Shown: in pieces, positions 1 through 64,000 of the stretch
Position numbering within the stretch: position 1 is the first letter of the stretch
Layout: each line of letters opens with the position of its first letter
DNA from: an uncultured Candidatus Binatia bacterium
GTDB taxonomy: Bacteria > Desulfobacterota > Binatia > UBA9968 > JAJDTQ01
Length of the DNA: 64,000 nucleotides
NCBI GenBank assembly: GCA_965213675.1
Contig: OZ243916.1
Coordinates: 864,001-928,000 of the forward strand
Direction of reading: 5' to 3'
Position numbers and translations under genes: made by a program
Notes under the pieces: generated by a model
Databases searched by the model: none
The model's input: the letters and a program-made list of their open reading frames with translations, nothing else
Told to the model about the DNA's origin: nothing

Positions 1-63
1 TGGCACGGGAAACACATCGACATAACGAAGGCGCGGCCGCATGGAGGAACTTTCGTGGCTCAT
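1..63 (-). CDS. 5' part of a gene running off the window (MSHESSSMRPRLRYVDVFPVP...), possibly AmmeMemoRadiSam system protein B-like
   Basis: ATG at 63, frame open to the edge, TATAAC 8 nt upstream. The family guess rests only on the short P.LR.V..FPV pattern. Confidence 0.3.
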   Translation of the reverse strand, partial: MSHESSSMRPRLRYVDVFPVP

Positions 64-228
64 GGAAACAAGTTATAGGCTGGGGAGAGTCGGATCAACG
101 GCGCCTTTGGAGCTTGCGCCGCAGGAAATCGCGCAAGCTCCTGGACTGTGCTGCGCGGAGTTTGTCTCGAATGAGCGGGACAAATGGGTGAGGCGGCCGG
201 TTCACCGGGCGGACGCGGCGCACTCGCG

Positions 229-1170
229 ATGAAGAACGAAACCCTTACCGCCGTTCGGGGCATTCAGGTGGGTCACGCCACCCGCCGGCGCGCGCGCACG
301 GGCTGCACGGTGGTGCTGTGCGCGGCGGGCGCGGCCGCGGGCGTGGACGTGCGCGGATTCGCGCCCGGCACCCGCGAGACCGACGCCATTCGAGCCGGCC
401 GCCTGGTGGGACAAGCCCACGGCGTCCTCTTGACCGGTGGCAGCGCCTTCGGCCTCGACGCCGCCGCCGGGGTCATGCGTTTCCTCGAAGAGCGCGGCGC
501 CGGCTACTCCACCGCCCACGGCGTCGTCCCCATCGTGCCCGCGGCGGTGATCTACGACCTGGGAGTGGGCGATCCGCGCGTCCGCCCCGACAAGGCCATG
601 GGCTACCGGGCCTGCGCCGCGGCCACGGACACGCCGGTCCCCACGGGCCGCATCGGCGGAGGCACGGGCGCCACGGTGGGCAAGGCCCCGGGCCTGCGCC
701 GCGCCTCCGGCGGCATCGGCTCGGCCTGCGCCAGACTGCCCGCCGGCGCCACCGTCGGCGCCCTCATCGTCGTCAACGCGGTCGGCGGCATTGTCGATCC
801 CGCCACCGGCGCGTGGATCGCCGGCGCACCGGACGAGACCCCCGAGCGGACGGCGGACGCGCGGAGACCCCCGGATCCAGCCTGCTCCCAAGGCCCGCTC
901 ATGCCCGGCGGCAACACCACCATCGGCGTCGTCGCCACCGACGCGGACCTCTCCCCGGCGGAAGCCAACGTCGTCGCATCCATGGCCCACGACGGCATCG
1001 CCCGCGCCATTCATCCCGCCCACACCCTCCACGACGGCGACACCCTGTTCGCCCTCGCCACCGGCAAGGCCGAGGCCGAGGTCAACGCCGTCGGCATCCT
1101 CGCCGCGGACGTCGTGGTTCAGGCCATTCTCAACGCCGTGGCGAGCGCCGTCGAGGGGCCCGGCGCGTAG
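229..1170 (+). CDS. P1/S58 family Ntn-hydrolase-like peptidase (DmpA/NylC-like)
   Basis: VGH..TGCTV, DVRG.APGTRETD, GGSAFGL, VPIVPAA..YDL, GGGTGA, VNAVG, GNTTIG and HT..DGD motifs. Confidence 0.9.
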   Translation: MKNETLTAVRGIQVGHATRRRARTGCTVVLCAAGAAAGVDVRGFAPGTRETDAIRAGRLVGQAHGVLLTGGSAFGLDAAAGVMRFLEERGAGYSTAHGVVPIVPAAVIYDLGVGDPRVRPDKAMGYRACAAATDTPVPTGRIGGGTGATVGKAPGLRRASGGIGSACARLPAGATVGALIVVNAVGGIVDPATGAWIAGAPDETPERTADARRPPDPACSQGPLMPGGNTTIGVVATDADLSPAEANVVASMAHDGIARAIHPAHTLHDGDTLFALATGKAEAEVNAVGILAADVVVQAILNAVASAVEGPGA

Positions 1171-1343
1171 GGGCCTGTGCCGCAGGAATTCGCGGCTGCA
1201 AACCAGACGGGACAGCATTCTTGCCAATCATCCATCATCTGGACGATATGCAAGGACAAAATGCGGAAATACTTTCGAACACGGTGGGGGTCGTCACGAC
1301 TTCCTTGAGTCCTGGTGCGCTTGTCTGATAGATAGAGAGACAA

Positions 1344-1418
1344 GCGCCCGTAGTGAAAAGGACATCACGAGGGTCTCCGGAACCCTAAGTCCAGGTTCGA
1401 TTCCTGGCGGGCGCACCA
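1344..1418 (+). tRNA. tRNA-Arg(CCG)
   Basis: Acceptor stem GCGCCCG/CGGGCGC, anticodon arm AGGGT-CTCCGGA-ACCCT, T-arm CCAGG-TTCGATT-CCTGG, encoded CCA end. Confidence 0.96.
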
Positions 1419-1491
1419 CTCACGCAGCTCTTGTCCGCCCAGCTCCTGTCCGCCCGCTTCCCCCCTGCTGTGGCGCCCCTTGCCTGGCACC

Positions 1492-2559
1492 CTACTTCGG
1501 CAGTTTGTCGTCGATGCCCTTGACGTACCAGTTCATGCCCAGCAGGGTGCCGTCGTCGAGGTTCTTGCCCTTGGGCACGGCCAGGGAGCCGTCCTGCTTG
1601 TGAATGGGGCCGGCAAAGACGTGCATCTTCCGGGAGCGGATCTTTTCCTCGGTGGCCTTGGCCATGGCGGCCACTTCAGCGGGCATGTTGGTGTAGGGGG
1701 CCATGCCCACCATGCCCGTGTCCATGCCGCCCCAGGTGTCGGTGGACTTCCAGTTCCCGTCGAGTACGGCCTTCACGCGCTGGATGTAGTAGGGCCGCCA
1801 ATCGTCGATAATCGAGGTGAGCTGGGTCTTGGGGCCGAACTTGATCATGTCCGACGCCTGGCCGAAGGCCTTGACGCCCTTCTCCCCCGCGATCTGCATG
1901 GGCGCGGTGGAGTCCGTGTGCTGGGTGACGATGTCCGCGCCCTGGCCGATGAGCACCTTGGCGGCATCCGCCTCCTTGCCGGGATCGAACCACGAGTTCA
2001 CCCACACGGTCTTGACCTTGAAGTCCGGGTTGATGGACTGAGCGCCGAGCATGAAGGCGTTGATGCCGCGCACCACCTCCGGGATCGGAAACGAGGCGAT
2101 GTAGCCGGCGACGCCGCTCTTGGACAGCGTCGCGGCGATCTGGCCGATGACGTAGCGCCCCTCGTAGAAGCGCGACGAATAGGTGGCCACGTTCCTGGCG
2201 CGCTTGAAGCCCGTGGCGTGCTCGAACAGGACCTTCGGAAAGCGCTTGGCCACCTTGATGGTGGGATCCATGAAGCCGAAGGAGGTGGTGAAGATCAGAC
2301 CGGCGCCCTCCCGCGCCAGACGCGTAATGGCGCGTTCGGTGTCCGGACCCTCGGCGACCTTCTCGATGTAGAGGGTCTTCACTCGTTTGCCCAGCGCCTC
2401 TTCGACGGCCAGTCGGCCCTGATCGTGCTGGTAGCTCCAGCCGTGATCGCCGATGGGGCCCACATAGACGAAGCCGACCTTCAAGGGGTCCGCCGCGAAC
2501 GCGGACGCGGTGACGAGGGACAGGGCAAGAACGGCCGCCAGCACGATGAATCGTCTCAT
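1492..2559 (-). CDS. BMP-family (purine nucleoside) ABC transporter substrate-binding protein
   Basis: Signal peptide, KVGFVYVGPIGDHGW, TTSFGF, WFDPGKE and QHTDS motifs. Confidence 0.93.
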   Translation of the reverse strand: MRRFIVLAAVLALSLVTASAFAADPLKVGFVYVGPIGDHGWSYQHDQGRLAVEEALGKRVKTLYIEKVAEGPDTERAITRLAREGAGLIFTTSFGFMDPTIKVAKRFPKVLFEHATGFKRARNVATYSSRFYEGRYVIGQIAATLSKSGVAGYIASFPIPEVVRGINAFMLGAQSINPDFKVKTVWVNSWFDPGKEADAAKVLIGQGADIVTQHTDSTAPMQIAGEKGVKAFGQASDMIKFGPKTQLTSIIDDWRPYYIQRVKAVLDGNWKSTDTWGGMDTGMVGMAPYTNMPAEVAAMAKATEEKIRSRKMHVFAGPIHKQDGSLAVPKGKNLDDGTLLGMNWYVKGIDDKLPK

Positions 2560-2596
2560 TTTTCCTCCTCCGGATGCGTGAAAGGCGCCGGCGGAC

Positions 2597-3517
2597 TTAC
2601 CGGTCCGGCACGAATGTTTGACCGATACAAGCAGGTGTATTCACTTTCGTCAAGATGCGGTTGCCGGAGATGGCCAGCAGCGCCGCAATGGTCACCAGAT
2701 ACGGCAACGAGGCCAGAAACTGGGGCGGAATGGCCACGCCGATGGCCTGGGCGTAGAGGCCCATGATCCACACGGCGCCGAAGAGATACGCGCCCACGGC
2801 CACGCGATTCGGCGTCCAGGTGGCGAATACCACCAGCGCCAGGGCGATCCAGCCGCGTCCGGCGGTCATGTTCTCGATCCACTGCGGGGTGTAGACCAGC
2901 GACAGGTAGGCCCCGGCCAGCCCGGCGCACGCGCCCCCGAAGGCGATGCAGCGATAGCGCACCCCGGCCACGTCGTAGCCCAGGGCGTGGGCGGAATGAT
3001 GATTGCTGCCCACGGCCCGTATCACCAGACCCATGCGCGTGCGCTTGAACATCCAGGCCACGAATACGGTGACGGCCACCGACGCATAGACCAGCGCGTC
3101 CTGGGCGAAAAGCACCGGACCGATGAGTGGCAGATCGCTCAACCCCGGAATGTGCCACGCCCTGAGCTTCACGCCGGGAAGCCCGGTGAAGGGCTGGCCG
3201 ACGAGCCCGGAAAGCCCGATGCCGAAGAGCGTCAGCGCGAGGCCCGTGGCCATCTGGTTCGCCGCCAGCGTCTGGGTGAGGAAGGCGAAGAGGAGCGCCA
3301 TGACGACACCGGTCGCAATGGCGGCAACCACGCCCAGCGCGGCCGACCCGGTGGTATACGCGGCCGCGAAGCCGGTGACCGCGCCCATGATCATCATGCC
3401 CTCGACGCCGAGGTTCAGTACGCCGGAACGCTCCGTCACCAGTTCCCCCACCGCGGCCAGAAGTAGCGGCGTGGACGCGGTGATGATGGTGAGCAGGACC
3501 GCTTCGAGGGCGCTCAT
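2597..3517 (-). CDS. Nucleoside ABC transporter permease
   Basis: ERSGVLNLGVEG, AGRGWIALA and LPYLVT motifs; hydrophobic. Confidence 0.92.
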   Translation of the reverse strand: MSALEAVLLTIITASTPLLLAAVGELVTERSGVLNLGVEGMMIMGAVTGFAAAYTTGSAALGVVAAIATGVVMALLFAFLTQTLAANQMATGLALTLFGIGLSGLVGQPFTGLPGVKLRAWHIPGLSDLPLIGPVLFAQDALVYASVAVTVFVAWMFKRTRMGLVIRAVGSNHHSAHALGYDVAGVRYRCIAFGGACAGLAGAYLSLVYTPQWIENMTAGRGWIALALVVFATWTPNRVAVGAYLFGAVWIMGLYAQAIGVAIPPQFLASLPYLVTIAALLAISGNRILTKVNTPACIGQTFVPDR

Positions 3518-4659
3518 GGCGTGGTTCCCCCAGCATCCGGCGCGCCGGTTGCGCTGTTGTCCGCCGCCGCCGCCGGCCCATCCTCGGACGCCGTGGCCCT
3601 GGTCCCCCACGACCACCGCACGCGGCAACGGATCAGTGTATCGCAGGCGAGAATGAAGAACAGCAGCATGCCCTGGAAAACCTGCGCGGTCTTTTCGGAA
3701 ATGGCCAGCTCCACTTGCGCGGCCTCCCCGCCCAGGTAACAGATGGCCAGCACCAGTCCGCCGAACAGCGCGCCCAGCGGGTTGAGACGCCCGAGGAACG
3801 CCACGATGATGGCGGTGAAGCCGTAGCCCGGTGAAATGGTGGGCTGCAGTTGTCCCACTGGACCGGCCACCTCGCAGATGCCCGCCAGTCCGGCCAGGGC
3901 GCCGGAGATGCCGAAGCACAGCCAAGTGGTGCCGGACGCGGAGAAGCCGCCGAAGGTACTCGCGCGCGGCGCCTCTCCCCGCGCCCGGATCTCGAAGCCT
4001 TTGAGCGTGCGCGTCAGAAACAGCGCCAGCACCATGGCCGCCACGAGGGCCAAGACCGCGCCCAGATGCACCCGCCCGTCGCCGAAGGTGGCCAGCAGGT
4101 GCCAGTCGTTGAAGCTGATGGACTTGGGAAAGTTGAACCCCTGGGGGTCGCGCCATGGACCGCGCACCAGCCAGTCCAGGAGGTACTGCGCCACGTACAC
4201 CAGCATGAGGCTGGTGAGGATTTCGTTGGCGCCGAAGCGGTTGCGCAGGAGCGCCGGCACCGCGGCCCACGCCATGCCGCCGAGAACGCCCAGCAGCAGC
4301 ATGGCGGGAATCGCCAGCGCGGAATTCCACTCGGGCGCCAGAATGGGGATGGATGCGCCGGCCAGGGCGCCGGCGATGAGCTGACCCTCGGCGCCGATGT
4401 TCCACAGGTCGGCGCGGAAGCAGATGGCCAGTCCCGCGCCGATGAGCACCAGCGGGGCGGCCTTGACAATGAGCTCCTCCACCGACCACAGGGTGGTCAG
4501 GGGACCGATGAAATAAACGAAGATGGCGTGCAGCGGATCGATGCCCCGGGCGGCGAAGAGGATGCTGCCGAAGAGAACGGTGAGGGCCACGGCCAGCAGC
4601 GGCGAAGCCACCTGCATGACCCGGTTGCGCTCCGGGCGCTTCTCCAGCGCCAGCCTCAC
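3514..4659 (-). CDS. Nucleoside ABC transporter permease
   Basis: WNIGAEGQ, NEILTSLM and GYGFTAI motifs; GTG start overlaps the ATPase stop. Confidence 0.92.
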   Translation of the reverse strand: MRLALEKRPERNRVMQVASPLLAVALTVLFGSILFAARGIDPLHAIFVYFIGPLTTLWSVEELIVKAAPLVLIGAGLAICFRADLWNIGAEGQLIAGALAGASIPILAPEWNSALAIPAMLLLGVLGGMAWAAVPALLRNRFGANEILTSLMLVYVAQYLLDWLVRGPWRDPQGFNFPKSISFNDWHLLATFGDGRVHLGAVLALVAAMVLALFLTRTLKGFEIRARGEAPRASTFGGFSASGTTWLCFGISGALAGLAGICEVAGPVGQLQPTISPGYGFTAIIVAFLGRLNPLGALFGGLVLAICYLGGEAAQVELAISEKTAQVFQGMLLFFILACDTLIRCRVRWSWGTRATASEDGPAAAADNSATGAPDAGGTTP

Positions 4660-6212
4660 GCGCGCGTGTCCTGGTCCACCGCCGCGCCTGCCTCCTGCGC
4701 GCCGGCCATGAGCATGCCGATACGCTCGCGATCCATGTCGCCGGCCGGCCAGGCATCCGACAGGGCGCCGCGGGAGATGACCGCGATGCGGTCGGCGATC
4801 TCGAAGATCTCGTCGAGATCCTGGCTGATGACCAGCACCGCGGAGCCCTCCCGCGCCCGGTCCACCAGGGCCTGCCGGATGAGCGCGGCGGCGCCGGCGT
4901 CCACGCCCCAGGTTGGCTGGTTGATCACCAGCACCCGCGGTTTCCGGTCCAGCTCCCGCCCCACCACGAACTTCTGGAGATTGCCGCCGGACAGCGCGCC
5001 GGCCTCCTGATCCCGGCGGCTGGAGCGCACGTCGAAGCGCGCGCTCACCCGCTCCGCCAGGGCGCGGATGCGGTTGCCGCTGACGAAGCCGGTGCGCACG
5101 AGGTGATCGTTGGAGGCATGCCGGGTGAGGAGCACGTTCTCCGACAGGCCGAAGCCGGGCACGGCGCTGTGGCCCAGCCGTTCCTCGGGCACGAAGGCGG
5201 CGCCCAGCCGCCGCCGCTCGGTGATGTCCCACGCGCCGCAGGGCTGTCCCGCGATGGTGACGGAATCGGGCGTGGGCGCGGGCCGTTCACCGGACAGCAC
5301 CTCGAACAGCTCGGACTGGCCGTTGCCGGCCACGCCGGCCACCGCCATGACCTGGCCGCTGCGCACCTCCAGGGACACATGGCGCAACGCTACGCCGAAG
5401 GCGCCCCCCGGGGGGAGGGAGACGTCGGTGACGGTGATGGCCGCCGGTCCGGGCGCCTCCCGGGCCTCGGCGGTCACCGCTTGCACGTCGGCTCCGACCA
5501 TGCGGCGCGCCAACGACGGCACTGTCTCGGATCGAGGATCGACGTCGGCCACCACCCGGCCCTGCCGCAGGATGGTGGCGCGATGGCACATCTCCCGCAC
5601 CTCTTCCAACCGGTGCGAGATGTAGAGCACCGCGCAGCCATCGCCGGCCAGCCGCCTCAACGTGACGAAGAGTTGCCGCGCTTCCTGGGGAGTGAGCACC
5701 GCGGTGGGTTCGTCCATGATCAGAAGGCGCGGCTCCTGCAGCAGACAACGCACCACCTCGATACGCTGGCGCACCCCCACGGGCAGGTCCGCCACCACGG
5801 CAACCGGATCGAGCGGCAGTCCGTACGCCGCGGACACCCGTTCCACCCGTTGCGCGAGCGACCGGAGATCGAACGTACCCGGCGCCGCCAGCGCGATGTT
5901 CTCCACCACGGTCAGCGCCTCGAACAGGGAGAAGTGCTGAAACACCATGCCGATGCCGAGGCGCCGCGCCGCCGCGGGGTCCGGCACCACCACGGGCCGG
6001 CCGCGCCAGCGGAGCTGTCCGGCCGTGGGCTGCAGCGAGCCGTACAGGATCTTGACCAGCGTGGACTTGCCTGCGCCGTTCTCCCCCAGCAGGGCGTGGA
6101 TCTCCCCGGGGCGCAGGCGCAGGCTGACGCGATCATTGGCGGTAAAGTCGCCGAAGCGCTTGACGATCTCCCGCGCTTCGAGAAGATGGCCGTCGTGGTC
6201 CAGGGTCGCCAT
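4656..6212 (-). CDS. Nucleoside ABC transporter ATP-binding protein (duplicated NBD)
   Basis: GENGAGKST, DEPT, LSGGNLQK and QPTWGVD motifs. Confidence 0.94.
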   Translation of the reverse strand: MATLDHDGHLLEAREIVKRFGDFTANDRVSLRLRPGEIHALLGENGAGKSTLVKILYGSLQPTAGQLRWRGRPVVVPDPAAARRLGIGMVFQHFSLFEALTVVENIALAAPGTFDLRSLAQRVERVSAAYGLPLDPVAVVADLPVGVRQRIEVVRCLLQEPRLLIMDEPTAVLTPQEARQLFVTLRRLAGDGCAVLYISHRLEEVREMCHRATILRQGRVVADVDPRSETVPSLARRMVGADVQAVTAEAREAPGPAAITVTDVSLPPGGAFGVALRHVSLEVRSGQVMAVAGVAGNGQSELFEVLSGERPAPTPDSVTIAGQPCGAWDITERRRLGAAFVPEERLGHSAVPGFGLSENVLLTRHASNDHLVRTGFVSGNRIRALAERVSARFDVRSSRRDQEAGALSGGNLQKFVVGRELDRKPRVLVINQPTWGVDAGAAALIRQALVDRAREGSAVLVISQDLDEIFEIADRIAVISRGALSDAWPAGDMDRERIGMLMAGAQEAGAAVDQDTRA

Positions 6213-6266
6213 GAATGCAGATTGCCCGAGTCGAGGGGATGCTACCGCACAGGGGAATGAGCGCAC

Positions 6267-6295
6267 ACTATAGAAGGCGCTCTTGGGGGATGCAA
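6267..6295 (-). promoter_or_regulatory. Sigma70-type promoter of the ABC operon
   Basis: TTGCAT-N17-TATAGT, about 55 nt upstream of the ATG. Confidence 0.65.
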
Positions 6296-6311
6296 CCGGC
6301 CCGGATCCGCT

Positions 6312-6914
6312 TCACAGCCGCGGCACAAAGGCCTCGGCGCCAAGCTTGTGCCTGATGATCTCGTCCCGCGTCAACCCGTGCAACTCGTGGGGGAACACCA
6401 GCCAGTGATCCGTCTCGTGCACGTAGTAGTCGGGTTCGCGGTCGGTGCGGTTGTTGTGCGGCTTGTAGTAGACCGTGGCCACTCGGGTATCCACGGGAGC
6501 GTTGCGGCGGGACTTGCGCTTGAGATGAGAGAGCAGGGCCTCGATGCTGAGGCCGGTATCGAACACGTCATCGACGATGAGCAGACCTTGATCCGCCTCG
6601 ACGTTGTCGATGATGTACTGCATGCCATGGATGCGGATCCGGGAGCCGGTTCGTCCGATGCCCTTGTAGAAGGAGGTGCGGATGGCGATATGGTCGGTCT
6701 CGACGCCGAAGTAGTCGAGCAGTTCCTGCACCGCGATGCCCACGGGCGTGCCGCCGCGCCATATCCCGACGATGAAGCTTGGGCGGAAGCCGCTCTCCAG
6801 AACATCCATCCCGAGCCGGAAGGAGTCCTCGAGCAGCGACTGCGCGCTGATGTAGGTCTTCCGGGTTGTCGCGGGCTCGGTATGGGATATGGGCTCGACG
6901 GGATATTCGGCCAT
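6312..6914 (-). CDS. Purine (hypoxanthine/xanthine-guanine) phosphoribosyltransferase family protein
   Basis: GIWRGG, LLIVDDVFDTG (PRPP-binding motif) and WLVFPHE. Confidence 0.88.
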   Translation of the reverse strand: MAEYPVEPISHTEPATTRKTYISAQSLLEDSFRLGMDVLESGFRPSFIVGIWRGGTPVGIAVQELLDYFGVETDHIAIRTSFYKGIGRTGSRIRIHGMQYIIDNVEADQGLLIVDDVFDTGLSIEALLSHLKRKSRRNAPVDTRVATVYYKPHNNRTDREPDYYVHETDHWLVFPHELHGLTRDEIIRHKLGAEAFVPRL

Positions 6915-7066
6915 GAGTATTTCCTCTCGACGGATGCGCGGGTGGGGCGCGGCTTCGCGTGTTCCCTCCTTTTATCGGATATACGTCGCAGCGCAAGCGC
7001 AGGCCCCGAGCGTGGGCCAGGCGCGGTTCGGGTTGCGATCCCCTGCAAAGGGATTAGATTGGTCTT

Positions 7067-8425
7067 ATGCCTATGGTCGCCAAACCGACCGTACACACTG
7101 GGCGCCCTCCCTCGTCGTCCCGTTTCCATCAGTTGCGCCATTTGGGCACGGACGCACACATCGTCATGCACCGGCTGCTGCGGACCCATGGCGACTTCGT
7201 GCGCTGGCGCGGGTTCCAGGACGTTTACCTGGTCAACCATCCGAACTTCATACGCACGGTGCTGGCGCAGGACCACGCGCACTACTCCAAGCGCCTCATC
7301 GACTACCGCGTCCTGGCACAGGTGTTGGGCAACGGCTTGGTGACCAACGACGGCCCCCACTGGGTTCGCCAACACGGACTCATTCAGCCCCTGTTCGGCC
7401 ACCATCACGTCAACAGCTTTGACGGAACCATCAACGCGCTGACGACTTCCCTCATGGATGACTGGGAAACGCGGGACGCCGGGGAGATCCTTCGCGTCGA
7501 CCGGGAAATGAGCCGCTTGACCTTCCGCATCGTCGGCGCGACGCTGTTCGGCAGCGACCTCGATCATCACGGCGACGACATTGCGGAGATCGTCGAGTTG
7601 GTGAATCTGGACCCCCTGGAATTGCGCGCGTTGCTCACCCTGTTCCCCTGGCTTCCCACGCCCTACAACGGGAAGTGGCGACGGGCGCTGAAGCGGCTCG
7701 ACCGCATCGTGTATGGATTGATCGAGGCGCGCCGGCGCCGCGGCGTGGAGGGGGATGGAGATATTCTCGAGCGCCTGCTGCATGCCTTCGAGGGCGGGGG
7801 CGGCAACGGAATGGACGAGAAGCAGATACGCGACGAGGTGGTGACGTTGATGCTGGCCGGACATGAGACCTCCGCCACCGCCTTGGCCTGGACTCTGTAC
7901 CTGCTGGCCACGCATCCCCGGATTGAAGCGCGACTGGCCGAGGCGCTGGCCGCGAGCCTGAACGGCGCACCCGCCACGGCCGGCGACCTGCCGCGCATTC
8001 CCTATCTGAAGCAGGTGGTGCAGGAATCCATGCGGCTCTATCCGCCGGTATGGGCCTACGCCCGGCGCGCGGAAGAGGCGACGGAATTCAACGGCTACCT
8101 GCTGCCCCTCCACGCCGCTGTCGTCGTGGCTCCCTTTGCGCTCCACCGGCACCCCGATTTCTGGCCCGACCCCGAACGCTTCGATCCGGACCGCTTCGAC
8201 CCCGTTGCCGGCGTGGGCCGCGAACCCTACGCCTACCTGCCCTTTGCCGCCGGACCGCGCGCCTGTATCGGCGCCGGCATGGCCATGCTCGAAATCCAGC
8301 TGGTGCTGGCGCAACTCATCCAGCGCTTCAAGGTCCACATCGTTCCCGACCACCCCATCGAGACCCTGGCCAAGGTCACCCTGAAGCCGCGTTACGGTAT
8401 CCTTGCGACCTTGAGCCACCGGTAG
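7067..8425 (+). CDS. Cytochrome P450
   Basis: AGHETS I-helix, ESMR (ExxR), PERFDP and FAAGPRACIG heme motif. Confidence 0.96.
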   Translation: MPMVAKPTVHTGRPPSSSRFHQLRHLGTDAHIVMHRLLRTHGDFVRWRGFQDVYLVNHPNFIRTVLAQDHAHYSKRLIDYRVLAQVLGNGLVTNDGPHWVRQHGLIQPLFGHHHVNSFDGTINALTTSLMDDWETRDAGEILRVDREMSRLTFRIVGATLFGSDLDHHGDDIAEIVELVNLDPLELRALLTLFPWLPTPYNGKWRRALKRLDRIVYGLIEARRRRGVEGDGDILERLLHAFEGGGGNGMDEKQIRDEVVTLMLAGHETSATALAWTLYLLATHPRIEARLAEALAASLNGAPATAGDLPRIPYLKQVVQESMRLYPPVWAYARRAEEATEFNGYLLPLHAAVVVAPFALHRHPDFWPDPERFDPDRFDPVAGVGREPYAYLPFAAGPRACIGAGMAMLEIQLVLAQLIQRFKVHIVPDHPIETLAKVTLKPRYGILATLSHR

Positions 8426-8535
8426 CTCGAAGCCCTCCCCCAAGCGCACCCGGAGCCTGTCCATGCAGAGACGGCCGGCGATGGCTCCTGCCGGCTTGGC
8501 GGTGTGCTTCAAACCGACTACGACGCCACCACTGT

Positions 8536-8570
8536 CCATGCAGGGGCGGCCGCCGGTGGTCCTTGCATGG
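8536..8570. repeat. REP-like palindrome between convergent genes
   Basis: CCATGCAGGG...CCTTGCATGG hairpin with a GGGCG.CCGCCGGT core resembling the other REP-like copies. Confidence 0.5.
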
Positions 8571-8692
8571 TCACGCTCCCAGGCAAGGGAAACCGTCAGT
8601 GGGCACGGCCTTCATCCGTTCGTCCCGAGCCCATGGACAAGCTTGAGACAGGTTTCATGTAGCGAAGTCGAAGGACCTCCGCCCCGCCTGGG

Positions 8693-9499
8693 TCAGGACA
8701 CCGTCCGCGCCAGTGTGAGCACCTGAACGTCCCGCGCGCCCCCGCGCCGCAACGCCCGGGCGCACTCGTTGACGGTGGCCCCGGAGGTATAGACGTCGTC
8801 CACCACGAGCACGCGCCGGTCCTCCACCGACCTTGCCCGCGCGATGGCGAAGGCGCCGCGTACGTTGGGTTGGCGCTCCCTCAGATTCAGGGTGCTCTGG
8901 GGCGCCGTTTCGGTCTTCCGGATCAGCACGAAGGGGTCCAGGTGAATTCCCCACGCGCGGCCGACTTCCCTGCCCAGGAGCACCGACTGATTGAAACCGC
9001 GCCATCGCAGCCGCCGCGGATGCAGCGGCACCGGCACCACCACATCGAAGCCCGGCCCGTGAAACCACGGTTGACACGCTTCCGCCATGAGCCGGCCCAG
9101 TATCGTTCCCAGGGACGGCTGACGGCCGTACTTGAAGCGGTGGATCACCTGCCGCAACGGGTGCGCCGCGTCCGACTCCCTTGGATAACACCCCCAACTC
9201 CGCGCCCGGGAGAAGGCCGGCGGCCGCAGCAGGCAGCCGCCGCACGGATGATCGCCCTGCCAGTCGTGCAGGTAGGGCCGGCCGCATCCCCGGCAAAAAG
9301 GAGGCTGGGCCAACTGGATCCGGTCACGGCACGACGAGCAGAACGAATGCGGTGAAGGCGTGGAGAGCCATACTTGGCAGGCGATGCAACAAGGGGGAAA
9401 CACGACGTCGAGCATCGCATCGAATGCGCGCCGGGCCAGTCTGCCGGCACGTCGAAGGTCGCTGGGAAGTGCCTTGTCCACGTTGTGGGGAATCGGCAT
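8693..9499 (-). CDS. comF: ComF family protein (double zinc ribbon plus PRTase domain)
   Basis: FPPCCIAC and further CxxC motifs, VPLH, RGFNQ, VDDVYTSGAT. Confidence 0.9.
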   Translation of the reverse strand: MPIPHNVDKALPSDLRRAGRLARRAFDAMLDVVFPPCCIACQVWLSTPSPHSFCSSCRDRIQLAQPPFCRGCGRPYLHDWQGDHPCGGCLLRPPAFSRARSWGCYPRESDAAHPLRQVIHRFKYGRQPSLGTILGRLMAEACQPWFHGPGFDVVVPVPLHPRRLRWRGFNQSVLLGREVGRAWGIHLDPFVLIRKTETAPQSTLNLRERQPNVRGAFAIARARSVEDRRVLVVDDVYTSGATVNECARALRRGGARDVQVLTLARTVS

Positions 9500-9637
9500 C
9501 CATACCGGAACCTTTAATTCTGGAATATCGGAGTATTCGTTCCGACCATGCGCCGGGCCGTGCGAAGCGGTGGTGGGAGCCTGTCCGTGGAGGGGCGACC
9601 GGCGGTGGCCCTGACAGGGTTTTCACGCTTTTCTTTA

Positions 9638-11029
9638 CTACCGCGACTCGCGGACAGGCTCTTGGAGATAGTCCTCCAGCTTGACCTCGTCCATGAACGG
9701 GTACTCCAGCAGTTCGTACTCTGCGGGATCGACATCGTCGGGGATGGTGGCGTCAATACCCATTTTCGAGGTGGTGGGGAGGGCGCCCCGGGGCAGCCGG
9801 GAGGCCTTGAGGGTGGGGTCGAGATGCTTGCCACGGGCGCCGGAGACGATGATGACATCCTCGTCCGGCTGAACCCGGAAGGCCATGGCGCGTTCCACCG
9901 CCATGGGATCAGTGAGATCCACGTCGCCGTCGGTGACCACCACGAGCTTGAGGGCGTGGAGCGACATGAGCGCGAGAAGGGCGTTCTTGCCCTCGCCCGG
10001 GCGCTTGTCGATGGCGGCGTAGAGGTGCCAGTAGCAGGCGCTGCCGGGGGTGGCGTAGACTGCCACGGTCTTGACGCTGGCTTCCCGCAACGCGCGCCAT
10101 CCCGCGGCCTCCAGGGGCGGCGCCTCCAGCCAGTCGTTTTCCCACGGCATCAGTATGGTCTGCAGGATCGGATCTATCCGGTGCGTCACCGCCTTGACCT
10201 TGAACACCGGATTCCAGCGGATCGAGCACTGGTGGCCCGTGAAATCGCCGTAGCGCCCCTCGTCGATGGTCCAGCCGTCGGTGGAGATCTCCCCTTCCAG
10301 GACCAGCTCCGCGTGCGCGGGCACCTCCAGGTCCACGGTCTTGCACTTCACCAGCGGCACGGGACGCCCGTACAGCGCCCCAGCCACGGCGAACTCGTCG
10401 TAGCCGGGCGGCGCCTTGTAGGCGGCCGCGATGATTTCCGGGGTGCCCACGCCGAAGGCCACGGCGATGGGCAGAGGCTCGCCGCGCCGTAGCGCAGCCT
10501 CGTAGCTGAAACGCATGTCCGACGGCGACACCAGGTCGATGCTGGTCTCCCGCGCAGTGCGGTACATGAGCCGGTAGCAGCCCGCGTTGCGCCGTCCGGC
10601 GGCGTCTTTGGACACGGAGATACCCGCGGACAGGTACGGACCGCCGTCCTTCCGGTGCTGAAACGGAATCGGCAGTTCGGTGAGATCCACCTCATCGCCG
10701 GTCTTCACGATCTCCTGGGCAGGTCCGCGCTCCACCACCTCGGCTTCCACCGGGTTGTCCAGGGCTTCCATGAAGCGCCGCCCCAGCTCCCGCTGGTCAC
10801 AGCCTAGCCCCAGTGCGACCCGCTGGCGCGAGCCCACAAGCCCGCCCACCACCGGCATGGAGTAGCCTTGGACGTTCTCCATGAGGAGTGCGGTGTCGGC
10901 CTGCGCCAGCAGCGTGTTGAGGTAACGGGCTTCCACCGGTCGGGTGATGCGCCGGAGCCGACCCTGGGCCTCCAGTAGCGCCATCAGACCGCGCATGTCG
11001 TGATACGGCAATTTGTCAGGCTGGCTCAT
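9638..11029 (-). CDS. UbiD family prFMN-dependent (de)carboxylase
   Basis: DLTELP, DGGPY, RNAGCYR, AELVLEG, EGRYGD, LDP and KMGIDAT motifs. Confidence 0.93.
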   Translation of the reverse strand: MSQPDKLPYHDMRGLMALLEAQGRLRRITRPVEARYLNTLLAQADTALLMENVQGYSMPVVGGLVGSRQRVALGLGCDQRELGRRFMEALDNPVEAEVVERGPAQEIVKTGDEVDLTELPIPFQHRKDGGPYLSAGISVSKDAAGRRNAGCYRLMYRTARETSIDLVSPSDMRFSYEAALRRGEPLPIAVAFGVGTPEIIAAAYKAPPGYDEFAVAGALYGRPVPLVKCKTVDLEVPAHAELVLEGEISTDGWTIDEGRYGDFTGHQCSIRWNPVFKVKAVTHRIDPILQTILMPWENDWLEAPPLEAAGWRALREASVKTVAVYATPGSACYWHLYAAIDKRPGEGKNALLALMSLHALKLVVVTDGDVDLTDPMAVERAMAFRVQPDEDVIIVSGARGKHLDPTLKASRLPRGALPTTSKMGIDATIPDDVDPAEYELLEYPFMDEVKLEDYLQEPVRESR

Positions 11030-11225
11030 GGCAACTCCGCGATTTGGCGACGTAGCGCCCCGTCTCGATCTCGCGGTCGAGGCAGTCCCTCTCGCGCAAC
11101 CGGCCCCAAGCCTGGAGCACCAACCGGTAGGGGGCGTCCCGGAATTCCAGCAGGATGTCCTCGAAGTGGAGCGGGCCGTCCTTCAGCCGCTCCAGCATCC
11201 TGTTCGCCAGCGTCTCGGCGGTCAT
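11016..11225 (-). CDS. Small hypothetical protein (69 aa) between the amidohydrolase and UbiD genes
   Basis: Starts 10 nt after the upstream stop and overlaps the UbiD start; normal globular composition. Confidence 0.7.
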   Translation of the reverse strand: MTAETLANRMLERLKDGPLHFEDILLEFRDAPYRLVLQAWGRLRERDCLDREIETGRYVAKSRSCHEPA

Positions 11226-11235
11226 GCCTTCACCG

Positions 11236-12354
11236 TCACAGGTTCAGGAAGCGGCGTCCGTTGACGCTCAGAATCTTCCACTTGAGATCGTCCGAGATGT
11301 CGTCCCGTTCCAGGATCTCCTGCTTGGCGCCTTCCCGGGCCTCGGCGTGGGGCATGTCCCCCTCGAACAACAGCCGGTCCTCGCCCAGGTACGCGGCCAC
11401 CTGGGGCAGGAAAATCTCGTCGGCCTCGGGCGTAAAGTAGACATCGCTTTGCTTGAGGGTCTCGGATGCCGGCTGCCCGATGGGCCGGGGCAGTCCCAGC
11501 GCGCCGTCGGCGTGGTGGTAGTGGTCGCAGCGCTGCACCAGGTAGGGCACCCACTGGACGCCGATCTCCATGAACGCGACTCGAAGACGCGGATGCCGTT
11601 CCAGGATGCCGCCGGCCACGAAACTGTAGAAACCCATCATCACCGGCAGCGTGAAACCCAGGGCGCGGGAGCCGGAGACGTCGTCCATGCTGCGCGTGAT
11701 GCCGGGATGGCTCCAGCCGGCATGGATGGCCAGGGGCGCGCCCATCCGTTCCACCTCCGCGAAGAACTCGTCGTAATAGCGGTCGTGCAGCATGGTTTCG
11801 CCCACGGTGCCGTAGATGCCTCCGACCGAGGCCCCCAGCTTGAGACTGTGCTCCAGCTCGGCCAGGGCAAGCCGCGGGTCGCGCATGGGCAGGATGGCGC
11901 CCCACTTGAGGCGCTCCGGGCACTGCGCGCACGCCGACGCCATCCAGGTGTTGTAGCTGCGCATAAGCGCGGCCTCGAACAGCAGATCGTCGGTGACCGG
12001 CTGGAGGAAGACCGTGGAGAACACCACCTGGACGTCGATGCCCACCGCATCCATGTCCTTCAGGCGCGCGGGGATATCGGTCATGGACTGGGAACCGATG
12101 GTGAAGTCCTTCTGGGTGGCGAAACGCATCTCCGTGGGGGTGCCGTACACCAGGTTGCCCCGCCCCATGGGTTTGGGATAGACGGTGCCGTCGATGTACC
12201 AGAAGGCATTGATGCCGCCGAGGACGGGCAGGTCCGGGCCGACTACGGGAAAAGGCCTTCGATCCGCGTACTTCGAGTCGAGATGCTCCCAGGCTTCCTT
12301 GGGTTCCTCGACGTGCGAGTCGATGTCGATGACCGGCATATTGTCAGTGCTCAA
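11236..12354 (-). CDS. Amidohydrolase_2 family (ACMSD/LigW-like) metal-dependent enzyme
   Basis: IDIDSH, MD..GID, YN.W, HP.LRVAF.E and GDMPH motifs; TTG start 8 nt after AAGGAGG. Confidence 0.88.
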   Translation of the reverse strand: MSTDNMPVIDIDSHVEEPKEAWEHLDSKYADRRPFPVVGPDLPVLGGINAFWYIDGTVYPKPMGRGNLVYGTPTEMRFATQKDFTIGSQSMTDIPARLKDMDAVGIDVQVVFSTVFLQPVTDDLLFEAALMRSYNTWMASACAQCPERLKWGAILPMRDPRLALAELEHSLKLGASVGGIYGTVGETMLHDRYYDEFFAEVERMGAPLAIHAGWSHPGITRSMDDVSGSRALGFTLPVMMGFYSFVAGGILERHPRLRVAFMEIGVQWVPYLVQRCDHYHHADGALGLPRPIGQPASETLKQSDVYFTPEADEIFLPQVAAYLGEDRLLFEGDMPHAEAREGAKQEILERDDISDDLKWKILSVNGRRFLNL

Positions 12355-12582
12355 GGGCTCATCCTCCTTCGTCGACCTGATCCGCCGTACGGCCATGCCG
12401 CATCAGCATCGTGTCCCGCGGTCTCCTGCGAAACGCGGCGCAGAATCTTCCGTTGCCCGCAAGGCGCGATCACGCATGGGGGTGAGCGGTGACCCCTGCG
12501 CCAGCCGCCACGTCCTGCGTTGTCACCGCCCTGCCCTCTGTCACAACCGCCCTGCCCTGTGGGGGCGATCGGCGGCCCGCCC

Positions 12583-13368
12583 CTAAAGGGCAGGCGCCTG
12601 AGGTCCCTGCCGGGCTTGTTTGCACTCCTGGTCCAGCGACCGCAACTCGCGCGGGTTCAGCGGGAAGCCGAATTGCTCGTTGCGCATGCGCAGGCGCTGG
12701 GACGACACGTTGGCGATGATGCGCCGGGCGCGGTCGTGGTCCTTGCGGGTCCTGACCAGGGCCTCCAACTCGTTGGCGTCGCTGTGCCGCGTCTCGTCCC
12801 GATGGATGTGTCCGAAGATGGACGCGATCCGCCGGTTCGTGCGGTTCCCCTTGAGGTGGCGGCACACCTCGTACAAGGCGCCCCCGCCCCCCTCCGTCAG
12901 GGTGATGGCGGCGCGCTCCAGCGCCTCGTCCCGGCGCTGTATCTCGCTCGTGGTGATGCGCTCGGAGCCGTGCAGCAGCCCGGCATAGCTGCGCGAGTAG
13001 CGCGCCCGCACCTCGGCGAGCTTTTGGTCCTCCGGCAACCACGTCAGGTCCTGCTGTGTCAGCCGCGTTCCTGTCAACTCCTCCAGGAAATCCATAATGA
13101 GCCGGGCGTGGCTCATCTCGTCGCCGAGCTTGTGGCACAGCTCCTCGTAGTCGTGCCGGTCCACCTGCCGGTCGAGCTGAGGGTAAAGCTTGTCGAGGGC
13201 GTGAACCAGCGGCTGGATGGCCGAGTACTCCTTGAAGGCCTGGGCCTTGAGCCACGGGATGTGATCCTCGGGCGCGTGCCGCGCACCGAAGTACGCGGCG
13301 ACCACTTCCCGCTCGGCCTTGCCGTAGCCCTCGGCCAACTGTTCCAGCGCCTTTCCGTAGTCCATCAT
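12583..13368 (-). CDS. Ferritin-like (diiron carboxylate) domain protein
   Basis: Helical protein with E, DEMSH, E and DETRH ligands spaced as in ferritin-like diiron enzymes. Confidence 0.7.
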   Translation of the reverse strand: MMDYGKALEQLAEGYGKAEREVVAAYFGARHAPEDHIPWLKAQAFKEYSAIQPLVHALDKLYPQLDRQVDRHDYEELCHKLGDEMSHARLIMDFLEELTGTRLTQQDLTWLPEDQKLAEVRARYSRSYAGLLHGSERITTSEIQRRDEALERAAITLTEGGGGALYEVCRHLKGNRTNRRIASIFGHIHRDETRHSDANELEALVRTRKDHDRARRIIANVSSQRLRMRNEQFGFPLNPRELRSLDQECKQARQGPQAPAL

Positions 13369-13519
13369 GCGTTCCCCGGAACCTCCATGGTGCTCCGTTC
13401 CTGCGCCCCTCACCGCGGAGCCGGTCGGTGTCGGTTCAGCGTCCTTCGACGTGGCCCGAGCCGGTCGAAGGGCTCGGAACTGGCTCGCGCAGCAAGATCG
13501 AAGAACGCCGTCCAGGCGC

Positions 13520-14032
13520 CTATTCCGGCGGCGAAACGACGCTGCCGCAGTCACGGCAGGTGCGGAGCTCCTCACTGCCGTAGAACTGCCGGTGAACCTG
13601 CCCCACGGGGTCGTCGCTATAGTTCCCCACGGTGACGTCCACTTCGTAGACCTTCTTGCCGCAGTTCTCGCAGAACCACATGAAGCGGTCTTGCTCGCCC
13701 GGCTTGCGCACGCGTTCGAACACCAGAAACCAGGTGCCCTCGTCCACGCGCGGGGAGTGCGGCACACCGCCCGGGCACAAGGTCATCTGCCCCGGTCCCA
13801 TGGTGACCACCTTCTCCTCGCCGTCACCGGTAAGGCAGTGGAGACGCTGCTCGCCCTTCAGCACCAGCGTCACTTCATCGCTGGGGTCCACGTGAAAGTC
13901 CATGCGGCGCTTGCGCCCGCTGCTGAGGAACGCGATGGACTCCGAGTCCTGCCACACCACCGTGCGGCCGTTGCCCTCGGCTTCGGTCTTCTCCATCAGC
14001 GCCGCCAGATCGATGGTCTCCATTGGCTTCAT
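13520..14032 (-). CDS. 3-hydroxyanthranilate 3,4-dioxygenase-like cupin
   Basis: R.DFH....DE, PHSP and LVFER motifs; rubredoxin-like CENC...CRDC; FYGSEELRTC. Confidence 0.82.
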   Translation of the reverse strand: MKPMETIDLAALMEKTEAEGNGRTVVWQDSESIAFLSSGRKRRMDFHVDPSDEVTLVLKGEQRLHCLTGDGEEKVVTMGPGQMTLCPGGVPHSPRVDEGTWFLVFERVRKPGEQDRFMWFCENCGKKVYEVDVTVGNYSDDPVGQVHRQFYGSEELRTCRDCGSVVSPPE

Positions 14033-14164
14033 GACGTGTCCCCCAATCAGGCCGTGCCGGAACTCCAGTCGAACAAGGCCACCGTCGCTTGATTCCGTCC
14101 GTGATCCGAAAACAAGAACCTATCCAGTGAATTCAATGGGTTGCAAACGCGGCCTCTCTCCAAG

Positions 14165-14191
14165 CCTGGATTCGCGCTTTCGCGGGAATGA
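14165..14191. repeat. REP-like element of the GGATTC..GCTTTCGCGGGAATGA type
   Basis: Reverse-complement relative of the copy at 18278-18330 (GTCACTCCCGCGAAAGC...GGGAATCCAGG). Confidence 0.6.
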
Positions 14192-14309
14192 GGAATAGTG
14201 GGGTACGGGATGTCATCCCATGGGATGCAGTGTTCGTTCCCGCAAATGTCGGCTCCAAGGCGAAATGGGTGATTCCGCGAAAACGGGGAAACCACAGCGG
14301 CGTGAAGAC

Positions 14310-15161
14310 CTACGGGTAGTAGGTGTCCTGTCCGGGCACGTAGTTTCGCTGGGTCTGTCCGGCGTTCCGGTTCACCATGACACGGCCCACCATGGGGTGG
14401 TAGAGGCTGCGCACCTCGTGTTCCAGTTCGAAGACCTTCTCACCCGAGGTGGGATCCACGATGTCCTTGAAGCGGTACTGGTGCGCGTTGCTCTCTTCCA
14501 TGATCAGGTCCCGCCGCAACAGGAACTGATGGGCGCGGGAGTGGTTCGCGATGTAGATGGCGATGTGGTGGCCGTCGAATTTGGGGATCTTCGCGTTGGT
14601 CTCGGTGAAGATCAGGCTTTGGTTGCGTCCCGTTCTTACCCGCGCGCTACCGTTCTTGTGGACCACCGGCGCCTGCAACACGGTCTTGTAGAACTTGCCG
14701 ATGGCGCGGGCGGTGCCCGGGCGGGTGAGGAACTCCACGTAGGGCATGCCGATGCTCATGTCGCCGAACTCCGGCCCGGGCGCGTGGCAACGGAATCGGT
14801 TGCCCCAGGGACCCGTCACCGCCACGTGGTCCGCGGCCTCGCGCCATTTGAACCGGGTCCCCTGAAGGTCCGGTTCCACCGCGGCGAGACGCCGCTTCAG
14901 CGCCTCCAGATCGGACAAAACCAGCCCGATGTGCCCGGGAATCTTTTGTGTTCCGCGCGTCGGCAGGTGGAACTGCTGGCCGCCCACGTTGACCCACATG
15001 TTGTTCAGACCGACGTTCATGTAAGGGTCGCGGGTCAGGCCAAGGCCCAGGACATAGAACGTCACGGCCGTGGACTGGTCCGGTATGGTCAGGTTCACGT
15101 GTTCCAGCCCAACCACGTTGCCGAGATCGTCAGCCTTGCGATCATAACCATTGGTCTTCAT
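14310..15161 (-). CDS. Glyoxalase/VOC-superfamily protein
   Basis: LEHVNL, FY..LGL, QFHLP, GHIGL, GPWGNRF and HHIAIY; repeated beta-alpha-beta modules. Confidence 0.7.
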   Translation of the reverse strand: MKTNGYDRKADDLGNVVGLEHVNLTIPDQSTAVTFYVLGLGLTRDPYMNVGLNNMWVNVGGQQFHLPTRGTQKIPGHIGLVLSDLEALKRRLAAVEPDLQGTRFKWREAADHVAVTGPWGNRFRCHAPGPEFGDMSIGMPYVEFLTRPGTARAIGKFYKTVLQAPVVHKNGSARVRTGRNQSLIFTETNAKIPKFDGHHIAIYIANHSRAHQFLLRRDLIMEESNAHQYRFKDIVDPTSGEKVFELEHEVRSLYHPMVGRVMVNRNAGQTQRNYVPGQDTYYP

Positions 15162-15246
15162 CCTTGCCTCCCTGGAACTATCGTATCCCGTAATCGTATC
15201 CCGCAATCATATACCGTAACCTGCCGCACAGCTTGCCCAAGAGCCC

Positions 15247-15314
15247 GCGCCGCAGGAATTCACGGCTGCAAATCCGCTCTCATCCGTCCCGTCGGCCGCT
15301 CGATTTCGTCAAAC
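15247..15314. repeat. Partial copy of the GCGCCGCAGGAATTC element
   Basis: Near-identical to the reverse complement of 45542-45609. Confidence 0.8.
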
Positions 15315-15414
15315 TTCGCAGCCAATAAATCACCTGACTACGATGGCTGCAACGCCGTCAGGCCCAGGCGAATCGACCATCCTGTGGGCGGCACGGCCAC
15401 CTTCGGCGCTCCGC

Positions 15415-16749
15415 CTACAAGGTGAACGCGAAATCCTCCACCACCGCACCCGGGAGGCGCATGCTACGGGTTGAGCGGCCGCCGTAGGAACCGGCATCGG
15501 GCAGTAGCTCCACTTCGCGGGTCAAGCCCACGAGATTGTCGCCCAGCATCCGGTAGAGCGTCTCGTCGAAGCGCATGACGTTCACCGGCGCCCGCACTTC
15601 ACCGTTCTCCACCCAGAAGCCAGCGAAGCGTGTCATGCCGGTCATGCGGCAGGCGTCCCGGTCGGAGTAGTTCAGGTACCAAAGGTTGTTGATGAGGATG
15701 CCGGTGCCCAGCACGGCCGGCACGTCCTGCCGCGGGATGGCGCCGCCGGCCATGGACAGGGATTCCGGCGCCTCGCGCCGGCTCGCTCCATTGCCCGGGA
15801 CGCCGTATTCTTTCGCCGCCCGCGGCGACACCAGCGGATCGCCCAACCGTCCCCCGTTGATGAGCGTCACCGCATCCGGCTTGAGGAAACCGGCCTCATC
15901 GAAACCGGCGCTCAATCCGCCGCGCGTGTCCTCCACCATGCGCACCGACGGGTCGAGGGCGGCGTCTCCCGTGAGCATGCGCAGCAGCGGAGTCCGGCGC
16001 GTGCGCCGGCCGCTCAACCCGAACCCACCCCAGCACAGCAGGCCGATCACCTCCTCCAGCGCCTGCGGCGCAAGGTACACGCGATAGCGTCCGGGCTCCA
16101 GGGTTCGCGGGGGCTGGCGCAGGGCCTCGAGCTCGGCCCGCGCCCGCGTCATTTTTTCCTCGAACTCCGCGGGATTCCACACGCCCCCGGCATAGGCGCA
16201 TTTGACCGCCTTGTCGCCGTCCAGATGAAAGCTCCAGTCGAAGTGGTGGCTGTACGCGGAAAACCAGTTGCGTTGGCCCAAAGAGTTGGCGAAGCCCCGG
16301 TGAATCCCTCCAGCCATGTAGATGCCCGCGAGGTCCCGGCCCGCTCCGGCCTTCACGATGGCTTCCACCACCTGCCCCTCGTCCTCGGGCAAGCGGTTGG
16401 GCTGCACGGTTTCCGTGGAACGGACCTCCGTCGCGTAATGCAGGTAGGGATCTTCCGGAACCACGGCCAGCCGCGCGCGGGCGTCCTCCATCGCCTGGCG
16501 CACGCGCTCCCGGTCGAACGCGGCGGCGCCGGAAAGCGTCAGGTGCGTGGCAACTTTCCGTCCGTCGCCAATCAGATGGAGCGCCAGTTCGCGCTGCTCC
16601 ACGGCCCCGGCCTGCCGCACGGCGCTCCGGTTGAAGCGCAAGAAGCTCGAGTCCTCTCCAGAGAAGCCCAGAAGCAACACTTCCCGCGGCTGCAACAGCG
16701 TTTCGGTGAAATCCGCCAGTTCGTAGAATGGCTCCCGCATGGCTGTCAT
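15415..16749 (-). CDS. tldE: TldE/PmbA family protein
   Basis: RFN.S.VRQ, PG.Y.V.L.P.A, FD..G and TG.TR motifs; no HExxxH; follows tldD. Confidence 0.85.
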   Translation of the reverse strand: MTAMREPFYELADFTETLLQPREVLLLGFSGEDSSFLRFNRSAVRQAGAVEQRELALHLIGDGRKVATHLTLSGAAAFDRERVRQAMEDARARLAVVPEDPYLHYATEVRSTETVQPNRLPEDEGQVVEAIVKAGAGRDLAGIYMAGGIHRGFANSLGQRNWFSAYSHHFDWSFHLDGDKAVKCAYAGGVWNPAEFEEKMTRARAELEALRQPPRTLEPGRYRVYLAPQALEEVIGLLCWGGFGLSGRRTRRTPLLRMLTGDAALDPSVRMVEDTRGGLSAGFDEAGFLKPDAVTLINGGRLGDPLVSPRAAKEYGVPGNGASRREAPESLSMAGGAIPRQDVPAVLGTGILINNLWYLNYSDRDACRMTGMTRFAGFWVENGEVRAPVNVMRFDETLYRMLGDNLVGLTREVELLPDAGSYGGRSTRSMRLPGAVVEDFAFTL

Positions 16750-18198
16750 TCAGCTTTCACCCCCGAACACCTGCACGCCGGCGAACACGCACGCGGGCGC
16801 GGCGTGGCCCACACGGATCACCTGGTTGGGCTCGCCCTTGCCGCAGAAGGGCGTTCCCAGTACTTCGCGCGTCTCGGGGTGGCCCACATGGGTGAGGTTG
16901 CGCCAGAAGTTGGCCGAGATGCCGCGGTAATTGGGCTTTTTCACCACTTCGCGCAACACGCCATCACGTATGACGGTACCGCGCTCGCAGCCGAACTGGA
17001 ACTTGTTGCGCGAGTCGTCGATGGACCACGAGCAGTTGGTCTGCATGTAGACGCCGCGTTCGATGGAACGCACCATGTCGTCGAAGGTTGCGTCCCCCGG
17101 CTCCAGATTGAGGTTGGCCATGCGGTCGATGGGCGGACGGTTCCAGCTTGTGGCGCGGGAGTTGGCCACCCCGGGAAGTCCCGTGCGCTGCTGGGACAGG
17201 CGCCCGCCGAGGCCGCGCAGGAGAATTCCGTCCTTGATGATGTGCTCCCGTCGCGCCGGGAGCCCTTCGTCGTCGAAGCCGAAACTCGCGAACTGTCCCG
17301 GATCGGTGGGGTCGTAGGTGACATTCAACAGTTCCGAGCCGTAGCGGTAATGCCCGAACATGTCCGGGGTGACGAAGCTCGTGCCCGCGTAGTTGCGTTC
17401 GTCGCCGAGGATGCGGTCCAGCTCCAGGGGATGGCCGATGGACTCGTGGATCTGGAGGATGAGCTGATCCGGCGCCAGCAAGACGTCCATGGCGCCCGTG
17501 GGACAGTGGGGCGCAGCCAATAGCTCCAGGGCTTCCTGCGCCAGCGCCGGCGCGGCCTCTGAAAACCCCGTCTGCTCCAGCACCTCCAGGCCGCCCTGGC
17601 GGCAGAAACCCCGGCCGCCGAAGGTGCGGCTCACGGTTTCCGGGCCGTCGTTGGCGGTGCAGCCCAGGCCGGGAACCAAATGGCTCAGCACTTGATGTAT
17701 GCGCGTACCGTCCGCGGTCAGGTAAAGGGTCTCCGTCTCCGTGTGCCATAGGGACACGTCCCAGTCGACGATGCGCGGGTCCGGGTGCAGCCTCTCGCTC
17801 TGGTCCCGCAACAGGCCGATCTTGTCGGACAACGGCATCGCGTCCCAAGGCAGCGCCACCGGCGTGCGGTACTCGCCCCGGCGCGCCTCCCGAAGCGCGG
17901 CCGCGGCGAAGTCTGTCACGGCCCACGCCCCGGTTCGCCGGGCCCAGTCCCGCGCCTGTTCCAGAGCCCGTTGAAGCCCGGTCCGGCTCAGGTCGCACGT
18001 GCCCGCGTAGCCCATGCCGCGACCGTGGGCCACCGTGACCATGACGCCCGCGTCGTCCCCCGACGCGATGGGCTCCACCACGCCGCGGCGCACGGAAACG
18101 TGCTCGGAACGCTCCCTCACATAACGCAGCGAGCAAAAACTCACTGCGGGCGCGGCTTCCCGGAACCATGCTTCAAGGCGTTCGGTCAGAGTCGGCAC
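16750..18198 (-). CDS. tldD: TldD metalloprotease
   Basis: HESIGH, FDDEG, P..RM.N, WSID and CGKG motifs. Confidence 0.92.
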   Translation of the reverse strand: MPTLTERLEAWFREAAPAVSFCSLRYVRERSEHVSVRRGVVEPIASGDDAGVMVTVAHGRGMGYAGTCDLSRTGLQRALEQARDWARRTGAWAVTDFAAAALREARRGEYRTPVALPWDAMPLSDKIGLLRDQSERLHPDPRIVDWDVSLWHTETETLYLTADGTRIHQVLSHLVPGLGCTANDGPETVSRTFGGRGFCRQGGLEVLEQTGFSEAAPALAQEALELLAAPHCPTGAMDVLLAPDQLILQIHESIGHPLELDRILGDERNYAGTSFVTPDMFGHYRYGSELLNVTYDPTDPGQFASFGFDDEGLPARREHIIKDGILLRGLGGRLSQQRTGLPGVANSRATSWNRPPIDRMANLNLEPGDATFDDMVRSIERGVYMQTNCSWSIDDSRNKFQFGCERGTVIRDGVLREVVKKPNYRGISANFWRNLTHVGHPETREVLGTPFCGKGEPNQVIRVGHAAPACVFAGVQVFGGES

Positions 18199-18277
18199 GG
18201 CATCTCCCGTGGGACGGTGTATAGCACGATGTTGCAAAAAAGTTCGTGGCGAGCGATTCGAAACACGGCCTACGAAG

Positions 18278-18330
18278 CGTCACTCCCGCGAAAGCTTGCC
18301 CTCGACCCCGATCGGGGGCGGGAATCCAGG
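18278..18330. repeat. REP-like palindrome
   Basis: GTCACTCCCGC...GCGGGAATCC with an inner CCCCGATCGGGG hairpin. Confidence 0.6.
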
Positions 18331-18362
18331 CGGGGCGGGGGCACCGCCAGTGGTTCCCTCTC

Positions 18363-18455
18363 TCGTTCCAGTTTTCGCGAGGCCTCGTTCCGTGGAAACC
18401 GCGCTGTCCGAACTTCCCGACTGCCGTGCGAATCGGCAGCGTGGGATAGTCCTGG
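18363..18455 (+). repeat. ~92-bp intergenic repeat, copy 1
   Basis: About 84% identical by eye to 20695-20786. Confidence 0.85.
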
Positions 18456-18687
18456 CCCAAGTTTGACCCTGCTTGGGCTGGCCCCTATAGTGACGGATGC
18501 CGGCAACCGGCGCGCCACAACAAGCGCCTGCCCCGCAATGCCAGGGCCGGACTGTGGCGGGACCGTGGCTGCCCTGTGACTGGACCACGGTGGACCGTGA
18601 CCGAACCTTGGTCGGATCGTCGCGGGACGATCTCCCGGGCACAGGAGAGCCGGTCGGGTCCATGGAATCGTAGTGAGGGGGTTGGTG

Positions 18688-19272
18688 ATGAACTATTGCA
18701 GCGTCTGTGCCGCCCCCGTGGAGTTCCGCATCCCGGACGGAGACAATCTTCCGCGCCACGTGTGCGGCTCCTGCCACACCATCCATTACACCAATCCAAA
18801 AGTCGTGGTGGGTTGCATCCCCGAATGGGACGACACCATCCTGCTGTGCCGCCGCGCCATCGAACCGCGCTACGGCTATTGGACCCTGCCCGCGGGTTTC
18901 CTTGAGGACTACGAGACCACCATCGAAGGCGCCGCCCGCGAGACCCGTGAGGAAGCCTTGGCGGACGTCGACATCGCGGAACTCTACACCCTCATCAACC
19001 TACCCCAGATCAACCAGGTCTACGTGATGTTCCGCGGCAGTCTGCGCGAGCGCAAGTTCGGCGCCGGCGAGGAGAGTCTCGACGCGCGCCTGTGCCGCGA
19101 GGAGGACATTCCCTGGGATCAGATCGCGTTTCCGGTGGTCGAGCAGACCCTGAAGCTCTACTTCCGGGACCGCCGGCGCGGGCGCTTTGGCACCTACACG
19201 GGCGACATCACCCGTCCAGCAGACAAGTGGAGGGACTACCACGTGCGATTTCTGAACGGGAATGGCGCCTGA
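18688..19272 (+). CDS. Nudix hydrolase with N-terminal zinc ribbon
   Basis: CSVC...CGSC, YTNPK and Nudix box GF.E..ET..EGA.RETREE. Confidence 0.92.
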   Translation: MNYCSVCAAPVEFRIPDGDNLPRHVCGSCHTIHYTNPKVVVGCIPEWDDTILLCRRAIEPRYGYWTLPAGFLEDYETTIEGAARETREEALADVDIAELYTLINLPQINQVYVMFRGSLRERKFGAGEESLDARLCREEDIPWDQIAFPVVEQTLKLYFRDRRRGRFGTYTGDITRPADKWRDYHVRFLNGNGA

Positions 19273-19730
19273 TGCTGGCGGCCATCCAGCGGTTCTTCAC
19301 GAACCAGATCGACCCCGGACACCGCGATGTGCGCCAGTCGGACCAGCACCGGCTGCAGGTGGCCACCGGTGCCCTGCTCGTGGAGATGATGCGCACAGAT
19401 GTCGAGTGCACGGAGAACGAACGCGCCGTGGTCCTTGGCGCGCTTCAGGACAAGTTCGGTCTCAGCGAGCAGGAGACCCGCGATCTGATGGAACTCGCCG
19501 AGGCCGAAGCCGACGACGCCATCGACCACTACCAGTTCACCTCTCTTGTCAAGAGTGGTTTCTCCGGGGAACAGAAGCGGAAAGTCGTGGAGTATCTCTG
19601 GGCGGTGGCCTACGCCGATGCCAACGCGGACCCGCACGAAGAGTACCTGGTGCGCAAAATTGCCAATCTCATCGGCGTGTCACACAAGGAATTCATCGAA
19701 GCGAAACTCCGGGTGCGGCGCGGCGGCTGA
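19272..19730 (+). CDS. TerB family protein
   Basis: ALLVEMMR.D, QFTSL and LW.VAYAD..D.HEE..VRKIA motifs; TGATG coupling to the Nudix gene. Confidence 0.85.
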   Translation: MLAAIQRFFTNQIDPGHRDVRQSDQHRLQVATGALLVEMMRTDVECTENERAVVLGALQDKFGLSEQETRDLMELAEAEADDAIDHYQFTSLVKSGFSGEQKRKVVEYLWAVAYADANADPHEEYLVRKIANLIGVSHKEFIEAKLRVRRGG

Positions 19731-19778
19731 AACGGGGGGAAGCTCCAACGGCGCAGTGGTTCCCCTGGCTGGTCTGCT

Positions 19779-20120
19779 TCAGCTCAACTTCCCCAGCCTC
19801 AACGGCAAGCGCGTTCCCAGCCACAGGGACCGGTCGCGATGATCGCCGATGTGCTCCCCCGTGCTGGGGTGAATCAGGATGTCGAGGCCTTCGCGGTTGA
19901 GCATGAGCCACGGAACCACGTTGGCAAACTCGTCGGGGGCGAAGGCCACTTGGTACATGGCCTTGGGGTGGGGGCCCACCGGGACGTCGTGCCAGCGGCC
20001 GAGGACGACGTTGAAACGGCCACCGATCCCCTCGCGGACACGCCCCGCCACTTCCCGGGAATCACGGTCGTAATAGATGTGGGCGTGGTAGCCGGAGATT
20101 TCGCTGGCGTCTTGCGTCAT
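19779..20120 (-). CDS. DOPA 4,5-dioxygenase family protein
   Basis: YHAHIY, PVGPHP, WL.LNR.GL.IL.HP.TG and DH....WLG motifs. Confidence 0.9.
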   Translation of the reverse strand: MTQDASEISGYHAHIYYDRDSREVAGRVREGIGGRFNVVLGRWHDVPVGPHPKAMYQVAFAPDEFANVVPWLMLNREGLDILIHPSTGEHIGDHRDRSLWLGTRLPLRLGKLS

Positions 20121-20223
20121 GTCTCTGCCTCGATGGGGTCGGGAAGCCTGCATCGCAAAATCCGTGACCGGACGGTCGCCCCTGGCCTGCTCAAACCCGA
20201 CAGGCTCCTGGTACGCATTTCAC

Positions 20224-20260
20224 AAAGAAAAGCGGGCCCTCCTCCCGGGAAGAGCCCGCT
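20224..20260 (-). terminator. Intrinsic terminator
   Basis: 12-bp hairpin AGCGGGCUCUUC/GGAGGGCCCGCU followed by UUUCUUU. Confidence 0.8.
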
Positions 20261-20593
20261 ACCGGCGTTTATCCACGCCGGTGGATGCGTTTCTTTCTTG
20301 TTCGGCTCCCCGGTCGCGGGTTGCCGTTGAGGAACTTCCGGGATTGCTGTCCTGTGCTGCCGTTTCCCCTCACACGTTATACGCTACAGCCGTGTTGTCC
20401 AACACCTGAGTCGGGACGGTCAGCCGGTAGCCGTCTTCGGCAAGCCTCCCGGGGAACCCTGTCAGCCCGCCTGACGCGGGCGTTTCGTGTCGGGCGGATT
20501 GTTTGTAGTCATCTGACACCTCCTGGCAGTTTGATGACCAAGCCCGAAACCAGCGCGCGGGGTTTCGAACTCTTGCCCGTTCGCGAACGACAC
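20224..20593 (-). ncRNA. Candidate large structured RNA (~370 nt), family unassigned
   Basis: Own promoter and terminator, many local and long-range helices, no convincing long ORF. Confidence 0.6.
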
Positions 20594-20599
20594 AAGACA

Positions 20600-20628
20600 A
20601 TCCTAGGCCCGCATCGGCCCGCTGTCAA
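20600..20628 (-). promoter_or_regulatory. Near-consensus sigma70 promoter
   Basis: TTGACA-N17-TAGGAT with an upstream T-tract. Confidence 0.75.
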
Positions 20629-20694
20629 GAAAAAAAGACGCGCGTGAGGACGATCCCACGTTGATCGAGCATCGGCGTCCCGGGCCGGGGGGGT

Positions 20695-20786
20695 TCGTTC
20701 CAGTCCGCACGAGGCCTCGTTCCGTCGAAAGGACGCTGTCCGAACCTCCGGCTTCCGTGCGAACCGGTCGCGTGGGATAGTCCTGG
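20695..20786 (+). repeat. ~92-bp intergenic repeat, copy 2
   Basis: Homologous to 18363-18455. Confidence 0.85.
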
Positions 20787-20868
20787 ACGCGCGGTTCACG
20801 TTGTTGAAGGGCAACCGCGGAGTTGATACGGGAAAGAGATCAACGGCTCGGAACGGGAAAGGGACGTC

Positions 20869-22374
20869 ATGGCAAACGAATACGATGTGATCCTGGTGGG
20901 AGGGGGCTCCGCGGGTTGTGCGGCCGCGGCGCGTCTTTCGGAAGACCCCAACCGGAAGGTGTTGCTGCTGGAGGCCGGCCCCGACCCCCTGCCCATCCCC
21001 GAGTTGGTGGCCGAGGCCGCGGGCCGGGTGCGGCTCCTGCTGGAGACGCCCTACATCAACATGTACCCGACGGAGCGGAAGCTCGACGGCAGCACGTTCT
21101 ATTCCCTGGCCGGAAAGATCATGGGCGGCGGCTCGTCTGTCAACGTGATGTCGGTGATCCGCCCCATCAAGGCCGACATGGACGCGTGGGCCGCGGCCGG
21201 GAACCCGTCCTGGTCGTGGGCGGACGTCCTGCCCATCCTCAAGCGACTGGAGAACGATCAGGACAACTCCGACAGTCCCGAGCACGGCCACGGCGGGCCG
21301 CTGTTCTTCGAGCGGCACTATCTCTTCGGCCAGGAAGTCCCGCGCGCCGTGCAGGTCTTCATGGACGCGGCGCGAGAGCTGGGGTTGCCCCAAGGCGACG
21401 TGAACGACCCGAATCCCTGGGGCCTCTGCACATCGCCCTACAACATCAAGGAGGGCATGCGGCAGTCCACGACCGTCGCCTACCTGAACGCGGCCCGGGA
21501 GCGTGCCAATCTCACCGTCATCGCCGACGCCCCCGTGGTTTCGCTTGCCGTGTCCGGCCACCGTGTGACCGGTGTGAACTACGAGAAGGACGGCCAGCGG
21601 CACACGGCGGCCGGCACCGAGGTCGTGCTTGCCGCAGGGGCGTTCCACAGCCCCCACATCATGATGCTCTCGGGCATCGGGCCGGCGGCGGAGTTGGAAC
21701 GGCACGGCATCGAGGTGCTTCACGACCGTCCCGGGGTGGGCGAAAACTACCAGGACCACGCCATGTTGCACATGGGCTTCGAGGGACGCGGCGCCTTCGA
21801 CGTGGACTGGGTGGTGCCGCCCTTCCGGCTGATCACCAAGAGCGACCCGTCACGGGAAACCGGCGATTTCCATGTGTTCATGCGCCCGCCTACCGTGCTG
21901 GAGGGCGTGGGCCGGACGCTGAACATCTCCGCGGCGCTCCTGGAACAGCGCAACCGCGGCCGCGTCTTCCTCCAGAGCGCCGATCCCCACGAACTGCCGG
22001 GGGTGGATGCGCGCATGCTGGAGCACCCCGGAGACATCGCGGCGATGGTGGCTACCATGGAGTTCCTGGAGAAATTGAGCCAGACCGGCGACATGCCCGA
22101 GTACTACGGCCCGCCCATCCAGCCCAAACGCGGCGAGGACTGGGCGCGATTCGCACGCACCGCCTTCGACAGCTACCACCACGCCGCCGGCACCTGCCTC
22201 ATGGGTCCCGCGTCCAACGACATGACGGTGGTGGACGAGCAGCTACGGGTCCACGGAATCGACAATCTCAGGGTAGCGGATGCCTCCATTATGCCCACGG
22301 TGACCCACGCCAACACCAACGTCACCTGCATGATGATCGGCGAACGGGTGGCGGACTTCATCAAGGGGATTTAG
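20869..22374 (+). CDS. GMC family FAD oxidoreductase (choline dehydrogenase-like)
   Basis: GGGSAG, GK.MGGGSSVN, SGIG, VGENYQDH, H.AGTC.MG, RVADAS and NTN motifs. Confidence 0.94.
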   Translation: MANEYDVILVGGGSAGCAAAARLSEDPNRKVLLLEAGPDPLPIPELVAEAAGRVRLLLETPYINMYPTERKLDGSTFYSLAGKIMGGGSSVNVMSVIRPIKADMDAWAAAGNPSWSWADVLPILKRLENDQDNSDSPEHGHGGPLFFERHYLFGQEVPRAVQVFMDAARELGLPQGDVNDPNPWGLCTSPYNIKEGMRQSTTVAYLNAARERANLTVIADAPVVSLAVSGHRVTGVNYEKDGQRHTAAGTEVVLAAGAFHSPHIMMLSGIGPAAELERHGIEVLHDRPGVGENYQDHAMLHMGFEGRGAFDVDWVVPPFRLITKSDPSRETGDFHVFMRPPTVLEGVGRTLNISAALLEQRNRGRVFLQSADPHELPGVDARMLEHPGDIAAMVATMEFLEKLSQTGDMPEYYGPPIQPKRGEDWARFARTAFDSYHHAAGTCLMGPASNDMTVVDEQLRVHGIDNLRVADASIMPTVTHANTNVTCMMIGERVADFIKGI

Positions 22375-22547
22375 TGCCGTGTCCCGCAAGACTCCCGCGA
22401 CAAGTTGCGCAGGTCCTTGGTTGCCGCAAGACGCGGTGACCTGTAGGGGCGACCGGATAAGCCTACCCTCGCAGGCACGACCGAATATGCCGGCGCTCCG
22501 ACGGAAGGCCGTGGCCGCAGTGGAGCGCCTTGGGCGGGGACGCTCAT

Positions 22548-22805
22548 TCAGGCATGGAGCAACTCATCGAGCCGGCCACTGGCTTCCAGGGCCTGCAGGT
22601 CATCGAAGCCGCCGATGAGTTCGCCGTTGATGAAGATTTCCGGGACGGTCCAGCGGCCTTGGGAGCGCTCCAGCATCTCGTCGTATTTTTCCGGCTCCCG
22701 CTCCACGTCGAACTCGATGAACTCCTGGCCCTTCGCTTCCAGAAGGCGCTTGGCCATGCGGCAGAACGGGCACCAGCCCTTGCTGTAGATTTCGACGGTT
22801 GGCAT
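22548..22805 (-). CDS. grxC: Glutaredoxin 3
   Basis: CPFC, TVP and IGGFDDL motifs. Confidence 0.9.
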   Translation of the reverse strand: MPTVEIYSKGWCPFCRMAKRLLEAKGQEFIEFDVEREPEKYDEMLERSQGRWTVPEIFINGELIGGFDDLQALEASGRLDELLHA

Positions 22806-22866
22806 GAGGCGGCGGAGGGTTGCGCGCCGGCTCGCCCGTTCCAGGGCGTTCCGGCGCGGCTGCGGA

Positions 22867-23271
22867 TCAGTCCAGCTCGAATACCGGCAGCTTGATTTCG
22901 GGATCCTCGGTCTCCATGAACGTGACGGTGACGGGAGCGCCGAGCGTCACCTGGTCGCGCTTGTCGCCGACGACGCGGGTGATCATGCGCACGCCCTCCT
23001 CCAGCTCCACCTCGGCCACGTAGATGGGCACCTCGTCCATGAAGGCGCGGTTCCGCGGTACCCGGCAGAGGGAGAAGGTGTGCACCTTGCCCTTGCCGCT
23101 CACCGGCACCCACTCCAGGTCACCGCCGAGGCAGCCGGTGCAGGCGATGCGCGGGAAGAACTGCAGCTTGCCGCAGGCGACGCATTTCTGGAGCCGCAAC
23201 TCGCCTTGGGCGGCCCCCTCCCAAAACCCGCGGTCGATCGCATTTACGGCGGGAAGACTCTTGCCGGCCAT
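22867..23271 (-). CDS. DUF35 Zn-ribbon/OB-fold protein (ChsH2-like)
   Basis: FW, CVAC...CTGC, SGKG.V and ELEEG motifs; coupled to the thiolase gene. Confidence 0.9.
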   Translation of the reverse strand: MAGKSLPAVNAIDRGFWEGAAQGELRLQKCVACGKLQFFPRIACTGCLGGDLEWVPVSGKGKVHTFSLCRVPRNRAFMDEVPIYVAEVELEEGVRMITRVVGDKRDQVTLGAPVTVTFMETEDPEIKLPVFELD

Positions 23272-24422
23272 CAGGACCTCCTCTCCAGGATCATTGCCGC
23301 GGTGGTATTGAGATTGCGCGCGTAGGACAGCCAGCCGATGCCCGTGACCAGCGCCGTCTGGGCCGCCGAGACCTGCCGTTCGCCGGCTTCACCACGCAAC
23401 TGCCGCAACGCTTCCACCACGTGCAGCATGCCGCCGGCCAGCCCGGCCTGCCCTACCGAGATCTCGCCGCCGCCGGTATTCACGGGGAAATCGCCCTTGA
23501 AGGTCAGGTCGTGCTCGTCGACGAACGGGCCGCCCCGCCCTTTGGCGCAGTAGCCCAGATCCTCCAGTTGCATCATCACCGCGATGGGGTAGTCGTCATA
23601 GATCGCCAGAAGATCGATGTTGTCCCGGCTCATCTCCGAAAACAGGCGCTCGCCCACCACGCTCATGCCCGTGACGGTCTTGTCGGGCAGCATGTTCGAG
23701 GCCTGAAAGCCGATTTTCTCGGCGTCCGTCACCAGATATACCGGCTTGTCTGTAATCTGCCGGGCGCGCTCCTCGGAGGCCACCACCACGCACTCGCCGC
23801 CGGAACACGGCATCACGCAGTCGAACAACCGGATGGGATCGGAGATCAGGCGCGAGTTCAGATAGTCCTCGATGGTCATGGGCGTGCGCAGGAGCGCCTG
23901 GGGATTGGGGCCGGCGTTGAAGCGCTGGCTCACCGCAATCTTGCCGATCTGCTCCAGGGTGGTGCCGTACTCCTCCATGTGGCGGCGCTGCACCAGCGCG
24001 AACAGCGTGTTGGGTCCGCCGTAGCCGTACACGTCCACGTAGTTGGCGCGCTGGTACTCCAGCACCCGCTGATGGGACACGTTCTTGTCGAAGGCGTTGC
24101 CCGCAACGATGAAGGCCACGTCCAGGTAGCCCGCCTCGATGGCGTCCGCGGCGCGCCGGATGGCGCATACCGCGCCGGCGCCGCCGCAGTCGCCGTTGAG
24201 CACCCAGTCCAGTTCCAGGCCCAACTGCTCGGCCACGTAGGGCGAGTAGTCGGGGCTCGCCTGGGTCACCATGGAGAAGCCGTGGATCTCCTTCTTGGTG
24301 AGACCGGTCTGGGCCATGGCGTTCTGCATGGCCTCGGCATAGTACGACAGCAGCGGTCGGTCGGACTTGCGCGAGTATTCCGTCGAGCCGTAGCCGACGA
24401 GACATACCTTCCTTCTCAACAT
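23271..24422 (-). CDS. Thiolase-superfamily protein (SCP2/Ltp2-like)
   Basis: NP.A, SR.ISDP.RL.DC, YD.Y, LEDLG, NTGGG and EA.RQLRG motifs. Confidence 0.9.
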   Translation of the reverse strand: MLRRKVCLVGYGSTEYSRKSDRPLLSYYAEAMQNAMAQTGLTKKEIHGFSMVTQASPDYSPYVAEQLGLELDWVLNGDCGGAGAVCAIRRAADAIEAGYLDVAFIVAGNAFDKNVSHQRVLEYQRANYVDVYGYGGPNTLFALVQRRHMEEYGTTLEQIGKIAVSQRFNAGPNPQALLRTPMTIEDYLNSRLISDPIRLFDCVMPCSGGECVVVASEERARQITDKPVYLVTDAEKIGFQASNMLPDKTVTGMSVVGERLFSEMSRDNIDLLAIYDDYPIAVMMQLEDLGYCAKGRGGPFVDEHDLTFKGDFPVNTGGGEISVGQAGLAGGMLHVVEALRQLRGEAGERQVSAAQTALVTGIGWLSYARNLNTTAAMILERRS

Positions 24423-24469
24423 GGGGGTTCCCCTTTCACCTCGCACGACTCCGGCAAGAGGTCCGGAGC

Positions 24470-25216
24470 TCAGATCATGAAGTCTCCGCCGTTGACCACC
24501 AGGGTTTGTCCCGTGATGTAGCCAGCCGCCTCGCTGGCAAGAAAGGCCACGGTGTTGGCGATGTCTTCCGGTTCGGCGATGCGGCCCAGGGGTGTTTGCG
24601 TGGCTCGTTCCCGCAGGGACTCTTCGGAGCGGTGCTGGCGCGGCATGGCGGTGTTGGCGGTCCCTGGGGCCACCGCGTTCACGGTGATGGCGTGGGGCGC
24701 CAGTTCACGGGCCAGCCCGCGCACGAAACCCAGGGTCGCGGCCTTGGACGCGGCGTAGTGGGAATGCCCCGCAGCGCCCTTGTAGGCGATGGACGAAGCC
24801 GTGCAGATGATGCGGCCGCTGCCCTGCCGTTTCATGGCCGGAACGAAAGCCCGGGCGCACAGGAACTGACCGCCCACGTTCACGTCCAGCACCCGATCCC
24901 ACTCCTCCTCGGGCATTTCCACCACCATGGAGCGCGGATACACGCCAGCGTTGGCGGCCAGGACATCCACGCGCGCCCAGCGGTCCAGGGTGCTCTTCCG
25001 CAAGGCGGCCACGGAAGCCTCGTCGGCCACGTTCACCCGCGCCGCCAGCGCCGCACCGCCCGCCGCCACGACCTCGGCGGCCACCGCCTCGACGGTGTCG
25101 GGGTTCATATCGGCCACCACCACCTTCGCGCCAGCCCGTGCCAGCGCCAACGCAATGGCCCGTCCCAGGCCCTGTCCACCGCCCGTCACCACGGCGACCT
25201 TGTCCGCAAGCGTCAT
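24470..25216 (-). CDS. Short-chain dehydrogenase/reductase (FabG-like)
   Basis: TGGGQGLG, NAG, YAASK, VNAVAPG and DGG-like NGG motifs. Confidence 0.93.
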   Translation of the reverse strand: MTLADKVAVVTGGGQGLGRAIALALARAGAKVVVADMNPDTVEAVAAEVVAAGGAALAARVNVADEASVAALRKSTLDRWARVDVLAANAGVYPRSMVVEMPEEEWDRVLDVNVGGQFLCARAFVPAMKRQGSGRIICTASSIAYKGAAGHSHYAASKAATLGFVRGLARELAPHAITVNAVAPGTANTAMPRQHRSEESLRERATQTPLGRIAEPEDIANTVAFLASEAAGYITGQTLVVNGGDFMI

Positions 25217-25235
25217 GATCCGTTCCCCTCGCTGC

Positions 25236-25398
25236 TAGTGTGGTGTCTGGTTAATTCGCGTCATAATCTGCGGAGGATATTTTGTTGTCGGCAAGGCGCG
25301 ATGACGAGCAGTGGCGGGTACCACGTGAGGAAGAGCAACGCAGCCGACGACGAAAAAGACCCGCAAATTATGACGCGAATTAACCAGACACCACACTA
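25236..25398. mobile_element. 163-bp MITE-like palindromic element, copy 1
   Basis: Perfect 32-bp terminal inverted repeat TAGTGTGGTGTCTGGTTAATTCGCGTCATAAT, TA at both ends, second copy at 41928. Confidence 0.85.
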
Positions 25399-25404
25399 AC
25401 ACCG

Positions 25405-25433
25405 TGATTAGCCCGCCCCGGAAGGCTTGTCAA
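25405..25433 (-). promoter_or_regulatory. Possible sigma70 promoter for the SDR-thiolase-DUF35 genes
   Basis: TTGACA-N17-TAATCA (weak -10). Confidence 0.4.
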
Positions 25434-25737
25434 ACCAAGCGGAGGGCCGGCGCGACCCCGGCGGGACATGGCTCCTGGCCGAATGAGGGCCATTTTCGCC
25501 GGATGCCCACCGTTACCCTGCCAAGCTTGGCAACCGCGGCCCGATGGCCTATACCGGTTGCCCAAATGACCTCGTTCCCATCGAGGAACCACGAAGGGAA
25601 CCGAGCCGGAGAATGCGGCTCATCCGGCGCTTCCGCGGCCATCGAGAAGGCTTGGCCTGATGGCGCGGCGGCGCCACCGGCCAGACGACGGCGTTCACGC
25701 GGCGGCATACGCGAAACGAGATCCACGAGGTATTCCC

Positions 25738-26679
25738 ATGGCAGACGGCCACATCCCCTGCGGCATCGAGATCCCCCAAGTGTTCATCGGCGGACCCGTG
25801 GACACGGACCACATCAAGAAATTCGTGACCCGCGCCGAGGAGCTGGATTACGATAGCCTGTGGACCCAGGAACGCATTCTCAGCAACTTCTCCATGCTGG
25901 AGCCGGTCACGTTGATGACTTACGTGGCCGCGGTCACCTCCCGCCTGAAGATCGGCGCCTCGGTGCTGCTCACGGTGCTGCGCAATCCGTTGCAGCTTGC
26001 CAAGAGCCTCGCCAGCCTGGATCAGTTGAGCGGCGGACGGATCGTTCCCGGCATCGGCTTGGGAGGCATTCGCGGACGCATGTGGCCCGAGCCCGAAACC
26101 GTGTTCGGCTACCCTTCCGAGCACCGCGTCACCCGTTTCGTGGAAGGCATCAAGATCATGCAGGCGCTGTGGAGCCAGGAACGGGTCAGCTTCGAGGGAC
26201 GCTTCTGGAACTTCACCGACGTGGCCATGGAACCCAAGCCCCTGCAACGGCCCTTCCCGCTCTGGTTCGGCGGCCACGCCGAGCCGGCGCTGCGCCGCGC
26301 CGTCACCTTCGGCGCCGGCTGGATGGGCGCGGGCTCCTCCGGCACCGACCGCTTCATCAAGGAGCACGAGCGCATCGTGCGCCTGCTGGACGAAGCCAAA
26401 CGGGACCCGGCCACCTTCACCATCTCCAAGCGCGTCTACCTCGCGGTGGACGACGACCGCGACCGCGCTGAGCGGCGCCTGCGCGAGTTCTTTGCCGTGC
26501 GCTACCGCAACGCCGACATGGCGTCCCAGGTGTGCGTGTGGGGCGGACGCCAGGAGGTCATCGACAAGCTCAACCAAGTGGTGGGCCACGGCGCGCAGCA
26601 CCTGCTCCTCAACCCCGCCTTCGATGAGACGGAACACCTGGAGTTGCTCGCCGAGGACGTGGCGCCCCATCTCGGCTGA
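25738..26679 (+). CDS. LLM-class flavin-dependent oxidoreductase (luciferase-like)
   Basis: AEEL.YDSLW, T.RL.IG, NP..LAK..ASLD.LSGGR and PKPLQ.P motifs. Confidence 0.92.
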   Translation: MADGHIPCGIEIPQVFIGGPVDTDHIKKFVTRAEELDYDSLWTQERILSNFSMLEPVTLMTYVAAVTSRLKIGASVLLTVLRNPLQLAKSLASLDQLSGGRIVPGIGLGGIRGRMWPEPETVFGYPSEHRVTRFVEGIKIMQALWSQERVSFEGRFWNFTDVAMEPKPLQRPFPLWFGGHAEPALRRAVTFGAGWMGAGSSGTDRFIKEHERIVRLLDEAKRDPATFTISKRVYLAVDDDRDRAERRLREFFAVRYRNADMASQVCVWGGRQEVIDKLNQVVGHGAQHLLLNPAFDETEHLELLAEDVAPHLG

Positions 26680-26808
26680 CGGCGCATACCGTATCCCTGC
26701 TGCCGAAATCTCTTGCGCAGGAATTCAAGCCGCCGGCCAGGCGCGATGACGTGTCAGGGGGACCGGCAGTCGCCCCATGGGCAGGTCCCGCAAAGCAGGG
26801 ACACGACA

Positions 26809-28020
26809 CTACCTCTCCGGCAACTCATCCACACGCGCCAGCGGCCTTCCCCACACGGTCCACAAACCGAATGCCAAAGGCGCCGCTGCCAGACTCATGA
26901 ACACCGGGAAGAAGCCGACGGCGTCCAGGCCCGCGGTGACGACCATGGGCCCCAGAAACAGTCCCACGTCCCCCACGGCCCGGTGCAGCGCCATGGCCTG
27001 TCCGCGCATGGCTGACGGGAACAGCGACAGGATCCCCACCTGGCCCGCGAGATTCACCATGCCGGCCCCGGCGCCCAGCGCCGTGTGCACCACCAGGAGC
27101 GACCAGAAGTCCGTGGTCCATGGCACCAGCACAAAGCCGGCGGCCGAAATGAAGAAGCCAGCGGCCAGACACGCGTCGACACCCGAGCGATCAGTCCAGA
27201 GTCCGCCGAAGAACCGCCCGTTGACGTTGCCGAGCTGGCTGATGCCGCGCATTACGCCGTAGGAACTGAGCGACAGGCCCAGGGACTCGGTGGCGTAGAA
27301 CGCCAGCGCCAGGGCGCGCGCCGGCTGGTAGAACAGGGAGAAGAAACTCGCGGCGCACAGTAACCCCGCGCCGGGGGTACGCAGAATGTCGCGAATCACG
27401 CGCCCGTGCAGCGACTTTTGGCCTTCGGGTTTCCTCTCGCGCGGGTTGAGCCGAAGGAGAAGCAGCGGCAGCCACAAAACGGTCCCCGCCCCCAGAGCAA
27501 ACAGCATACGGTAGCCCAGATGTTCTGAGATGAATCCGCCGAGCGTAATGCCCACCATGGGGCCGGAGGCAAGAAAGAGGCTCAGGATTCCCAGGGCGCG
27601 ACCGCGCCGGCCCACCTGCGCTTCCTCGAACACGATCTGCCGCAGTGCGATCTGCACCCACGCCACGCCGGCGCCGATGAAGAAGAATGCCGTGGTGACC
27701 GGGTAGGCTCCGGGAAACAGTGCGCACGCCAGTAGCGCCAGGCCAGTGAAGGCGACTCCCAGCGCCAGCAGCATCTGCGGGCGAATCCCCCGCCCCGCCA
27801 CCACGATGGCCGCCGCATCGAAGGCGAACCGGCCAATGGCCCGGATCCCCAGGGGCAGGCCGCTGAGGAAGTACGAAGAACCCAGGCTCTTCATATGGAG
27901 CGGCACATAAGTCACCGCGGCGCTCATGGAACTGGAGACACAGGCGCCCGCCAGATAGTTGAGCCGCCTGGCCCAACGCTCACTGCTGCGGGGGTCCATG
28001 GTTTCCGGATGCGGGGGCAT
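26809..28020 (-). CDS. MFS transporter
   Basis: About 12 hydrophobic segments; RGRALG, G.WTDR.G and RGQAM motifs. Confidence 0.88.
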   Translation of the reverse strand: MPPHPETMDPRSSERWARRLNYLAGACVSSSMSAAVTYVPLHMKSLGSSYFLSGLPLGIRAIGRFAFDAAAIVVAGRGIRPQMLLALGVAFTGLALLACALFPGAYPVTTAFFFIGAGVAWVQIALRQIVFEEAQVGRRGRALGILSLFLASGPMVGITLGGFISEHLGYRMLFALGAGTVLWLPLLLLRLNPRERKPEGQKSLHGRVIRDILRTPGAGLLCAASFFSLFYQPARALALAFYATESLGLSLSSYGVMRGISQLGNVNGRFFGGLWTDRSGVDACLAAGFFISAAGFVLVPWTTDFWSLLVVHTALGAGAGMVNLAGQVGILSLFPSAMRGQAMALHRAVGDVGLFLGPMVVTAGLDAVGFFPVFMSLAAAPLAFGLWTVWGRPLARVDELPER

Positions 28021-28061
28021 GAATACCAAAGTCTCCGGAAAACGCCGACGCCGGCTCAGCG

Positions 28062-28475
28062 TTACAGAAACAGTTCCCGGACGGACGCGGGAATGGCAAC
28101 CGCGCGCATGGACCGGGGTTGCGCGCCGGCCAGCGCCGCCCACGCGCGCGTCTCATGGCCCTCCACCGCAGGCTCGCCCTCGCAATCGATGCGGTGCTGC
28201 ACCACGAACACTTTCTCGCGCCAGGACTCCACCCAACTCTCCATACGTATTCGCTCGCCGTGCCGGCAGGGACGCAGATATGTGGCGCCGGTTTCCAAAA
28301 GGGGCAGGCCGATGATGCCGTAGTGCTCCTCCATGGCGCGGTAGGTCAGGCCCGCGGAGGCGAACAGCCGTTCCGTGGCGCGGTCGAACCACTTGTAGAA
28401 GTTGGGGTAGAACACGATGCGGGCGGAGTCGCAGTCGGCGAACTCCACCCGGCGATCGGATACAAAGCGTTTCAA
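28062..28475 (-). CDS. 4-hydroxybenzoyl-CoA thioesterase (hotdog) family protein
   Basis: EFADCD.A.IVFYPNF..WFD motif; TTG start after GGAGG. Confidence 0.88.
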   Translation of the reverse strand: MKRFVSDRRVEFADCDSARIVFYPNFYKWFDRATERLFASAGLTYRAMEEHYGIIGLPLLETGATYLRPCRHGERIRMESWVESWREKVFVVQHRIDCEGEPAVEGHETRAWAALAGAQPRSMRAVAIPASVRELFL

Positions 28476-28591
28476 GGACCCGCCTCCGTTCCGGCGCGGA
28501 TGCGCCGTCTTCAGGCCGCTCGCCGAAAAGCTACCTTCAGTTCCGTCACGTGATGGTGTAAATTGGCCGGTCAAGGAACCGGACGCCATTC

Positions 28592-30199
28592 ATGCGCAGT
28601 CTTTTCATCGCGTTGACGGTCATTATTATAGTTGTCGCCGCAATGCTAGGTTGGGCGCTCTACAATATCGACACGGTCGTCAACTGGAACAAGGACCGGA
28701 TCATGGCCGCGGCCTCGCGGCGCATCGGCCGCAGCGTCCAATTCGATCGCGTGCATGTCCATCTGCGAGGCGGAACCCGGGTCCGCATCCTGGGGCTCGC
28801 CGTTTCCGAGGGCCCATCCGCGGGCTCCGAACGCTTGCTCGAGGCTCCGGAAGTCCGGGTGGGTCTCCAGCTTCGTTTTCTGCGTCCTCGAATCACGGTG
28901 ACCCGCGTCGAGGCGGCCGGCGCTGTCCTCCACTACCGCGACGGCCGCCGGCACCTGCGGCTGCAGGATCTCGAATGGCACGCCGACGCCCACGGTGACG
29001 GCGCCCGCCTGCGCTCGCTTCGCTTCCGCCTGGGCCAGGCCGAATTTTCCGGCAACGGAGTGATCGAGAGCTTCACGCCGCTGATCGTCACCTGCGACCT
29101 GCGCGCGCCGCAACTGCGCATGGCCGACATCCAGGTCCGACCCGCGGACGGTGTGCTGGAAGAGGTTCATGCCTCCGGGCGCCTCGTCTGGAAGCAGGAC
29201 CCGGCGGGTGGCGGAACCCTGACCGCGTCCCGTGGCAAACTCATGGGAGTCGACTTCAGTGATCTCGCGGCCACCGTCGGCGTGGCCCGGCCGTGGTTCG
29301 CATTGGAGTCCCTTCGTCTCAAGGCGCTCGACGGCACGCTGGAAGCCAATGGACGCATGCAGGTCCGGGACGCGCCGTTCCCGTTCGAGGCCGAGTTGCG
29401 CGTACGCGGCCTCGACGCCGGCGCTTACCTCAACGGCGCCGGCGCCCTCCCCCCCACCGAAGGGACCCTGAAAGTCGACGTGCGCGTCGCCGGTCAAGGG
29501 CGCACCTGGAACGCCATCAAGCCCACGCTCACGGGAACCGGCAAGGCCGCGGTTCTTGAAGGCCGGGTGCGGGAGTTCAATCTGGCCGAGGAGGTCCTCG
29601 AAGGCGTCACCGGCATCCAGGGCTTGACCGGGCTCTTCAGCCGCCGCCTCAGGGACCGCTATCCGCACATCTTTCAGCGCGGCACCACCGTCCTGGAGCG
29701 GCTGGACGGAGAGTTCGAGGCCAAGGGCGGCAAGGTGCTCATCAAGGGCGTCACCTTGAAGGCCAAGGACTACGGCCTCACCGGCTCGGGCTCGGTGGCG
29801 CTTGACGGCGCCACCGATGTCCACGGCGTCCTGACCCTCTCCCCGCGGTTGTCCACCGACCTGGTGCCGCCTTCACGGCTCGACTCCATGGCCAACGACC
29901 GCGGCGAAGTGGAACTGCCCTTTGCCGTCAACGGCACGGCGCCGAACGTGCGCGTGAAACCCAAGCGCCAGCTCGTGACGCGTTTGCTCGAAGGACGCGT
30001 CGGCGCGCGCCTGGGGAAACTGCTGGACCTTTTCTCCGGGCCGGAGACCCCCCAAGAAGCGGAAGAACCCCGTGCCACACAGGAAAGCCCCGAGGCATCG
30101 GAGAAGAAACCGGAATCAGCGCGCGAGACCCAAGAGGCCGGCAAACGGCTGCAACAGCTCATCGACCGCGGACTCAGGATCTTCCGCAACAACGATTGA
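28592..30199 (+). CDS. AsmA family protein
   Basis: N-terminal TM anchor, N..KD.I......IGR, Gly-rich beta repeats and LP..V.GT...P C-terminus. Confidence 0.8.
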   Translation: MRSLFIALTVIIIVVAAMLGWALYNIDTVVNWNKDRIMAAASRRIGRSVQFDRVHVHLRGGTRVRILGLAVSEGPSAGSERLLEAPEVRVGLQLRFLRPRITVTRVEAAGAVLHYRDGRRHLRLQDLEWHADAHGDGARLRSLRFRLGQAEFSGNGVIESFTPLIVTCDLRAPQLRMADIQVRPADGVLEEVHASGRLVWKQDPAGGGTLTASRGKLMGVDFSDLAATVGVARPWFALESLRLKALDGTLEANGRMQVRDAPFPFEAELRVRGLDAGAYLNGAGALPPTEGTLKVDVRVAGQGRTWNAIKPTLTGTGKAAVLEGRVREFNLAEEVLEGVTGIQGLTGLFSRRLRDRYPHIFQRGTTVLERLDGEFEAKGGKVLIKGVTLKAKDYGLTGSGSVALDGATDVHGVLTLSPRLSTDLVPPSRLDSMANDRGEVELPFAVNGTAPNVRVKPKRQLVTRLLEGRVGARLGKLLDLFSGPETPQEAEEPRATQESPEASEKKPESARETQEAGKRLQQLIDRGLRIFRNND

Positions 30200-30278
30200 A
30201 CCGGGGAGCCCGCCGGGTTCATCGAGCGCAACGCCCTCCGGGAAGACCACCCGGGCCCGCGCGGCAGGAAAGCACCCG

Positions 30279-32519
30279 ATGTGGGACAAGGCAGTCAGGC
30301 AGCCGCCAACCAGCATCGAACAGATCCAGGGCTTCGTGGAGCGGGTCACCTTCCATGGCGAGGACAGCGGCTTCTGCGTCCTCCAGGTGAAGGCCCGCGG
30401 CCAGCGGGACCTGGTGACGGTGGTGGGCAGCGCGGGCGCGGTGAACGCGGGCGAGGAGATCGATTGCCAGGGGGGCTGGGTGAACGACGCCACCTATGGC
30501 CTCCAGTTCCGCGCGGCGACCCTGAGAGTCATCCCTCCGACCACCCTCGAAGGCGTTGAAAAGTACCTGGGGTCCGGACTGATCAAGGGCATTGGCCCGC
30601 ATTTCGCCCACCAACTCGTCAAGGCCTTCGGCGGCGGAGTGTTCGACGTCATCGAGCGGGAACCGGAACTTCTGCGCACGCTGGAAGGCATCGGCGCCAA
30701 GCGTCAGGAACGCGTCGTCGAGGCGTGGCGCGAGCAGAAGGCCATCCGGGAGATCATGGTCTTCCTCCACTCCCACGGCATCGGCAACGCGCGCGCGGCA
30801 CGCATCTACCGGGTCTACGGCGACGACGCCATCGAGCGCATCCGCGAGAACCCCTACCGGCTGGCTCTGGACATCCACGGCATCGGCTTCCTCACGGCGG
30901 ACGTGATCGCGCGCAAGCTGGGCATTCCGCCGGATTCGATGATCCGCGTGCGCGCGGCCCTGCGCCACGTGCTGTGGGAGATGTCGGCCGAAGGCCATTG
31001 CGCGGCCGCGCGGCCGGACCTGATGGAGCGCACGGTGGAGCTTCTCGAAGTGACGCCCGCGCGGGTGGAGCAGGCCATCGGCCTGGAGGTGGCGGCCGAG
31101 AACCTCGTGGGGGAAACGGTGGGCGGCGAACCGGCGCTCTTCCTCACTCCGCTTTATCGCGCCGAGACCGGCGTGGCCAGCCATGTGCAGCGGCTTATGC
31201 GCGGCGGCCCCCCGCCCTGGGGCAAGGTGGATGCCGCGCGGGCGATTCCCTGGGTGGAGCGGAGCACGGGCTTGAGGCTATCGGAGTCCCAGCGCCGGGC
31301 AGTGGCAACCGTGCTCCACAGCAAGGTGACGGTGCTGACCGGCGGGCCGGGGGTGGGCAAGACGACCATCGTCGACAGCATCCTCAAGCTCGTGGAGGCG
31401 CGGCGCGCCCAGGTGCTGCTGTGCGCCCCCACCGGGCGCGCGGCCAAGCGCCTGTCGGAGTCCGCCGGGGGCGAAGCGCGGACCATTCACCGCCTGCTGG
31501 AGTTCGATCCCCGGCAGATGGGCTTTCGCAAGGATGAGACCGATCCCCTGGACGTGGACCTGCTGGTGGTGGACGAAGCCTCCATGGTGGACGTACTGCT
31601 GATGAACCAGCTTCTCAAGGCGGTGCCCACCCACGCCGCGGTGCTGTTCGTGGGGGACGTGGATCAGCTCCCCTCGGTGGGGCCGGGCGCGGTGCTGCAG
31701 GACATCATCGAGTCCGGACAAGTGCCCACGGTGCGCCTCACCGAAATCTTCCGCCAGGCCGCGTCCTCGAGCATCGTGGTCAACGCGCATCGCATCAACG
31801 ACGGCAGCCCCATCGAGACTCCGGACGCGAGCGGGGCGCTGCAGGACTTCTACTTCATTCCGGCGGAGTCCCCGGAGGAGATCCACGACAAGCTCTTCCA
31901 GGTCGTGACTGAGCGCATTCCCAAGCGCTTCGGTCTGAGCCCCATCCGGGACATCCAGGTGCTGACCCCCATGAACCGCGGCAGCCTGGGCACCCGTTCG
32001 CTCAACGTGGAGCTGCAGAAACGCCTCAACGCCGGCGCCGAGCCCCAGGTAAGCCGTTTCGGGTGGAGCTATGCGCCCCGCGACAAGGTCATTCAGACCG
32101 TCAACAACTACGACAAGGATGTCTTCAACGGCGACATCGGCCAAGTATCCCAGGTGGACCTGGACGAGGGGCAGCTTCACGTCCTGTTCGACGACCGCAC
32201 CGTGCCCTACGACTTCACCGAACTGGATGAAATCGCCTTGGCCTACGCCACTTCGGTGCACAAGAGCCAGGGCTCCGAGTATCCCGCCGTGGTGATCCCA
32301 TTGGCCATGCAGCACTACCTGCTGCTGCAGCGCAACCTGATCTACACCGCGGTGACCCGCGGCAAGCGCCTCGTGGTCATCATCGGCCAGACCCGCGCCC
32401 TCCGCATGGCGGTGGAAAACGCCCGCGCCACGCGCCGCCTCACCAACCTCTCGGCCCGTCTCGCAGGGGCGACCGGCGGTCGCCCTGGCCGGCCACCACG
32501 CGAGGAAGGCTCCGGATGA
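30279..32519 (+). CDS. recD2: ATP-dependent RecD2 (TraA-type) DNA helicase
   Basis: YLGSG.IKGIG HhH, ENPY.L, GGPGVGKT, APTGRAA, DEASM, GDVDQL, HKSQGSE and YTAVTR motifs. Confidence 0.95.
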   Translation: MWDKAVRQPPTSIEQIQGFVERVTFHGEDSGFCVLQVKARGQRDLVTVVGSAGAVNAGEEIDCQGGWVNDATYGLQFRAATLRVIPPTTLEGVEKYLGSGLIKGIGPHFAHQLVKAFGGGVFDVIEREPELLRTLEGIGAKRQERVVEAWREQKAIREIMVFLHSHGIGNARAARIYRVYGDDAIERIRENPYRLALDIHGIGFLTADVIARKLGIPPDSMIRVRAALRHVLWEMSAEGHCAAARPDLMERTVELLEVTPARVEQAIGLEVAAENLVGETVGGEPALFLTPLYRAETGVASHVQRLMRGGPPPWGKVDAARAIPWVERSTGLRLSESQRRAVATVLHSKVTVLTGGPGVGKTTIVDSILKLVEARRAQVLLCAPTGRAAKRLSESAGGEARTIHRLLEFDPRQMGFRKDETDPLDVDLLVVDEASMVDVLLMNQLLKAVPTHAAVLFVGDVDQLPSVGPGAVLQDIIESGQVPTVRLTEIFRQAASSSIVVNAHRINDGSPIETPDASGALQDFYFIPAESPEEIHDKLFQVVTERIPKRFGLSPIRDIQVLTPMNRGSLGTRSLNVELQKRLNAGAEPQVSRFGWSYAPRDKVIQTVNNYDKDVFNGDIGQVSQVDLDEGQLHVLFDDRTVPYDFTELDEIALAYATSVHKSQGSEYPAVVIPLAMQHYLLLQRNLIYTAVTRGKRLVVIIGQTRALRMAVENARATRRLTNLSARLAGATGGRPGRPPREEGSG

Positions 32520-32578
32520 AGCCCAGGGGTGACGTAACGCAGCCGGCGGCAAAACAGCAGATTCGTCAACGTATTTCC
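32518..32578. repeat. Degenerate ~60-bp repeat related to 48622-48692
   Basis: Reverse complement aligns as ACGTTGAC...TTT.GCCG.CGGCTGCGT..CGTCACCCC.GGGCTT. Confidence 0.6.
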
Positions 32579-32714
32579 CAAACGCCAAACCAGGCTCGAG
32601 ACCAACGGTGATGGGCTTGCCGATCCATCGTTCGGTTCCTGGAGCGGATTATTTGACAGTCCGCGCGTCTTTCGAGTACAGCACAGCGGGACGGCACGAC
32701 GAGGTGAACCAACC

Positions 32715-34163
32715 ATGAAGACACTCATTCAAGGCGGCTGGGTGGTGGGCTACGACGGCCGCGGCCACGAGCTGCTGCCTGACGGTGTGGTGGTGTACGA
32801 AGACGACCACATCGTCCACGTGGGTTACGGCTTTGACGGACCGGTGGAACGCACCATCGACGCGCGCGGGCGGCTCGTCAGCCCGGGGCTCATCAACTGC
32901 CACATCCACGCGGGCACCAACGCCCGCCACGTCATGCTGAACGACGCCAGCAAGGCCGACTACCTGGGGATGAATTTCCTTTCCTACGGGGCCATGCGGC
33001 GCGGCGCCAAGGGCATGGGGCCGCCACCTCGTGCCGACGTCGAGGGGAAGTTCGGCGTGTGGGCGGCCATGCGCGGCGGCGCCACCACCATCCTGGACGT
33101 GGGCACCCGCGGGACCATGATCGAGGGTTTCACCGAGATGATCGGGGAGTTGGGCGCCCGCGCCTACCTCGGCGCCGGCTATCGCAGCGCCGCCTACGTA
33201 CTCGACGATCAGGGCCGCATTCAGTGGGACTGGAACGAGGCCAACGGCGAACAGGGGCTGGCGCAGGCCGTGGCATACGCGAAGCAATACGACGGCGCCC
33301 ACAGCGGACGCATCCGCGCCATGCTCTATCCCGGACAACTGGACACCTGCACGCCCGAGCTGCTCCAGGCCACCAAGCGCGCCGCGGGAGAACTGGGCAT
33401 CGGAATCCAGCTTCATACCGCCATGAACATCGTGGAGTTCCAGTCGAGCCTGCGCCAGCGCGGGGTGACGCCGATCCAGTACCTTCACGACCTCGGGTTC
33501 CTGGGCGAGGAGATCATCCTGGGACACTGCGTCTTTCACGGCCGGCACTCGTGGTGCCATTACCCCTATGTCGACGATCTGGCGATCCTGGGGGACAGCG
33601 GCGCCTCGGTAGCCCACGCCCCTTACAAGTACGCCAAGATGGGCATCGCGCTGGAATCCTTTGACGCCTACCGCCAGCGCGGTATCAACGTCGTGCTGGG
33701 CACGGACACCTTCCCCCAGGACATGGTGCATGAGATGCGCCTGGCCGGCCTGGCCTGCCGCCTGGTGGAAGGAAGCTTCCGCGCAGGCAAGCCCTATGAC
33801 GTCTACAACGCCGCCACCCTTGGGGCCGCCAAGGCCCTGAGGCGCGACGACCTGGGACGGCTGGCGCCGGGCGCCAAGGCCGACATGATCCTCGTGGACC
33901 TGGGCCGCACCCACTTCGGCGCCGTGCGCGACCCCATCAAGTCCCTGGTGGAGGGCGGCAGCGGCAGCGACATTCAAACCATCATCGTGGACGGGGAGAC
34001 GCTGCTGGAAGACGGCCGCGCCACGCGTTTCGATGAAGCCGGGTTGCTGGCCCGGATCCAGGAAGGCGCCGGACCGCTGTGGGACTCGGTGCCGGAATGG
34101 CGCGCCCTGGGCGAGACCATCGATGACGTGGCCCCCATGAGCTACCCGGTGCGGCCGCGCTGA
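32715..34163 (+). CDS. Amidohydrolase (SsnA/chlorohydrolase-like deaminase family)
   Basis: PGLINCHIH, LGH, LGTD, AT.GAA.AL and G.LAPGAKAD motifs. Confidence 0.9.
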   Translation: MKTLIQGGWVVGYDGRGHELLPDGVVVYEDDHIVHVGYGFDGPVERTIDARGRLVSPGLINCHIHAGTNARHVMLNDASKADYLGMNFLSYGAMRRGAKGMGPPPRADVEGKFGVWAAMRGGATTILDVGTRGTMIEGFTEMIGELGARAYLGAGYRSAAYVLDDQGRIQWDWNEANGEQGLAQAVAYAKQYDGAHSGRIRAMLYPGQLDTCTPELLQATKRAAGELGIGIQLHTAMNIVEFQSSLRQRGVTPIQYLHDLGFLGEEIILGHCVFHGRHSWCHYPYVDDLAILGDSGASVAHAPYKYAKMGIALESFDAYRQRGINVVLGTDTFPQDMVHEMRLAGLACRLVEGSFRAGKPYDVYNAATLGAAKALRRDDLGRLAPGAKADMILVDLGRTHFGAVRDPIKSLVEGGSGSDIQTIIVDGETLLEDGRATRFDEAGLLARIQEGAGPLWDSVPEWRALGETIDDVAPMSYPVRPR

Positions 34164-34266
34164 AACGCCGGTCGCCTCAGCGAAGCGTCCATCCGGCGAG
34201 GACAACGGGAACAGGCCGCCAGGCCCATCCGCCCCTTGTGGACACGAAGCGTCCGAGGAGGCCGTC

Positions 34267-35070
34267 GTGCCGACCATCGAAAGACAAGGCGTCACACTCT
34301 ACTACGAAGCCCACGGCGCGGGCCGTCCGTTCCTGTTCCTCAGCGAGACGGCGTGCCACTGTGACGTGTGGAAACTCCACCAGGTACCCGAGTTCTCCCG
34401 CGACCATCAGGTGATTCTGTGCGACTACCGCGGCACCGGCCGTTCGACGTCGCCGTCAGAGCCTTACAGCGTCACGGACTTCGCTGACGACGCGGCCGCG
34501 GTCCTGGAACACCTGGGCGCGCGCGACGCCATCGTATGCGGCCATTCCATGGGCGCTTCGGTGGCCCAGATCATGGCCCTGGATCACGCCGACCGGGTCT
34601 CCGCGCTGATCTGCGCGTCTGGCCGGGCGTCCAACCCGACACCGGGCATCCCGCTACGCATCGCCAGAGAGATGGTGGAGTGGGGTTACAGAGGGTACCT
34701 GCGCGAGCACGGCATCGCCGTGGGCTTCACCGATGCGTTCGTCCAGCGATACCCGCACCGCGTGGAGGGCTACCTGGCGGTGCGCATGGCGCACCTCAAC
34801 CCGGTGGAACAATATTTTCGCCACGTCATCGCGCGCCAGGCCCACGACGTGAAGGGACGCCTCAGCGAGATCCGCATGCCCGCGTTGATCCTGGTGGGCG
34901 CGGACGAGCACAACGTCACCAGCGACACATCCTTGCGGCAGGCCGCCGACGTGTTGGCCGCCGGAATTCCGGGAGCGGCATTCGTGGAACTCAAGGACGA
35001 GAGGCACAGCTATTTCTTCGTGAACCCCGACGCGGCCCACGCCGCCATCCGGAGGTTCCTGGCCTCTTGA
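34267..35070 (+). CDS. Alpha/beta hydrolase (enol-lactone hydrolase-like)
   Basis: DYRGTGRS, GHSMG nucleophile elbow and C-terminal His. Confidence 0.88.
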   Translation: MPTIERQGVTLYYEAHGAGRPFLFLSETACHCDVWKLHQVPEFSRDHQVILCDYRGTGRSTSPSEPYSVTDFADDAAAVLEHLGARDAIVCGHSMGASVAQIMALDHADRVSALICASGRASNPTPGIPLRIAREMVEWGYRGYLREHGIAVGFTDAFVQRYPHRVEGYLAVRMAHLNPVEQYFRHVIARQAHDVKGRLSEIRMPALILVGADEHNVTSDTSLRQAADVLAAGIPGAAFVELKDERHSYFFVNPDAAHAAIRRFLAS

Positions 35071-35140
35071 CCGGGAACCGGCCGGCGCGGCGCTACGCCG
35101 CCCTGACGCCGCCGCCGACGCGGCCGGCGGGAGAACAAGG

Positions 35141-35575
35141 ATGAACGCGATCTTTCAAACGGAACCGAACCTGGCCTTCGTGGTCCTGCGCCTGGGCCTC
35201 GCCGTGACCTTCTTTGCCCACGGCTCGATGCATCTCTTCGGCTGGTTCGGCGGCCGGGGCATCAAGGGACAGACCGGCAATTGGCGCGACAAGTATCACA
35301 TTCCCGTGTGGGTGGGCGTCATCGGCATTCTCGCCGAAGCGCTCAGCGTGCCGGGAATGATCCTGGGGTTCTTTACCCGCCCGCTGGCGTTGGGGTTGCT
35401 CATCTTCCTCGCCATCGCCACCTGGAAAAGTCACGTGGAGTTCGGCTTTTTCCTCTCCGGCGGCGGCCGCAAGGGCATGGGCATCGAGTACTGCCTGGCC
35501 CTCATGCTGATGGCGCTGGCGCTCCTCATCGGCGGCGCCGGAGCGCTGTCCATCGACGGGATGCTGGCTGGATAG
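35141..35575 (+). CDS. DoxX family membrane protein
   Basis: LR.GL...FFAHG, LG..TR, G.EY and GAGALSID motifs. Confidence 0.92.
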   Translation: MNAIFQTEPNLAFVVLRLGLAVTFFAHGSMHLFGWFGGRGIKGQTGNWRDKYHIPVWVGVIGILAEALSVPGMILGFFTRPLALGLLIFLAIATWKSHVEFGFFLSGGGRKGMGIEYCLALMLMALALLIGGAGALSIDGMLAG

Positions 35576-35876
35576 GATCGCTGCGCGACTCCCGGGGACT
35601 CCGGGGAGTTGTCCGCCCCTCGGCCGAGCCTGCATGAGGTGTCAGGTAGTGGGATCTCCGGCGGCGTGAGCCCGATGACGTGCATCCCGGGTGCGGCGCT
35701 GCCGGGAATGCGTCTCTTGGCGGCCTCCTGCGCCAACCATTTTTCCCCGTGGTGGCGCGGCGCCACTGCTCGGATGGGAGACCAGTGCTGGTCGAGTCCA
35801 TGGGACACGACCAGCGCCGGCGGAGGTGCAAGTCGCCGGCAACGTTCGCTTCGAGATCAACGGAGTTCCCCGCCGG

Positions 35877-36161
35877 TTACGAGGTCCGCTTCCGCGAACC
35901 GGGCGCGGTTGAGCGCTGGGTTCGACGGCCTCCGGTTCGGGAGGCCTCCGTGGATTCGGTGCGCTTTCCTTTCCGGGTCTTGCGCGCCGCGCGCCGGCGG
36001 CGCACCCAGGCGATGAGCCTCCTGTAGACGATCCAACCGGCCACGGCGGCGATCCAGACCGGGGCGCTGGTCTGGAGGATCACGTCCCGGTCCCGGTAGA
36101 GCAGAAAACAGAGCAGGGTCCAGCCGACGCTGAGCCACAGGAGAACGATGGCGGAACGCAT
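35877..36161 (-). CDS. Small putative membrane protein (2 TM plus basic tail)
   Basis: ATG about 30 nt after the Mo-enzyme stop; two hydrophobic segments. Confidence 0.5.
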   Translation of the reverse strand: MRSAIVLLWLSVGWTLLCFLLYRDRDVILQTSAPVWIAAVAGWIVYRRLIAWVRRRRAARKTRKGKRTESTEASRTGGRRTQRSTAPGSRKRTS

Positions 36162-36189
36162 GAGTTCTGAGAGGGCGGATGTTGCCGTT

Positions 36190-39652
<3,463 letters not shown>

Positions 39653-40528
39653 TCATCGGGTTTCCCGCACCCGCGCGGCATCGGGAATACCCGGCCGACC
39701 CCACCGCGCTCGCGTTCCACGTTTCCCGGCGCCTTCGCGGAGAATGCGCTGGATTCGCTGCAGCCCCCCGCCGTCCTCGGCTTCCAGGCGAACCCCTGGG
39801 GGCAGCCGCTCGATGCGTTCCCGCAAGTTGGCGATACGAGCCGACGTCGCCGGATGGCTCGACAGAAAGCCCGGCGCGGAGCGGCCTTTCTCCTGGCGCA
39901 GCGTTTCAAGGAAGCTGACGAGCCCGCGCGGATCGTAGCCCGCCCGGTACAGGAGGTCCAAGGCAACGGCGTCGGCTTCATGCTCGGCCTCGCGGCTGAA
40001 GGTATTGAGATATCCCATGGCCGCCACCCCCCCGGCAGCAGCGGTGGCCCGGCCCGCGCCGGTGCCCGCGGCCATACGGACAGCGGCCGCGCCCGCCCGC
40101 CGCACAATGTGGGTGGCGATGGCGCGACTGAAGTTGCGGGCAACGTGGCGCTTGACCACATGCGCGATCTCGTGGGCGATGACCCCGGCGAGTTCGCTCA
40201 CGTTGCGCGCCTTGAGCAGGGTGCCGGTGTAAAGGTAGATGTGGCCCGCCGGAGCGGCAAACGCATTGACCTCTCTTCCAGGGATAACCTGGAAGGTGCA
40301 AGTGAACGGCTGGGGTCCCGCCTGACGGAGAAGCCTCGTGCCGATGGCGGAAATGTACCGCGCAACGGTGGGGTCGCGCACCAAGTCGGTATTTTGCTCG
40401 AAGTTGCGCGAGAAGTCGGCGCCCAGTCTGCGCTCGTCGTCGACGCTCAAGGGGGCACAGGCCCCCAAAAACGTGGCCACCAGCAGCAGGGATCCCAGCG
40501 CCGACCGGACAGTTCCGGGAAAACGCAT
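39653..40528 (-). CDS. M48 family metallopeptidase (BepA/YfgC-like lipoprotein)
   Basis: Lipobox-like LGAC, NAFA, HEIAH, SR..E.EAD and SHP motifs. Confidence 0.9.
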   Translation of the reverse strand: MRFPGTVRSALGSLLLVATFLGACAPLSVDDERRLGADFSRNFEQNTDLVRDPTVARYISAIGTRLLRQAGPQPFTCTFQVIPGREVNAFAAPAGHIYLYTGTLLKARNVSELAGVIAHEIAHVVKRHVARNFSRAIATHIVRRAGAAAVRMAAGTGAGRATAAAGGVAAMGYLNTFSREAEHEADAVALDLLYRAGYDPRGLVSFLETLRQEKGRSAPGFLSSHPATSARIANLRERIERLPPGVRLEAEDGGGLQRIQRILREGAGKRGTRARWGRPGIPDAARVRETR

Positions 40529-40655
40529 CGCCCAAGACTAGCCGCCGCAACCTTCCCTTTCAAGCTTGGCTGGCGCATCTCGGACCTGGCCGCGGAGCGG
40601 TAGCTCACCGCCGGGGGATTTCCCCAACGCCTTCGGTTGCGTTAGAATCCGCACC

Positions 40656-41348
40656 ATGGCTCCCGATCCAAAAAAGCTGGCTGGCAGGCATGCCGCGGAG
40701 TATGTCACGCACGACATGATCGTAGGCTTGGGAACCGGCTCAACGGCTTGGTTCGCCATCGAACGGCTGGCCGAGAGGATCCGTGAGGAGTCATTGCGCA
40801 TCCGCTGCATCCCCACGTCCGAGCGTTCGGCAACCCTGGCGCGGGAACTGCACATTCCCCTCACCGGCTTCGGGGATGTGCTGCACGTGGATATCACCAT
40901 CGACGGCGCGGACGAGGTCGACCCCGCGTTCAACCTCATCAAGGGCGGCGGCGGAGCGCTCCTGCGCGAGAAGTTCGTTGCCTCCGCCAGCGCAACCGAG
41001 TTGATCATCGTTGACGAGAGCAAGTTGAAGGAGCGACTCGGGGCCTTCCCCCTGCCCGTGGAGGTGACGCCGTTCGGCTGGCAACTGACGCGGCAACGCC
41101 TGCGGGACCTTGGCTGCGACGCGCGTTTTCGCTCGTCCGGCAACGGCCCCTTCGTGACCGACAACGGCAACTACATCCTGGACTGCTCGTTCGGAGTCAT
41201 CCACAACCCGCCCGCGCTGGAGCGTAAGATCGTCGGAACCTGTGGTGTGGTGGAGTGCGGCATCTTCAGCGGGCTCGCCACCCGTGTCATCATCGGCAAG
41301 TCCGACGGGAGTCTGGAGGAGCGGACGGAGCCCGGGAAGCCCGCATGA
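40656..41348 (+). CDS. rpiA: Ribose-5-phosphate isomerase A
   Basis: GLGTGST, DGADEVD, KGGGGALLREK and TDNGN motifs. Confidence 0.97.
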   Translation: MAPDPKKLAGRHAAEYVTHDMIVGLGTGSTAWFAIERLAERIREESLRIRCIPTSERSATLARELHIPLTGFGDVLHVDITIDGADEVDPAFNLIKGGGGALLREKFVASASATELIIVDESKLKERLGAFPLPVEVTPFGWQLTRQRLRDLGCDARFRSSGNGPFVTDNGNYILDCSFGVIHNPPALERKIVGTCGVVECGIFSGLATRVIIGKSDGSLEERTEPGKPA

Positions 41349-41357
41349 CCGGACCGG

Positions 41358-41684
41358 CTACCAGCGGTTCCGGCCTCCGCCGCCGCCGCGGTTGTCGCCA
41401 AATCCACCGCGGTTGTCGCCGAAGCCGCCGCGGCGTTCCTGAGGACGCGCCTCGCTGACCGTGAGCTTGCGTCCCCCCAATTCCGAGTCGTGCAGAGCCT
41501 CGACGGCCTGTTGCGCCTCGTCCCCCGATGACATTTCCACGAAGCCGAATCCCCGCGAGCGGCCCGTGAACTTGTCGGTGATGATGCGGGCGGACACCAC
41601 GGTGCCGTGCGCGGCAAACACGTCCTGGAGTTGATCTTCCGTCGTCGAATAGGGCAGGCCGCCCACGTACAGCTTTTCGTTCAT
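41358..41684 (-). CDS. RRM-domain RNA-binding protein with RGG-rich tail
   Basis: RNP2 LYVGGL, RNP1 RGFGFVEM and GGFGDNR repeats. Confidence 0.95.
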   Translation of the reverse strand: MNEKLYVGGLPYSTTEDQLQDVFAAHGTVVSARIITDKFTGRSRGFGFVEMSSGDEAQQAVEALHDSELGGRKLTVSEARPQERRGGFGDNRGGFGDNRGGGGGRNRW

Positions 41685-41835
41685 GCTTTCCTCCGTTCTT
41701 CTTCTTTTCAACCCCGCGACAGTACACGATGAAAGCCGAACGCTTGCGTAACGATCAAGGCTCCCGAACCGGCTTGGGTCTTGCACGGTCTCTCACAAGG
41801 CCAAAAGATTTCGTTCATTGGTAGACCCGAAGTCT

Positions 41836-41865
41836 CTTATATTTTCCTGCCAGCCTCTTTGTCAA
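41836..41865 (-). promoter_or_regulatory. Sigma70-type promoter of the RRM gene
   Basis: TTGACA-N18-TATAAG in an AT-rich stretch; the 14-bp tandem repeat TGTCAACTGAATCA duplicates the -35 box. Confidence 0.6.
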
Positions 41866-41927
41866 CTGAATCATGTCAACTGAATCAACCGCGAATCGCA
41901 AATTGCATTCGCAAATGGATCACCGCC

Positions 41928-42090
41928 TAGTGTGGTGTCTGGTTAATTCGGGTCATGATCTGCGGAGGATTTTTTGTTGTCGGCAAGGCGCGATGACGAG
42001 CAGTGGCGTGTACCACGCGAGGAAGAGCAACGCAGCCGACGGCGAAATAGACCCGCAGATTATGACCCGAATTAACCAGACACCACACCA
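41928..42090. mobile_element. 163-bp MITE-like palindromic element, copy 2
   Basis: Same length, TIRs and core as 25236-25398. Confidence 0.85.
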
Positions 42091-42092
42091 GG

Positions 42093-43256
42093 TCAAGAAC
42101 GCAACAACCTGTACCAGAGAGGCGTGCCCAGGGCCACCAGGAGGAAGAAAGCGCCGGCACCGGTGAACATCCATGCAAAACCCCACGTATCGGCCGCCCA
42201 GCCGAGGGCCAGTGGAAGGACCATGGGCGACATGTTCCAGCCAAGTCCGGTGGCTGCCATCACCGCCGAACGATCATCGGCGCGGCTGAGATCCACCGCC
42301 TGCACCTGGTTGAGGAGATCCGCCACCGCTCCGGCCATGCCCAGGCCGCCGATGCAAAGACACAGAAGCAGCCACCCCTCGCTCCAGGCGCTGGCCAGGA
42401 TGCACAGACCCAACCCGGCCATGCTGACCGCGTAGAAACCCTTTTCCCTTTCAATGGTAATCTCCGCGCCCAGGCCCAGGCCGATGGCCACCGGGCCGAC
42501 GGAGCGCACTGCGATGAGCACGCTGATCCAGCCTTCGGGGAAGGCGAGGCCGCTCATGTAGACCGGGTAGATGGACTGGGTGATGCCGAAGGGCACGGCC
42601 GCCGCGCACGAAGTGGAGATGAGCAGCCAGGTCCTGCCGCGGAGCAGGCGGCGGCTCATTCCCAAGGTGGTCTCCCACACGGAACGCCCGCCATGCACGC
42701 GGATGGGCGGGAGCACGAAGCCCAGCAACATGCCAAAGATCGACACCACGGTCACCAGCGCGAAGGTGTAGCCGTATCCCAACCAGCCCGCGAGAACTCC
42801 GCCCAGGGCCAAGCCCAACAACTGACCCGTGTAGTTGGCCGCCGACAGTTGCCCGAGCATCTTGCCGGGATAGCGACTGGAGAGCTGGCTCGCCATGGAC
42901 TGGGCCGGGACCCAGAACATGCTGCGCGAAAGGTTCGCCAAGGTGCTGGACAGCATCAGCGAGAAGAAGCCACCCGCGAGGGCCAGCGTGACCGCCGCCA
43001 GCACGTTCAGCGAATAGCACGCCTGGAGCATGCGATGCTCGCCGTAGCGGTCGGCCAGCGCGCCGCCGACGAAGCGCATGACGATGGTCAGCAAGTAGGG
43101 AAGCCCCACCAGAGACCCGATGTCGAGCACGGAGAGTCCCAGACTCACGCCGACGAGCGGCGTGAGCACGAACAACATGCCGTTGCCCAGGTTCCACAGA
43201 AGCGCGCCCGTGAAGAGGATTCCGCGCGCCGGTCGGATGCGGCCCGAATCGTTCAT
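42093..43256 (-). CDS. MFS transporter
   Basis: G.LADRYG motif A; about 12 TM segments. Confidence 0.88.
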   Translation of the reverse strand: MNDSGRIRPARGILFTGALLWNLGNGMLFVLTPLVGVSLGLSVLDIGSLVGLPYLLTIVMRFVGGALADRYGEHRMLQACYSLNVLAAVTLALAGGFFSLMLSSTLANLSRSMFWVPAQSMASQLSSRYPGKMLGQLSAANYTGQLLGLALGGVLAGWLGYGYTFALVTVVSIFGMLLGFVLPPIRVHGGRSVWETTLGMSRRLLRGRTWLLISTSCAAAVPFGITQSIYPVYMSGLAFPEGWISVLIAVRSVGPVAIGLGLGAEITIEREKGFYAVSMAGLGLCILASAWSEGWLLLCLCIGGLGMAGAVADLLNQVQAVDLSRADDRSAVMAATGLGWNMSPMVLPLALGWAADTWGFAWMFTGAGAFFLLVALGTPLWYRLLRS

Positions 43257-43290
43257 CGAGACGAGGGACGTGCGGGTATCCGCCGCGCCC

Positions 43291-44427
43291 TCATCCGTCC
43301 CGATCCAGGGCGTAATAGGCCGCGCAGTTGTCCCACAGGATCCTGTGCTTGTCTTCCTCGCTGATGGTGGAGAGTTCAAGGAAGCTTGCCACCGCGTGGG
43401 GAAACTTGGAGTCGCCGTGGGGATAGTCGGTGGAGAACACGATGCGTTCGTTCCCCAGATAGTCGATGACATACTTGACCGGCGCCTCGTCGGGCTCGAC
43501 GGAAACGAAGCACTGACGCTTGAAGTACTCGCTCGGCAGCATGGCCAGGTCCGGCGACCACACGTCGGCCTCCCTCTCGCACGCCTCGTCCATGCGCCAG
43601 AGGAGCCACGGCAACCAGCCGCAGTTGGCTTCCAGAAAAGCCACTCTCAGGTTCGGATGCCGCGCCAGCACGCCACCCGCGCACATGCTGCCCATGGCAA
43701 GCATCTGCTCCACGGGCTGGGCGAAGACACGCCGCAACATGAAGTTGGGCTCGAACTGATCACCCACCTGGCGCACGCCCGAGGACGAGGACTCGTGCAG
43801 CCCCAGGGGCATGTGGAGTTCTTCCAGCGCGCTCCAAAGGGGTTCATAGCAGGGGTCGTGGAAGTTGTGGGCGTTGACCGGATTCGAGCGCATGAAGATG
43901 CCCCGGAAACCCAGTTCCCGGGCGCATCGGGTGGCTTCGGTCACGGCCGCATCCACATCGAAGGAAGACAGCATGCCGGCCCCCAGCAAGCGCGCGGGGT
44001 CGGCGGCGCAGAAATCGTGAAGCCAGTTGTTGTAGGCCCGCGCCACCGCGGCGGCAAACTCCGGCTCCATGTCCGCTTCGCTCAGCGCCTGGAGCCCGCG
44101 CGTGGGATAGAGTACCGCCACATCGATGCCTTCGATGTCCATGGCTTCCAGTTGCACCTCCGGCGTCCATCCGCGCTCCGCATGGGTACCGTAGATGCCC
44201 TGGTTCTTCTGAAAGTTGTGCCCCCGAGTGACGTTGCCGGCGTGGACCGCGGGAAGGCCCCACAGCCTTCCGTCCGGATGGACCATGCGCAGGTCGCGCA
44301 CGTTGTCGCTGGTGACCCCGCGCGGCGCGTAGGGCCTGAACTCCGGCTCCAGGTACGTCTCCCACAGATCCGGCGGCTCCATGATGTGCATGTCGCTGTC
44401 AAGCACCTGGTATCCATTCTTGGCCAT
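43291..44427 (-). CDS. Amidohydrolase_2 family protein
   Basis: DSDMH..EP, YN.WL, HP.LRVAFLE and STDYPH.D motifs. Confidence 0.9.
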   Translation of the reverse strand: MAKNGYQVLDSDMHIMEPPDLWETYLEPEFRPYAPRGVTSDNVRDLRMVHPDGRLWGLPAVHAGNVTRGHNFQKNQGIYGTHAERGWTPEVQLEAMDIEGIDVAVLYPTRGLQALSEADMEPEFAAAVARAYNNWLHDFCAADPARLLGAGMLSSFDVDAAVTEATRCARELGFRGIFMRSNPVNAHNFHDPCYEPLWSALEELHMPLGLHESSSSGVRQVGDQFEPNFMLRRVFAQPVEQMLAMGSMCAGGVLARHPNLRVAFLEANCGWLPWLLWRMDEACEREADVWSPDLAMLPSEYFKRQCFVSVEPDEAPVKYVIDYLGNERIVFSTDYPHGDSKFPHAVASFLELSTISEEDKHRILWDNCAAYYALDRDG

Positions 44428-44478
44428 CGGTTTCTCCCGTCGTGCCAGTGTTCATGGGTAAGAACGCCAGGACCCGGA

Positions 44479-44853
44479 CTATCCCTTCCACGCGCCCCAC
44501 GCCAAGCTGAGCCAGCCCAACAGGAAGGCGAGCCCGCCGATGGGTGTGATCGCGCCCAGCCAGCGGACGCCGGAAAGGCTCAGGACGTAAAGGCTGCCGG
44601 AGAACACCAGCGTACCGAAGACGAACGACCAGCCCGCCACCAGGAACTCCGGTCGGGGCCAACGCCCGAACGCCAGAGCCACCGCCACCAGTCCCAAGGC
44701 GTGGTACATGTGATAGCGCACGCCGACCTCGAAGATGTCGTACATCTCGACGGACAATCTGCCGCGCAGCGCGTGAGCGGCAAACGCGCCGAGCGCGACA
44801 CCGATGAACCCGGACAAGGAACCCAGCAGCAGGAACAGACGATCAGCGCCCAC
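44479..44853 (-). CDS. DUF423 (YgdD/TMEM256) membrane protein
   Basis: LGAFAAH, YH..HA, FSGSLY and GAITPIGG motifs. Confidence 0.92.
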   Translation of the reverse strand: MGADRLFLLLGSLSGFIGVALGAFAAHALRGRLSVEMYDIFEVGVRYHMYHALGLVAVALAFGRWPRPEFLVAGWSFVFGTLVFSGSLYVLSLSGVRWLGAITPIGGLAFLLGWLSLAWGAWKG

Positions 44854-45170
44854 GGAAACTCCGGCGTATGGCTCTGGCCTTCGGCATGCGATGCCAAACA
44901 GGATAGCCGCCGGCCGTCCTCCCGAAGCCTTCGGAGGGGGTGCCCGAGCGACCCGCGTAGTCTTCCACACGGACACCGCGATTGCAACGCAGCCACAGGA
45001 ATGGCGCTCGGCAATACCCCGGCGCCTCCGCCATGCGCGGCGCTCCAAGACTCGACGGACCCTGGCGCCGGGGATGGACAATTCAGTCGCCTTGGGCTAC
45101 TCTATCGCAACACAAGCCGGGTTCGTTCGGATTTCGCGAAAGGGGGTTTGGTGCACGCCACACACGGTTT

Positions 45171-45392
45171 ATGAGTAAACAAGACAATATAGAGGTTTCG
45201 GGTACGGTGAGGGAGAGCCTTCCCAACGCCATGTTCAAGGTCGAGCTGGACAACAAGCACAACGTACTTGCCTACACCGCGGGCAAGATGCGCAAGTTCT
45301 ACATCAAGATTCTGCCCGGAGACCGGGTGACCCTCGAACTGTCGCCCTATGATTTGAGCCGCGGCCGGATCACCTACCGGCATCGCAACTGA
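45171..45392 (+). CDS. infA: Translation initiation factor IF-1
   Basis: LPNAMF.VEL, GKMR, I.ILPGDRV and SPYDL.RGRI.YR motifs. Confidence 0.97.
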
Positions 45393-45461
45393 CCCACCGG
45401 CGCACGCGCAAGCCAAGCTGGCGTCCCGCGTGCACCACCGGATACGACAATCCCAGAAGCT

Positions 45462-45622
45462 TGCGCCGCAGGAATTCGCCAAGGCGAACATCCGCTATCG
45501 CCGTCCCTTCGGACGGTCGATTGCGGAGAATTTCATATCCTGTTTGACGAAATCGAGCGGCCGAAGTGACGAATGAGAGCGGATTTGCAGCCGTGAATTC
45601 CTGCGGCGCAGACACCACACTA
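45462..45622. mobile_element. ~160-bp palindromic element of a second MITE-like subfamily
   Basis: 16-bp inverted repeat TGCGCCGCAGGAATTC (45462-45477 / 45595-45610); right end CAGACACCACACTA identical to the 163-bp MITE end. Confidence 0.7.
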
Positions 45623-46969
45623 GGCGGCGGGCATGCGTTCCATGAGGTCGCGGCGCGCGGCCTGCGCGCGCCGGATGACGGTCTCTTCGTCGAGCAGGGT
45701 GCAGCGGCGTCCGCGCATCAGCACCTGGCCGTCGGCTACCACCGTGTCTACGTCGGTGGCCTTGGCGCAATGCACCAACTGGCTCACCAGGTCGTTGACA
45801 GGCTGGAAATGCGGCTTGTCCACATCCACCAGAATCAGGTCCGCGCGCTTGCCCGCCTCCACGGTGCCGCACACCGGACCGAGCCCGAGCGCGTGGGCGC
45901 CATCCACCGTGGCCATGCGCAGGACACTGTAAGGGTCGATGACGCCAGCGTCCTGGTGCTTGACCTTCTGCAGCAGCGACGCCGCCTTCATGGTCTCGAA
46001 CAGGTCCTGTCCGTGGTTGCTCGCCGCGCCGTCCGTGCCCAGACCCACCCGGACGCCGGCCGCCAGCATCTCCACCACGGGCGCGATGCCGTCGCCCAGC
46101 ATCATGTTGCTCACCGGGTTGTGCGAAACAGCCGTGCGGGTCTCCGCCAAGTGGCGAATTTCGTCGTTGGAGAGGTGGACGCTATGGGCGAAGATGGCGT
46201 CCTCGCCGGGGATGGCGAAGTCCTTCAGGTGCTCCACCACGCCCGCGCGGTTCAGCGTCCGGCGCGTCACCTCCACCACGGATTGCGATTCCGCCACGTG
46301 GGCGCTGATGCCGATGGAGTGGGCATCGGCGAACCGGCGGATCTCCCGCAGCAGGTCGGGCGAGGCATTGATGGGCGGCGTGTTGGGGCCGGTGCGGAAG
46401 GTCAGTAGCGGTGGACGTTGGGGCGCGTCGCCCATCAACTCCTCGATGCGTGCGAAGGCCGTCTCCGGGGTCTCTCTGGTGCAGTCCGGCACGATCTCTC
46501 CGGTGTCCATGATCGTGCGCGCGAACACGCTGCGCAAACCCGACCGGGAAATGGCGTCCACCGTCGCCACGGCGCACTCCGGGCCCGGGTTCAGGAAATT
46601 GTGCTCGCAGATGGTGGTGACGCCGCCCTTGAGATTCTCGAGACAACCGAGCAGCGCGCCCGCGGCCGCATGCTCCGGATTCAGCACCCGCGCCACCCCG
46701 TAGATGCGCTTGAGCCAATCGAGAAACGGCATGTCCTCCCACACGGCCCGCAGGAGCACCTGGTAGAGATGGGTGTGGGCATTGACCAGCCCGGGGAGAA
46801 GCACCTTGCCGCGGCCGTCGATGCGCGTCTCCCCGTCCCGCGCCGGCGCCTCACCCTTGTCCACCGCCGCGATGACCCCGTCCACGGCCGTCACGTAACC
46901 CGATTCGATGACCGCCTCGCGACCGGTCATGGGGAGAATCGTACAATCCGTGATGGTTGTGGTATCCAT
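45620..46969 (-). CDS. Amidohydrolase (MtaD-like nucleoside deaminase family)
   Basis: PGLVNAHTH, H.AE, HNPVSN, LGTDG..SN and GKRAD motifs. Confidence 0.9.
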   Translation of the reverse strand: MDTTTITDCTILPMTGREAVIESGYVTAVDGVIAAVDKGEAPARDGETRIDGRGKVLLPGLVNAHTHLYQVLLRAVWEDMPFLDWLKRIYGVARVLNPEHAAAGALLGCLENLKGGVTTICEHNFLNPGPECAVATVDAISRSGLRSVFARTIMDTGEIVPDCTRETPETAFARIEELMGDAPQRPPLLTFRTGPNTPPINASPDLLREIRRFADAHSIGISAHVAESQSVVEVTRRTLNRAGVVEHLKDFAIPGEDAIFAHSVHLSNDEIRHLAETRTAVSHNPVSNMMLGDGIAPVVEMLAAGVRVGLGTDGAASNHGQDLFETMKAASLLQKVKHQDAGVIDPYSVLRMATVDGAHALGLGPVCGTVEAGKRADLILVDVDKPHFQPVNDLVSQLVHCAKATDVDTVVADGQVLMRGRRCTLLDEETVIRRAQAARRDLMERMPAA

Positions 46970-47038
46970 GGCCGTTCCCAGGCAAGCGGCGCAGCGCCGC
47001 CCCCTTTGAGCTCGCAGTCCCGCCGGCGCGGACCGTGT

Positions 47039-47302
47039 TCAGGAGTCCCGTGTCCTCCGTTCGTGCGCCTCGTTGACCTTGAGCACGCGCCCCTGAAGCT
47101 CCGTGCCGTTCAAGGCCTCCATGGCCGCCTGGGCCTCGGCGTCCGAGCCCATCTCGACGAATCCGAAACCGCGCGACCGGCCGGAAAAGCGGTCGGTCAC
47201 GATCCGCGCCGAAGCTACTTCGCCGTGTGCCGCGAAAAGCTCCTGCAGCTCGGCCTCGGTCACGGCGTAGGGCAGTCCGCTCACGTATAGTCTGTCACCC
47301 AT
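47039..47302 (-). CDS. RRM-domain RNA-binding protein (no Gly-rich tail)
   Basis: LYVSGL, RGFGFVEM and LKVNEA motifs. Confidence 0.94.
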   Translation of the reverse strand: MGDRLYVSGLPYAVTEAELQELFAAHGEVASARIVTDRFSGRSRGFGFVEMGSDAEAQAAMEALNGTELQGRVLKVNEAHERRTRDS

Positions 47303-47368
47303 GGCACACCCCCTGTTGGATGTCCGAACACCGTGTTCGAACGTGACATCAGCAAGGCAAACGGCCCG

Positions 47369-47397
47369 ATCTTATCGCCATGCAGCCGGCAATGCAA
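47369..47397 (-). promoter_or_regulatory. Sigma70-type promoter of the second RRM gene
   Basis: TTGCAT-N17-TAAGAT. Confidence 0.6.
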
Positions 47398-47521
47398 ACG
47401 TAGGCACGCCACGGGAAAGGCTCCGCTGCCTGCGAGGCCGACGGTGTTCGTCCCGATCCGGCCGGAGTTCAAGGATGCGTGGACGGCGCCGGTCCGGGGC
47501 CGTCCTTCACGACGGCATCCC

Positions 47522-48640
47522 TCAAGCCTGCGCCGCCCGGCGCACCGCCGCGACCACGCAATCCAACAGTTCTTCGGGCCGGTCCACGGCCATTTCCATC
47601 CTCAGGGCCAGCACGCGTCCGGTGGAGAAGGGAAACCGCGCCAGCTTGACGTAGTCCTTCTCGGTGGTGACGATTTTCTCGGCTGGGTGCCGGTTGATTT
47701 CGCGCCAGTCTCCCTCGGAGTACGCATGATGGTCGGGATACTCAAGCGTATCCACGATGATCGCCTCGCACTCATGGAGCATGGCGTAGAACGGCTCCGG
47801 GTCGGCGACCCCGGCCACGGCCAGGCAGCGGGCGCCGGCGAGGGCGCCGAGGGTCAACTCGCGGTGGCCGGACTCGGTGCTTGCGAGTGTCGCGCGCGCC
47901 TTCCGCTCCGCGAAAAAAACCCTCGAAGAGTCGAAAAAGCCATCCAGCCGGGTCCGCCAGCGATCATGCGCTCCGGTCACCAACACGACATGGGCGCGGC
48001 GCAGCGCCCCGAGCGGTTCGCGAAACGGTCCCGCGGGAAGGAGCGAGCCCTCGCAGTCGGAACCCACGAGGACGACATCGAGATCCCGCCGGAGCCGCCG
48101 GTGCTGGAATCCATCGTCCAGCAGGAAGAGGTTCGCCTTCCGCGGATCCCCAGCCGCCTCCAGGCCGACGCGGTGGCGATCAGCGCCCACCCCCACGCGT
48201 TGCCCGTACAGGGCGCTCATCATGGCCGGTTCGTCGCCATGGACCAGGAGCGTGCCCGCGGCCTCGTCGAACCATCTCCCGGCATCCTCGGGTTCGATGA
48301 CGGTCGGCCGGCCGGCGCCGCCGTAGCCGCGCGTCAGGATGGTCGGCTGGAAGCCGCGGCGCTGCAGCGCCTGGGACAGCCACAGGACCGTCGGGGTCTT
48401 GCCGGCGCCGCCCACCGTCAGGTTGCCCACGCTCACCACCGGAAGCGGAAGTTCGCGGACACGCAGCACCCCGGCCGTGTACAACCCGTTCCGCAGCCCC
48501 ATCGCCATCCGGTAGACCAGGCTCCACGGCCACAACAACAGCCACAGAATGCCAGCGGTCGCGCCACGCCGCCGCCAGATATCCCGGACCCACCGTGTCA
48601 GGATACCCGTGTGGCGTTTTACGAAAACGTTGACAAACAT
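47522..48640 (-). CDS. lpxK: Tetraacyldisaccharide 4'-kinase
   Basis: VGNL.VGG.GKTP, RGYG, GDEP, DDGFQH, PAGP.RE, DHH and TTEKD motifs; start uncertain. Confidence 0.94.
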   Translation of the reverse strand: MFVNVFVKRHTGILTRWVRDIWRRRGATAGILWLLLWPWSLVYRMAMGLRNGLYTAGVLRVRELPLPVVSVGNLTVGGAGKTPTVLWLSQALQRRGFQPTILTRGYGGAGRPTVIEPEDAGRWFDEAAGTLLVHGDEPAMMSALYGQRVGVGADRHRVGLEAAGDPRKANLFLLDDGFQHRRLRRDLDVVLVGSDCEGSLLPAGPFREPLGALRRAHVVLVTGAHDRWRTRLDGFFDSSRVFFAERKARATLASTESGHRELTLGALAGARCLAVAGVADPEPFYAMLHECEAIIVDTLEYPDHHAYSEGDWREINRHPAEKIVTTEKDYVKLARFPFSTGRVLALRMEMAVDRPEELLDCVVAAVRRAAQA

Positions 48641-48812
48641 CCTTGTCCTTTTCGCCGTCGGCTGCGTCGCGTCACCCCGGGCTTGACCCGGGAACCTCCT
48701 GGCGTGGCGCCCAGCGGGTCGCCCCGGCCCTGGACTTGAGAGCCGTGGGCCTTATCGAATCGCAAGGAGAGGCGGAGGGCGGTTTCGCGCCGCATGGACC
48801 CATTTTTCTCCC

Positions 48813-50141
48813 TCATGGTAGAATCGTGATGGACCCGACAGGTTCCCGGCCAAGGCCGCCCCCCGACGCGCCGCGCGCGAGTTGCCGGCTCACCAGTCGC
48901 ATGCTGCGCGACAGGACGTCCGTGTCCGCCACCGCCGCCTGCGCGGCGGCGCGGCCCATGGCCGCCGCCCGGGCGGGTGCCGCCAGCAGGTCGCCGATCA
49001 CTGCCTGGAGGTCCTCGGAGCCGTGTACTTCGACGCCCCCGCCACTTTCCAGGAGCGCGCGCGCCACCGCCGCGACGTTGGCGTGATGGGGCCCGAACAG
49101 CACCGGCTTGGCCCAACGCGCCGGCTCCAGGAGATTGTGTCCTCCCACCGGGACCAGCGTCCCCCCCACGAACGCGACATCGGCGCAGCCGTACACGCGC
49201 GGCAACTCGCCCAGAGTATCCCACAACAGCACGCCGACCTCCCCGGACGGGATGCCCTCCGCCTGGCTTCGCCTGCAGAAACGCAGTTCGCGTTGCCGCA
49301 GCAGGCGTCCCACCTCGGCGAACCGCTCCGGATGCCTCGGGGCGAGGATCATCAACAGCCGCGGGAAACGGCGGCGCAACCCGGGAAGGACATCCAGCAG
49401 CATCTCCTCCTCACCCTTGTGGGTGCTGCCCGCCACCAGCACGGGACCCGGGCCGAAGCCGGGCAGATCCGCGGGGGGCTCCGCCCCCGCGGCATGGGGG
49501 ACGTGCTTCAGGGAACCCGTGACCGTGACCCGGGCCGGATCCACGCCCAGATCGAGCAGGCGGCGCGCGTTCTCTTCGTCCTGCATGCCGAAGGCGGACA
49601 CCCGCTCCAGCACGGGCCGGAAGAGCCGCCGGAACCGCTTGAAGAGAGCCGCGCCGCGCGGCGACAAGCGGCCGCTGAGCACCACCAGAGGAATGCGCCG
49701 CCGGTGCGCCGCAAGGATGAAATTGGGCCAGATCTCGGTTTCCAGCACGACGATGACTTCCGGGCGAAGACGCCGGAGGCTGCGCGACACCAGCCACGGC
49801 AGGTCCAGAGGCAGGTAGGTGACGGCGTCCACCTGAGGAAGGGTCTCCCATCCCGTCTGCCGGCCGGTGGCCGTGGCGGTGGACAGCAGCAGCTTGCGTT
49901 CCGGCCAGCGCGACTTCATGCACTGGAACAGTGCCGCGGCTGAACGCACTTCGCCCACGGAGGCGGCATGGACCCAGATGGGGCGGGAACCGGCGAGCGC
50001 GTCGCCCAGCGCCGCCGGATAGGCGGCAAAACGCTCGCACAGGCCCCGATACGGCCGCCGCGGGAGAACGAACAGCAACGGCCACGCCACGAGCGCCAGC
50101 GCGAGGCCCGCGTGCCACACCGCATTGTAGAGGCTCAACAC
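48813..50141 (-). CDS. waaA: 3-deoxy-D-manno-octulosonic acid transferase
   Basis: WVHAASVGE, ETEIWPN, AGSTH, PRHPERF and GGHN.LEP motifs. Confidence 0.95.
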   Translation of the reverse strand: MLSLYNAVWHAGLALALVAWPLLFVLPRRPYRGLCERFAAYPAALGDALAGSRPIWVHAASVGEVRSAAALFQCMKSRWPERKLLLSTATATGRQTGWETLPQVDAVTYLPLDLPWLVSRSLRRLRPEVIVVLETEIWPNFILAAHRRRIPLVVLSGRLSPRGAALFKRFRRLFRPVLERVSAFGMQDEENARRLLDLGVDPARVTVTGSLKHVPHAAGAEPPADLPGFGPGPVLVAGSTHKGEEEMLLDVLPGLRRRFPRLLMILAPRHPERFAEVGRLLRQRELRFCRRSQAEGIPSGEVGVLLWDTLGELPRVYGCADVAFVGGTLVPVGGHNLLEPARWAKPVLFGPHHANVAAVARALLESGGGVEVHGSEDLQAVIGDLLAAPARAAAMGRAAAQAAVADTDVLSRSMRLVSRQLARGASGGGLGREPVGSITILP

Positions 50142-50183
50142 CCGTTCCGGCTCCGTCCGTTGTGGTCCGCCGGGAGGGCGGCC

Positions 50184-51935
50184 TCAGTGCAGGTACTTCC
50201 CTTCCGTGGCGCTGCCTTCCACGGTTTGCAAGTGATAGAGGCGGCTGTACTCCTTGCGCCGGGCCAGCAGATCCCTGTGGGTACCCTCCTCCACCACGGT
50301 GCCCTTGGCAAGAACCACGATGCGCGTCGCGTTGCGAATGGTGGACATGCGATGAGCGATGACGAGACTCGTGCGGTTCTTCATGAGTTCGTCGAGGGCG
50401 TCCTGCACGAGCCGCTCCGACTCGGAGTCAAGGGCGGATGTGGCTTCATCGAGGATCAGGATCGGCGCATCCTTGAGCACGGCGCGGGCGATGGCGATGC
50501 GCTGCCGCTGTCCCCCGGACAGCTTCAGGCCCAGTTCCCCCAGCACCGTATCGTAACCCATGGGCAACTCCATGATGAAGTCGTGGGCATGAGCCGCCCG
50601 GGCGGCGCGGATGATCTCGTCCATGTCCTTGGAGGGATCGCCGTAGGAGATGTTGTTTCTCACGCTGTCGTTGAAGAGAAAGGTGTGCTGGGTCACGATG
50701 GCGATCTGACGCCGGAGCGATGCCAGGGTGATCCTGTGAATTTCCCTCCCGTCGAGGGTGATGCTGCCCGAAGTCACGTCGTAGAAGCGCGGCAACAGAG
50801 CCGAGAGCGTGGTCTTGCCCGAACCGCTCGTGCCCACCAGGGCCACCGTCTCGCCACGCCGTATCTCCAGGTCGACGTCCTTGAGGACGGGATCCTCGCG
50901 ATATCCGAAGGTCACTTCCGAGAACACGATGCGGTCGGAAAACCGTTGGATGGGAACCGCGCCGGGATGGTCGGCGACGTCCAGCGGCGCGTCCAGCACG
51001 TCGAAGATGCGCTCGCCCCCGGCGATGCCCTGATGGATCTCCGGAAGCGTACGGCTCAGGTGCTTGAAGGGTTCGTAGACGAGGAACATCGCGGTGATGA
51101 AGGCGAAGAACTCGCCGGCGGTGCGCCCTCCCGCCATGACCGAGTTGCCCCCGTACCAGAGAACCCCCGCCATGCCGAGGCCCGCCAGCATCTCCATGAC
51201 CGACGGAATGATGGCGCGGGCGCGGCTCGCCTTCATGCTGTGGCGCAGCACTTCCCGATTCTCCCGGTTGAAGCGGTCCAGCTCGTACTGCTCCATGCCG
51301 AAGGCCTTCACGATGGGGCTGCCCTGGAGGCTCTCCTGCAGGATCGCGGCGAGGGTTCCGGTACTGGCCTGGCTGCGCCGGGTGGACCTGCGGACGCGCC
51401 CGGTGAGCCGCCGCACGGGAAGAACCGCGCCGGGAAACGCGATGAAGGCGATGGTCGCCAACACCCAGTCCATGTAGAAGGCCACCAAGGTCAACGCCGT
51501 CACCGATGTCGTGTTGCGCGCCAGCGAGGCGACGGCGCTGGTGAGCGCGACGCGCACCAGACTCACGTCGCTCGTGACCCGGGAGAGCAGCGTTCCCGTG
51601 GGATTGCGATGGATGTAGGCGAGCGAGAGCCACTGGAGCTTTCCGCACAACGCGGAACGCAGGTCGCGAATGATCCGATGGCCGACGTAGTCCATCAGAT
51701 AGGTCTGGCCGAAGTTGGACGCCCCGCGAAAGGCGAACACCAACACCACCAGGAAAGGAATGTAGAGCAGCATCCCGGAGTCCTGGGCCACGAACATCCG
51801 GTCCACCATGTCCCGCACGACGAACGGAAGCGCCGCGGTGGAGGCGCTGAACAGCAGCATGCACACGATGGCGACGCAGAAGTGCGGCCACACGTACGGC
51901 TGCAGAAATCCGAGCAAACGCCGGTAGGGCGTCAT
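50184..51935 (-). CDS. msbA: Lipid A export ABC transporter
   Basis: TMD plus GTSGSGKT, LSGGQRQR and DEATSALD; lpx context. Confidence 0.9.
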   Translation of the reverse strand: MTPYRRLLGFLQPYVWPHFCVAIVCMLLFSASTAALPFVVRDMVDRMFVAQDSGMLLYIPFLVVLVFAFRGASNFGQTYLMDYVGHRIIRDLRSALCGKLQWLSLAYIHRNPTGTLLSRVTSDVSLVRVALTSAVASLARNTTSVTALTLVAFYMDWVLATIAFIAFPGAVLPVRRLTGRVRRSTRRSQASTGTLAAILQESLQGSPIVKAFGMEQYELDRFNRENREVLRHSMKASRARAIIPSVMEMLAGLGMAGVLWYGGNSVMAGGRTAGEFFAFITAMFLVYEPFKHLSRTLPEIHQGIAGGERIFDVLDAPLDVADHPGAVPIQRFSDRIVFSEVTFGYREDPVLKDVDLEIRRGETVALVGTSGSGKTTLSALLPRFYDVTSGSITLDGREIHRITLASLRRQIAIVTQHTFLFNDSVRNNISYGDPSKDMDEIIRAARAAHAHDFIMELPMGYDTVLGELGLKLSGGQRQRIAIARAVLKDAPILILDEATSALDSESERLVQDALDELMKNRTSLVIAHRMSTIRNATRIVVLAKGTVVEEGTHRDLLARRKEYSRLYHLQTVEGSATEGKYLH

Positions 51936-53104
51936 GCCGGCGCCCCCGTGCCGGCGCGCGCCAGCAACCGCGTGGCCATGTCGGCGACCCGCCCCGGCGC
52001 ACCCGGAGGCCCCAGGCGGCGCCGCACCGCATCGAGTTTCGCCGCCACCGCCCGGTGAACCTCGGGTCGGAGCAGGCGTCGGGTCTCGGCCACGATCCGT
52101 TCAGCCCTGACCTCTCCCTGAATCAACTCGGGCACCACCCGCTCGCCCGCGATGATGTTCACCATGCCGATGTGATCCACCCGAATGAGCAGACGCCCCA
52201 GCCAATAGCTCAGGGGCGACAGTCGATAGGTGATGACCATGGGCTTCTTGAGCAGTCCCGCTTCCAGGGTCGCCGTCCCGGAAGCCACCCACACGAGGTC
52301 CGCCGCCGCCAGCACGTTGTAGGCGTCCCCGTCGGCGATACGCACGGTGAAGGGGGCTTGCGCCACGGCCCGATCCAACGCCCCGCGTTCGATGGTGCTG
52401 GCGCGAATCAGGACGAACTGCACCGCGCGCTCGCCCGCCAGGACCCGCGCGGCCTCCATCATGGGGACGAGGAGCGAGGCCACCTCCTTGCGCCGGCTGC
52501 CGGGCATCATCGCCACCGTCAAGGTCCCGGCGTCCAGTCCCAGCGCCCCCAGGCTCTCGGCGCGCTCCCGGGTCGGGTGGACGACATCCACCAGCGGATG
52601 CCCGACGAAGTTCACCGTCCGGACGCCCGAAGACTTGTACAGGTCCGCCTCGAACGGAAACACCACGGCCATGGCGTCCACGCAAGCGGCGATCTGGCGG
52701 ACGCGGTAGCGGCGCCAGGCCCAGACCTGCGGACTGATGTAGTAGAGCACGGTGATGCCGTGGCGCCGCGCAAGACGCGCCAGCCGCATATTGAATTCAG
52801 GGAAATCGATGAGAATGAGCAACTCCGGGCGGGCGCTCAGCAGCAGGCGCCTCAAGCGCCGGTAGGCCAACCACACCTGACGCAGGCTGCCCAGCACCTC
52901 GGACAACCCGACGCCGGACACCCTGGCGAAGTCATGGACCACGTCCATGCCCGCTTGCCGCAAGCCGGCGCCGCCCATGCCGAAGAGTTCCACCGTCGGG
53001 TGGCGCTGCTTCAGGATTCGCACCAACTCGGCCCCGCGGGCGTCGCCCGAGGCTTCGCCGCACACCAGCATCACACGCTCCGGCGGGGACGCGTGGCGGG
53101 TCAT
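51932..53104 (-). CDS. lpxB: Lipid-A-disaccharide synthase
   Basis: GEASGD, ID.P.FN, SPQVWAWR, VGHP, PGSR and SGTATLE motifs. Confidence 0.96.
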   Translation of the reverse strand: MTRHASPPERVMLVCGEASGDARGAELVRILKQRHPTVELFGMGGAGLRQAGMDVVHDFARVSGVGLSEVLGSLRQVWLAYRRLRRLLLSARPELLILIDFPEFNMRLARLARRHGITVLYYISPQVWAWRRYRVRQIAACVDAMAVVFPFEADLYKSSGVRTVNFVGHPLVDVVHPTRERAESLGALGLDAGTLTVAMMPGSRRKEVASLLVPMMEAARVLAGERAVQFVLIRASTIERGALDRAVAQAPFTVRIADGDAYNVLAAADLVWVASGTATLEAGLLKKPMVITYRLSPLSYWLGRLLIRVDHIGMVNIIAGERVVPELIQGEVRAERIVAETRRLLRPEVHRAVAAKLDAVRRRLGPPGAPGRVADMATRLLARAGTGAPA

Positions 53105-54036
53105 CACAAACGCTCGCTGATGTCGGTGGCGATCCGCAAGGCGTGCAGCCCGTCCTCCCCGCTCACCACCGGCTCTCTGCGGGTGGCCACCGATTCCAGA
53201 AACGATTCGATCTGGTCCTGGAGGGCGTCGCCGTTCCCGGTCACGATGGTCTGTCCCGCGATGCCGTCCCAACCGCGGCTTCGGTCCTCCATCCGGTACA
53301 CCTGCGCCTTCTTGGCGTCATAGTCCAGCGAGATGTAGGCGTCGTGCTGAAAGAAGCGGATCTTGCGCTCGCGCTTCACCGACACCCGGCTGGCGGTGAC
53401 ATTGGCGACACAGCCGTCCTCGAAGCAGATGCGCGCGTTGGCGATGTCCGGCTTGTCCGTGAGCACCGTGACGCCGGTGGCGTCGATCCGGGCCACGGGC
53501 GCGCGCACCAGGCTGGAGATCACGTCGATGTCGTGAATCATCAGGTCCAGCACCACGTCGACGTCCGTACCCCGGGCAATGAAGGGCGCCAGGCGGTGAC
53601 ACTCCACGAACCGCGGCGCCGCAATCACCGACGAGAGTGCGCGCACCACCGGATTGAAGCGCTCCAGGTGCCCCACCTGCAGGATGCGGCCGTGACGACG
53701 CGCGACCTTCACCAGCTCGCAACCATCGGACACCGTCGCGGTGATGGGTTTTTCCACGAGCACGTCGACGCCCGCCTCCAGGCAAGCGCGGGCGACCCGG
53801 TGATGCTCCCGTGTCGGAACCGCGATGCTCACACAGCGCACGCGCTCCAGGATTCGCCGAAAGTCGGCGACCGCGGGCACGCGGTAGTGCGCCCCGGCCT
53901 CCTGCGCGCGCCGTTCGTCGATGTCGGCCACGGCCACCAGCTCGGCCGCGGGCGAAGCCGCGTACTTGGCCGCATGGAGGCTGCCGGCGTAGCCCACGCC
54001 CACCACGCCCACCGGGATGAGACCCCGCCCGTTCAT
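53104..54036 (-). CDS. gnnA: Gfo/Idh/MocA oxidoreductase, probable UDP-GlcNAc 3-dehydrogenase
   Basis: G.G..G, EKP, GHLERFNP, DLMIHD and ASR motifs; located between lpxI and lpxB. Confidence 0.75.
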   Translation of the reverse strand: MNGRGLIPVGVVGVGYAGSLHAAKYAASPAAELVAVADIDERRAQEAGAHYRVPAVADFRRILERVRCVSIAVPTREHHRVARACLEAGVDVLVEKPITATVSDGCELVKVARRHGRILQVGHLERFNPVVRALSSVIAAPRFVECHRLAPFIARGTDVDVVLDLMIHDIDVISSLVRAPVARIDATGVTVLTDKPDIANARICFEDGCVANVTASRVSVKRERKIRFFQHDAYISLDYDAKKAQVYRMEDRSRGWDGIAGQTIVTGNGDALQDQIESFLESVATRREPVVSGEDGLHALRIATDISERL

Positions 54037-54857
54037 TCGGTCTCCAAGGCCACCGCCACCACCGCGATGGCGGCATCGTCGGCCGCCGCCAGCAAGTCAT
54101 CCTTGTCCAGCAGAATCGACCGCCCGCATTCCACCGCGAGCACGCCGCCGCCGGCTTCCCGCAGGACGCCGATGGTGCCCGGGCCGATGGCGGGCACGTC
54201 GAAGCGCAGGTCTTGATCCGGCTTGCTCATCTTCACCACCACGATCCCGCCCTTCGCCATCTCGCCACCGCGGCGGATGGCGGCGTCCGTGCCCTCGATG
54301 GCCTCCACGGCCAGAACGACTCCGTCCTTCAGCACCAAGGTCTGACCAATGCCCATGCGTCCGAGGGTTTTCACCATGGGAATACCCAGACGCACGTCCT
54401 GCCATTGCCCCGCGCTCGGCCCGGTGCGGGTCAAGACCCCCGGCGCCCCGGGGACGATGCGTTCGAGGAAAATCGTCGAAGGCACCACCCGGATGCCCTC
54501 GCCCTCGAGTTCCCCGGCGACCCCGCGCAGGAGGTGGTCGTCGTCCCGCCGCCGCATCCGCGCCAGCAACGCCAGACCCCTGGGATCGGGCCTGAAATTG
54601 GAGAACATGCGCACCTTGCGGATGCCGCCCGCCATGACGGCGTGACGCACTTCGGCCTTGTGGAAGGTCCGGATGATCCGGCCCAACTGCCCCACCTTGA
54701 TCCAGGTGACCTCCGCCGCGCACTGCTCGATCTCCGGGTCCGTCTCCCCGTGATGGGCCACCGCGATGACGCGCACCCCGGCCTGGCGCGCGTTTCGGGC
54801 GAATATCAAGGGAAAGCGGCCGCTACCGGCAATGAGGCCGACCCGGTCCGCGGGCAT
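54033..54857 (-). CDS. lpxI: UDP-2,3-diacylglucosamine diphosphatase LpxI
   Basis: LIAG.G.FP, IGQ, AVEAIEGTD and K..QD.RFD.P.IG motifs. Confidence 0.92.
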   Translation of the reverse strand: MPADRVGLIAGSGRFPLIFARNARQAGVRVIAVAHHGETDPEIEQCAAEVTWIKVGQLGRIIRTFHKAEVRHAVMAGGIRKVRMFSNFRPDPRGLALLARMRRRDDDHLLRGVAGELEGEGIRVVPSTIFLERIVPGAPGVLTRTGPSAGQWQDVRLGIPMVKTLGRMGIGQTLVLKDGVVLAVEAIEGTDAAIRRGGEMAKGGIVVVKMSKPDQDLRFDVPAIGPGTIGVLREAGGGVLAVECGRSILLDKDDLLAAADDAAIAVVAVALETE

Positions 54858-54871
54858 TTCCGCAAACCGGC

Positions 54872-55648
54872 TCAGCGGCAGATCCCCCGCCTGGAGCCTT
54901 CCACGAAGTCGATCATCTGCTCCACTTCCCGGGTCCGCGGCACCTCCGCGCGCACCCGCGCCAGCGCATCACCAACCCGCAACCCGGACCGGAAAAGGAT
55001 GCGGTACGTCCGCTGCAACGCATCCACGCGGCTCTTGTCGAGCCCCTGCCGGCGCAGCCCTTCGACGTTGAGGCCGCGCAGCTTCACGCGGTCCCCCGTG
55101 GCGTTGCAGTACGGCGGCACGTCCTTGGAGACCATGGAGCCCGCGCCGACGATGGCGCCGCTGCCGATGGCGACGAACTGATGCACGCCCACCAAGGCGC
55201 CGATGACCGTCCGGTCCCCGACACGCACGTGGCCGCCGAGCATGGCTCCGTTGGCGACGATGTTGTCATCGCCGACAATGCAGTCATGGGCGATGTGGCT
55301 TTGCATCATCAAGAGGTTCCGGTGCCCTACCCGTGTAAGCATCCCGCCGCCGCGGGTCCCCGGGTTCAGGGATGTGAATTCGCGGATGGTGTTCCCGTCA
55401 CCGATGACCAGGCGGCTGTCCTCGCCCTCGTACTTGAGGTCCTGCGGAACGGAGCCCAGGGTCGCAAAGGGGTGGATGACGTTGTCCCGGCCGATGGCCG
55501 TATTCCCCTGAACCGCCACGTGGGATGCCATGCGCGTCCCCCTGCCGACGCTCACCCCCGGCCCGACGACCGCATACGGCCCGATTTCGACGTCGTCGTC
55601 GAATTGCGCGGCCGCATCCACCACCGCGGTGGGATGCACCCGGACCAT
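54872..55648 (-). CDS. lpxA: UDP-GlcNAc O-acyltransferase
   Basis: Hexapeptide repeats, PQDLKY, IRE, HIAHDC, VHQF and DVPPY. Confidence 0.96.
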   Translation of the reverse strand: MVRVHPTAVVDAAAQFDDDVEIGPYAVVGPGVSVGRGTRMASHVAVQGNTAIGRDNVIHPFATLGSVPQDLKYEGEDSRLVIGDGNTIREFTSLNPGTRGGGMLTRVGHRNLLMMQSHIAHDCIVGDDNIVANGAMLGGHVRVGDRTVIGALVGVHQFVAIGSGAIVGAGSMVSKDVPPYCNATGDRVKLRGLNVEGLRRQGLDKSRVDALQRTYRILFRSGLRVGDALARVRAEVPRTREVEQMIDFVEGSRRGICR

Positions 55649-55675
55649 GCTCCTCCCCTCAGCGGCGCGCCCGCG

Positions 55676-56104
55676 TCACACGGGCATTTCCATGGCGGAC
55701 AACTCCGCCTCCGCCACGCGCCGCCCGTCAACCGTCGCATGCGCGGTGAGGCGCCAATAGTGCTTGCGCCGCCGCGCTATTTCCAACTCGATGCGCAACT
55801 GATCGCCCGGCTCCACCGGTTGCTTGAACTTCACCCGGTCGAGACCGGTGAGAACGAAGACCCCGTTCGACGCCTGGTCGCTGCAACGCGCGAGGATGGC
55901 GCCCGCCTGCGCCATGGCTTCGCAGATCAGCACGCCCGGCATGATGGGCTTTTCCGGGAAATGGCCCTGGAAGAAGCTCTCGTTGATGCTGACGTTCTTG
56001 AGGGTCACGATGCGCCGGTCGGGTTCGATCTCCACGACCCGATCCACCAGCAGAAACGGATAGCGATGCGGGATCAGCTTGCGAATCTCGGTTACGTCCA
56101 TCAT
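55676..56104 (-). CDS. fabZ: 3-hydroxyacyl-ACP dehydratase
   Basis: PHRYPFLLVDR and F.GHFP..PIMPGVL..EAMAQ motifs. Confidence 0.97.
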   Translation of the reverse strand: MMDVTEIRKLIPHRYPFLLVDRVVEIEPDRRIVTLKNVSINESFFQGHFPEKPIMPGVLICEAMAQAGAILARCSDQASNGVFVLTGLDRVKFKQPVEPGDQLRIELEIARRRKHYWRLTAHATVDGRRVAEAELSAMEMPV

Positions 56105-56108
56105 CTCG

Positions 56109-57164
56109 CTACCGGACCTCCTTGTCCTCCGAAGAGGCCGTCAAACGCAACGCGCGCTCGATTCCGGCGACCCGCCGCCAGAGCGCGGGCAGCTTCGGGA
56201 GCAGTCGGACCACCCTGAGCCAATCCTTGTGCGGCGCGGCCAGAATCAGCCCGGACAGCACGGAACCGGGAGGCACCGAACGCATGATCGTACTCCGGGG
56301 TCCGATCACCGAGCGGGAGCCCACCTCCACGTGGTCCGATACGCCCGCCTGTCCGGCCAGCACCACGTCGTCGCCCAGCACCGCACTGCCGGCGATGCCC
56401 GTCTGGGCAACGATCAGACAGCGTTCGCCCACCACCACATTGTGCCCTATCTGCACCAGATTATCGATCTTCGTGTCCGCCCCGATGCGGGTGCGGCCGA
56501 TGGTCGCCCGATCGATGGTGGTGTTGGCGCCGATCTCCACGCGGTCGCCGACCTCCACGATCCCGGCCTGCGGCACCTTGAGACGCCGCGGTCCGTGGCC
56601 CGCGTAGCCGAAGCCGTCACTGCCGATGACCACGCCCGCATGAAGAATGACGCCGTCGCCGATCCGGCAACCCTCCGCCACCGTCACGTTGGGATGCAAG
56701 ACGCAACAACGACCGAGCCGCGCCCCGGCCCCGATGGACACACCCGGCATCAGCACGGTCCCCTCGCCGACCCGGGCGCCGTTCCCCACATGACAGTGCG
56801 GATAAAGGCTGGCGTTCGCTTCGATGACAGCGGATGGATCGACGGCGGCCAAGGGGCTGACGCCCGCCGCGTGCACGGCAGGGGGGTTGAACAACGCGTG
56901 GATGCGCACGAACGCCCGTTGGGGATCGTCGACGTGAAGCAGGTTCAGCGACGCGTCCGCGCTCAGGTCCGGAGCCACGATGACCGCGCTGGCCTTGCTG
57001 GCGGCCAAGTGAGGCTTGTAGCGCGGGTGGGCCACGAAGGTGATGTCCCCCGGCCCGGCGTCCTCGATGGGCGACACCCTCTCGATGGTGACGTCGGGGT
57101 CGCCCACCACCCGTCCGCCAACGAGATCCGCGAGCTCGGCGAGCGATTTGCCTGAGGTGGTCAC
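56109..57164 (-). CDS. lpxD: UDP-3-O-acyl-glucosamine N-acyltransferase
   Basis: GSDGFGY, VEIGANTTIDR and KIDNLVQI.HN motifs. Confidence 0.96.
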   Translation of the reverse strand: MTTSGKSLAELADLVGGRVVGDPDVTIERVSPIEDAGPGDITFVAHPRYKPHLAASKASAVIVAPDLSADASLNLLHVDDPQRAFVRIHALFNPPAVHAAGVSPLAAVDPSAVIEANASLYPHCHVGNGARVGEGTVLMPGVSIGAGARLGRCCVLHPNVTVAEGCRIGDGVILHAGVVIGSDGFGYAGHGPRRLKVPQAGIVEVGDRVEIGANTTIDRATIGRTRIGADTKIDNLVQIGHNVVVGERCLIVAQTGIAGSAVLGDDVVLAGQAGVSDHVEVGSRSVIGPRSTIMRSVPPGSVLSGLILAAPHKDWLRVVRLLPKLPALWRRVAGIERALRLTASSEDKEVR

Positions 57165-57697
57165 CTGTCCTGGTCGGTCTTGCCGGTAGTCTTCTGAAAG
57201 CGTTCGTCGTAAAGCTTGATCACATCGTCGGTGACGTCCGTTCCCTTGTCGGTGTAGAGAAGCTGGCTTCGTTCCAGAATCATCGAGAACTTCCCGGTCT
57301 TGCCCATCTCCGCGATGATCTTTTGCAGGTCCTTCAGGATTCCGTCGGTAATCTCGCGCTCCCGCAGGGCCAGTTCTTCCTGCATGTCGCGCTTGTCGCG
57401 CTCGTAGTCGCGCACACGGCGCTGGAACCGGAGCTGCGCCTTGGCCCGCTCGCTTTCCTTCATCAGGACGCCTTGCTTCTGCAAGTCCCGCTGCTCCTTC
57501 TCAATGGCCTGCTGCTCCCTCAGCAATGCGTCCTGTTTGTCCTTGACCGAGACCTGAAACTGCGCGCGCGCGCTCTTGCCGCGCTCGGACAGGCTGATGG
57601 CCCTCTGAAGATTGACGAAACCGATCTTGAGTTCCTGGCCCCAGGCGGGGGCAAGAAACAGCGTCATCAAGAGAACCAAGCAGACTCGGATCACCAT
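57161..57697 (-). CDS. skp: OmpH/Skp periplasmic chaperone
   Basis: Signal peptide, KIGFVN, coiled coil and DVT..V; between bamA and lpxD. Confidence 0.9.
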   Translation of the reverse strand: MVIRVCLVLLMTLFLAPAWGQELKIGFVNLQRAISLSERGKSARAQFQVSVKDKQDALLREQQAIEKEQRDLQKQGVLMKESERAKAQLRFQRRVRDYERDKRDMQEELALREREITDGILKDLQKIIAEMGKTGKFSMILERSQLLYTDKGTDVTDDVIKLYDERFQKTTGKTDQDR

Positions 57698-57741
57698 TAC
57701 CTCCTGGAAGAATCGCGCTCGCAATGCGTCCGGGTGTCGCG

Positions 57742-60114
57742 TCACAAACCGCCCAAGGCTCCGAACGCGAAACCGAGCAGTTCCTTGCGGTCAGTGGGCT
57801 CCGCGTTCACCGGGAACGCCCAACTCAGTCTGATCGGCCCGATGGGCGACTGCCACTGCATCGCCAGTCCCACCGAACGCTTCAGATCCTCGATGTGGAT
57901 GTTCTGTGACGGCCCGAACGCCTGTCCCTGATCGAAGAAAAGGGAGCCCCGGAACCCCCATTGATCCGCGATGGGAAAGTGCAACTCGCTCTTGAGGATG
58001 AGCTGCTTGTCGCCGCCCACGGCCTCGGGGTCTTCGCAATCGGGCTGGTCCTTGGGGCACTCCCGCGGACCGAGGGTACGATACTCGTACCCGCGCACCG
58101 AATTGATGCCGCCCGCGAAGTAGCGTTCGAACAGCGGCAGGTCCCGGTCCGTCCAGGAGTCCCCGTAGCCGATACGGCCTCCCAGCATCAGGGCGAAGCG
58201 CTTGCCCCAATCGAAATTCGCGAGAATGGGATAGTACCAGACGACGGACAGGTCGTTGCGTATGAAGCGGTTGTCTCCCCCGAGTCCAGCCAACTTGACG
58301 GACATCGTGGAACGCGTCCCCGCGGTGGGAGAAAAAAAGTGGTTGCGCGTGTCGTAGGAGAGCCTCGGCGTGACCGCGCTTGTGGTGGATGCGCCCGGCT
58401 CGATGCTCAACGGCGCGTCGTTATCCACGTCCGTGACCTTGGCGCGAAAGAAGGTATAGCCAATGCCGCCGTTCAGGTGATCCAGGATGGAGAACCCCGG
58501 TTCCAGGTCCGGATCGTCGCTGCGCCAGAGGTCCGCGCGGCGTCCGAAATACGGCAGGCGAACGTACCGCAACGGAGCACTGACCCGGGTTTCGAATCCG
58601 GTCCGCCGGTTGGTCCACGTGGCGTATTCCGCCGTGGTGTGAAACACGTCGAGACCCAGATCCGCGCGGCTGCCAAAAACGCGCGGCTCCACAACGCCCA
58701 GGACAACGTCCTGGTCGGTGCCACTCAAGGTGAGATCCGCCGACACACGCCGTCCGGTGCCGAACAGGTTGCGTTCCTCCAGCGAGGTGCGGAAGGAGAA
58801 CCCGCTGGCGGTGCTGTAGCCCGCGCCGACGCTGAAGGAGCCGGTGGGCGCTTCCTCCACCTTCACCAGCAGATTGACCCGGTCCTCCCGATCGGACTTC
58901 TCTGTGGACACGGTGACGTCCTTGAAAAAACCCGTGCGCAACAGAACGTTGCGGCTCTCCCGGACCCGGGCGGACGAAAACCGCGCCTCTTCCGCCACTT
59001 CGAGCTGACGCCGGATCACCTTGTCCCGGGTCTTGACGTTGCCGGTGATCCGGACCTCGTCGAAGTAGACCAGCGGTCCCTGCTCGATGATGTAGGCCAC
59101 ATTCACCAACCGGTCCTCGACGTTGAAGCGTGTCCGCGGCGTCACCTCGGCAAAGGCGTAGCCGCGTTCCAGGTAGCGTTCCTGCAACGCGGTCACGTCG
59201 CTTAGCAGCCGGCTTCGGCGAAAGACTTGTCCCGAGGTGAGGCTGACCCGTTCCAGCAGCCGCTCGGGCACGCGCCCGATATCCCCGCCGACCTTCACTT
59301 CTCCGACGCGGTAGCGCTCGCCTTCCTGGATGCGGATCACCACCTCCAGGCCTTCGCCCCGAGGCAGGACGATGGGCTCGTCGATCTTGTGGTCCACGAA
59401 TCCATGGTCGTAGTACAACGACGACAACTGCGCGGTGTCGTTGGTCAGGACGTCGGGATCCAGGCGGCCGCGGCTGGTGAAGGGAATGAACCACCGCTCC
59501 TTCGTGTCCATGACGTCTTTCAGCTCGTCTTCGGTGAAGGCCCGGTTGCCCTCGAAGGTGATCTTGTGGATCAGCAGCGTCTCGCCTTCGACGATGCTCA
59601 AGGTCACGAGGGTCTGGTTGTTCTCCGCCGGGGTGAGGGTGTAGTCCACACGGGTGTTGACGTGTCCAGCCTCGCTGTAGAGCCGCAGCACCCGTTGCAG
59701 CCCCTCCTGCAAACGCGCGCTGTCCAGGGCCGTGCGTAGCTGGACTCCCAAGGCCGCTTCGATGTCTTCCTCGGACACCTTGTCGTTGCCCACGATCCGG
59801 ACTTCCCTCACGTAGGGGCGTTCCTTCACCGTGTAGGTCAGAACGCCGGCGGCGGAGAAATCCGCGCTCACGTCATCGAAAAGACCCATGCGGTAGATGG
59901 CCTTGACATCCCGGTCCACCATCCCGGCGTCCAACGCTTCACCCGGGCGCGTCTGAATGCTCAACCGGATGGCGTCTTCCTCCACCCTCAGGTGGCCCGC
60001 AACGCGAACCTCCGCAACCAGCGACTGGGCCACGGCTGAACCTTGCCAACCGACAATACCGCACAGCACGGCCAGAAGCGCCGCGACGATTTTTCCCCCA
60101 ATAGTGATTCGCAT
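57742..60114 (-). CDS. bamA: Outer membrane protein assembly factor BamA
   Basis: POTRA repeats, GN.KTRDKVIRR, E.NLFGTG, VRGY and SPIGP motifs. Confidence 0.95.
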   Translation of the reverse strand: MRITIGGKIVAALLAVLCGIVGWQGSAVAQSLVAEVRVAGHLRVEEDAIRLSIQTRPGEALDAGMVDRDVKAIYRMGLFDDVSADFSAAGVLTYTVKERPYVREVRIVGNDKVSEEDIEAALGVQLRTALDSARLQEGLQRVLRLYSEAGHVNTRVDYTLTPAENNQTLVTLSIVEGETLLIHKITFEGNRAFTEDELKDVMDTKERWFIPFTSRGRLDPDVLTNDTAQLSSLYYDHGFVDHKIDEPIVLPRGEGLEVVIRIQEGERYRVGEVKVGGDIGRVPERLLERVSLTSGQVFRRSRLLSDVTALQERYLERGYAFAEVTPRTRFNVEDRLVNVAYIIEQGPLVYFDEVRITGNVKTRDKVIRRQLEVAEEARFSSARVRESRNVLLRTGFFKDVTVSTEKSDREDRVNLLVKVEEAPTGSFSVGAGYSTASGFSFRTSLEERNLFGTGRRVSADLTLSGTDQDVVLGVVEPRVFGSRADLGLDVFHTTAEYATWTNRRTGFETRVSAPLRYVRLPYFGRRADLWRSDDPDLEPGFSILDHLNGGIGYTFFRAKVTDVDNDAPLSIEPGASTTSAVTPRLSYDTRNHFFSPTAGTRSTMSVKLAGLGGDNRFIRNDLSVVWYYPILANFDWGKRFALMLGGRIGYGDSWTDRDLPLFERYFAGGINSVRGYEYRTLGPRECPKDQPDCEDPEAVGGDKQLILKSELHFPIADQWGFRGSLFFDQGQAFGPSQNIHIEDLKRSVGLAMQWQSPIGPIRLSWAFPVNAEPTDRKELLGFAFGALGGL

Positions 60115-60246
60115 GGTTCAATACACCGAAAAGGCATGCATCGCGCAATGTCCTGCTACCAAGTTCCCAAGCTGTTGTAAAGCGTGCCGGAACGCCCGCA
60201 AACGCCGCCGCGGCCGCGTCCCGCGGTCGCCCAGGCCGGGGCCGCC

Positions 60247-60273
60247 GCAGGGCGACCGCCGGTTGTCCCTACA
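60247..60273 (-). repeat. GTAG-type REP-like element overlapping the lolD stop
   Basis: TGTAGGGACAACCGGCGGTCGCCCTGC on the minus strand. Confidence 0.55.
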
Positions 60274-60946
60274 ATGGGAACAGACGGCCCTGGCGCAGCT
60301 CGAGAAGACGGTTCATGCGGCCCGCGAGATGACGGTTGTGAGTCGTGACGATCAGACCCAGGCCGCGCTCTTCGTTGAGGCCGCAGAGCAGGTCCTCGAT
60401 CTCGCCCGCGGTGCCGGGATCCAGGTTGCCCGTGGGCTCGTCGGCGAGCATGAGCCGCGGCCCCAGGATCAGCGCGCGCGCGATGGCCACCCGCTGTTGT
60501 TCCCCGCCGGACAACTCTCCGGGCCGATGTGTCAGCCGATGCGCCAGACCCACGGCCTCCAGCAACTCCAGCGCCGCCGCCCGCGCCCGGGAGCGCTCCC
60601 AACGCGCGATCAGCGCCGGCATCATGACGTTCTCCAAGGCATTGAAGTCAGGCAGCAGGTGGTGGAACTGGAAGACGAAGCCGATGGCGCGGTTGCGCAG
60701 CGCGGAGATCTCATCGTCGCTCCAGCCGGTGACGTCGCGTCCCTCGTAGCGCAGCGTCCCCCGGTCGGCCCGGTCGAGGGTGCCGACGATGTACAACAGC
60801 GTGCTCTTGCCCACGCCGGACTCGCCGATGATGGCGAGCCGCTCGCCTTGTTGCAACTCCAGGTCCAGATTCGCGAGCACGTCCACGCGCCGGTCGCCGC
60901 TGGTGTAGCACTTGACCAGTCCGCGTATTTCGATCAGCGCCGACAT
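60269..60946 (-). CDS. lolD: Lipoprotein-releasing ABC transporter ATPase
   Basis: [18 protein letters not shown] (LolD motif), LSGGE.QR and DEPTGNLD. Confidence 0.92.
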
Positions 60947-60952
60947 GTCCGC

Positions 60953-62197
60953 CTACTCGTACCGGATCACGTCCACGGGATGAAGCCGCGCCGCCTGCCG
61001 CGCGGGATAGAGGCTGGCGAGACAACAGATGACGAGGGACACCAGCGCCACCACGGCGAAATAAAGCGGCGAGATGCTCACCGGAACCGTGGAGACCACG
61101 AAGACGTCATCGGGCAGATCGATGAACTGGTAGCGCTCGATCAGCCGCGCCAGCACGTAGCCGAAGACCACGCCGAGCGCCGTGCCGGCGGCGCCGATGA
61201 TCCAACCCTTCAGCAGGAAGATCCAGCGGATGCTGCCGCGGGACGCCCCCATGGAGCGCAGCACCGCGATGTCCTTGCGCTTCTCCATCACCACCATGAT
61301 GAGGGTCGAGACGATGTTGAAGGCCGCGATGAGCACCATGAGCAGCAGCACCAGGAAATAGACCGTCTTCTCCAGGCGCAGCGCGGCAAACAGGTTGGGC
61401 CACAGGCGCGTCCAGTCCTCCACCCGGTAGCGCTCGCCGACATCGTCCTGGATACCGGCGGCGATGGCATGGGCGTCATCCACTTCCGTGACCGTGATCT
61501 CGATGCTGGTGGCGACCTTGCCCACGCCGAAGAAATCCTGGGCCGCCGGAAGGCTGAGGAACGCCAGGCCGCTGTCGTACTCGCGCATGCCCGAATCGAA
61601 GATGCCCACCACGGCAAATCGCCGGATGCGCGGGATGATGCCCACGGCGGTGGGGCTGCCTATGGGAGACACCGCCTGCAGCGCATCCCCCCGTCCGGCC
61701 CCGAGCTGCTCCGCCAGCCGATCGCCGATGATGATGCCCGGGAGTTGCAGTTCCCGGCCGCCCACGGTCACGGGGGTGCGCGCCTTGAGATCGTCCAGGC
61801 GTCCCTCCCGCAGATGTTCCTCGATCTCCACGCTGGAACGGTCCGGGTCGATGCCGCGCACGACCACGCCCGACACGCGGTTCCGGGACGTGAGAATGAT
61901 GTGACCGGTGAGCATGGGCGCGGCGGAGACGACGTCATCGCGCTCACTCACGCGCCCGGCGAGATCCTCGTAAGCCCGCAGATAGCTGGCCGGCCTGACC
62001 AGGAGCACATGGGCGTTGAGGCCCAGGAGCCGGTCGCGCAGCACCTCTTCGAAGCCGGTCATCACCGCGATCACCACGTTCAGGGTGATCACCGCGATCA
62101 TCACTCCGAGCACGGAGATCACCGTGAGCAGGGAAATGAACCGCTCGCTGCGCCGGGCGCGCAGATAACGCAGCCCCACGAACAACTCGTACGGCAT
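60953..62197 (-). CDS. lolE: Lipoprotein-releasing ABC transporter permease (LolC/E)
   Basis: RYLR, V.AVM.GF, AAFNI.STL, IA.LR.MGA and YPA motifs. Confidence 0.9.
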   Translation of the reverse strand: MPYELFVGLRYLRARRSERFISLLTVISVLGVMIAVITLNVVIAVMTGFEEVLRDRLLGLNAHVLLVRPASYLRAYEDLAGRVSERDDVVSAAPMLTGHIILTSRNRVSGVVVRGIDPDRSSVEIEEHLREGRLDDLKARTPVTVGGRELQLPGIIIGDRLAEQLGAGRGDALQAVSPIGSPTAVGIIPRIRRFAVVGIFDSGMREYDSGLAFLSLPAAQDFFGVGKVATSIEITVTEVDDAHAIAAGIQDDVGERYRVEDWTRLWPNLFAALRLEKTVYFLVLLLMVLIAAFNIVSTLIMVVMEKRKDIAVLRSMGASRGSIRWIFLLKGWIIGAAGTALGVVFGYVLARLIERYQFIDLPDDVFVVSTVPVSISPLYFAVVALVSLVICCLASLYPARQAARLHPVDVIRYE

Positions 62198-62199
62198 GG

Positions 62200-63675
62200 T
62201 CAGGAACGCAGCAACGGAAAGAGGATGACGTCGCGGATCGAGGGTGAATCGGTCAGCAGCATCACCAGGCGGTCGATGCCGATGCCTTCGCCCGCCGCCG
62301 GCGGCATGGCGTACTCCAGGGCGCGCACGTAGTCCTCGTCCACCTCGCAGGCGGTATCGTCGCCGGCCCGGCGCGCCGCGGCCTGTTCCTCGAAGCGGCG
62401 CTGCTGATCGGCCGGGTCGTTGAGCTCGGAGAAGGCGTTGGCCAGCTCCCGGCCGCCGATGAAGAGCTCGAAACGATCCACGAACTCCGGGGCGGTGTCG
62501 TTCCGGCGCGCCAGGGGCGAGACTTCCAGGGGATAACCGGTCACGAACACGGGCTGAATCAGGCGCGGCTCCACCAGATGCTCGAACAGCTCCACCAGGA
62601 GCTTGCCGCGGCCGAGCTTCGGGTCGACCTTGAGGGAATGCCGCCCGGCGATCTTGCGCAGGGCCTCCACGCTGGCCAGTTCCGACTCGGCCACGCCAGC
62701 ATGGCGCGCCACTCCCTCGGTCAAGGACAGGCGCTGCCAGGGCCGCTCCAGATTCACCTCGTGCTCACCCCACGGAATGCGCAGGCTCCCGCGCACGGCC
62801 TGCGCCAGCTCCACGAACAACTCCTCGGTGAGTTCCATCATGTCGCGATAGTCGGCGTAGGCCTGGTAGAACTCCACCATGGTGAACTCGGGGTTGTGGC
62901 GCGTGGACAGGCCCTCGTTGCGGAAGTTGCGGTTCAACTCGAACACCCGATCCAGCCCTCCCACCAGCAGGCGCTTGAGGAACAGTTCCGGCGCCACGCG
63001 CAGGTAGAGGTCCAGATCCAGGGCATTGTGGTGCGTCACGAAGGGTCTGGCCGCGGCGCCCCCCGCCATGGGCTGCATCATGGGCGTCTCGACCTCGAGG
63101 AAGCCGCGCTGTTCCAGGAAACGGCGGATGAGCGAGATGACGCGCGAGCGGTTGCGGAAGACCTCGCGCACCTCCGGGTTCACCATCAGGTCCACGTAAC
63201 GTTGCCGGTAGCGGGTCTCCACGTCCTTCAGGCCGTGCCACTTCTCCGGCAGCGGGCGAATGCACTTGCTCAGCAACCGGACTTCCCGCGCCTCGATGGT
63301 CAACTCGTTGGTGCGGGTGCGGAACAGCCGGCCCGCCACGCCGACGATGTCGCCCACGTCCGCGGCGCGCACGCGCGCGTAGGCCTCGTCTCCGAGCCGG
63401 TCCTTGCGCGCGTACACCTGGAGCCTTCCGGTGCGATCCTCCAGTTCGAAGAACGCCGCCTTGCCGTGGGGGCGGTGCGCGCGGATGCGCCCGGCCAACG
63501 CGAACTCTGCCGTCAACGCTTCCAGTCCGGCCGCATCCAGGGCGCCGTGTCCCTCGCGGATCTCTCCTGCCGTGTGGCCGGGCCGAAAGTCGTTGGGGTA
63601 GACCGGAAGACCCTGCGCGTGGAGCTGCGCCACCTTCTGGCGGCGCGCCGCCATCTGCTCGTTGGCTTCATCCAT
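62200..63675 (-). CDS. lysS: Lysine--tRNA ligase (class II)
   Basis: LPEKWHGL, RYRQRY, GGA.A.PF.TH, FRNEG, HNPEF and GIGIDR motifs. Confidence 0.97.
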   Translation of the reverse strand: MDEANEQMAARRQKVAQLHAQGLPVYPNDFRPGHTAGEIREGHGALDAAGLEALTAEFALAGRIRAHRPHGKAAFFELEDRTGRLQVYARKDRLGDEAYARVRAADVGDIVGVAGRLFRTRTNELTIEAREVRLLSKCIRPLPEKWHGLKDVETRYRQRYVDLMVNPEVREVFRNRSRVISLIRRFLEQRGFLEVETPMMQPMAGGAAARPFVTHHNALDLDLYLRVAPELFLKRLLVGGLDRVFELNRNFRNEGLSTRHNPEFTMVEFYQAYADYRDMMELTEELFVELAQAVRGSLRIPWGEHEVNLERPWQRLSLTEGVARHAGVAESELASVEALRKIAGRHSLKVDPKLGRGKLLVELFEHLVEPRLIQPVFVTGYPLEVSPLARRNDTAPEFVDRFELFIGGRELANAFSELNDPADQQRRFEEQAAARRAGDDTACEVDEDYVRALEYAMPPAAGEGIGIDRLVMLLTDSPSIRDVILFPLLRS

Positions 63676-63713
63676 GTGTCGTCGGTTGGGTGTGCGCGAA
63701 CCCGGACGGGTCA

Positions 63714-64000
63714 CTACAGCATGCCGAGTTGCAGCTTGGCCGCGTCCGACATGCGGCCCGGATCCCAGGGCGGCTCCCAGACGATGTCCACATGCACCTC
63801 CGTGACACCGTCCACCGCCCGGACCTTCTCCTCCACCTCAGCCGGCAGGGACTGGGCCGCGGGGCAATTCGGCGCCGTCAGAGTCATGGTGACGGTCACC
63901 TGCCCGAGGGGATCCACGTCCACCCCGTAGATCAGGCCCATTTCGTGGATGTTGACCGGCACCTCGGGGTCGTAGCAGGTCTGGATCGCCTCGATGGCGC
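63714..64000 (-). CDS. DUF59/SufT Fe-S cluster assembly protein (start outside the window)
   Basis: YDPE.PVNI, GLIY, MTLT.P.CP and W.PPW....MS motifs. Confidence 0.9.
   Translation of the reverse strand, partial: AIEAIQTCYDPEVPVNIHEMGLIYGVDVDPLGQVTVTMTLTAPNCPAAQSLPAEVEEKVRAVDGVTEVHVDIVWEPPWDPGRMSDAAKLQLGML

Follow-up and report, generated by a model that had tools for sequence, protein, structure and literature searches.

The window analysed here, a stretch of 64,000 nucleotides from an uncultured Candidatus Binatia bacterium, contains a 715-nt gap flanked by a GMC oxidoreductase gene and a gene of Pfam family PF08883. The gap holds an RNA element, and the locus raises two questions: whether this is a real and undescribed structured RNA, and whether it stands alone or serves as the leader of the gene that follows it. 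We are highly confident that the ∼370-base RNA is real, conserved, and structured and that it carries a tiny open reading frame (ORF) under selection. The features to which the argument refers are the following.

20869–22374, plus strand: GMC oxidoreductase gene, flanking the gap
20600–20628, minus strand: sigma-70-type promoter (−35 TTGACA, 17-nt spacer, −10 TAGGAT) with a T tract before it; consensus scan
20574–20592, minus strand: H1, 5′-terminal hairpin on the palindrome CGUUCGCGAACG; alignment
20540–20572, minus strand: H2, hairpin of 9–12 bp with a loop of variable length; alignment
20507–20539, minus strand: H3, 6-bp stem sequestering the AUG of the tiny ORF, with the Shine-Dalgarno sequence in its loop; alignment
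20462–20512, minus strand: tiny ORF of 16 codons plus stop (MTTNNPPDTKRPRQAG); conserved codons in 56 family sequences
20465–20482, minus strand: H4, hairpin with the Arg-Pro codons (CGC CCG) as its 5′ arm; alignment
20304–20458, minus strand: domain 2, a stacked rod P1-P2-P3x-P3 that closes a junction carrying P4/P4′, P5, and two variable hairpins (P6, P7)
20392–20425, minus strand: 34-nt core including P5 (GUGUU-GGAC-AACAC), almost invariant in the genus; alignment
20261–20282, minus strand: T1, penultimate hairpin of the GGCG..CGCC type; alignment
20223–20260, minus strand: T2, 12-bp intrinsic terminator with CCGGGA in the loop and a U tract; scan and alignment
19779–20120, minus strand: DOPA-dioxygenase-family gene of 113 aa, PF08883 "Dopa 4,5-dioxygenase family"; Pfam E = 4.5e-33

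Promoter, Fold, and Novelty of the RNA

The original prediction gave the RNA its own promoter and terminator, and both are present. The consensus scan recovers TTGACA-N17-TAGGAT at 20628–20600 on the minus strand as the sole sigma-70-like site between 19500 and 21500 (1 observed versus 0.2 expected from shuffles), and the site, which is kept in 26/26 genus sequences, places the predicted transcription start near 20593. At the other end, the 12-bp terminator with its U tract lies at 20260–20223; in the genus alignment it has 11 pairs, with 98.6% of cells paired. The T1 hairpin has 7 pairs in the same alignment, two of them with changes on both sides. A search of public sequencing runs for this DNA gave four contig sets of one study and no RNA run.

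As had been proposed with the prediction, homologues were collected and the structure was tested by comparison. A 441-nt query matches 25 of the 27 other genomes of the genus at 68–86% identity over nearly its whole length and, elsewhere in the order, 0 of 33 genomes in 13 genera; the element is single copy in its own genome. The 370-nt transcript has a folding energy of −160.8 kcal/mol (z = −3.3), and none of 100 shuffles is equally stable. All helix counts are based on an alignment of 26 genus sequences (A1). The curated structure comprises 86 pairs in 15 helices, in which 95.5% of cells are paired, compared with 38–51% when the 3′ partners are slid, and both sides change in 16 pairs, compared with 7–12 for slid partners. 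Out of 500 shuffles, none matches the real alignment on any measure. The best-supported helices are H2, P2, T1, and H1, while H3, H4, P3, P4, and P5 are invariant and hence uninformative on covariation. When all column pairs were ranked in the style of mutual information, clade structure dominated the result, which was used as a lead only. A1 shows next to no variation in the promoter, the 5′ hairpin, the AGGAGGUG-loop hairpin, the 34-nt core, and the two 3′ hairpins.

Most of the helices originally predicted survive this comparison. A closing helix GUGUCG/CGACAC had been proposed for the 5′ domain; judged by eye from the alignment, it is not conserved, and the 5′-terminal hairpin H1 stands in its place. 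H1 has 8 pairs, of which pair 3:21 varies among CG, UA, and UG, and its palindrome could serve as a DNA operator. The proposed 12-bp GAGUUCGAAACC/GGUUUCGGGCUU helix is borne out by H2, in which both sides change in 7/9 pairs and 92% of cells are paired. The GGUCAUC/GAUGAC helix is invariant across the genus alignment, as is H3 in 26/26 genus sequences. A second Binatia genus, described below, has as its H3 counterpart a stem UCCA(U)/(A)UGGA in which the AUG is also paired, and the difference between the two genera can be read as covariation. The interleaved arrangement CCCGC-GUCAG-GCGGG-CUGAC holds in one half: CCCGC/GCGGG is invariant with a closing pair that varies among UG, CG, and UA, whereas GUCAG/CUGAC, as read by eye, is specific to the source genome. 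H4 itself has five invariant pairs and one pair that is UG, CG, or UA, and it occurs in the second genus too.

The domain 2 helix UUGCCG/CGGCAA and the helices GGUUCCCCGG/CCGGGGAGCC and ACCGGCGU/ACGCCGGU all find support in the comparison of the 26 genus sequences, and the predicted GUGUU/AACAC helix is invariant in the genus. Two others, GACGG/CCGUC and UGAGGGG/UUCCUCA, are not conserved in alignments read by eye, without a formal pair count. Pair 207:367 of P2 is CG in 15 sequences, GC in 6, and UG in 3, and the P6 and P7 hairpins vary in length and sequence with their hairpin form kept in both genera. A 26-mer from the core, with one free position, occurs in 17 genome records, all of the same genus. 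The near-invariance of the 34-nt core exceeds the needs of a simple folding switch and hints at a bound ligand or protein.

The description of this RNA as new also holds against Rfam 15, for the genus, the second genus, and the metagenome sequences introduced below. At gathering thresholds, the only match in the whole window is a tRNA at 1344–1415. At E ≤ 10, the RNA locus matches only RsmW (RF02809), with 25.6 bits and E = 0.044 against a gathering score of 52; the second-genus locus gives only sub-threshold matches (11–21 bits versus gathering scores of 40–117), six of eight on the terminator hairpin; and the metagenome groups give 0 matches at E ≤ 1. A limited literature search on noncoding RNA, riboswitches, or small RNA in this class listed no paper that mentions Binatia or Binatota. 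As originally stated, no RNase P RNA, tmRNA, 6S RNA, or common riboswitch model matches at the locus. The genome's copies of RNase P RNA (C1:3605987, 297.6 bits) and tmRNA (C1:3630949, 198.2 bits) lie elsewhere.

We consider it extremely improbable that the RNA is a diverged member of a described family, such as an Rsm/Csr sponge, 6S RNA, RNase P RNA, or tmRNA, that the models missed. The RsmW match does rest on a real likeness, since both RNAs end in two 3′ hairpins of which the last is a terminator with GGA in the loop, and the 6S model finds no match anywhere in the genome. However, the RsmW match covers only 64 of ∼370 nt at a score far below threshold, GGA motifs are not enriched (10 observed versus 8.9 ± 2.5 in shuffles), and searches of the 97.7%-complete genome gave neither a CsrA (PF02599) nor an Hfq homologue, so that a Csr/Rsm sponge was rejected. 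A 6S RNA was rejected as well because the patchy distribution, in 2 of 146 sampled genera of the class, is unfit for a housekeeping RNA.

A Conserved Tiny ORF

The statement that the locus holds no convincing protein gene is correct for long genes. The antisense strand is stop-free in 9/26 genus sequences, with a phase relative to four conserved anchors that differs between genomes, and a conserved long ORF on either strand was accordingly discarded. What that statement overlooked is the tiny ORF at 20512–20462. It is preceded by an 8-nt perfect Shine-Dalgarno sequence, AGGAGGUG, at 20517–20524, with a 4-nt spacer to the AUG at 20512, and the same sequence with a spacer of 3–4 nt occurs in 56/56 family sequences. 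The ORF has 16 codons in the source genome and 12 in most genus members, where the peptide reads M-T-K-x-x-P-P-D-x-x-R-P; across the family, the core of the proline-rich peptide is PP[D/E]xxRP.

The codon usage within this core is that of a conserved peptide. Among the 56 sequences, the first Pro codon is CCG in 37, CCA in 18, and CCC in 1, the second is CCG in 34, CCC in 21, and CCA in 1, and the acidic codon is GAC in 29, GAA in 17, GAT in 7, and another in 3. The Pro-Pro-Asp codons vary at third positions alone, while flanking codons vary freely; two genus members have Phe in place of Asp. The core Arg is CGC and the core Pro CCG, each in 55/56, a conservation that could come from the H4 stem rather than from the peptide. 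This codon-level conservation argues that the tiny ORF is translated, and we take it to be so in what follows.

The end of the reading frame is looser. Arg-Pro is followed by a stop in 21 of the 56 sequences, by Pro in 24, by Ser in 5, and by Leu or Arg in 6, endings that are like the RAPP or Arg-Pro-stop elements of arrest peptides and not identical to them. The stop falls within the H4 loop or immediately beyond it, and within it for most relatives; its type varies among TGA, TAG, and TAA at a kept place, with UAG for UGA in one genome. In the six closest relatives, counting the source window, five stop 1–4 codons later and the sixth reads 18 codons further, so that Arg-Pro-stop is not universal. 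Peptide lengths across the family are 12, 13, 14, 16, 23, 27, 30, or 32 residues, with a C-terminal part that is not conserved. Because the peptides are polar and proline-rich rather than small, hydrophobic membrane peptides, a type I toxin mRNA was rejected.

Downstream Genes and the Wider Family

The original prediction left open whether the RNA is a stand-alone molecule or a leader, and proposed to ask whether the downstream gene is conserved. Within the genus, the DOPA-dioxygenase-family gene lies directly downstream of the RNA in 26/26 genomes. The distance from the U tract to its ATG is 20–41 nt in 24 of the 26 and 103 and 105 nt in the other two, one of which is the source window; a gap this short could not accommodate a promoter of its own, and the scan found none. 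The decisive case is one genome (G012) in which the body of the RNA is deleted: the −35 and −10 elements and the 5′ hairpin are kept, followed by a remnant of H2 and then the ribosome-binding site of the gene. This fusion implies that the promoter serves the gene. On such comparative grounds, the RNA serves the dioxygenase-family gene as its 5′ leader in the source genus, and the gene would be transcribed from the promoter of the RNA by read-through of T2.

A leader with a large, conserved multihelix domain directly before a terminator and a gene, and with invariant core nucleotides, brings to mind a classical metabolite riboswitch, in which domain 2 would be the aptamer controlling the terminator and the ORF an accessory. 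The downstream genes are what make us regard this as very unlikely. A riboswitch family is expected to show a covarying aptamer before functionally related genes; here, structure and covariation are present, and the genes across the family are unrelated (dioxygenase-family, ftsK-like, a small gene, or none). The dioxygenase-family gene, moreover, is present in 59/61 genomes of the order, and the RNA motifs were seen upstream of it in 0 of 18 further genomes inspected, a distribution atypical of riboswitches. The locus matches no Rfam aptamer, and evidence for a ligand-type riboswitch is absent.

Relatives outside the genus show how far the unit extends. A covariance model built from the genus (R1) and run over 151 genomes of the class scores 145–178 bits within the genus; in a second Binatia genus it finds only one full copy (in G114, 26.8 bits) and two partial matches, missing most of that genus, and is therefore too narrow for family-wide searches. 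On inspection, the G114 locus is a diverged copy of the whole unit. Its 5′ part has an A-tract and TTGACA, the same Shine-Dalgarno sequence, a stem-paired AUG, P-P-E-x-x-R-P, and an H4-type hairpin, and its 3′ part has a CUGACNGUC motif, a P5-type hairpin in which changes are compensatory, hairpins P6 and P7, and, at the end, a small hairpin and the terminator. Used as a BLAST query, this copy identifies the unit in 19 of the 28 second-genus genomes (alignment A3); the ORF is 27 codons long in each of the 18 aligned sequences, and the 19th (G203) was read by eye. A combined MAFFT core alignment of both genera (A5) was misaligned in its 3′ half and was left out of all counts.

A pattern comprising the Shine-Dalgarno sequence, ATG, CCNCC, and CGCCCG retrieved 64 metagenome contigs, 18 of which were accepted as being in frame, with at most 32 codons and Asp or Glu after Pro-Pro; the acidic residue is present in 18/18 though the pattern did not demand it. 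The accepted contigs fall into at least six ORF subtypes and at least four groups beyond the two genera, with new groups of the types MADLSPPDxNRPS(S/R) and MEDLTPPDHVRPPT... and two single sequences. All of those inspected, 16 of the 18, share a common layout: a TTGACA promoter, a strong Shine-Dalgarno sequence, a PP[D/E]xxRP ORF, ∼300 nt with structure in the cases tested, and then a penultimate hairpin followed by the terminator. As read by eye, a T1-type hairpin lies directly before the terminator in all family groups. Across 401 genomes and 146 genera of the class, the pattern scan returned the two genera and four isolated matches, at least two of which are out of frame, and a reversed-pattern control returned zero. 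BLAST with the group-4 RNA gave 0 matches in 401 genomes sampled across the phylum, and the ORF pattern gave 0 matches in viral contigs. The most widely shared feature of the family, as far as these comparisons reach, is the tiny ORF motif and not the 3′ domain.

Gene neighbours differ across the family. In the second genus, the unit is followed by a ∼70-codon gene or by two inserted convergent genes; in group 4 by an ftsK-like gene; and in group 3 by a convergent glycosyltransferase-like gene, all of these names coming from N-terminal sequence and not from Pfam. Neighbours that are unrelated or convergent point to a self-contained unit and not to a regulator tied to one gene class. The downstream-gene check thus has a divided outcome, with the dioxygenase-family gene constant within the genus and other neighbours across the family, and each option of the original prediction is partly right: the RNA is a gene's leader in the genus and a self-contained unit in the family at large.

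These relatives bear on two further explanations. In the first, which we regard as unlikely, the RNA acts in trans by binding a protein or by base pairing, the ORF is secondary (ribosomes might, for example, stabilise the RNA), and the gene uses leftover read-through. Its own promoter and strong terminator, the near-invariant 34-nt core of domain 2, the penultimate hairpin and terminator that all groups have in common by eye, and the retention of the unit with only convergent genes after it in group 3 and in two checked second-genus genomes would all suit such an RNA. They have to be set against the wider sharing of the ORF motif, a 3′ domain that differs strongly between groups as judged from the R1 scores, and a 97.7%-complete genome that lacks CsrA and Hfq homologues. 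The second explanation, to which we give a lower probability still, is that the locus is a small-protein gene whose product is the PP[D/E]xxRP peptide of 12–32 residues, the rest being a structured 3′ UTR. Conservation at the peptide level, with wobble-only variation behind a very strong Shine-Dalgarno sequence, and retention of the motif across groups whose RNA sequence has diverged are what a small protein would leave behind; the inconstant length and C-terminal part of the peptide are not, and the RNA after the ORF, which within each genus is conserved at least as well as the ORF and shows compensatory changes, is unlike a passive UTR.

Proposed Mechanism and Relation to Known Systems

The reading that we favour, and to which we give roughly an even chance, is that these loci form an undescribed, self-contained RNA family in which ribosome pausing on the tiny ORF would gate folding and termination. 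The unit opens with a strong sigma-70 promoter, behind which come a short 5′ segment, a very strong ribosome-binding site, the tiny ORF, a structured domain of 250–300 nt, a small hairpin, and the terminator. Conservation, structure, the conserved ORF, the shared promoter, and the variable gene context are shown by the comparisons, whereas translation, pausing, the switch, and any trans function are what we infer. The slow spots in the ORF would be Pro-Pro-Asp/Glu, an EF-P-dependent pause motif, and Arg-Pro followed by a stop or Pro, and the paused ribosome would be held on the basal helix of the structured domain. In the source window this is H4, which lies 6 nt ahead of P1 and has the Arg-Pro codons as its 5′ arm; in group 4, the minimum-energy fold has the Arg-Pro-Pro codons in the helix that closes the 3′ domain. 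The time that the ribosome spends at these sites would determine the fold of the downstream domain, and this fold the share of transcription that passes T2. In the source genus, the read-through transcript would be the mRNA of the dioxygenase-family gene, with the unit setting its expression.

The terminated ∼370-nt RNA is probably a functional product itself. Relatives keep the unit without a co-oriented gene downstream, from which it follows that read-through control alone cannot account for the function and that the terminated RNA, or the peptide, would have a function of its own. A search for a terminator/antiterminator alternative with covariation support found none. Read by eye, the 3′ strand of P1 complements the T2 5′ arm in most members of the genus, with uncompensated changes in two (G004 and G003), and the Arg-Pro codon string recurs as the end of the T2 3′ arm in the source genus and group 4, though most second-genus sequences lack this match. 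A broader form of the proposal, which we hold only tentatively and think improbable, is a free-standing, ribosome-gated riboregulator whose ∼250-nt RNA would act in trans and also by read-through wherever a gene lies downstream. Its input would be the translation status of the cell (EF-P activity, the supply of Pro-tRNA, the availability of release factors or ribosomes), possibly joined by a ligand on the invariant core. If this were true, the riboregulator would be a portable sensor cassette in several uncultured lineages.

Three kinds of known system are closest to the Binatia unit, namely proline-codon attenuators, arrest peptides, and dual-function small RNAs; neither its sequence nor a full set of defining features makes it a member of any of these. 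Like the Salmonella mgtL (mgtA leader) and mgtP (mgtCBR leader) systems, pyrL, and trpL, it places a short ORF with a Shine-Dalgarno sequence in a long structured leader. Proline-codon leader ORFs are reported to control the mgtA and mgtCBR leaders (PMC3641672, PMC6460261), where the progress of the ribosome is thought to set the RNA fold and transcription with modulation by EF-P, much as we propose here. According to a ribosome-profiling report on E. coli without EF-P, PPD occurs only among the pausing PPX motifs, and PPE pauses are listed (PMC4140641); a polyproline pause is also reported to uncouple the ribosome from RNA polymerase and to raise termination at the pyrL terminator (PMC5021804). 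The source locus has the arrangement that defines an attenuator, with a Shine-Dalgarno sequence and a short, presumably translated ORF before an intrinsic terminator and a gene. The codons of an attenuator, however, match the pathway of its operon, whereas here Pro codons precede a PF08883 gene, an ftsK-like gene, a small gene, or none. The Binatia unit further differs from these leaders in bearing no sequence or Rfam relation to them, in keeping PP[D/E]xxRP across lineages in which the downstream genes are not kept, in its larger structured part (∼250 nt), and in its occurrence without a co-oriented downstream gene.

TnaC ends in Arg-Pro-stop. The Binatia ORF resembles TnaC, the RAPP/RGPP peptides (ApdA/ApdP), and SecM in its Arg-(x)-Pro-Pro or Arg-Pro-stop element, a type of sequence described as slowing peptide transfer or termination. 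RAPP-type peptides are reported to arrest at Arg-Ala-Pro-Pro (PMC10951233, PMC7897499, PMC10987492, PMC12992588). Arrest peptides such as ApdA/ApdP and SecM are described as regulators of downstream expression, the role that we propose for the Binatia ORF. The Binatia motif, in contrast, reads R-P-(stop/P/S) and lacks the RAPP/RGPP Ala or Gly; its peptide of only 12–32 residues has no signal or membrane segment and no link to a Sec or YidC gene, and any arrest on it is putative. Dual-function and attenuator-derived small RNAs include RNAIII/hld, SgrS/SgrT, and rnTrpL/peTrpL. The likeness to these lies in a single transcript that provides a small peptide and a structured RNA, and in a terminated leader that can itself be a product; the Binatia RNA differs in being larger than most of them and in having no homology to them, and its two roles are proposed only.

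These findings add a well-supported, undescribed structured RNA family to Binatia, a class represented here by metagenome-assembled genomes alone, and to further metagenome lineages. The family is unusual in joining a 7-residue nascent-peptide motif of known slow-translation elements to a large covarying RNA domain, and in that the same unit occurs both as the leader of a gene and alone, which makes it a useful case for the co-evolution of leader peptides and RNA domains. It also offers a first regulatory handle on the bacterial PF08883 "DOPA-dioxygenase-family" proteins, which are widespread and uncharacterised. If ribosome pausing gates the RNA as we propose, the unit would be a compact natural sensor of translation capacity.

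Other features of the window and regulators in the genome

Besides the structured leader RNA, two features of the window bear mention.

1344-1415, plus strand: tRNA gene (Rfam, 63.9 bits)
20285-20647, plus strand: 120-codon open frame, antisense to the RNA

The tRNA gene is the sole match in the window to Rfam at the gathering threshold. The antisense frame was considered as a gene and rejected, since stop-free antisense frames of a comparable kind occur in 9 of 26 relatives with phases that shift from one to another; the open frame is a by-product of the G+C-rich composition and not a gene. Across the whole genome, which is 97.7% complete, we detected no 6S RNA (RF00013), CsrA (PF02599), or Hfq (PF17209), with models that control genomes showed to fall short of full sensitivity.

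Variant leaders and the second-genus neighborhood

Two further genomes of the genus differ upstream of the dioxygenase-family gene. One (G005, locus L052) carries ∼80 additional bases between the terminator and the gene, with four TGTCATGGG-like repeat copies, which may represent a small insertion or repeat element. In the other (G014, L068, 900-1210), at 2.7 Mb the smallest genome in the genus, the gene is preceded by a different leader of ∼230 nt that has similar −35 and −10 elements and one stretch resembling P5, a hairpin in the core of the RNA; this leader may be what remains of the RNA after decay.

In the second Binatia genus (loci L095-L112), a GYD-like small gene lies directly upstream of the RNA on the same strand in three of the six loci inspected. 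About half of the genomes have a ∼70-codon ORF, beginning MRVQQIDLSY, ∼60 nt downstream of the RNA, and in the remaining genomes an insertion of two convergent genes separates this ORF from the RNA.

The 5′ palindrome and a species lacking the RNA body

The 5′-terminal hairpin (H1) contains a perfect palindrome.

20577-20588, minus strand: CGTTCGCGAACG, transcript positions +6 to +17

This palindrome is almost invariant across the genus, and one species that has lost the RNA body, G012 (L067, 1120-1225), still carries it. The palindrome could serve a dimeric regulator as its DNA operator, in place of or besides forming an RNA hairpin. In G012, the RNA is deleted from the second hairpin (H2) to the terminator; the promoter, H1, and a remnant of H2 are retained and joined ∼45 nt upstream of the ATG of the dioxygenase-family gene. 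This deletion provides a natural "leaderless" control for the RNA.

What the first reader, a model, noticed from the sequence alone, without database searches (positions are those of the whole stretch)
20224..20628. Candidate undescribed ~370-nt structured RNA with its own promoter and terminator
Seen in the sequence (minus strand): TTGACA-N17-TAGGAT (20628-20600) predicts a start at about G20593. That base opens GUGUCG, which pairs with CGACAC (20492-20487) and closes a 5' multibranch domain. The domain contains GAGUUCGAAACC/GGUUUCGGGCUU (12 bp) and GGUCAUC/GAUGACU. Next comes CCCGC-GUCAG-GCGGG-CUGAC, an interleaved pseudoknot-like or switchable pair of helices. A second domain is closed by GGUUCCCCGG (20458-20449) / CCGGGGAGCC (20313-20304) and nested UUGCCG/CGGCAA, and holds GACGG/CCGUC, GUGUU-GGAC-AACAC and UGAGGGG/UUCCUCA. 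The unit ends with ACCGGCGU/ACGCCGGU and a 12-bp terminator plus U tract. There is no convincing protein gene, and I find no RNase P, tmRNA, SRP, 6S or common riboswitch signatures. Inference: this is either a stand-alone large ncRNA or a long attenuator/riboswitch leader for the DOPA-dioxygenase-family gene that starts about 100 nt beyond the terminator.
Basis: partly seen in the sequence, partly recalled or inferred. Interest (0 to 1): 0.85.

Follow-up and report, generated by a model that had tools for sequence, protein, structure and literature searches.

The report
Structured leader RNA with proline mini-ORF
A roughly 370-base stretch in front of a small dioxygenase-family gene of an uncultured Binatia bacterium is a conserved, folded RNA leader with a tiny proline-containing reading frame and a transcription stop signal at its end, and it is most likely a previously undescribed control element for that gene.

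Summary
The unit is real: 25 of 27 other genomes of the same genus (relatives are labelled Candidatus Binatia MAGs) carry one full-length copy. Conservation starts at the T-run/-35 box and stops at the terminator U-tract. No Rfam family fits. RNase P and tmRNA lie elsewhere in the genome.

Two points change the reading. It encodes M-T-x-x-x-P-P-D-x-x-R-P, is open in 26 of 26 sequences, and in 20 of 26 is 12 codons ending Arg-Pro-stop. Second, the RNA is a 5' leader, not a separate gene. The PF08883 gene starts 19-41 nt after the terminator in 24 of 26 genomes. One genus member has deleted the ORF, the folded domain and the terminator, which leaves the same promoter in front of PF08883.

A 155-nt multi-helix domain has a core more conserved than codon positions 1-2, with compensatory changes and variable-length hairpins.

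Best reading: a new attenuator or riboswitch-like leader. The signal and the switching helix are unknown, and there are no expression data.

The parts
20600..20636 (-). Promoter. T-run (20636-20630), -35 TTGACA (20628-20623), 17-nt spacer, -10 TAGGAT (20605-20600). The inferred start is near G20593.
   Evidence: Found by the promoter scan and placed. The T-run, TTGAC and TAGACT/TAGGAT are conserved in all 26 homologues, while the sequence upstream of them is not. G012, which lacks the rest of the element, still has them. The transcription start itself is not shown.
20578..20589 (-). 5' palindrome CGTTCGCGAACG. It could be a 5' hairpin of the RNA or a DNA operator.
   Evidence: Nearly invariant in the 26 sequences, 97.4% of cells paired, no compensatory change. 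Also kept in G012. Only 2 sites in the whole genome against 1 for the reversed control, so there is no regulon signal.
20540..20572 (-). Hairpin P1a, a long stem with a loop of variable length.
   Evidence: 7 of 10 scored pairs carry changes on both sides and 94.6% of cells are paired. The loop carries insertions of up to about 40 nt that extend the hairpin.
20507..20539 (-). Hairpin GGUCAUC...GAUGAC(U), with the Shine-Dalgarno AGGAGG (20524-20519) in its loop and the AUG (20512-20510) in its 3' arm.
   Evidence: All 6 pairs are invariant in 26/26. Mean pairwise identity is 0.91.
20462..20512 (-). Leader mini-ORF. Here it has 16 codons plus TGA (MTTNNPPDTKRPRQAG). Pro-Pro-Asp lies at 20497-20489 and Arg-Pro at 20482-20477.
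   Evidence: The frame is open in 26/26. In 20/26 it is 12 codons ending R-P-stop. T2, P6 and P7 vary only synonymously; M1 and P12 are invariant; R11 is kept in 25/26 and D8 in 24/26. There are no indels inside the ORF. Translation is inferred, not shown.
20465..20481 (-). Hairpin made from the Arg-Pro codons (5' arm) and GCGGGC (3' arm). In most relatives the stop codon lies in its loop.
   Evidence: 6 pairs; 5 are invariant and 1 varies on one side; 100% of cells are paired.
20304..20458 (-). Domain 2. A rod of helices H1 (20458-20449/20313-20304), H2 (20443-20438/20326-20321) and H3 (20435-20425/20340-20329) leads to a junction. The junction carries GCUG/CAGC, GUCCC/GGGGA, the hairpin 20405-20392, a variable hairpin (20391-20372) and the GGA...UCC hairpin (20352-20341).
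   Evidence: The covariance model R1 finds it in 26/26 loci at 120-166 bits. 94.0% of cells are paired against 32-53% when partners are slid, with 5 pairs and 16 cells changed on both sides. The variable hairpins keep their stems with different sequences and carry UNCG/GNRA caps. Core identity is 0.95, against 0.69 at third codon positions of the neighbouring gene.
20283..20303 (-). Purine/A-rich linker, poorly conserved.
   Evidence: Mean pairwise identity is 0.52, the lowest in the unit.
20261..20282 (-). Hairpin just before the terminator (ACCGGCGU/ACGCCGGU).
   Evidence: 7 pairs, 2 with changes on both sides, 95.6% of cells paired.
20224..20260 (-). Intrinsic terminator: a 12-bp G+C-rich stem and an interrupted U-tract (UUUUCUUU).
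   Evidence: Found by the terminator scan. 11 scored pairs, 98.6% of cells paired, changes on one side only. Conservation of the unit ends here.
19779..20120 (-). Downstream gene, the presumed target: a 113-aa protein of the DOPA 4,5-dioxygenase family (PF08883).
   Evidence: Pfam E = 4.5e-33. The closest solved structures are annotated only as 'putative dioxygenase': 2peb, 2nyh and 2p8i. The gene follows the RNA in 26/26 loci.

Best explanation
The element is the 5' leader of the PF08883 (DOPA-dioxygenase-family) mRNA, not a separate gene.

Transcription starts at a strong sigma-70-type promoter near 20593. The first 130 nt hold a 5' hairpin, a long variable hairpin, and a Shine-Dalgarno-led mini-ORF (M-T-x-x-x-P-P-D-x-x-R-P). 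The start codon of that ORF lies in one hairpin, and its Arg-Pro codons and stop lie in the next. A 155-nt multi-helix domain with an almost invariant core follows, then a small hairpin and an intrinsic terminator a few tens of nucleotides before the PF08883 start codon.

I propose that the terminator acts as an attenuator. Most transcripts end there as a ~370-nt RNA. The gene is made only when the leader lets polymerase read through. The folded domain would be the sensor, for a small ligand or a protein. Translation of the mini-ORF would be a second input: pausing at Pro-Pro-Asp and at Pro-stop is the kind of event that EF-P, prolyl-tRNA supply or a bound metabolite modulates.

Shown here: conservation and its boundaries, the fold, the open reading frame, the gene linkage and the natural deletion. 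Inferred: transcription from this promoter, translation of the ORF, regulated rather than constitutive read-through, the identity of the signal, and the switching helix.
For: 1. Real and discrete. 25 of 27 other genus genomes have one full-length copy at 68-86% identity spanning promoter to terminator. The window's own genome has one copy. Conservation begins at the T-run/-35 and ends at the U-tract.

2. Co-transcription with PF08883.
- The gene follows in 26/26 loci.
- Its ATG is 19-41 nt after the U-tract in 24/26 and about 103 nt after it in 2/26, which leaves no room for a promoter of its own.
- G012 keeps the promoter and 5' palindrome but has lost the ORF, domain 2 and the terminator, so the promoter sits about 75 nt before the PF08883 ATG.
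- G012 is nested, with 98/95 support, inside a clade whose other members carry the RNA, so this is a secondary deletion.
- The upstream neighbour differs in 3 of 26 (a transposase in two, a YadA-like gene in one) while promoter-RNA-PF08883 stays intact.

3. Structure.
- Domain 1 and the 3' hairpins: 97.5% of cells paired against 36-48% when slid; 9 pairs with compensatory change, reached by 0/500 shuffles.
- Domain 2: 94.0% against 32-53%.
- Three hairpins vary in length and sequence but keep their stems.
- Core identity is 0.89-0.95, against 0.69 at third codon positions.

4. Mini-ORF. The SD and ATG are invariant. The frame is open with no indels in 26/26. Thr2, Pro6 and Pro7 change only synonymously.

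5. Precedent. Passages of PMC6460261 describe the 264-nt mgtA leader with the proline-codon ORF mgtL, and the mgtCBR leader with three consecutive proline codons in mgtP. In both, ribosome stalling changes attenuator formation and EF-P has an influence. The window's genome has an EF-P gene.
Against: - No expression data. No RNA run holds the stretch, so the start site, the 3' end and read-through are unobserved.
- No antiterminator could be singled out. With the ribosome footprint forced single-stranded at the Pro-Pro-Asp site or at the stop codon, the terminator stayed in the minimum-energy fold in 25/26 and 26/26 sequences.
- Several invariant segments can pair with the terminator's 5' arm: the P1a 5' arm (7 bp), the Arg-Pro codons (6 bp) and the GGGGA of the core (5 bp). 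None is distinguished by covariation.
- The mini-ORF lies about 240 nt from the terminator, unlike classical leader-peptide attenuators.
- Over the whole ORF, variable columns are spread evenly over codon positions (7/6/7). The coding signal therefore rests on three synonymous-only codons, the invariant SD/ATG and the absence of indels.
- In domain 2 the number of covarying pairs is not beyond shuffles (5 pairs; 100/500 shuffles reach it), because the core hardly varies.
- All data come from one genus (26 distinct sequences), so the sequences are not independent.
- The strong promoter with a T-run and the strong terminator would suit a stable stand-alone RNA equally well.
Confidence: 0.6

Rival explanations
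1. Stand-alone stable RNA, possibly dual-function, encoding the 12-16-aa peptide and acting in trans. The terminator would be efficient and constitutive, the ~370-nt product would be the functional molecule, and PF08883 would be expressed only by incidental leak-through.
For: The unit has a near-consensus promoter with a conserved T-run and a 12-bp terminator, and conservation is confined exactly to it. The terminator persists in every folding scenario tried. The core is conserved as strongly as in housekeeping RNAs. Each genome has a single copy.
Against: PF08883 starts 19-41 nt after the terminator in 24/26, so it depends on this promoter. The gene is conserved, at 77-90% amino-acid identity, so read-through must matter. 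G012 removed the RNA but kept the promoter fused to the gene, so the RNA is dispensable while the promoter-gene link is kept. The RNA is never found away from PF08883 (26/26). It is absent from 72 other genera of the class, although 32 of the 34 same-order genomes from other genera have the gene.
Confidence: 0.2
2. Leaky constitutive leader. The element is a 5' UTR that sets a fixed low expression level or stabilises the mRNA, without sensing anything. The mini-ORF would only keep ribosomes on the nascent RNA.
For: The U-tract is interrupted by C (UUUCUUU) in all sequences, which fits partial termination. No switching helix was found.
Against: A passive spacer would not keep about 60 invariant columns in a 165-position domain. 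It would not hold a core at 0.95 identity while the linker drifts to 0.52, nor conserve specific residues of a mini-ORF.
Confidence: 0.12
3. A diverged member of a known RNA family: RNase P, tmRNA, 6S, SRP, an Rsm-type RNA or a known riboswitch class.
For: The size (~370 nt) is in the range of RNase P and tmRNA. RF00013 found no 6S RNA in this genome. There is a weak RsmW hit.
Against: RNase P (297.6 bits) and tmRNA (198.2 bits) are elsewhere in the genome. The RsmW match scores 25.6 bits against a cut-off of 52 and covers only the two terminal hairpins. No other Rfam family reaches E<=10 on 801 nt. The RNA is confined to one genus, and one member has deleted it; neither fits a housekeeping RNA. 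The 6S model is also insensitive: it matched 5 of 14 control genomes.
Confidence: 0.02

Closest known systems
Salmonella mgtA and mgtCBR leader RNAs (Mg2+ riboswitch plus the proline-codon ORFs mgtL / mgtP)
   Same: A long 5' leader (264 nt for mgtA) combines a structured sensing RNA with a very short ORF that contains proline codons (three consecutive ones in mgtP). Ribosome stalling at those codons alters an attenuator, and EF-P modulates it (passages of PMC6460261). Here a ~370-nt leader has a conserved structured domain, a 12-16-codon ORF with Pro-Pro-Asp and a final Pro, and a terminator before the gene.
   Different: There is no sequence or Rfam relationship. Here the ORF comes before the structured domain instead of being embedded in the switching stems. 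Termination is intrinsic, whereas I recall, without a call, that mgtA uses Rho. The regulated gene is a PF08883 enzyme, not a transporter. No alternative stem-loops have been identified.
Classical leader-peptide transcription attenuators (trpL, hisL, pheL type)
   Same: A short SD-led ORF in the leader and an intrinsic terminator just before the structural gene. Ribosome speed on particular codons is the sensed variable (hisL mechanism as described in passages of PMC8129111).
   Different: In those systems the ORF overlaps the antiterminator/terminator stems, and the genes make the cognate amino acid. Here about 240 nt of conserved structured RNA separate the ORF from the terminator. There are only two tandem Pro codons plus a terminal Pro, and the gene is not a proline-biosynthesis gene.
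Termination-stalling regulatory peptides that end in Pro-stop (TnaC type; recalled, not from a call)
   Same: 20 of 26 mini-ORFs end Arg-Pro-stop, mostly UGA. From general knowledge, a C-terminal Pro before a stop is a slow-termination context, and TnaC uses it to sense tryptophan.
   Different: In the window's own clade the ORF runs 1-4 or more codons past Arg-Pro, so Pro-stop is not universal. No Rho-dependent design is evident. Stalling has not been tested.
Riboswitches with an intrinsic-terminator expression platform
   Same: A conserved multi-helix domain with invariant junction nucleotides lies in a 5' UTR and is followed by a terminator directly upstream of the gene.
   Different: There is no known ligand and no identified switching helix. 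Only one gene family in one genus is involved, and a translated-looking ORF lies upstream of the aptamer-like domain. The element matches no Rfam riboswitch.
Dual-function sRNAs (SgrS/SgrT, RNAIII/hld; recalled, not from a call)
   Same: A discrete promoter-to-terminator RNA of a few hundred nucleotides that also carries a small ORF.
   Different: Those act in trans and are not fused to the 5' end of a downstream gene. Here the downstream gene depends on the same promoter.

Membership tests
Any Rfam 15 family | Covariance-model score at or above the family's gathering score | tested here: not met
   In the whole window only a tRNA at 1344-1415 reaches its gathering score. At E<=10 on 20100-20900 the only match is RsmW, 25.6 bits against 52.
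Housekeeping RNAs of similar size (RNase P, tmRNA) | It is the genome's only copy of that RNA | tested here: not met
   RNase P lies at G000:C1:3605987-3606367 (297.6 bits) and tmRNA at C1:3630949-3631298 (198.2 bits), both outside the window.
Leader-peptide transcription attenuator | A short ORF with its own ribosome-binding site inside the 5' leader | tested here: met
   AGGAGG-N6-ATG is invariant and the frame is open in 26/26. Translation itself was not observed.
Leader-peptide transcription attenuator | An intrinsic terminator between the leader ORF and the structural gene | tested here: met
   A 12-bp stem plus U-tract at 20260-20224. The gene's ATG is 19-41 nt further on in 24/26.
Leader-peptide transcription attenuator | An antiterminator that excludes the terminator and whose formation depends on ribosome position | tested here: inconclusive
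   Masking the ribosome footprint left the terminator in the MFE fold in 25/26 sequences (Pro-Pro-Asp site) and 26/26 (stop). Several invariant complementary segments exist, but none is singled out. Co-transcriptional kinetics were not modelled.
Leader-peptide transcription attenuator | Regulatory codons match the pathway of the regulated genes | tested here: not met
   The conserved codons are Pro-Pro-Asp and Arg-Pro. The gene is a PF08883 dioxygenase-family protein with no known link to proline.
Riboswitch | A conserved structured aptamer domain in the 5' UTR, supported by covariation | tested here: met
   Domain 2 has 43 pairs with 94.0% of cells paired against 32-53% when slid. Helices H2 and H3 covary, and variable hairpins sit at fixed sites. 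The count of covarying pairs is not beyond shuffles (100/500), because the core is nearly invariant.
Riboswitch | Direct, specific ligand binding that changes the fold | not testable with these tools
   Needs in-line probing, SHAPE or ITC. No candidate ligand follows from the gene's annotation.
Riboswitch | An expression platform that shares nucleotides with the aptamer | tested here: inconclusive
   The 3' arm of H1 (GGGGAGCC) can pair with the terminator's 5' arm at a mean of -14.8 kcal/mol, but two other sites do as well. No covariation is available.
Trans-acting / dual-function sRNA | A transcription unit independent of neighbouring genes | tested here: not met
   The downstream gene has no room for its own promoter in 24/26. 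In G012 it is driven by the RNA's promoter after the RNA was deleted.

The most novel reading that the evidence does not exclude
The leader is a two-input genetic switch of a new class. A nascent-peptide pausing module (Pro-Pro-Asp ... Arg-Pro-stop) and a new ligand- or protein-binding aptamer of about 155 nt jointly decide whether an intrinsic terminator forms in front of a PF08883 enzyme gene. The aptamer's ligand would then point to the unknown bacterial function of the PF08883 family.
Probability: 0.25. Interest if true: 0.75.

Novelty: new variant of a known kind. Interest (0 to 1): 0.5.

Why it matters
If correct, this is a new family of long regulatory leader RNA from a phylum with no cultured model. 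It combines a proline-stalling-type mini-ORF with a large, highly conserved folded domain, a pairing known mainly from the Salmonella mgt leaders. It controls a single-copy PF08883 gene found in 59 of the 61 same-order genomes searched. The bacterial function of that family is unknown; its solved structures are annotated only as 'putative dioxygenase'. Finding what the domain binds could therefore reveal what the enzyme acts on. The natural deletion variant (G012) and the in-vitro-tractable parts (a sigma-70-type promoter and an intrinsic terminator) make the hypothesis testable without culturing the organism. The significance is limited by the narrow distribution (one genus) and the lack of expression data.

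Tried and rejected
- Expression. The look-up of sequencing runs listed 4 DNA holders from one study and no RNA holder, so nothing was laid. This is no evidence either way.
- Wider homologues. BLAST over 33 same-order genomes outside the genus gave only two 27-48-nt chance-level matches. Covariance model R1 over 151 class-level genomes hit only the genus: 8 genomes including the window's own, and 0 of 72 other genera, under strict filters. R1 with filters off on the PF08883 loci of G012, G014 and two other families scored at most 10.9 bits.
- Collection scans. An exact-pattern scan of genome contigs returned 21 loci; the 20 that could be compared repeat sequences already in hand, and the other was cut off at the end of its stretch. 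A metagenome-contig scan returned 3 loci that look near-identical to L009, L004 and L023 by eye. So there is no extra diversity: 26 distinct sequences in all.
- Upstream regions in other families. In the 150 nt shown before PF08883 in 20 loci of the two other families, I saw neither the mini-ORF motif nor the terminator (by eye).
- Longer ORFs overlapping the unit (76, 120, 96 and 43 aa) are not kept in one frame across homologues. The longest single-frame stretches fall to 23, 39, 14 and 22 aa, whereas the control gene is covered for 112-113 aa in 25/25.
- Ribosome-footprint masking did not remove the terminator. A first version of that script mis-scored 5 sequences and was replaced.
- Scans for an antiterminator gave three equally good sites and many invariant alternative helices.
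- The palindrome as a regulon operator: 2 genomic sites against 1 for the control.
- 6S RNA: RF00013 found none in the genome, but it is insensitive (5 of 14 controls). The element is neither rod-like nor widespread.
- Literature. Binatota + riboswitch gave 0 papers. Binatia + noncoding RNA gave 0. DOPA dioxygenase + riboswitch gave 6 papers, 5 listed, all on biosensors or engineering by title. PF08883 gave 2 unrelated papers. Supplements were not consulted.
Full report
What is there. On the minus strand, between the divergent GMC-oxidoreductase gene (ATG at 20869, + strand) and the PF08883 gene (ATG at 20120, - strand; Pfam E = 4.5e-33), lies a gap of about 750 nt. TTGACA-N17-TAGGAT (20628-20600) is the only sigma-70-like site in 19700-21200; 0.1 is expected from shuffles. 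The 12-bp terminator at 20260-20231 with its U-tract is found as well. The 370 nt from 20593 to 20224 fold to -160.8 kcal/mol, z = -3.34 against dinucleotide shuffles.

It is a conserved, discrete unit. A DNA search of 61 related genomes found a full-length match in 25 of the 27 other members of the genus, at 68-86% identity. It found none in 5 genomes of a second family, and only two 27-48-nt chance-level matches in 28 genomes of a third. The window's own genome has one copy. Record titles of matching public contigs label the relatives as Candidatus Binatia MAGs. In the alignment, conservation starts at a T-run directly upstream of the -35 box and ends at the terminator's U-tract, while the flanks are not alignable. 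Exact-pattern scans of the genome and metagenome collections added no new sequence types, so all comparative statements rest on 26 distinct, related sequences.

It is not a known RNA. Rfam 15 at gathering scores finds only a tRNA elsewhere in the window. A permissive scan of 20100-20900 gives a single sub-threshold RsmW match, 25.6 bits against a cut-off of 52, on the two terminal hairpins. RNase P and tmRNA are found elsewhere in the genome with high scores. 6S RNA is not found by RF00013, but that model matched only 5 of 14 control genomes. This element is branched, carries an ORF, is confined to one genus and is deleted in one member, so it does not behave like a housekeeping RNA. Four literature searches found nothing on such an element.

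Structure. For the 5' hairpin, the long hairpin P1a, the SD/AUG hairpin, the hairpin at the ORF's end, the pre-terminator hairpin and the terminator, 97.5% of pair cells are standard pairs, against 36-48% when partners are slid by 1-3 columns. Nine pairs carry changes on both sides, which 0 of 500 shuffles reach. P1a alone has 7 of 10 such pairs.

For the 155-nt domain 2 I wrote a structure by hand, built covariance model R1 and re-aligned all 26 sequences, which score 120-166 bits. In that alignment 94.0% of cells pair, against 32-53% when slid. Five pairs and 16 cells have changes on both sides. The cell count exceeds all shuffles, but the pair count does not (100 of 500 reach it), because the core barely varies. 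This alignment is fitted to the model, which favours the structure.

Three hairpins (P1a, H7, H5) differ in length and sequence between species but always refold as hairpins, several capped by UNCG or GNRA loops. Mean pairwise identity is 0.95 in the core (alignment columns 228-266) and 0.52 in the A-rich linker. In the neighbouring coding sequence it is 0.69 at third codon positions and 0.91-0.94 at positions 1-2.

AGGAGG, six nucleotides and ATG (20524-20510) are invariant. The frame that follows is open and free of indels in 26 of 26 sequences. It reads M-T-[KTIQN]-x-x-P-P-[D/F]-x-x-[R/C]-P. In 20 of 26 it is exactly 12 codons ending Arg-Pro-stop. In the window's clade it runs on: 16 codons here, 20512-20462. 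Thr2, Pro6 and Pro7 vary only at the third position. Met1 and Pro12 are invariant, Arg11 is kept in 25/26 and Asp8 in 24/26. Across all 12 codons, variable columns are spread evenly over codon positions (7/6/7), so the case for translation is suggestive, not proven. Longer ORFs that overlap the unit are not maintained in frame, whereas the control gene is. The start codon sits in the 3' arm of the GGUCAUC/GAUGAC hairpin. The Arg-Pro codons form the 5' arm of the next hairpin, whose loop holds the stop codon in most species.

The RNA is a leader of the PF08883 gene.
(i) PF08883 follows the element in 26 of 26 loci.
(ii) Its ATG lies 19-41 nt after the U-tract in 24 of 26, preceded by a conserved GAGG. 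Only the window's genome and one other have about 103 nt. The gene therefore has no room for a promoter of its own, yet it is well conserved.
(iii) G012 lacks the RNA but keeps the T-run, TTGACA-N17-TAGACT, the 5' palindrome and the first half of P1a. These are joined directly to the sequence that elsewhere follows the terminator, so the promoter sits about 75 nt before the PF08883 ATG. On a tree of three concatenated neighbouring proteins, G012 is nested with 98/95 support among RNA-bearing genomes, so this is a secondary deletion. G014, a 2.7-Mb genome on a long branch, also lacks the element.
(iv) The upstream neighbour is replaced in 3 of 26, by a transposase in two and a YadA-like gene in one, without disturbing promoter-RNA-gene.
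(v) PF08883 is present in 59 of 61 related genomes, but the RNA domain is not found in 72 other genera of the class. In the 20 PF08883 loci of the two other families that I inspected, the 150 nt shown upstream of the gene carry neither the mini-ORF motif nor the terminator (by eye).
The element is thus a genus-specific addition to the 5' UTR of an older gene.

Mechanism: what is shown and what is inferred. The architecture is shown: promoter, mini-ORF, conserved folded domain, terminator, gene. I infer that the terminator attenuates transcription into PF08883 and that the folded domain and the mini-ORF are the inputs. Pro-Pro-Asp and a C-terminal Pro before a stop are contexts where ribosomes slow down (general knowledge). 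[quoted passage not shown] An EF-P gene is present here.

Several results count against a simple stall-driven switch. Forcing the ribosome footprint single-stranded never displaced the terminator from the minimum-energy fold (25/26 and 26/26). The ORF is about 240 nt from the terminator. Candidate antiterminator pairings exist: the 3' arm of H1, the 5' arm of P1a and the Arg-Pro codons each pair with the terminator's 5' arm at about -14 to -15 kcal/mol. They are equally good, and all are invariant, so covariation cannot choose between them. The interrupted U-tract would also allow constitutive partial read-through. No RNA data exist for this organism in the indexed runs.

Comparison and novelty. 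Functionally the closest systems are the mgtA/mgtCBR leaders and riboswitches with terminator platforms. The element is a member of neither: it has no Rfam match, a different layout, no known ligand and an unrelated gene. It fails the defining tests for a classical amino-acid attenuator, since the codons are unrelated to the gene's pathway and no ribosome-dependent antiterminator was found. It also fails the test for an independent sRNA gene. I rate it a new variant of a known kind, a long regulatory leader that combines a mini-ORF with a structured domain. Confidence that the leader/attenuator reading is right is 0.6, and interest is moderate (0.5). The element is real, undescribed and testable in vitro, but it is confined to one uncultured genus and has no known signal.

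Noticed in passing
L086 (G012), upstream of its PF08883 gene: A natural deletion of about 330 nt. It removes the mini-ORF, domain 2 and the terminator but keeps the promoter, the 5' palindrome and half of hairpin P1a. The junction shows a short CTG microhomology.
   Followed up: yes
L010:111-1415 (G022) and L015:2008-3312 (G013): A 434-aa transposase (HTH plus rve integrase domains) sits just upstream of the RNA's promoter in two genomes, in place of the GMC-oxidoreductase neighbour. In L021 (G010) a YadA-like adhesin gene is upstream.
   Followed up: partly
window 20799-20816 (- strand): The motif GGTTGCC(C/G)TTCAACAACG recurs upstream of the promoter in many homologues, usually about 20 nt before the T-run. 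In the window about 160 extra nucleotides separate it from the promoter. It may belong to the divergent GMC gene's control region.
   Followed up: no
window 20643-20660 (- strand) and 20121-20223: The window's genome has extra sequence that most relatives lack. One piece is a terminator-like hairpin just before the T-run. The other is a spacer of about 100 nt between the terminator and the PF08883 start, against 19-41 nt in 24 of 26.
   Followed up: partly
L098, L109, L111, L114, L116 (other families), about 35-60 nt before PF08883: A shared promoter-like CTTGCA...TAGCAT element lies before PF08883, with a short 5' UTR. In these families the gene appears to have a simple promoter and no long leader.
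   Followed up: no
window 1344-1415 (+): A tRNA gene (63.9 bits), the only Rfam match in the window.
   Followed up: no
G000, whole genome: RF00013 detects no 6S RNA. The assembly is listed with 8% contamination.
   Followed up: no
window 15415-18237 (-), 18673-19272 (+), 19092-19730 (+): Neighbouring genes. Two long minus-strand ORFs whose translations look TldE/PmbA- and TldD-like; this is my reading of the translations and was not scanned. A NUDIX hydrolase with an N-terminal zinc ribbon and a TerB-domain protein convergent with PF08883.
   Followed up: partly
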